Source of the DNA: Candidatus Staskawiczbacteria bacterium
GTDB lineage: Bacteria; Patescibacteriota; Minisyncoccia; Minisyncoccales; Staskawiczbacteraceae
Length of the DNA stretch: 10,376 nt
NCBI GenBank assembly: GCA_903913175.1
Contig: CAIWKF010000068.1
Coordinates: 1 to 10,376, forward strand
Direction of reading: 5' to 3'
Below are positions 1 to 10,376 of the stretch, piece by piece (positions within the stretch are counted from its first letter, which is position 1; each line of letters begins with the position of its first letter). Below the pieces are notes generated by a model, which searched no databases, was not told where the DNA came from, and saw only the letters and a list, made by a program, of their open reading frames with translations. A program made the translations under genes and the position numbers.

Positions 1-25
1 ACCCACAAAAAGCCTTGTCAATGGG

Positions 26-54
26 TTGCAAATAATCAATATATCTGCTATTAT
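26..54 (+). promoter_or_regulatory. sigma70-like promoter for rpsT: TTGCAA (26-31), 17-nt spacer, TGcTATTAT extended -10 (46-54)
   Basis: Read directly: the -35-like hexamer, 17-nt spacer and TGn-TATTAT lie about 40 nt upstream of the rpsT ATG. Confidence 0.45.
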
Positions 55-93
55 TTGTTTATTATACAACTAATTAATTAAATAATAAAGAAG

Positions 94-357
94 ATGGCCA
101 TAACAAAATCAGCTAAAAAAGCAATAAGGCAAAATGCTACTAGAAAAGCCCATAACCTTATTTATAAAAATAAACTTAAAAAGCTTGTTAAAGAAGTCAA
201 AACTTTAATTGTGCAAAAAAAGGTTGATGAAGCTAAAAAGGTTTTACCACAGGTTTACGCTATTTTAGATAAATCTGCTAAAGTAAATGTAATGAAAAAA
301 AATACTGCTTCTCGTATAAAATCCCGCCTTACTTTATCTTTGCAAAAAATTAAGTAA
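94..357 (+). CDS. rpsT: 30S ribosomal protein S20
   Basis: 87-aa very basic protein. The N-terminus MAITKSAKKAIRQ...KAHN and overall pattern match the S20 family. It is followed by a terminator. Confidence 0.9.
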   Translation: MAITKSAKKAIRQNATRKAHNLIYKNKLKKLVKEVKTLIVQKKVDEAKKVLPQVYAILDKSAKVNVMKKNTASRIKSRLTLSLQKIK

Positions 358-380
358 GCTTGAAATTTAAAACTTAAAAT

Positions 381-408
381 AAAAAAACCGCGAAAGCGGT
401 TTTTTGTT
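381..408. terminator. Bidirectional Rho-independent terminator: A-run, CCGC-GAAA-GCGG hairpin (GNRA loop), T-run
   Basis: aaaaaaaCCGCgaaaGCGGttttttgtttt lies between convergent rpsT (+) and rplT (-). The A-run upstream and T-run downstream make it work on both strands. Confidence 0.75.
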
Positions 409-418
409 TTTATATAAA

Positions 419-775
419 TTATTTTTTGTCTCCTTTGGCTTTTTCTACTATTTTAACAAACAACTCAGGAAATTTGTTAGCTAGTTGAGATAATATTTTT
501 CTATCAATTTCAATTTTATTATCTTTTAAAGCTTTAATAAATCTACTGTAATTAATTCCAAGTGGCCTGACCGCAGCGTTTATTTGTAATTGCCAAAGTT
601 GTCTCGAGGTTCTTTTTTTAACTTTTCTATCTCTATAAGCATAAGTCCATGCGTGTTTTAAAGCATCTTTAGCTGCTTTAAATTTTGACTTTCTTCCCCA
701 TCTAAAACCTTTAGCATGTTTTAAAAGCTTTTTCCTATGTTTTAAGGCAGCTGTCGATTTTTTTACTCTTACCAT
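419..775 (-). CDS. rplT: 50S ribosomal protein L20
   Basis: 118 aa. Motifs KHRKKLLKHAKGFRWGRK...YAYRDRK...RQLWQLQINAA match the L20 family. It sits in the conserved infC-rpmI-rplT order. Confidence 0.93.
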   Translation of the reverse strand: MVRVKKSTAALKHRKKLLKHAKGFRWGRKSKFKAAKDALKHAWTYAYRDRKVKKRTSRQLWQLQINAAVRPLGINYSRFIKALKDNKIEIDRKILSQLANKFPELFVKIVEKAKGDKK

Positions 776-797
776 ATTTTTAAATAATTAAAATTTA

Positions 798-989
798 TTA
801 TACTTTTAGTTGTAAAAACTTCCTTATTTTTTTGGTCTCTCCTTTAGAGATCTCAATCCATTTGCGACCTTTTCTTCTGTCCTCTCCAGTTTTTTTAGAT
901 CTGTAGTGGTTTTGCCCAGCTTTTCTATGCAAAATTTTACCTGTGCCTGTAATTTTAAATCTTTTTAATAATGCTTTTTTTGCTTTCAT
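798..989 (-). CDS. rpmI: 50S ribosomal protein L35
   Basis: 63-aa basic protein MKAKKALLKRFKITGTGKILHRKAGQNH, typical of L35, located between infC and rplT. Confidence 0.88.
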   Translation of the reverse strand: MKAKKALLKRFKITGTGKILHRKAGQNHYRSKKTGEDRRKGRKWIEISKGETKKIRKFLQLKV

Positions 990-1006
990 ATTTTTTATTT
1001 TTAATA

Positions 1007-1573
1007 TTATTCTTTTGACACTATCATTGTAAAACCCTTTGGTTCTCTTTTTAACTCTCTTTCAACTTTAATTGAAATTAGTTTGTCTATGGTTTCTAAA
1101 AACGATATAATTTTATTTTTAGCAAATTCTCCCATAGCTTTTTCTCTTCCCTTTAAAACCATGCTTACTTTTATTTTGTCTCCATCTTTTAAAAATCCTT
1201 CTGCTTGTTTGGCTTTTGTTTCTAGGTCATGTACTGAAATATTAAAACCAAGTCGTATTTCTTTTAGTTCTGTTCTAGTTTTTATTTTAGCTTTTCTTTC
1301 TTTTTTTTGTAAAGAATAAAGATATTTTCCATAATCTCCAATTCTACAAACAGGTGGCTCAACCTTTTCTGTAACTTGTATTAAATCTAAGCTTTTGGTC
1401 TTAGCCAAATCAATGGCCAAAAATATATCCATTACGCCCAGCTGTTCGCCAGTTTCTGAAATAACCCTCACCTCTTTTGCCTTTATATAATTGTTTATTA
1501 AAACTTTATTTTGCAAAGCTTGTTTTTTTAATATTAAAATATGTGGAATCGCCGAGATTGAACTCGGGTCCAA
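1007..1573 (-). CDS. infC: Translation initiation factor IF-3. The ORF as drawn starts at TTG 1571-1573. The true start may be a non-canonical ATT/ATA at about 1532-1549, as in many infC genes
   Basis: Motifs INNYIKAKEVRVISETGEQLGVM...VEPPVCRIGDYGKYLY...KEIRLGFNISVHDLETK match IF3 N- and C-domains. There is no ATG at the 5' end. The ORF-track M comes from TTG. ATT codons sit at 1547-1549 and 1538-1540. Confidence 0.88.
   Translation of the reverse strand: MDPSSISAIPHILILKKQALQNKVLINNYIKAKEVRVISETGEQLGVMDIFLAIDLAKTKSLDLIQVTEKVEPPVCRIGDYGKYLYSLQKKERKAKIKTRTELKEIRLGFNISVHDLETKAKQAEGFLKDGDKIKVSMVLKGREKAMGEFAKNKIISFLETIDKLISIKVERELKREPKGFTMIVSKE
1552..1567 (-). promoter_or_regulatory. GC-rich hairpin (CCGAG-6nt-CTCGG) at the extreme 5' end of infC, just upstream of the candidate ATT start codons
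   Basis: Read directly: ccgagattgaactcgg. It is GC-rich in an AT-rich context. Its position fits a translational autoregulation or initiation-region structure. Confidence 0.3.
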
Positions 1574-1889
1574 AAGTTTTTCTAAAATAATTCTACAAAT
1601 TTAGTTTGCTTTTTTGTTCGAGTAATAGATAAAAAACAAACGAAATTTCTATTACCTTATCTCCAATTGTTTTTAATAATTTCTCGGAGAAAAGAAATTA
1701 TCTATCCTAATTATATAACACCTTTAATCCACCTATTAGGAGTGAATGGCAAAGATGGCACTAAGCGTATGCTAGTGCTGGTTGTCTATTAAATAAATTG
1801 GCAACTATATGTTTTCCTGAAAGTTTTACCAGGTTTCAGAATACTGGATTTGCCTTATTTTAAAAAGAACAATTGTCGAAACTTGCGAT
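1574..1889 (-). promoter_or_regulatory. Long non-coding leader upstream of infC-rpmI-rplT. Candidate structured regulatory RNA (L20/IF3 autoregulatory-leader analogue)
   Basis: About 390 bp with no ORF of 60 aa or more on any frame. It contains mutually exclusive helices at 1815-1850 (cctg/cagg, ctgaaa/tttcag, ccag/ctgg) and an imperfect 11-bp stem at about 1600-1645. L20-mediated leader control of infC operons is established in other bacteria. Confidence 0.25.
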
Positions 1890-1925
1890 CCCGCCCGCAA
1901 CGCTTCGCGTAGCGATGCGGGCGGG
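1890..1925. repeat. GC-rich compound hairpin: 10-bp perfect stem CCCGCCCGCA/TGCGGGCGGG enclosing an inner CGCT-tcgcgt-AGCG hairpin
   Basis: Read directly. It is about 80% GC in a roughly 29% GC genome. It lies 40 nt downstream of the GIY-YIG stop (minus strand). There is no adjacent U-run, so it is not a canonical terminator. Confidence 0.6.
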
Positions 1926-1964
1926 CCCATACCATTACGCCAAACTCTGTGGGCGAAGTAAAAG

Positions 1965-2210
1965 TTATATGTCAGATAGTCTTCTATTTAAATAAGATCT
2001 ACCAAATCCAGTTTTCAAAGATTTTTCTCTTTTGATTGCATCCTCTAAAATATTACATGCTTCATAATATAATAGAGTAAAAGGTATTCGGTTTTTTGTA
2101 CAATCAACTCTTCCTGTATTATGTTCTTTAAATCTTCTTCTTAAATCGTTCGTATGACCAACATACAACTTTTCATCTTTTAAACTTTTTAAAACATAAA
2201 CATATTGCAT
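1965..2210 (-). CDS. Small GIY-YIG nuclease-domain protein (YhbQ/UPF0213-like)
   Basis: 81 aa. YVYVLKS...LYVGHTNDLRRRFKEHN...G...YT...RIPFTLLYYEA...AIKREKSLK matches the GIY-YIG core (GIY...YIG...R...E...N). The start lies 4 nt after the smpB stop, so co-transcription is likely. Confidence 0.85.
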   Translation of the reverse strand: MQYVYVLKSLKDEKLYVGHTNDLRRRFKEHNTGRVDCTKNRIPFTLLYYEACNILEDAIKREKSLKTGFGRSYLNRRLSDI

Positions 2211-2214
2211 GTTT

Positions 2215-2679
2215 TTATCTACTTAATTCACGGTTGATTTCCCTCTCGGTATCTCTTTGTTTGATTTTTTCTTTCTTATCAAACTTTTTTTTACCGCGGG
2301 CTAAAGCGAATTCAAGCTTTATCTTACCACTATTATCATAAACTTTCAAGGGTATTAAAGAAAAACCTCGTTCTTTTGACTTGTTGGCCAAATAATGTAT
2401 TTCTTTTTTATTTAAAAGTATTTTTCTTTGGCGCTCTGAGTTATAATCAGCTGGAGCGTTATTGGGTTGGTAGGCGGGTATTTTACTGCCCACTAAACTG
2501 GGTTCAAATTGCATATTAAAAACAATATAAGAACCAGTCAAAGAAATGTGCCCACCTCTTATTGATTTTACTTCTTGTCCTTGTAAAACAAAACCAGCCT
2601 CATATTTTTCTATAATTTCATAATCATAATATGCCTTTTTGTTCTCAGTATAAATTTTCTCGTTTTGTGTGTTTTTCAT
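2215..2679 (-). CDS. smpB: SsrA-binding protein SmpB
   Basis: YYDYEIIEKYEAGFVLQGQEVKSIRGG..SL.GSY and the C-terminal basic tail match SmpB. The ORF is open up to 2727. The ATG at 2677-2679 (MKNTQNEK...) gives the canonical N-terminus. The upstream extension is encoded by the GC-rich element. Confidence 0.88.
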   Translation of the reverse strand: MKNTQNEKIYTENKKAYYDYEIIEKYEAGFVLQGQEVKSIRGGHISLTGSYIVFNMQFEPSLVGSKIPAYQPNNAPADYNSERQRKILLNKKEIHYLANKSKERGFSLIPLKVYDNSGKIKLEFALARGKKKFDKKEKIKQRDTEREINRELSR

Positions 2680-2686
2680 TTTTTTG

Positions 2687-2720
2687 TCATTGCGAGAAGC
2701 CCGCAGGCGCCGAAGCAATC
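2687..2720. repeat. GC-rich element tcattgcgagaagcccgcaggcgccgaagcaatc in the smpB 5' UTR (ATTGC...GCAAT outer inverted repeat, internal GAAGC direct repeat)
   Basis: Read directly. It is about 60% GC in an AT-rich setting. It shares GCTTCG...TGCGGGC core motifs, in opposite orientation, with the hairpin at 1890-1925. Confidence 0.45.
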
Positions 2721-2763
2721 TCTTCATATTCTACTGTATCATTTTTTTCTTCTCTTGAAACCA

Positions 2764-2792
2764 TTGACAAGCAATAATTATTATGATATAAT
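2764..2792 (+). promoter_or_regulatory. Consensus sigma70 promoter TTGACA, 17-nt spacer, TGaTATAAT (extended -10) driving the SPFH gene
   Basis: Read directly: perfect -35 and -10 hexamers with a 17-nt spacer and a TG motif, about 100 nt upstream of ATG 2895. Confidence 0.6.
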
Positions 2793-2894
2793 TAATTATG
2801 TAAAAAATCTGAGGTTTGTGCCTTAGATATAAGGGTTTTCTTGCCCTTTAACAATTTAGTTTCTGTTTCACCGTTTGCCCTAAGGAGAATTGTT

Positions 2895-4166
2895 ATGTCC
2901 GATGTAGTCAAATTTTTGCTCGTGTTGTGCACCGTAATGGTTACGTGTGCTATTTTGACCCTCCCCTTCGCCCTTTTACCATGGTGGATTGCATTAATCA
3001 TTGATGTAATCGTTGTGGTAACATTTCTGGTGTTTTTTATTCGGAATGGACTCCGAAAAATTCCTGCAGATCCTCCACACAAGGCTATCTTTGTTCTTTT
3101 GGGAGAAAGAACAAATACGGTTATTAATGAGGGGTGGCATTTTTTTCCGATTTGTCCATTTGTTTCTGACTACATCTTAATTAAAACCGAAAAAGTTAAT
3201 TATGATTTGCCAGAGCAACAAGTTCGAACTCCGGACAAGGCAATGGTGGCGATAAAGTCAAGTATCACTTTTATTCCAGGTATTGATAATAGTCCGGGAT
3301 CGTTCCTGTCCTATTTGAACTCTGGAGGAGAAGCTGGAGTAAAAAAAATTCTTCAGGATATCATTGACGATAGAACAAAGACATGGGCATCTTCAAACAC
3401 CGAAGGCCCTGCTTCTTGGACTGAGGCTCAGTCAATGAAGGATGATGTCCACAGTGTGCTTGTTAAGTCAATTTTAGGTGATGCGTTGCCTAATATTGAC
3501 TCGGACATTCCAACTGCTACATTGATGCGTTTTTTAAATGCTCCGAAGTCTCCACCGACTAAATATGATGCTACCAAAAAAAATGGGTGGGCAGAAATAA
3601 AAGGAGACGGTGATTGGAACTGGGACAAGCTTCAAGGCAAATTTGATGGTTATTCGGTTGAAAAGCAGAAAGCCATCAAGGCGGCCATCAAACAAAGGCG
3701 TGAAGATGTTCGTGCTATTCGCGAAGGCAAGGCAATATTTGGTGATGTGAGTTTGGGAATCACAATCATCAGGTTTACAGTTAATGATCTTAAGGTTCTT
3801 GGTGCGGTCGCCGAAGCCGCTGAAAAGGAAGAAAAGGAGAATCGCGAAAGAGCCGCAGAAACAGTTGAGATTAACAATGTGGCTGATAGGGCCAAGGATC
3901 TTAAAACTGCGCTTCCAGGACTTTCTTCTCAAGAGGCACTTGAGATTGTTCAAACCGAACGTGGAAAGATCTCAAAGAAGGTGATTCATGTCAGTGGCGC
4001 CCAAAGTGGGCTGGGTCATGACCTTCTTGGTCTGTCTGGTGCTGGCGGTCTCACCGGAGGTGGTGGCATGCCTACCGGACCTACTAGTGGATCTCGTGGG
4101 GCCGAACCAAAGATGACAAAGGAAAAGACTAAGAAGCCTTTTGTCAGGCCTGAGGATATGGTCTAG
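2895..4166 (+). CDS. SPFH/band-7 (stomatin/flotillin/HflK-like) membrane protein with an N-terminal TM hairpin, a coiled-coil EA/KE-rich segment and a Gly-rich C-terminal tail
   Basis: The SPFH core reads PADPPHKAIFVLLGERTNTVINEGWHFF...VSDYILIKTEKVNYDLPEQQVRTPDKAMVAI. The N-terminus has two hydrophobic helices. A strong SD (AAGGAGA) lies 7 nt before ATG 2895, and this in-frame ATG is preferred over the ORF-track start at 2841. GC is about 43-50% against a roughly 29% background. Confidence 0.85.
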   Translation: MSDVVKFLLVLCTVMVTCAILTLPFALLPWWIALIIDVIVVVTFLVFFIRNGLRKIPADPPHKAIFVLLGERTNTVINEGWHFFPICPFVSDYILIKTEKVNYDLPEQQVRTPDKAMVAIKSSITFIPGIDNSPGSFLSYLNSGGEAGVKKILQDIIDDRTKTWASSNTEGPASWTEAQSMKDDVHSVLVKSILGDALPNIDSDIPTATLMRFLNAPKSPPTKYDATKKNGWAEIKGDGDWNWDKLQGKFDGYSVEKQKAIKAAIKQRREDVRAIREGKAIFGDVSLGITIIRFTVNDLKVLGAVAEAAEKEEKENRERAAETVEINNVADRAKDLKTALPGLSSQEALEIVQTERGKISKKVIHVSGAQSGLGHDLLGLSGAGGLTGGGGMPTGPTSGSRGAEPKMTKEKTKKPFVRPEDMV

Positions 4167-4190
4167 GTTGTTGTCGCGTGTAACAACAAT
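4167..4190. other. Stem-loop TTGTTGT-cgcgtgta-ACAACAA immediately after the SPFH stop codon
   Basis: Read directly. It precedes the canonical terminator, and may be a processing or stability element or part of a tandem terminator. Confidence 0.4.
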
Positions 4191-4219
4191 GCCGAGCATG
4201 GATAGCTCGGCATTTTTTT
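4191..4219 (+). terminator. Rho-independent terminator GCCGAGC-atggata-GCTCGGC followed by a T8 run
   Basis: Read directly: a perfect 7-bp GC stem plus a T-run 25 nt after the SPFH stop. The reverse complement also gives a weaker terminator for the convergent 197-aa gene. Confidence 0.8.
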
Positions 4220-4243
4220 GTAGTTAAAATTTTACTCTTTTAT

Positions 4244-4837
4244 TTATTCAATTGGCTCTCTGTAAGTGTCATTTTTTTGAGGATCTTGTTGTTTTTCTTT
4301 TACTATTTCTAGTGTTTTTTTAAATATTTTTTCTGGTAATTCTATTTTTATGTCTGGTTTAGGGCTTTCTTGGTTTGGAAAAGATCCAATTGGTGGTCTT
4401 AATTTAGAAATAATTTCTGATTGAGTTTCTGGCGGTTTATATTTGTCCTCCTTAATTGGTAGCGGTTCTTTTAAGTTTTGTACAATTGGTAAAATTACTA
4501 ATTTTATATCATTAGCAATTTCTTCTGCATTTTTTTTTGAAACCATTAATGATTTTTCTACAGCATTAGCTATATCACCAAATTTAATTATTTTATCATT
4601 AATATCTTGTGCAATGGTAATAATTTTTTGCCCATTTGTTTCAACAGAATTTGAATTTTGTGTTTCTATTTGCTGCGAATTTTCTGAGGTATCAGGGCTT
4701 TCAAGTTCTTGCTCTGGGCTTGCCTCCCCCACAAAAAGTTCTTCTACTAAATTATATTTTTCTAATAAAGCAGAAATTGCCAAACCTAATTCTACTGAGA
4801 AAAATGTGTCATTTATTGTGTTATTTAATTCTTCCAT
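4244..4837 (-). CDS. Hypothetical acidic, Pro/Glu/Gln-rich soluble protein (197 aa), downstream of and probably co-transcribed with the 897-aa membrane protein gene
   Basis: A long ORF with no TM segments and net acidic charge, lying 27 nt downstream of the 4865-7558 gene on the same strand. No recognisable family. Confidence 0.65.
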   Translation of the reverse strand: MEELNNTINDTFFSVELGLAISALLEKYNLVEELFVGEASPEQELESPDTSENSQQIETQNSNSVETNGQKIITIAQDINDKIIKFGDIANAVEKSLMVSKKNAEEIANDIKLVILPIVQNLKEPLPIKEDKYKPPETQSEIISKLRPPIGSFPNQESPKPDIKIELPEKIFKKTLEIVKEKQQDPQKNDTYREPIE

Positions 4838-4864
4838 AATAATTTTAAATTACTTTTTATTACT

Positions 4865-7558
4865 TTAATCTTGTTTTTGTTGTTTTTCTGCAAGATCTAT
4901 CATTTTTTTTAAATGCTCTTCTGCTTTCCTCATTTTATTAATTTCTTCATTGTCTATTGGTACTGATATGCGCTCAGTTTCTGGCGCTAGGGAGTATTCG
5001 TTTACAGAAGGATTGTCCAAAGGGGTTTTTAAATTATTAGTTTCTGCTACAGGTTTTTTTGCATCGAAAAAATTTGCACCCTTTAAAGATTCTCGGTATT
5101 CTTCTCTTCTATTTTTTCCCCAAGCCATAGTGTCTTTAATTTTTTGAGTGCTTTCTAATTTATCAATTGACTGTACAGCCTTATCAATTTTATTTCCAAC
5201 ATAATTTTTTGGTATTTCAATAATTGACTCTGCTTTCTCTTTTGATGCCCTTAGCATGGACTTGGCTCTCCCTTTTGTTTTTGCCACAGTTCTTCTGACT
5301 TTTTGGTAATTCATTGGATTTAGCTTTCCTATAAATCCAACTTTATCAGCAAAATCTTCTACATTTTTAGTAGATGGCATGCCAAATTTTTTAGGATCTA
5401 GGCCGCCACTTTCATCTTCTAAAAGACCACCACCAGAAGAGCTTCCATCATCATCAGAATCATCGTCTGCTGAAGTAGAAGAAGCACCTTCATCTTCATC
5501 ATCTATGTCTTCATCTTTTTTCTTTTTTCTTTTTTTCCATTCACAGTTTCTAATAAATGCTGAGTTATAATTTAATTTTTTACCACCTTTTTCATCTTTA
5601 AGTTCATTTAATTTCTCTCTATGCGTTTTAGCATCTCCTACAAGTTCGAATTTACCATCATCTCTTTTTTTAACCCGAGATAATTCCATCATTTTGGCTT
5701 TTACTTTTTCTGGACCATTTGTTATAATTTCTGTCATTTGTTTTGTATCCATTGCGCCTAAGACTTCAGGGGTAAGAGTAAAGGCATTAAGATTTTTTCT
5801 AAGTTCAACAGCACCTTGTTTTTGAACAGTGTCGGTAATTGATTGATTTTCAGCACGCTCACGAATTTGTTTTTTATTAAGACCCTCCTCTGTCCATGCT
5901 TTGCTATTATTATCAACGATTTTATCAACTGCTGGGGCATCAAATTTAGACAAATTAGCATTCTTTCTCTTGTTTTCACTGGTAAGCGTAAATCCATTTT
6001 TCTGTGCCAAAGCAAGAGCTTTTTTGTCAGCCTTATTATTAGTATCAAACTCACCTTCTTCAACTAAAATTCTACCTATAGCAGACATTTCTTTTTGCTG
6101 AGAAGCTGTATACGGTAATCGCTGTGAGCCAAGTTTATCTTTGTAGGCCTTCAGATCTTTCATAGGCATGCTTGATAATCTATCATATTCTTTCTTAGTA
6201 CTTTCTTTTGTTCTTTGAGAATATGTTCCTTTAGGAACAAAACCCATAGCCTCACCAGCTCTGATTGATTGATTTTGCATGTATTTAGTAGCCTTTGATA
6301 CGCCGGTTACATCAGCAACTTTATTTGCTGTTCCTTTTAATGCTCCCATACCAGCTCCGCCCAGCATTGCTTTGCCTTTGTTAAAATAATTGCCAGCTTT
6401 GCTAGTAATCATATTAGCACCCATAGCACCAGTCTTTAAAGAGAATAAAAATCCAGCAATTAAAAAGAAAGAAGGCACAAGGTAGCCAAGCATTTCTAAT
6501 CCAGTACCAGAAGCTGAAGTTGCAGTACTATTTTTAGTTAAAAAATTCTCAGTCATTTTGCCTGACAAATATATAAAAAATGCTGCTGGTGCCCCAATAA
6601 TGCACCACTGAAAAAAATTATTCCACCACATTTTAAAATATTGATTTGTAAACGGGAATACATAAAACACAAAAGCCAATGGGGAGAGTATAACTAAAAT
6701 CCACAGCATAAGATATCTCATTATAAATAAAAAGAAAAATAAAAGAAAAACTATTGTTAACATTATATTATAAAAAACAGCACTAACTGCTTTGGCAATT
6801 ACCATAGATGAGTTGTTTGTATCCCACCCAGCCCAAATTTCAGTTAATTGATCTGTGACATTTTTTACAGCACTTTTTTCAAAAAATCCACCGTCGCCCT
6901 TAATAAAATAATCTGTAACTATGTTTGAACCGTCAATAAAAACTCCGCAAATTACTAAAGAAAAATTTATTAAAATAGCTGCACCAATTAATTTTGGTAA
7001 AAGTTTTTTTGCTTCATAGTCTTGAAATCTTAAAATTGTAGCAAGGGCAATTACCACAAAACCTAATACAACTATCATATTTGCAAGATTTTGCACAATT
7101 GGCCAACCAGTAGCAATTACTTTATTATCAAAACACGTATAACACACCGCAGAAGTTGTTCCAAGTACTGTAGAAAGTAAAGTTGCCGACATGCTTGCCA
7201 ATGCTCCTGTTGCGCTTATAATAGCGCTTATAACAAACAATAATAAACCAGTAGCAAACACCTTAGCTGGGTCACCGGCTATATTCGCAACAGCTTTATA
7301 ATTTGCATCTGCAGCGGCGCAAAGATCATTTCTATATGTTCCTGGCGTGGCTTTGCCCCAAGCCCATTCCCAACAAGCAGGGTGATAGCCAGCCGTTACA
7401 ATTTTTGGTATTATTATTCCGCTTAAAACAAAAAACAAAAGAATAAGAATAAAAAATCTTTTGTTTTTAAAAACGCTAGTAGTAATATGTGAGATGCTTT
7501 TTGAAAAGTTTTTAGATACTTGTTTTATATTGAGAAATATTTTTGATAAAATTTCCAT
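4865..7558 (-). CDS. Large polytopic membrane protein (897 aa). It has an N-terminal signal-anchor, a Cys/Trp-containing extracytoplasmic segment, about 8 TM helices, and then a roughly 520-aa charged low-complexity C-terminal domain with a poly-K block and a D/E/S-rich block. The architecture resembles VirB6/TrbL/TcpH-type proteins
   Basis: A single uninterrupted ORF. Hydrophobic stretches sit at about aa 36-58, 100-135, 160-180, 195-215, 265-305, 318-336 and 362-380. The C-terminal half is hydrophilic (KKRKKKKDEDIDDEDEGASSTSADDDSDDDGSSSGGG). Family assignment is inference from architecture only. Confidence 0.85.
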   Translation of the reverse strand: MEILSKIFLNIKQVSKNFSKSISHITTSVFKNKRFFILILLFFVLSGIIIPKIVTAGYHPACWEWAWGKATPGTYRNDLCAAADANYKAVANIAGDPAKVFATGLLLFVISAIISATGALASMSATLLSTVLGTTSAVCYTCFDNKVIATGWPIVQNLANMIVVLGFVVIALATILRFQDYEAKKLLPKLIGAAILINFSLVICGVFIDGSNIVTDYFIKGDGGFFEKSAVKNVTDQLTEIWAGWDTNNSSMVIAKAVSAVFYNIMLTIVFLLFFFLFIMRYLMLWILVILSPLAFVFYVFPFTNQYFKMWWNNFFQWCIIGAPAAFFIYLSGKMTENFLTKNSTATSASGTGLEMLGYLVPSFFLIAGFLFSLKTGAMGANMITSKAGNYFNKGKAMLGGAGMGALKGTANKVADVTGVSKATKYMQNQSIRAGEAMGFVPKGTYSQRTKESTKKEYDRLSSMPMKDLKAYKDKLGSQRLPYTASQQKEMSAIGRILVEEGEFDTNNKADKKALALAQKNGFTLTSENKRKNANLSKFDAPAVDKIVDNNSKAWTEEGLNKKQIRERAENQSITDTVQKQGAVELRKNLNAFTLTPEVLGAMDTKQMTEIITNGPEKVKAKMMELSRVKKRDDGKFELVGDAKTHREKLNELKDEKGGKKLNYNSAFIRNCEWKKRKKKKDEDIDDEDEGASSTSADDDSDDDGSSSGGGLLEDESGGLDPKKFGMPSTKNVEDFADKVGFIGKLNPMNYQKVRRTVAKTKGRAKSMLRASKEKAESIIEIPKNYVGNKIDKAVQSIDKLESTQKIKDTMAWGKNRREEYRESLKGANFFDAKKPVAETNNLKTPLDNPSVNEYSLAPETERISVPIDNEEINKMRKAEEHLKKMIDLAEKQQKQD

Positions 7559-7598
7559 AAACTTTATTTGCTAAAATTATTAAGGCATAAATTATATA

Positions 7599-7627
7599 AT
7601 TATAACTCCATTTTAAAAAACAAGCAA
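7599..7627 (-). promoter_or_regulatory. sigma70-like promoter on the minus strand (TTGCTT, 17-nt spacer, TATAAT) for the 897-aa gene
   Basis: Read directly as the reverse complement: aagcaa at 7622-7627 and attata at 7599-7604. The leader to ATG 7558 is about 35-40 nt. Confidence 0.45.
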
Positions 7628-7687
7628 ATCAATTTTTGATACCACCTGTGGATAACTATTCTAGGGTTGAGGGTGCAGTGTTGTACC

Positions 7688-8548
7688 TTAGCCCGTAAAA
7701 CTGCTTGACAATGCGATCCAGTTTTGAACTGACAATGTCTCAGCTCGCCTAGTGGGTTCTATGCCACATCCCAAAAGCCATTCTTTAGTCTTTGTTCTGT
7801 CTAACTTTAATTCTTTAGATAAATTATTTGCCAGTTGTTTTCTGGCATGAGAAAACCCAGCTTTAACTACTTTAAAAAATTTTTCTGCATCTTTTGGATT
7901 TTTATTAGGTTTTTGTGGAATGATTTTTATTATTGCTGAATCAACTTTTGGAGAAGGCAAAAAACAATTTTTAGAAACATAAGAAATTATTTTTGCCTCT
8001 GCATAATATTGCACAGAAACAGAAAGCAAACTCATGTTTGCCCCCACACTAGAAGTTTTTTTAAAACTTTGGTGTTGGGGCAAAGGGCAAATTCTTTGAG
8101 CTACTTCTTTTTGGACTAGTAAAACAATTTCTTGTGGTGGATTTTCTGCTTCTAGCAAAATTCTAATTAAATGAGAGGTAAGATAATAGGGAATGTTTGC
8201 TACAACTTTATAAACTTTATAACTTGATAACTTTATAACTTCTAATGCATCACCTTCAATTACTTCTATATTATCAAATTTAGATAAAGTTTCAGATAAA
8301 ATATTTATCATAGTGTGATCTTTTTCTATGGCAATTACGCGCTCTGCATTTTTTGCCAGCTCCTGCGTTAGCACACCAATACCTGGGCCAACTTCTAAAA
8401 CAACATCACTTTTATTTAAATCCCCAGCTTTTATTATTTTGTTTAAAATATTTTTATCAATTAAAAAATTCTGACCCATTGTTTTTGATGGTTTGGCGTC
8501 AAATTTTGCTAAAAGTTCTTTTATAACTGTGGGAGAAGTTAATTCCAT
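7688..8548 (-). CDS. rsmA: 16S rRNA (adenine1518/1519-N6)-dimethyltransferase RsmA/KsgA
   Basis: Motifs GQNFLIDKNIL, VLEVGPGIGVLT and VANIPYYLTS are SAM-MTase/KsgA signatures. The ORF is open to 8668, but ATG 8546-8548 (MELTSPTVIKELL...) gives the canonical length (286 aa). The upstream part overlaps the divergent promoter region. Confidence 0.88.
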   Translation of the reverse strand: MELTSPTVIKELLAKFDAKPSKTMGQNFLIDKNILNKIIKAGDLNKSDVVLEVGPGIGVLTQELAKNAERVIAIEKDHTMINILSETLSKFDNIEVIEGDALEVIKLSSYKVYKVVANIPYYLTSHLIRILLEAENPPQEIVLLVQKEVAQRICPLPQHQSFKKTSSVGANMSLLSVSVQYYAEAKIISYVSKNCFLPSPKVDSAIIKIIPQKPNKNPKDAEKFFKVVKAGFSHARKQLANNLSKELKLDRTKTKEWLLGCGIEPTRRAETLSVQNWIALSSSFTG

Positions 8549-8554
8549 ATAAAT

Positions 8555-8563
8555 ATTATAGCA
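8555..8563 (-). promoter_or_regulatory. Extended -10 (TGcTATAAT) on the minus strand only 6 nt upstream of the rsmA ATG. Suggests a leaderless or near-leaderless rsmA mRNA
   Basis: Read directly: gtgTGcTATAATatttatATG in reverse complement. There is no SD and no good -35. Confidence 0.4.
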
Positions 8564-8584
8564 CACAAAATACGGATAAAAAAC

Positions 8585-8614
8585 TTGACATAAATGCTTG
8601 GAAAATGATATTAT
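8585..8614 (+). promoter_or_regulatory. Promoter TTGACA, 18-nt spacer, TGaTATTAT (extended -10) for the LysM/M23 gene, divergent from rsmA
   Basis: Read directly. The predicted TSS at about 8621 coincides with ATG 8622, so this start would be leaderless. Confidence 0.45.
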
Positions 8615-8615
8615 T

Positions 8616-9740
8616 ATGGCAATGAAGAAAGTTATCTTTTTTCTCTCTAAAAAAATTAAAAGCAGCAAATCTCGGGGGTTATTTAAAAACCCTTTGTTTT
8701 ATTGTGGTATAATTTCTCCAATTTTGTTGGGAGTAATTTGTTTTGGAAGCAACAGTTTTGCAGGTTTTAACAACAGTAGCTTAAGATCTAGCGACATTGT
8801 TTTTTTTAATACTTTCTTTAATAAATATTCTGATAGTGAAAAAAACAATCCTTTTATGACAACAAATAACCAGTTGGCCTTAGAATCACCTGATTTAAAA
8901 ATAGTAGAAGATAATTGTCTTTGTGCAGTTTCTCCGCACAGCATTGTTTCAACAAAAGTTTTAGGAGCTATTTTTGGAGAGACCGTACAAAACACCAAAG
9001 AAATTCAAGAATATGTTGTACAACCTGGTGACACCATTGCTTCAATTGCGCAAAGTTTTGAAATTACACCAGATACAATTTTATGGGTAAATGATTTAAC
9101 TAAGAGTTCAACAATTAAAGTTGGCCAGTCTTTGGTTATTCTGCCAATTACTGGTTTATTACACATTGTAAAACAAGGAGATATTATAGGCGATATTGCT
9201 AAAAAATATAAAGTAAAAGTAGATGATGTAGTAGCTTTTAATAGTTTATCAAATGAGGGAGATATTTTTATTGGAGATATTTTAGTTGTTCCAGGAGGAA
9301 TAATGCCACAAAAAGCTGTACCACTAATTTCTGGACAAACACAACTTGCAGACAATTTTTTTATTTTTCCAACTCAAGGAACAATTACTCAGGGGTCACA
9401 TTTCTTTAATGCAGTAGATGTGGCCAATAAATGTGGAACGCCAATTTATGCAGCAGCTGGCGGGGTTGTGCAAAGGGTGAGATATGGCTGGAATTATGGT
9501 GGTGGAAACAATATTACAATTTTACATTCAAATGGAGTGGTTACATATTATGGCCACATTATGTCATCTTTTGTGATTCCTGGTCAAAGAATTGATGTTG
9601 GAGACAGGGTTGCTTTAATGGGCGGAGGAGTGGGAATGGCAGGAGCAGGTATTTCAACTGGTTGTCATACACATTTTGAAGTTATTGGAGCTAAAAATCC
9701 TTTGTCAAAATATTTGCTTGGCACAAAAATAAAATACTAA
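8616..9740 (+). CDS. Membrane-anchored LysM-LysM-M23 (LytM/lysostaphin-like) peptidoglycan endopeptidase
   Basis: There is an N-terminal TM/signal (LFYCGIISPILLGVICFGSNSFA). Two LysM repeats are present (YVVQPGDTIASIAQSF... and HIVKQGDIIGDIAKKY...). The M23 motifs HxxxD (SHFFNAVDV) and HxH (CHTHFEV) are present. The ORF-track start is TTG 8598; I prefer ATG 8616, or ATG 8622 if the mRNA is leaderless. Confidence 0.85.
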   Translation: MAMKKVIFFLSKKIKSSKSRGLFKNPLFYCGIISPILLGVICFGSNSFAGFNNSSLRSSDIVFFNTFFNKYSDSEKNNPFMTTNNQLALESPDLKIVEDNCLCAVSPHSIVSTKVLGAIFGETVQNTKEIQEYVVQPGDTIASIAQSFEITPDTILWVNDLTKSSTIKVGQSLVILPITGLLHIVKQGDIIGDIAKKYKVKVDDVVAFNSLSNEGDIFIGDILVVPGGIMPQKAVPLISGQTQLADNFFIFPTQGTITQGSHFFNAVDVANKCGTPIYAAAGGVVQRVRYGWNYGGGNNITILHSNGVVTYYGHIMSSFVIPGQRIDVGDRVALMGGGVGMAGAGISTGCHTHFEVIGAKNPLSKYLLGTKIKY

Positions 9741-9750
9741 ATTTATAAAT

Positions 9751-9782
9751 AAAAAAGCAGAAAATTAAATTTCTGCTTTTTG
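9751..9782. terminator. Bidirectional Rho-independent terminator (A-run, AGCAGAAA-loop-TTTCTGCT, T-run) between the convergent M23 and Nudix genes
   Basis: Read directly: aaaaaAGCAGAAAattaaaTTTCTGCTtttt. Confidence 0.7.
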
Positions 9783-9793
9783 CATACAAATAT

Positions 9794-10255
9794 TTATAAA
9801 TTATTTTTTATAATAAAATTGTTGGCTTTTTTAAGCAGCTCTTTAGCATTTTTAAAAGTAGTTTGTTTTATAGCCTCTTCATATATAAGCCACTTATAGT
9901 CTTGGTGTTCTGGTGAAAGTTTTATTTCTTTAGTTTTTGTTTCCGCTAAATAAAAAATTACAATTTTGAAAATCCAGGCAATTTTACCTTTTTCAAGGTC
10001 TTCTTTAGACATTTTTTCTTTATATTGCCTAAAAACATATTTAAAATATTCTCTAAATCCTTTTGCAATTTTTAAATCTAAAAGTCCTGCTTCTTCTTCT
10101 GTTTCTCTAAGTAAAGTTTGTTCTTCTGTTTCGTTTGGCTCAATGTGACCTTTGACAAAATCCCAATGCTTTTCTTTGTATTTTAAAAGCAGATAATAAA
10201 TTTTATCATTTTCTTTTCTATAAATTACTGCTCCCACAGATTTTTCTTGGGCCAT
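9794..10255 (-). CDS. Nudix hydrolase (MutT/Ap4A-hydrolase-like)
   Basis: The Nudix box GHIEPNETEEQTLLRETEEEAGL (Gx5Ex7REUxEExGU) is present in a 153-aa protein. Confidence 0.88.
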   Translation of the reverse strand: MAQEKSVGAVIYRKENDKIYYLLLKYKEKHWDFVKGHIEPNETEEQTLLRETEEEAGLLDLKIAKGFREYFKYVFRQYKEKMSKEDLEKGKIAWIFKIVIFYLAETKTKEIKLSPEHQDYKWLIYEEAIKQTTFKNAKELLKKANNFIIKNNL

Positions 10256-10376
10256 TTATATATTTTTTAATTATAATTTTTATGGTTCAACAACTGGTTT
10301 TTCTTCTATAAATAAGACGCGCTTTCTATTATTTAGGAAAATATCGTTTCTAACTATTAATAGTAAAAAAGCAGAA

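Follow-up and report, generated by a model that had tools for sequence, protein, structure and literature searches.

What machine, if any, is served by the three genes that lie between smpB and rsmA in this Staskawiczbacteria contig? The window (the whole stretch of DNA analysed, which is the entire contig of 10.4 kb) carries there three intact genes, encoding an SPFH/Band-7 protein, an acidic 197-aa protein (p197) and an 897-aa polytopic protein. The mechanical ORFs (2841–4166 on the + strand, 4244–4837 and 4865–7558 on the - strand) lie at the positions given in an earlier note on this DNA, flanked by smpB and rsmA, and they are real genes rather than chance ORFs since homologues are numerous: 654 for the 897-aa protein, 87 for SPFH and 100 for p197 (8,398 representative clusters when p197 was searched by profile). 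The features that matter are the following.

2215–2727, - strand: smpB (Pfam SmpB, 2.4e-46)
2764–2792, + strand: predicted sigma-70-type promoter of the SPFH gene (TTGACA-17 nt-TATAAT, with TG extension)
2895–4166, + strand: SPFH/Band-7 membrane protein, 423 aa (Pfam Band_7, 8.6e-10)
4188–4214, no strand assigned: predicted hairpin terminator separating the convergent genes for SPFH and p197 (stem of 10 bp, 6 G-C pairs)
4244–4837, - strand: p197, small acidic cytoplasmic protein (family in 70 of 74 VirB6 loci)
4865–6433, - strand: charged C-terminal extension of the 897-aa protein, residues 376–897 plus stop codon (from composition)
6434–7558, - strand: VirB6/TrbL-like polytopic membrane domain, residues 1–375
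7688–8548, - strand: rsmA/ksgA (mechanical ORF to 8668; Pfam RrnaAD, 1.1e-54)
8616–9740, + strand: LysM-LysM-M23 peptidase (Pfam LysM, 3e-22; Peptidase_M23, 1.1e-17)

The 897-aa protein is an extended VirB6

The earlier description of the 897-aa protein as polytopic with a charged tail of about 520 aa agrees with hydropathy, an AF2 model and composition: about eight hydrophobic helices lie within residues 36–375 (hydropathy and AF2 model), and the tail from residue 441 holds 91 K+R and 80 D+E among 457 residues. Its assignment to an unrecognised family has to be abandoned in view of TrbL matches and Foldseek. The current Pfam-A and NCBIfam libraries gave no direct match for the protein, and VirB6 was not found by profile searches of PDB sequences with its family; a precomputed TrbL_3 match exists for this exact protein, 19 of 33 members of the family match Pfam TrbL (2.9e-9 at best) and one homologue is labelled ‘type IV secretion system protein’ in its NCBI record. 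The five top Foldseek matches of the AF2 model (pLDDT 83) in the PDB are all R388 TrwI/VirB6, with probabilities of 0.99–1.00. Taking family Pfam matches, fold searches and gene context together, the protein is a member of the VirB6/TrbL family in its ‘extended VirB6’ form.

Compared with TrwI of R388 (PDB 7O3V, 8RT9) the protein is only 10–15% identical, and neither a solved VirB6 nor PrgH of pCF10 can be linked to it by sequence. It is three times longer than R388 TrwI and Agrobacterium VirB6 because of the 520-aa charged tail, and it differs from them in a predicted Cys-containing extracellular segment at the N-terminus. To our knowledge, no VirB5 partner exists in monoderm systems. TraG of the F plasmid is also an extended VirB6 protein. 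The definition of this form comes from the Rickettsiales VirB6 paralogues (PMC12857230), which likewise have at least five hydrophobic helices and a large hydrophilic C-proximal domain, whereas the tail here is of low complexity, fast-evolving and unrelated in sequence. The tail is poorly conserved even among close relatives, where it measures anywhere between about 100 and 600 aa, and it does not align with that of a 56%-identical relative. The juxtamembrane segment averages 12.3 K+R against 5.4 D+E across the family, and the charged extension is probably cytoplasmic.

Gene order in relatives points to a chromosomal T4SS

Across 80 related Patescibacteria genomes the genes follow a conserved order: M23 peptidase, rsmA, VirB6, p197, a convergent SPFH gene, VirB3/PrgI, TrsD and VirB4, with large surface proteins after VirB4. 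Slot occupancy was counted in 82 loci, each count only over those with enough flanking sequence, and gave p197 in 70/74, an SPFH-domain gene in 39/63, rsmA in 57/70, the M23 peptidase in 56/67, PrgI in 49/57, TrsD in 47/55 and VirB4 in 43/50; the co-occurrence of the three genes in related genomes, which the earlier note had put forward as a check, is thus found. In the locus whose VirB6 is 56% identical (L001), the string reads M23, rsmA, VirB6, a 199-aa protein, a convergent 491-aa protein, PrgI, a TraC-like protein and VirB4. Additionally, the Patescibacteria VirB4 profile matches PrgJ of pCF10 (3.9e-52).

The VirB6 and p197 genes of the window share a strand and are spaced by 27 bp. The rsmA gene, with its probable start at ATG 8548, lies on the VirB6 strand and 5' of VirB6, as in the related loci; no consensus promoter was found in the interval between them, so that co-transcription of rsmA and VirB6 is predicted to be possible. 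Divergent from rsmA is the LysM-M23 peptidase, also in its conserved position. In published systems KsgA (= RsmA) is abundant near virB4, and in Paceibacteria VirB4 is accompanied by VirB1-like proteins bearing M23/LysM domains (PMC12102498); the peptidase is a candidate for the cell-wall hydrolase of the T4SS, in the role of VirB1.

The Patescibacteria chromosomal T4SS described in 2025, with VirB6, VirB3, TrsD, VirB4, LysM/M23 hydrolases and KsgA proximity (Quinonero-Coronel et al. 2025, PMC12102498), resembles the relatives of the block in its families (VirB6, VirB3/PrgI, TrsD, VirB4, M23/LysM hydrolase and VirB2-like pilins), its ksgA/rsmA setting and the absence of a relaxase. The same gene families make up the T4SS of Southlakia epibionticum (SEML1_0006-0019), which is essential there (Wang et al. 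2023, PMC10633639). Unlike both systems, this contig holds the VirB6 end only. It is quite probable that the block is one end, the VirB6 arm, of this known chromosomal T4SS.

The SPFH gene and its linkage to T4SS genes

The SPFH protein matches Band_7 with 39.4 bits, where the cut-off is 23.6, and has 87 homologues, every one Patescibacteria-type and with PF01145. The mechanical ORF begins at TTG 2841; the true start is most likely ATG 2895, which has an AAGGAG Shine-Dalgarno sequence 6 nt upstream. The promoter, predicted from consensus alone, has 12/12 consensus matches and is the top site of the scanned region. The block start in the earlier note, position 2764, coincides with the first base of this promoter. 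On the + strand the hairpin runs into a stretch of T, on the - strand into a tail that is only partly T-rich, and it would clearly act as a + strand terminator. At its N-terminus the protein has a hydrophobic hairpin; the SPFH domain comes next, then a charged helical region and a tail rich in Gly. In the family alignment an insert of about 110 aa, specific to this family, interrupts the SPFH domain. The GC content of the gene is 0.44 against about 0.30; a reading of this as a mark of recent transfer was rejected, the raised GC being a family trait in every genome examined.

When loci were anchored on SPFH, T4SS genes adjoined it in 43/43 informative cases, although these include near-duplicates from related samples and are not all independent. 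VirB6/VirB3/VirB4 genes are present in 17 of them and convergent VirB2/TrbC pilin arrays in the other 26, the pilin ORFs scoring above the Pfam cut-off in 10/10 tested; individual look-ups of SPFH loci were T4SS-linked in 4/4. Proteins of the 491-aa type, found in this slot as well, also belong to SPFH (Band_7, as low as 6.5e-11), so two distinct subfamilies occupy the slot, at times in tandem, which recalls HflK/HflC. The earlier view that the SPFH protein is tied to a partner membrane machine fits this linkage well, and the absence of NfeD and FtsH from the window, also noted earlier, holds in the ORF table and the Pfam search.

In its Band_7 domain, N-terminal membrane anchor and following charged helical region the protein is like HflK/HflC-FtsH and QmcA-YbbJ (NfeD). 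FloA of S. aureus with the T7SS and HP0248 of H. pylori with the Cag T4SS are precedents for SPFH proteins aiding secretion systems. In those known scaffolds (HflK/HflC, QmcA, FloA, HP0248) the SPFH genes lie outside secretion clusters and act broadly, whereas the family described here is genetically tied to T4SS genes and has the insert within its domain.

The p197 family

p197 was described earlier as acidic and soluble, and this is consistent with its lack of any TM segment and with 37 D+E against 23 K+R (and 15 Pro) in 197 aa. Its helical N-terminal domain leads into a disordered linker rich in Pro and Glu, and the chain closes with an invariant tip, D-x-Y-R-E-P-I-E, which forms the C-terminal end of 61/73 family members and of none of the other roughly 6,200 ORFs (6,243 ORFs screened). 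The AF2 model (pLDDT 70) has helices at 15–27 and 68–123 and gave no fold match; no family match was obtained in Pfam, NCBIfam, PHROG or PADLOC, and no similarity to the pCF10 Prg/Pcf proteins. SSB docks partner proteins through a folded domain, a disordered linker and a conserved acidic C-terminal tip, and the layout of p197, with its variable linker, is analogous and not homologous: p197 lacks an OB fold and resembles SSB in neither sequence nor structure.

Alternative readings of the block and of its proteins

The earlier note had suggested accessory DNA at an ssrA/smpB insertion hot spot, in effect an envelope module of unknown kind, self-contained and centred on SPFH. The block is indeed adjoined by smpB and tmRNA, the SPFH gene is compositionally distinct and standard family libraries have no direct match for either - strand protein. 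However, synteny anchors the block to rsmA, M23 and T4SS genes and not to smpB, which adjoins it only in this window among the loci compared; it is situated 5' of the tmRNA gene, past GIY-YIG and smpB; no integrase, flanking direct repeats or tmRNA 3'-end duplication were found in the window; and SPFH-type genes show a GC3 excess in 47/47 loci tested (+0.14 to +0.17). This reading is already contradicted and appears extremely improbable. Another reading is a remnant that lost its ATPase arm, with VirB6, p197 and SPFH decaying or repurposed for a non-secretion membrane function. No VirB3, TrsD, VirB4 or pilin genes are present in the window, where smpB, GIY-YIG, tmRNA, infC, rpmI, rplT and rpsT follow SPFH to the contig end, so only the VirB6 end of the system is seen in this organism. 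The 4.8 kb downstream of VirB6 lack PrgI, TrsD and VirB4, which 86% of relatives have, the SPFH/smpB junction is unique among 83 sequences compared (window included), and rearrangement is seen elsewhere, L085 having an rve integrase at the equivalent breakpoint. Against decay, the three ORFs are full length, every family-invariant residue is kept and the predicted expression signals are strong; the arm is also missing from this position in L085 and in at least four further genomes (L029, L049, L071, L076), in keeping with a split locus, and dispersed T4SS genes are reported in some lineages (PMC12102498). Judged from sequence, with intact ORFs and, for SPFH, a predicted promoter, Shine-Dalgarno sequence and terminator, the genes look functional, and a remnant is very unlikely. 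If the T4SS works, its ATPase arm and pilin genes must be encoded elsewhere in this organism.

At the level of single proteins, SPFH might serve membrane quality control or microdomains in general, like HflK/C or QmcA, and lie beside T4SS genes by chance, with no dedicated secretion role. Bacterial SPFH proteins usually act in this general way, the three SPFH proteins of Agrobacterium are dispensable for its T4SS (PMC8656257), and in about 38% of VirB6 clusters the slot holds no SPFH gene, which is thus not obligatory there. Yet the family always lies beside a VirB6 cluster or pilin arrays across deeply diverged lineages (31–55% identity), two subfamilies share one slot, and no FtsH or NfeD partner occurs in the gene tables examined (L001 and four SPFH loci), all of which makes a purely general role quite unlikely. 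p197, in turn, could be a universal T4SS substrate rather than an adaptor, its invariant C-terminal peptide serving as translocation signal. C-terminal signals are typical of T4SS substrates, the gene sits inside a T4SS cluster, and a small folded domain joined to a long stretch of disorder that ends in an exposed, invariant C-terminus would suit such a role. Known signals are mostly basic or loosely defined, though, and not an invariant 8-residue acidic/aromatic motif, and so widely conserved a substrate that carries a conserved helical domain but lacks an enzymatic fold would be unusual; we consider this unlikely.

A possible mechanism and its meaning

For the VirB6 arm of a T4SS, we infer the roles of p197 and SPFH from gene linkage and architecture. 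VirB6 would be the membrane platform or channel on which VirB2-like pilins are pulled from the membrane and polymerised, and through which substrates cross. p197, presumably made from one transcript with VirB6, would be a cytoplasmic adaptor whose flexible acidic linker lets the invariant peptide reach a conserved pocket in a second subunit, for which an ATPase, the VirB6 tail and SPFH are candidates. SPFH, anchored through its N-terminal hairpin, may oligomerise to a ring or cage that keeps VirB6 and the membrane pilin pool in a single microdomain, and this confinement may help assembly, stabilisation or gating of the machine, while the LysM-M23 peptidase would open the cell wall locally.

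The block had been proposed as a previously undescribed cell-contact module. The second part of that proposal stands, the partner machine being a cell-contact apparatus; the first does not, as the system was already published in 2025 (PMC12102498). Neither the SPFH gene nor the p197 family is named in that paper's main text and two of its supplement files, or in the main text of PMC10633639. The linkage of this SPFH family to T4SS genes looks new, and p197 (about 8,400 clusters) appears to represent a large, unannotated and new family.

Gene Layout and Expression Signals

The window holds, in this order, rpsT, rplT, rpmI, infC, the tmRNA gene, a GIY-YIG ORF, smpB, the three-gene block, rsmA, a LysM-M23 peptidase gene and a NUDIX hydrolase gene, at a low GC content of about 30%; according to the database record of the 197-aa protein (p197), the full contig is 10,376 bp, i.e., the window itself. 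The three ORFs between smpB and rsmA are all as the earlier note described them. The features of the block and its surroundings are as follows.

1541–1892, minus strand, tmRNA gene (Rfam 104.7 bits; tag ANLFNRQPALAYA)
2764–2792, plus strand, putative SPFH promoter TTGACA-17-TATAAT, a perfect match to the sigma-70 consensus
2895–4166, plus strand, SPFH gene (ATG 2895 is the most likely start, the mechanical ORF being 2841–4166), with an AAGGAG Shine-Dalgarno 6 nt upstream (window 2880–2897)
4188–4214, hairpin terminator with a 10-bp stem, 3' of the SPFH gene
4244–4837, minus strand, p197 gene
4865–7558, minus strand, gene of the 897-aa VirB6-like protein

The earlier note had assumed an organism lacking Shine-Dalgarno sequences; the SPFH gene has the canonical AAGGAG, and at the VirB6 start none is obvious. 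The tmRNA gene overlaps the mechanical infC ORF (1007–1573) by ~30 nt, and the true infC start is probably a non-standard codon further downstream; a look-up with a TTG-started infC product returned no match. The gap between rsmA and the VirB6 gene is 129 bp in the window. In L083, a strain-level variant of the locus whose NUDIX protein is identical, this gap contains an additional 118-aa gene (L083:4582–4938) of the 23S_rRNA_IVP/bAvd type, a fold that serves accessory proteins of diversity-generating retroelements. A look-up with the NUDIX protein led to a 5-kb strain variant only.

The 897-aa Protein as a Probable VirB6-Family Member

Profile matches, fold and genomic context agree that the 897-aa protein is very probably a member of the VirB6 family. 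It has six to eight hydrophobic helices within residues 36–375, in line with the five or more transmembrane helices of VirB6/TrbL proteins, followed by a charged tail of ~520 aa. A direct scan against current Pfam-A and NCBIfam gave nothing at E ≤ 0.1; a precomputed match to PF19590 (TrbL_3) at E ≤ 1e-5 exists for the exact window protein, and Pfam TrbL (PF04610) is matched by 19 of its 33 aligned homologues (best 2.9e-9). A large protein collection contains 654 homologues, nearly all of them from Patescibacteria of the Parcubacteria type (Staskawiczbacteria, Nealsonbacteria and others); PF19590 or PF04610 (TrbL/VirB6) is present in many, and NCBI lists one as "type IV secretion system protein." Residues 1–460 were modeled with AlphaFold2 from 120 homologues (mean pLDDT 83). 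The model shows long helices across residues 36–375, and in a Foldseek comparison with the PDB its top five matches were without exception TrwI/VirB6 chains from the T4SS of R388 (probability 0.99–1.00, E 0.014–0.23), a fold like that of solved VirB6. A profile search of the VirB6 family alignments against PDB sequences returned only matches to the low-complexity tail (huntingtin, Mediator 15) and no VirB6. PrgH of pCF10 was also considered as a relative of the family and rejected, no resemblance being seen.

The term "extended VirB6" has been applied to proteins in which a membrane domain is combined with a large hydrophilic C-proximal region (PMC12857230), and the 897-aa protein is built in the same way. 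As judged by hydropathy and charge counts, the tail may be cytoplasmic, a topology favored by the charge just past the last helix (family average 12.3 K+R vs. 5.4 D+E). The statement that this protein is of an unrecognised family is thus superseded by the TrbL profile matches, the TrwI/VirB6 fold and the T4SS context.

Gene Order in Related Patescibacteria

The closest long contig, L001, encodes a VirB6 56% identical to the window protein over the membrane domain. Its order is LysM-M23 (minus), rsmA (plus), a small PaaX_M-like gene, VirB6 (plus), a 199-aa protein (plus) and a convergent 491-aa membrane protein (minus), continuing with PrgI/VirB3, a TraC-like (TrsD) protein, the VirB4 ATPase and then large proteins. 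This string recurs across 80 loci from GTDB species-representative genomes, which were fetched with the VirB6 family alignment and in which ORFs were called and iterated HMMs were built for each neighbor gene.

Genes accompanying VirB6 in related loci (loci with the gene/loci with enough flanking sequence)
p197 family: 70/74
SPFH-domain gene, convergent slot: 39/63
PrgI: 49/57
TrsD: 47/55
VirB4: 43/50
rsmA: 57/70
M23 peptidase: 56/67

The co-occurrence of p197 and of an SPFH-domain gene with VirB6, which the earlier note had proposed to examine, is therefore borne out by these counts. PrgI and P-loop_TraG were confirmed by Pfam in syntenic relatives, and the enterococcal plasmid pCF10 encodes a protein, PrgJ, that the Patescibacteria VirB4 profile matches at 3.9e-52. 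The LysM-M23 gene is present in the window and syntenic in 56 of 67 loci, a positional tie to the T4SS which makes its product a candidate for the VirB1 role. Two further observations concern the neighbors. A small (100–200 aa) polytopic membrane family with the motif SPEG[IV]LML directly precedes VirB6 or directly follows VirB4 (L003:9401–9709, L004:18070–18555, L017:9618–10019 and about 35 other loci); it corresponds to no Pfam family and is not present in the window. In L011, L034, L061 and L078, the VirB4 ORF reaches ~1,265 aa, about twice the usual length, which hints either at fusion to the gene that follows or at a frameshift, in the opposite direction, introduced by sequencing.

Relation to the Published T4SS

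Quinonero-Coronel et al. (2025; PMC12102498) described for Patescibacteria a T4SS that is encoded on the chromosome and is akin to the MPF-FATA conjugation machinery of monoderms; it comprises VirB4, TrsD, VirB3/PrgI, VirB6, VirB1-like hydrolases (some of the LysM/M23 type, reported in Paceibacteria) and arrays of VirB2-like pilins. A relaxase is usually absent, and KsgA (RsmA) is among the most frequent virB4 neighbors (PMC12102498). The block resembles this system in being chromosomal and in having rsmA directly upstream of VirB6, and a Pfam scan of eight window proteins, the four translation genes being outside the scan, found no relaxase domain. It can be said with considerable confidence that the block belongs to the Patescibacteria T4SS; it is a further member of an already published system and no new module. 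The earlier note had presented the block as a possible previously undescribed envelope module, a false lead that is removed by the match of the gene string to the T4SS; the overall interpretation of the note is supported in part. The conserved gene order also provides a simple naming rule for p197 and the VirB6-like protein, both currently annotated as "hypothetical." Southlakia epibionticum, the one species tested, cannot grow as an epibiont without its homologous T4SS cluster (PMC10633639), and a perspective from 2024 called the role of the Patescibacteria T4SS "completely unknown" (PMC11665869).

The proximity of the block to ssrA and smpB had also led to the idea of accessory DNA inserted at a known hot spot. 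Among the compared loci, smpB, the GIY-YIG ORF and the NUDIX gene adjoin the block in the window alone. A genomic island at ssrA is rejected, because it is to rsmA that the block is anchored, because the tmRNA gene turns its 5' side to the block and its 3' end to infC, and because no integrase was found in the window by Pfam and no direct repeats longer than chance surround the block.

VirB3 and VirB4, found in the orthologous loci, are absent from the 10,376-bp contig, as is TrsD, which is encoded near them in the relatives. Synteny ends directly after the SPFH gene, where smpB and the translation genes, up to the contig end, replace PrgI-TrsD-VirB4; L029, L049, L071, L076 and L085 also have no ATPase arm at this position. 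The T4SS locus of the window organism is either split or truncated, and the contig alone fits both. A split locus is favored over a decaying one, judging from the sequence, since the three genes are intact and keep all family-invariant residues, and since the expression signals of the SPFH gene are strong. In L085, an rve-family integrase/transposase (L085:7022–7903) adjoins the SPFH gene at precisely the point where the VirB3-TrsD-VirB4 arm would be expected and is lacking, and elements of this kind might account for split T4SS loci.

The SPFH Families

The SPFH protein matches Pfam Band_7 at 8.6e-10 (39.4 bits vs. a cut-off of 23.6) over profile positions 7–106 only, the remainder of the domain lying past an insert of ~110 aa. 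It begins with a hydrophobic stretch of ~43 residues (7–49 of the 423-aa form), suited to a membrane anchor and followed by RNGLRK. By the positive-inside rule this anchor would be a hairpin with both ends cytoplasmic, which favors a cytoplasmic SPFH domain. The usual partners NfeD and FtsH, whose absence the earlier note had pointed out, were found neither in the window nor among the genes tabulated for L001 and L084–L087. The window-type family comprises 87 homologues, all Patescibacteria-type and all with PF01145, and occupies the convergent slot in 9 of 83 sequences (window included), the slot being filled in 38 others by a second SPFH subfamily (p491 type) named after the 491-aa protein of L001 and also recognised by Pfam (Band_7 down to 6.5e-11). 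Orthology of that 491-aa protein with the window SPFH was rejected: BLAST similarity is weak and hhalign aligns only 38 C-terminal columns, a C-terminal motif alone being shared; by Pfam both are SPFH proteins, of different subfamilies. The two types occur in tandem beside VirB6 in seven loci (L033, L092, L096, L101, L102, L139 and L140), recalling HflK/HflC heteromers, and the window has one only.

Because the loci had been chosen by VirB6, the association was also examined starting from SPFH in order to avoid bias. SPFH homologues on long contigs adjoin T4SS genes in four of four look-ups, and an SPFH-only pattern recovered 53 loci in a metagenome scan, 43 of them with sequence beyond the SPFH gene (the remaining 10 end at or near it and are uninformative). 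VirB6, p197, PrgI, TrsD or VirB4 is carried by 17 of these 43, and the other 26 show convergent arrays of two to five small genes, identified as T4SS_pilin/TrbC by Pfam in 10/10 ORFs tested; no counter-example was met among the 43 informative loci, some of which are near-duplicates from related samples, so that the effective number is below 43. Shorter SPFH members (about 300–370 aa), convergent to two to five divergent VirB2/TrbC-like pilin genes, were seen in L086:10480–12050, L087:9710–12471 and L104–L137, in arrays separate from the VirB4 cluster; the SPFH stop codon of L086 and L087 is overlapped by a gene of 150–218 aa that runs in the same direction and belongs to no known family. The constant position of SPFH genes beside VirB6 or pilin arrays points to the membrane step of pilin extraction or pilus assembly.

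No report linking SPFH proteins with the Patescibacteria T4SS was found in the literature searched. Known links between SPFH proteins and secretion are those of HP0248 with Cag in H. pylori, of FloA with the T7SS in S. aureus and of detergent-resistant membranes in Agrobacterium, where SPFH proteins are dispensable for T4SS function (PMC8656257). In these cases the SPFH genes lie outside the secretion gene clusters, whereas here they adjoin T4SS genes. The GC3 of the window SPFH gene (0.38) exceeds that of every other gene (0.12–0.30), ribosomal protein genes included, which might suggest recent horizontal transfer; this is rejected, as the excess is family-wide, amounting to +0.14 to +0.17 over neighbors for both SPFH families in all 47 loci tested (among L003–L082). 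A simple expression-linked codon bias is no explanation for it either.

The p197 Family

p197 has no hydrophobic segment and is acidic (37 D+E vs. 23 K+R). Iterated profiles find it in nearly every cluster, mostly as the gene following VirB6 and at times immediately ahead of PrgI, and a search of 1.84 billion representative proteins yielded 8,398 members, of which 2,914 reach E ≤ 1e-10. Members combine an N-terminal helical domain, which is conserved, with a variable linker, disordered and rich in Pro and Glu, and with an invariant C-terminal D-x-Y-R-E-P-I-E, which forms the C-terminal end in 61 of 73 members and in none of the other ~6,200 of 6,243 ORFs screened; its likeness to SSB, in the C-terminal tip, is one of architecture only. 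Helices 15–27 and 68–123 appear in the AlphaFold2 model (pLDDT > 90 at residues 70–120). The comparison of models with solved structures suggested by the earlier note, which led to TrwI/VirB6 for the 897-aa protein, gave no Foldseek match for p197 (best E 3). The window protein had no significant match in a direct Pfam scan, 93 family members gave scattered single sub-threshold Pfam matches only, and NCBIfam, PHROGs and PADLOC returned nothing useful for the three block proteins. The JGI name "DNA anti-recombination protein RmuC" is probably wrong, its sole apparent basis being a sub-threshold Pfam match (E 0.015, 14.8 bits vs. a cut-off of 26). An identity with an accessory protein of pCF10 was likewise rejected, with an hhalign probability of ≤ 0.2% for each of the eight compared (PrgD, E, F, G, L and M; PcfA and B).

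Proposed Roles and Significance

In R388, structures have established VirB6 as the site of pilin recruitment from the membrane. In the mechanism proposed here, the window VirB6 would be the membrane platform of the T4SS, and a ring or cage of SPFH would concentrate VirB6 and the pilin pool and organise the membrane step that joins both, the simplest reading of an SPFH family encoded beside VirB6 or pilin arrays. p197, predicted to be cytoplasmic and probably translated from one transcript together with VirB6, would by its layout act as a tethered docking protein, and the LysM-M23 peptidase would take the VirB1 role. p197 may equally be a conserved T4SS substrate, its tip being the secretion signal. 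The mechanism as a whole, with VirB6 platform, SPFH cage, p197 docking and LysM-M23 peptidase, is speculative and less likely than not; for a functional part of SPFH and p197 in the T4SS, the chances are put at even to slightly better.

A tentative proposal, to which slightly less than even chances are given, is that the Patescibacteria-specific SPFH family, as a cage corralling VirB6 and VirB2-like pilins, and the p197 family (about 8,400 clusters), as a tethered adaptor plugging into the translocon, are dedicated, hitherto unrecognised T4SS subunits. The two accessory families are a modestly novel, testable side finding; p197 is widespread, and its invariant C-terminal peptide could be used directly as a binding bait. 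If the dedicated-subunit proposal is true, a secretion system that encodes an SPFH scaffold of its own would be seen here for the first time, in the machine that these epibionts need for life on their hosts.

What the first reader, a model, noticed from the sequence alone, without database searches (positions are those of the whole stretch)
4865..7558. 897-aa protein: roughly 8-TM core plus giant charged tail (VirB6/TrbL/TcpH-like architecture?)
The N-terminal 380 aa have a signal-anchor. A short Cys/Trp-containing external segment follows (AGYHPACWEWAWGK...CAAAD). About eight hydrophobic helices come next, then a Gly-rich amphipathic stretch (GAMGANMITSKAGNYFNKGKAMLGGAGMGALKG). The C-terminal roughly 520 aa are hydrophilic and coiled-coil-like. 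They include a K7 block followed immediately by a D/E/S-rich acidic block and a GGG linker. This layout recalls the VirB6-like channel subunits of Gram-positive conjugation systems, such as TcpH, which have 8 TM helices and a long cytoplasmic tail. It also recalls TrbL proteins with C-terminal extensions. However, no VirB4 or VirD4 ATPase or relaxase is nearby. It is therefore either a solitary or degenerate T4SS-like component, or a different and novel membrane machine.
Basis: inference. Interest (0 to 1): 0.6.

Follow-up and report, generated by a model that had tools for sequence, protein, structure and literature searches.

The report
Patescibacterial extended VirB6 secretion-system subunit
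The 897-residue membrane protein is the VirB6-type subunit of the type IV secretion system that ultra-small Patescibacteria carry in their chromosomes, which is a known kind of gene, but here it sits apart from its ATPase genes and, with two neighbouring genes, has been swapped as a block between near-identical strains.

Summary
The ORF (4865-7558, minus strand, 897 aa) is real and belongs to a family of several hundred Parcubacteria/Staskawiczbacteria proteins (Pfam TrbL_3, PF19590). Its hydrophobic core matches TrbL/VirB6 by profile. By predicted fold, TrwI/VirB6 of plasmid R388 is the best natural match. It shows no detectable similarity to TcpH or PrgH. In 38 of 47 related genomes with enough flanking sequence, PrgI(VirB3)-like, TraC-like and VirB4-like ATPase genes lie 2-8 kb downstream. 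In this lineage that module is absent from the window, and a second assembly confirms the junction. The "giant tail" is not one coiled coil. It holds a flexible Gly/Lys linker, a family-conserved compact helical domain (about 420-640), a lineage-specific disordered basic/acidic stretch and terminal helices. It is probably cytoplasmic. Verdict: a new member of a known kind, an "extended VirB6" of the non-conjugative patescibacterial T4SS. Two additional results: (1) the co-transcribed 197-aa gene belongs to a conserved partner family ending in D-x-Y-R-E-P-I-E; (2) the Band_7 / partner / VirB6 block (window 2985-7537) is replaced by a roughly 32%-identical allele in a strain whose flanks are 96-100% identical.

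The parts
4865..7558 (-). Whole gene: extended VirB6 / TrbL_3 family protein, 897 aa
   Evidence: ORF; 654 homologues at E<=0.001; PF19590 precomputed for the exact protein; PF04610 E=4.6e-5 on residues 239-367
7394..7558 (-). Residues 1-55: K/R-rich cytoplasmic N-terminus plus first hydrophobic helix (signal anchor)
   Evidence: Hydropathy and charge; family mean net charge +3.8 for the N-terminal segment
7274..7393 (-). Residues 56-95: probably external segment with C62/C80 and the WEWAW motif, subclade-specific
   Evidence: Sequence; net negative across the family, Cys present only in a subclade; low pLDDT
6431..7273 (-). Residues 96-376: VirB6/TrbL-like hydrophobic helical core
6302..6430 (-). 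Residues 377-419: Gly/Lys-rich flexible linker
   Evidence: Sequence; pLDDT below 50 for 395-420; family net charge +6.7 for 377-440
5639..6301 (-). Residues 420-640: family-conserved compact all-helical domain with no known family
   Evidence: pLDDT 87-97; alignable in all 73 members with conserved G419 E436 G444 G522; present in 106/125 family proteins in 1-3 copies; no Pfam or PDB match; found only behind VirB6 cores
5189..5587 (-). Residues 658-790: lineage-specific disordered region with KKRKKKK (nt 5516-5536), the acidic block (nt 5447-5515) and SSSGGG
   Evidence: pLDDT 31-49; no match in the top 120 homologues; DNA
4871..4951 (-). Residues 870-896: confident C-terminal helix
   Evidence: pLDDT about 89-93
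4244..4837 (-). Co-oriented 197-aa partner gene starting 27 nt after the VirB6-like stop; acidic, no TM segment, ends in DTYREPIE
   Evidence: Spacing; iterative HMM recruits 43 of 50 sequences in the set; C-terminal motif nearly invariant; one such ORF in 61 of 86 sequences searched; no Pfam or PDB match
2895..4166 (+). Convergent SPFH/Band_7 membrane protein (423 aa from the ATG; longest ORF starts at TTG 2841)
   Evidence: PF01145 E=8.6e-10; the same position and orientation in relatives; called as 423 aa on other contigs
4188..4214 (.). GC-rich 10-bp-stem hairpin between the convergent Band_7 and partner genes; likely bidirectional terminator
   Evidence: Terminator scan
2764..2792 (+). 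Perfect sigma-70 consensus (TTGACA-17-TATAAT with TG) upstream of Band_7, conserved in the sister strain
   Evidence: Promoter scan; identical in L092
7538..7657 (-). First 7 codons and 100 nt of upstream region of the VirB6-like gene, 100% identical between haplotypes; right edge of the variable cassette
   Evidence: blastn and alignment
2985..7537 (.). Strain-variable cassette: Band_7 body, partner gene and VirB6-like gene, replaced by a divergent allele in L092
   Evidence: No nucleotide similarity inside, 96-100% identity outside; boundaries; allele affinities
7688..8668 (-). rsmA/ksgA, the conserved upstream neighbour of the family
   Evidence: PF00398 E=1e-54; RsmA upstream in 55 of 65 loci
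8616..9740 (+). LysM + M23 peptidase, a conserved divergent neighbour and candidate cell-wall hydrolase (VirB1-like role)
   Evidence: Pfam; upstream in 55 of 65 loci; the paper notes M23/LysM-containing VirB1 homologues (PMC12102498)

Best explanation
[quoted passage not shown] Shown: family membership, VirB6 fold, and regular linkage of the family to PrgI(VirB3)-like, TraC-like and VirB4-like ATPase genes. Inferred by analogy with R388 TrwI/VirB6: the hydrophobic core (residues 96-376) oligomerises in the cytoplasmic membrane above the VirB4 ATPase. There it forms the platform where VirB2-like pilins are recruited and assembled and/or where substrate crosses the membrane. Inferred from charge distribution: both the N-terminus and the C-terminal 520 residues face the cytoplasm. 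The flexible Gly/Lys linker tethers a family-conserved helical domain (420-640). That domain most plausibly docks cytoplasmic partners: the ATPase module and/or the co-transcribed 197-aa protein, whose invariant C-terminal DxYREPIE peptide looks like a docking tag. The basic/acidic disordered stretch and terminal helices are lineage-specific. The gene works as a unit with the partner gene and the convergent SPFH/Band_7 gene, and this trio is exchanged as one cassette between strains. The ATPase module must be encoded elsewhere in this genome.
For: - Profile: PF04610 TrbL E=4.6e-5 on the N-terminal 440 aa. Homologues P0016, P0030 and P0047 exceed the gathering score. PF19590 TrbL_3 is precomputed for the exact protein and for most homologues.
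- Family HMM against reference proteins: TrwI 15.6 bits, P about 4e-7; controls score nothing.
- Synteny: M23/RsmA/VirB6-like/partner/Band_7/PrgI/TraC-like/VirB4-like in L001, L003/4, L005 and L007. VirB4-like lies within 1.9-7.7 kb in 38 of 47 genomes with at least 8 kb downstream. In the exceptions other T4SS-cluster genes are still nearby.
- Literature: VirB6 homologues are widespread in Patescibacteria, 304 of 480 near virB4, and relaxases are mostly absent (PMC12102498). The T4SS is essential in Southlakia epibionticum (PMC10633639). The 'extended VirB6' concept is in PMC12857230. VirB6 is a pentameric stalk base and pilin assembly site (PMC9259494).
- Topology: family mean net charge is +3.8 at the N-terminus and +6.7 just after the last hydrophobic helix.
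- Integrity: all family-invariant residues are present.
- Partner.
Against: - No VirB4, VirB3, pilin or coupling-protein gene is in the window or in the extensions seen in sister-strain contigs, which reach GreA/HD/MFS on one side and S20 on the other.
- This protein's own PF04610 score (23.7 bits) is below the gathering score (25.9), and the full-length scan finds nothing.
- Loop charges do not fit a simple 8-TM topology: loop 3 and R281 are positive although an 8-TM model places them outside.
- Oligomeric state, partner contacts and substrate are all inferred, not shown.
Confidence: 0.82

Rival explanations
1. Same family, but the hydrophilic C-terminal region is extracellular, as in F-plasmid TraG-type extended VirB6 proteins. 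It would reach through the wall to contact the host cell or act in recognition or exclusion. Surface exposure would explain the hypervariability.
For: The tail and the whole cassette are highly variable between close strains, a pattern typical of exposed proteins. The number of true membrane spans is uncertain: only 2 of 7 helices span the membrane in TrwI, and loop charges do not fit a clean 8-TM model.
Against: The segment right after the last hydrophobic helix is strongly positive across the family (9.5 K+R against 2.8 D+E in 64 residues), and the N-terminus is also positive, which favours N-in/C-in. The conserved partner protein has no signal peptide or TM segment and is co-transcribed.
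Confidence: 0.12
2. An orphan remnant: the T4SS ATPase module has been lost in this lineage, and the VirB6-like gene is decaying or has taken on a T4SS-independent membrane role together with the SPFH protein.
For: No ATPase module lies within the window or the extended sister-strain contigs. This arrangement occurs in none of the 80 other genomes sampled. 8 of 47 related loci also lack an adjacent VirB4.
Against: The 897-aa ORF is intact and retains every invariant residue. The partner is intact with its invariant C-terminal motif. Two deeply divergent but fully intact alleles are maintained at the locus, which argues for selection and against decay. 176 of 480 patescibacterial VirB6 homologues are not near virB4 in genomes that do have virB4 (PMC12102498). 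The T4SS is nearly universal in the phylum.
Confidence: 0.05
3. Not a T4SS component at all: an unrelated transporter or a novel membrane machine whose helices only resemble VirB6 by composition.
Against: Independent lines agree: two Pfam TrbL families, TrwI as the top natural structural match in two programs, a family HMM that picks TrwI but not control membrane proteins, and conserved synteny with VirB3/VirB4-like genes. No transporter family matched in Pfam or NCBIfam.
Confidence: 0.01

Closest known systems
VirB6/TrbL family of T4SS membrane subunits (Pfam PF04610; structural reference TrwI of R388, PDB 7O3V/8RT9)
   Same: Hydrophobic multi-helix core with the same predicted fold; weak but specific profile similarity; the family is genomically linked to VirB3- and VirB4-like genes.
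   Different: 11-16% identity to TrwI. It carries an extra N-terminal anchor, and a roughly 520-residue hydrophilic C-terminal region that TrwI lacks. The host is a monoderm-type cell with no VirB7/9/10 outer-membrane complex. No VirB5 gene is recognisable nearby.
Patescibacterial T4SS VirB6 homologues (Pfam PF19590 TrbL_3; Quinonero-Coronel et al. 2025, PMC12102498; essential T4SS of Southlakia epibionticum, Wang et al. 2023, PMC10633639)
   Same: This is the family the protein belongs to. It is chromosomal, lies next to rsmA/ksgA, has no relaxase, and in most relatives is linked to PrgI, TraC-like and VirB4-like genes.
   Different: In this lineage the ATPase module is not adjacent. The conserved cytoplasmic domain, the DxYREPIE partner, the SPFH neighbour and the strain-level cassette swap are not mentioned in the text searched (one search found no occurrences of 'SPFH' or 'Band').
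'Extended VirB6' proteins (F-plasmid TraG, Rickettsiales RvhB6/VirB6 paralogues; concept from Alvarez-Martinez and Christie 2009 as cited in PMC12857230)
   Same: A VirB6-like hydrophobic domain plus a large hydrophilic C-proximal domain whose role is unknown.
   Different: No sequence relation between the hydrophilic parts was found. Here the extension is predicted to be cytoplasmic. My recollection, which I did not check in any paper or tool, is that the F TraG extension is periplasmic.
TcpH (pCW3) and PrgH (pCF10), VirB6-like proteins of Gram-positive conjugation systems
   Same: Overall layout: a polytopic N-terminal part and, in TcpH, a long C-terminal hydrophilic region; a monoderm-type T4SS context.
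   Different: No detectable sequence-profile similarity (hmmsearch and hhalign score like negative controls). TcpH's VQQPW motif is absent. This agrees with the published finding that only 12 of 480 patescibacterial VirB6 homologues were retrieved with the PrgH profile.

Membership tests
VirB6/TrbL superfamily (PF04610, PF19590) | Significant match to the family profile HMM | tested here: met
   PF19590 TrbL_3 is on record for the exact 897-aa protein. PF04610 gives E=4.6e-5 and 23.7 bits on the N-terminal 440 aa, just under the gathering score of 25.9. Close homologues reach 26.8-29.4 bits. The local hmmscan never reported PF19590, so that hit rests on the precomputed table.
VirB6/TrbL superfamily (PF04610, PF19590) | VirB6 fold: a bundle of long, mostly hydrophobic helices as in TrwI | tested here: met
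VirB6/TrbL superfamily (PF04610, PF19590) | Encoded with VirB4 (and VirB3) genes of a T4SS | tested here: inconclusive
   Met for the family: 38 of 47 related loci have a VirB4-like gene 1.9-7.7 kb downstream. Not met in this window or in sister-strain extensions. The rest of the genome is not available.
VirB6/TrbL superfamily (PF04610, PF19590) | Oligomeric (pentameric) membrane platform contacting VirB4, VirB5 and VirB2 | not testable with these tools
   No multimer prediction or experiment is available here. The feature comes from PMC9259494.
Extended VirB6 | VirB6-like hydrophobic domain plus a large hydrophilic central or C-proximal domain | tested here: met
   The core is residues 96-376, followed by about 520 hydrophilic residues that include a folded domain at 420-640. 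The definition is taken from PMC12857230.
TcpH/PrgH-type VirB6-like proteins of Gram-positive conjugative systems (MPF_FATA) | Sequence-profile similarity to PrgH or TcpH | tested here: not met
   Family HMM and hhalign against pCF10 PrgH and pCW3 TcpH give scores equal to those of the controls TetA(P), TcpD, TcpE, VirB3 and VirB5. The references were single sequences, so sensitivity is limited.
TcpH/PrgH-type VirB6-like proteins of Gram-positive conjugative systems (MPF_FATA) | TcpH VQQPW motif. Its functional importance is my recollection and was not checked in the literature; its presence in pCW3 TcpH was verified here. | tested here: not met
   VQQPW is at residue 242 of pCW3 TcpH and is absent from the query. 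The family's conserved motif at the equivalent early-core position is GWPIV(R/Q)(D/N)LANM.
Conjugative (DNA-transfer) T4SS | Relaxase and type IV coupling protein (VirD4) encoded in the locus | tested here: not met
   Neither is in the window. None is recognised in the relatives' loci, whose listed Pfam families are only PrgI, TraC-like, DUF87/P-loop_TraG/AAA_10 and T4SS_pilin. This is consistent with PMC12102498 and PMC10633639.

The most novel reading that the evidence does not exclude
The VirB6-like gene, its DxYREPIE partner and the convergent SPFH gene form a self-contained, recombination-swappable 'specificity cassette' of the patescibacterial T4SS. Strains with 96-100% identical flanks carry alleles only about 32% identical, exchanged between conserved promoters and the first 7 and 29 codons. 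This would imply strong diversifying or frequency-dependent selection on the inner-membrane platform and its adaptors, for example host or substrate specificity, or escape from phages or host defences that target the machine. The cassette is physically uncoupled from the conserved ATPase module.
Probability: 0.3. Interest if true: 0.65.

Novelty: new member of a known kind. Interest (0 to 1): 0.4.

Why it matters
The identity itself is ordinary. VirB6 homologues of the patescibacterial T4SS are already catalogued, and the machine is known to be essential for the epibiotic lifestyle in one cultivated species. The value here is in the anatomy. The 'extended' part of this VirB6 family turns out to be a conserved, confidently folded cytoplasmic domain plus a variable spacer. 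It comes with a previously unannotated partner protein that carries an invariant C-terminal peptide. Both are concrete handles for asking how a T4SS without a coupling protein or relaxase selects its substrate. The strain-level replacement of the VirB6/partner/SPFH block suggests that this part of the machine, and not the ATPase, is where specificity evolves. If that holds, it bears on host range in a very large, mostly uncultivated bacterial radiation.

Tried and rejected
- Full-length Pfam and NCBIfam scans found nothing. The TrbL hit appears only when the tail is removed.
- The local hmmscan never reports PF19590, although the precomputed tables do. I could not resolve this. The model may be absent from the local copy.
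- A PDB sequence search with the profile of alignment A1 returned only low-complexity matches to the tail (Mediator, p85, ribosomal proteins) and was discarded.
- TcpH and PrgH relatedness was tested and rejected.
- The partner family has no Pfam or PDB match.
- tblastn with the relatives' PrgI, TraC-like and VirB4-like proteins found no remnants in the window.
- A metagenome scan with a 40-mer from the conserved 5' region found nothing. Look-ups via SmpB, S20 and NUDIX revealed only two haplotypes.
- An iterative HMM from the window's SPFH protein recruited only 9 sequences (the window protein plus 8 loci), so SPFH proteins at this position are heterogeneous.
- An assembly chimera at the Band_7/SmpB junction was considered and rejected, because an independent assembly has the same junction.
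- A simple 8-TM topology was considered but does not fit all loop charges. I claim only 'N-in, C-in'.
Full report
**1. The observation**

The window carries an ATG-initiated ORF at 4865-7558 on the minus strand, encoding 897 aa.
- a K/R-rich N-terminus (7 K+R in the first 35 residues) followed by a hydrophobic anchor at about 35-55;
- a Cys/Trp-containing segment at residues 56-84;
- hydrophobic helices up to about residue 376;
- the Gly-rich stretch at 377-409;
- a very hydrophilic C-terminal 518 residues (99 K+R, 82 D+E).

The 'K7' block is actually KKRKKKK (675-681, DNA aaa aaa aga aaa aag aaa aaa). The acidic block (682-704) and SSSGGG follow it. The protein is not a chance ORF. It has 654 homologues at E<=0.001 among the 8000 candidates scored and 444 relatives in species-representative genomes. 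These are mostly labelled Staskawiczbacteria, Nealsonbacteria, Parcubacteria or Patescibacteria. The window is about 30% G+C. Its other genes are housekeeping: S20, L20, L35, IF3, tmRNA, SmpB, RsmA, a LysM-M23 peptidase and a NUDIX hydrolase. It also carries a GIY-YIG nuclease gene and an SPFH/Band_7 gene.

**2. What it is**

- **Profile evidence.** A full-length Pfam scan gave nothing. The N-terminal 440 aa alone hit TrbL/VirB6 (PF04610) at E=4.6e-5 and 23.7 bits, just under the gathering score of 25.9. Homologues P0016, P0030 and P0047 exceed it. The precomputed annotation for this exact protein and for most homologues is PF19590 (TrbL_3).
- **Reference comparison.** An HMM of the family's hydrophobic core, scored locally against reference proteins, singles out TrwI (15.6 bits, P about 4e-7; hhalign P=0.003). 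TcpH of pCW3 and PrgH of pCF10 score like negative-control membrane proteins. TcpH's VQQPW motif is absent.

The VirB6/TrbL assignment therefore holds, and the specific TcpH comparison does not. This agrees with the published survey: 480 VirB6 homologues were detected across Patescibacteria, and only 12 of them were retrieved with the PrgH profile (PMC12102498).

**3. Context**

Five relatives sampled through exact-protein look-ups show the same gene order:
- LysM-M23 peptidase (divergent);
- RsmA, sometimes followed by a PaaX_M-like gene;
- the VirB6-like gene;
- a 140-200-aa protein;
- a Band_7-like protein on the opposite strand;
- PrgI (VirB3-like), TraC-like and a 600-aa VirB4-like ATPase (DUF87/P-loop_TraG/AAA_10);
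- large proteins and pilin-like genes.

Among 80 loci from species-representative genomes, 47 have at least 8 kb downstream of the core match. Of those, 38 carry the VirB4-like gene 1.9-7.7 kb beyond the core (median 4.4 kb). One more has PrgI and TraC-like at +9 kb, and 8 lack the module within 10 kb. Even these 8 carry homologues of the roughly 1000-aa cluster protein nearby, mostly inverted. RsmA and the M23 peptidase lie upstream in 55 of 65 loci.

The window keeps the block M23 / RsmA / VirB6-like / 197-aa / Band_7. It then runs straight into smpB, a GIY-YIG gene, ssrA, infC, rpmI and rplT. It holds no remnant of PrgI, TraC-like or VirB4-like genes. None of the 80 other genomes has this arrangement. 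It is not an assembly artefact, because an independent contig (L092) has the same junction. A further contig (L091) extends the other side to GreA, an HD hydrolase and an MFS transporter without any T4SS gene. So in this lineage the VirB6 block is separated from the ATPase module. The published survey also found 176 of 480 VirB6 homologues away from virB4.

**4. Anatomy of the 'tail'**

BLAST against the top 120 homologues shows strong conservation over residues about 30-450. Conservation fades by about 650 and is absent beyond 660. The full-length AlphaFold2 model (73 sequences, mean pLDDT 74) divides the tail as follows:
- a flexible linker at 395-420 (pLDDT below 50);
- a compact bundle of about 12 short helices at about 420-640 (pLDDT 87-97);
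- a disordered stretch at 658-790 that contains the basic run, the acidic block and the Gly run;
- helices at 786-826 and 870-896.

The 420-640 domain is alignable in all 73 family members (conserved G419, E436, G444, G522). It is detected in 106 of 125 family proteins in one to three copies, and protein length scales with copy number. It has no Pfam match and no meaningful PDB match by sequence or fold. In an exhaustive search of 1.84 billion representatives it is seen only behind VirB6 cores. The tail is therefore linker + conserved domain + variable spacer, and not one long coiled coil.

Across the family, the N-terminal segment has a mean net charge of +3.8, and the 64 residues after the last hydrophobic helix have +6.7. 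The first external segment is net negative. By the positive-inside rule, both ends are most likely cytoplasmic. The internal loops do not fit a clean 8-TM model. In the solved R388 structure only two of VirB6's seven long helices cross the membrane (PMC9259494). I therefore claim only N-in/C-in.

**5. Likely mechanism**

Shown: family, fold and genomic association.

Inferred by analogy with R388: the core oligomerises in the membrane above VirB4. It forms the platform where VirB2-like pilins are recruited and assembled and/or where substrate crosses the membrane. Patescibacterial T4SS loci encode VirB2-like pilins, lack relaxase and coupling proteins, and are essential for epibiotic growth in Southlakia (PMC10633639, PMC12857230). 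Tubular structures that may be T4SS pili have been seen at a Minisyncoccota-host interface (bioRxiv 10.64898/2026.06.21.733656).

I propose that the tethered cytoplasmic domain docks the ATPase module and/or the co-transcribed partner.

**6. The partner**

The 197-aa ORF (4244-4837) starts 27 nt after the VirB6-like stop. It is acidic and has no hydrophobic segment. An iterative HMM seeded with it converges on 43 of the 50 sequences in the set, which comprises 49 ORFs found just downstream of VirB6-like genes plus the seed itself. The alignment has an almost invariant extreme C-terminal motif, D-x-Y-R-E-P-I-E. A six-frame regular-expression scan finds one ORF of 105-200 aa with that ending in 61 of 86 sequences (the window plus 85 loci). 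In every case it lies downstream of the VirB6-like gene on the same strand. It has no Pfam or PDB match. A conserved terminal peptide on an otherwise divergent protein suggests a docking tag. This is inference.

**7. A strain-level cassette**

Comparing the window with L092 and L091 gives the following picture:

| Window segment | Match to sister-strain contigs |
|---|---|
| 14-1892 | 99.7% DNA identity |
| 1893-2215 (GIY-YIG gene) | absent from L092 |
| 2216-2984 | 96.4% |
| 2985-7537 | no nucleotide similarity |
| 7538-7657 | 100% |
| 7717-10376 | 99.6% |

The left edge falls after the first 29 codons of Band_7, which are identical at the protein level with synonymous differences. The right edge falls after the first 7 codons (MEILSKI) of the VirB6-like gene. 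In this interval L092 encodes a 399-aa Band_7, a 140-aa partner ending in DSYREKI, and an 821-aa VirB6-like protein.

The two VirB6-like proteins are 32% identical. The Band_7 proteins are unrelated beyond residue 29. Each allele has closer relatives in other species. The best Band_7 matches elsewhere are 59% (window allele) and 68% (L092 allele). The best VirB6 matches elsewhere are 56% (window allele) and 41% (L092 allele). Both VirB6 alleles match the core and tail-domain HMMs strongly and keep 16 of the 18 conserved positions checked.

The convergent trio therefore behaves as one exchangeable unit between conserved promoters and 5' ends. Only two haplotypes were found, so the generality of this pattern is unknown.

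**8. Comparison with known systems, and novelty**

The protein is a member of the VirB6/TrbL superfamily, specifically the patescibacterial TrbL_3 family. Architecturally it is an 'extended VirB6'. It is not demonstrably related to TcpH or PrgH. The kind is known, so I file it as a new member of a known kind.

Four points are not mentioned in the text I searched: the conserved cytoplasmic domain, the DxYREPIE partner, the recurrent SPFH neighbour, and the cassette swap. A search of PMC12102498 found no occurrences of 'SPFH' or 'Band'. No paper in the library mentions PF19590.

**9. Verdict**

- Identity as a VirB6-type T4SS subunit: confidence about 0.8.
- Cytoplasmic tail: likely.
- Docking role of the domain and partner: speculative.
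- Interest: moderate (0.4), carried mainly by the partner motif and the cassette polymorphism.

Noticed in passing
window 4244-4837 (-): The 197-aa ORF downstream of the VirB6-like gene belongs to an unannotated family that accompanies VirB6-like genes in most related loci. It ends in a near-invariant D-x-Y-R-E-P-I-E at the extreme C-terminus. It has no Pfam or PDB match.
   Followed up: yes
window 2985-7537, compared with L092 2664-6744: The whole Band_7 / partner / VirB6-like block is replaced by a deeply divergent allele (VirB6 32% identical, Band_7 unrelated after residue 29) in a strain whose flanks are 96-100% identical. The edges lie just inside the 5' ends of the two convergent transcription units.
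   Followed up: partly
window 1541-1892 (-) and 1965-2210 (-): A tmRNA gene (Rfam 104.7 bits, tag ANLFNRQPALAYA) lies between infC and smpB. An 81-aa GIY-YIG nuclease gene sits between ssrA and smpB (window 1893-2215) and is absent from the sister strain L092, so it looks like a recent insertion.
   Followed up: partly
L091 4582-4938 and L092 6928-7284: The sister strain carries a 118-aa 23S_rRNA_IVP/bAvd-like four-helix-bundle gene plus GTGAGTAG repeats between rsmA and the VirB6-like gene. The window lacks both. bAvd-type proteins can accompany diversity-generating retroelements, but no reverse transcriptase was seen.
   Followed up: no
window 2764-2792 (+), 2895-4166 (+), 4188-4214: The SPFH/Band_7 gene has a perfect extended sigma-70 consensus promoter. 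Its G+C is higher (0.40-0.45) than the rest of the window (about 0.30). A strong hairpin lies between it and the convergent partner gene. Band_7-like genes occupy this position in roughly 33 of 80 related loci but belong to heterogeneous subfamilies.
   Followed up: partly
L056 and L070 (both from MAG CAYIVF01): One genome carries two VirB6-like loci. One is followed by Band_7 on a short contig. The other is followed by PrgI, TraC-like and VirB4-like genes. Paralogous VirB6 modules therefore exist in one genome.
   Followed up: no
L011-L090 record titles: Many public MAGs that carry this Parcubacteria-type gene are labelled 'Candidatus Saccharibacteria', and a few 'Gammaproteobacteria', 'Methanosarcinales archaeon' or 'Pacearchaeota'. 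These are probably mislabelled bins or contaminating contigs.
   Followed up: no
window 4865-7558; The local Pfam hmmscan never reports PF19590, although the precomputed tables list it for this protein. The PF04610 hit appears only when the hydrophilic tail is removed from the query.
   Followed up: partly
window residues C204 and C319 of the VirB6-like protein (nt about 6947-6949 and 6602-6604): Two cysteines inside hydrophobic helices are about 91% conserved across the family. The CxxC at 139-142 and the C62/C80 pair occur only in a subclade. Whether C204 and C319 are close in the 3-D model was not checked.
   Followed up: no
contig '-EC18a2_' (sample ERZ1426746): A 7.5-kb contig shares Band_7 (423 aa), SmpB, GIY-YIG and IF3 with the window. 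It then continues into TonB-related and beta-eliminating-lyase genes instead of L35, L20 and S20. This is either another rearranged strain or a chimeric assembly.
   Followed up: no
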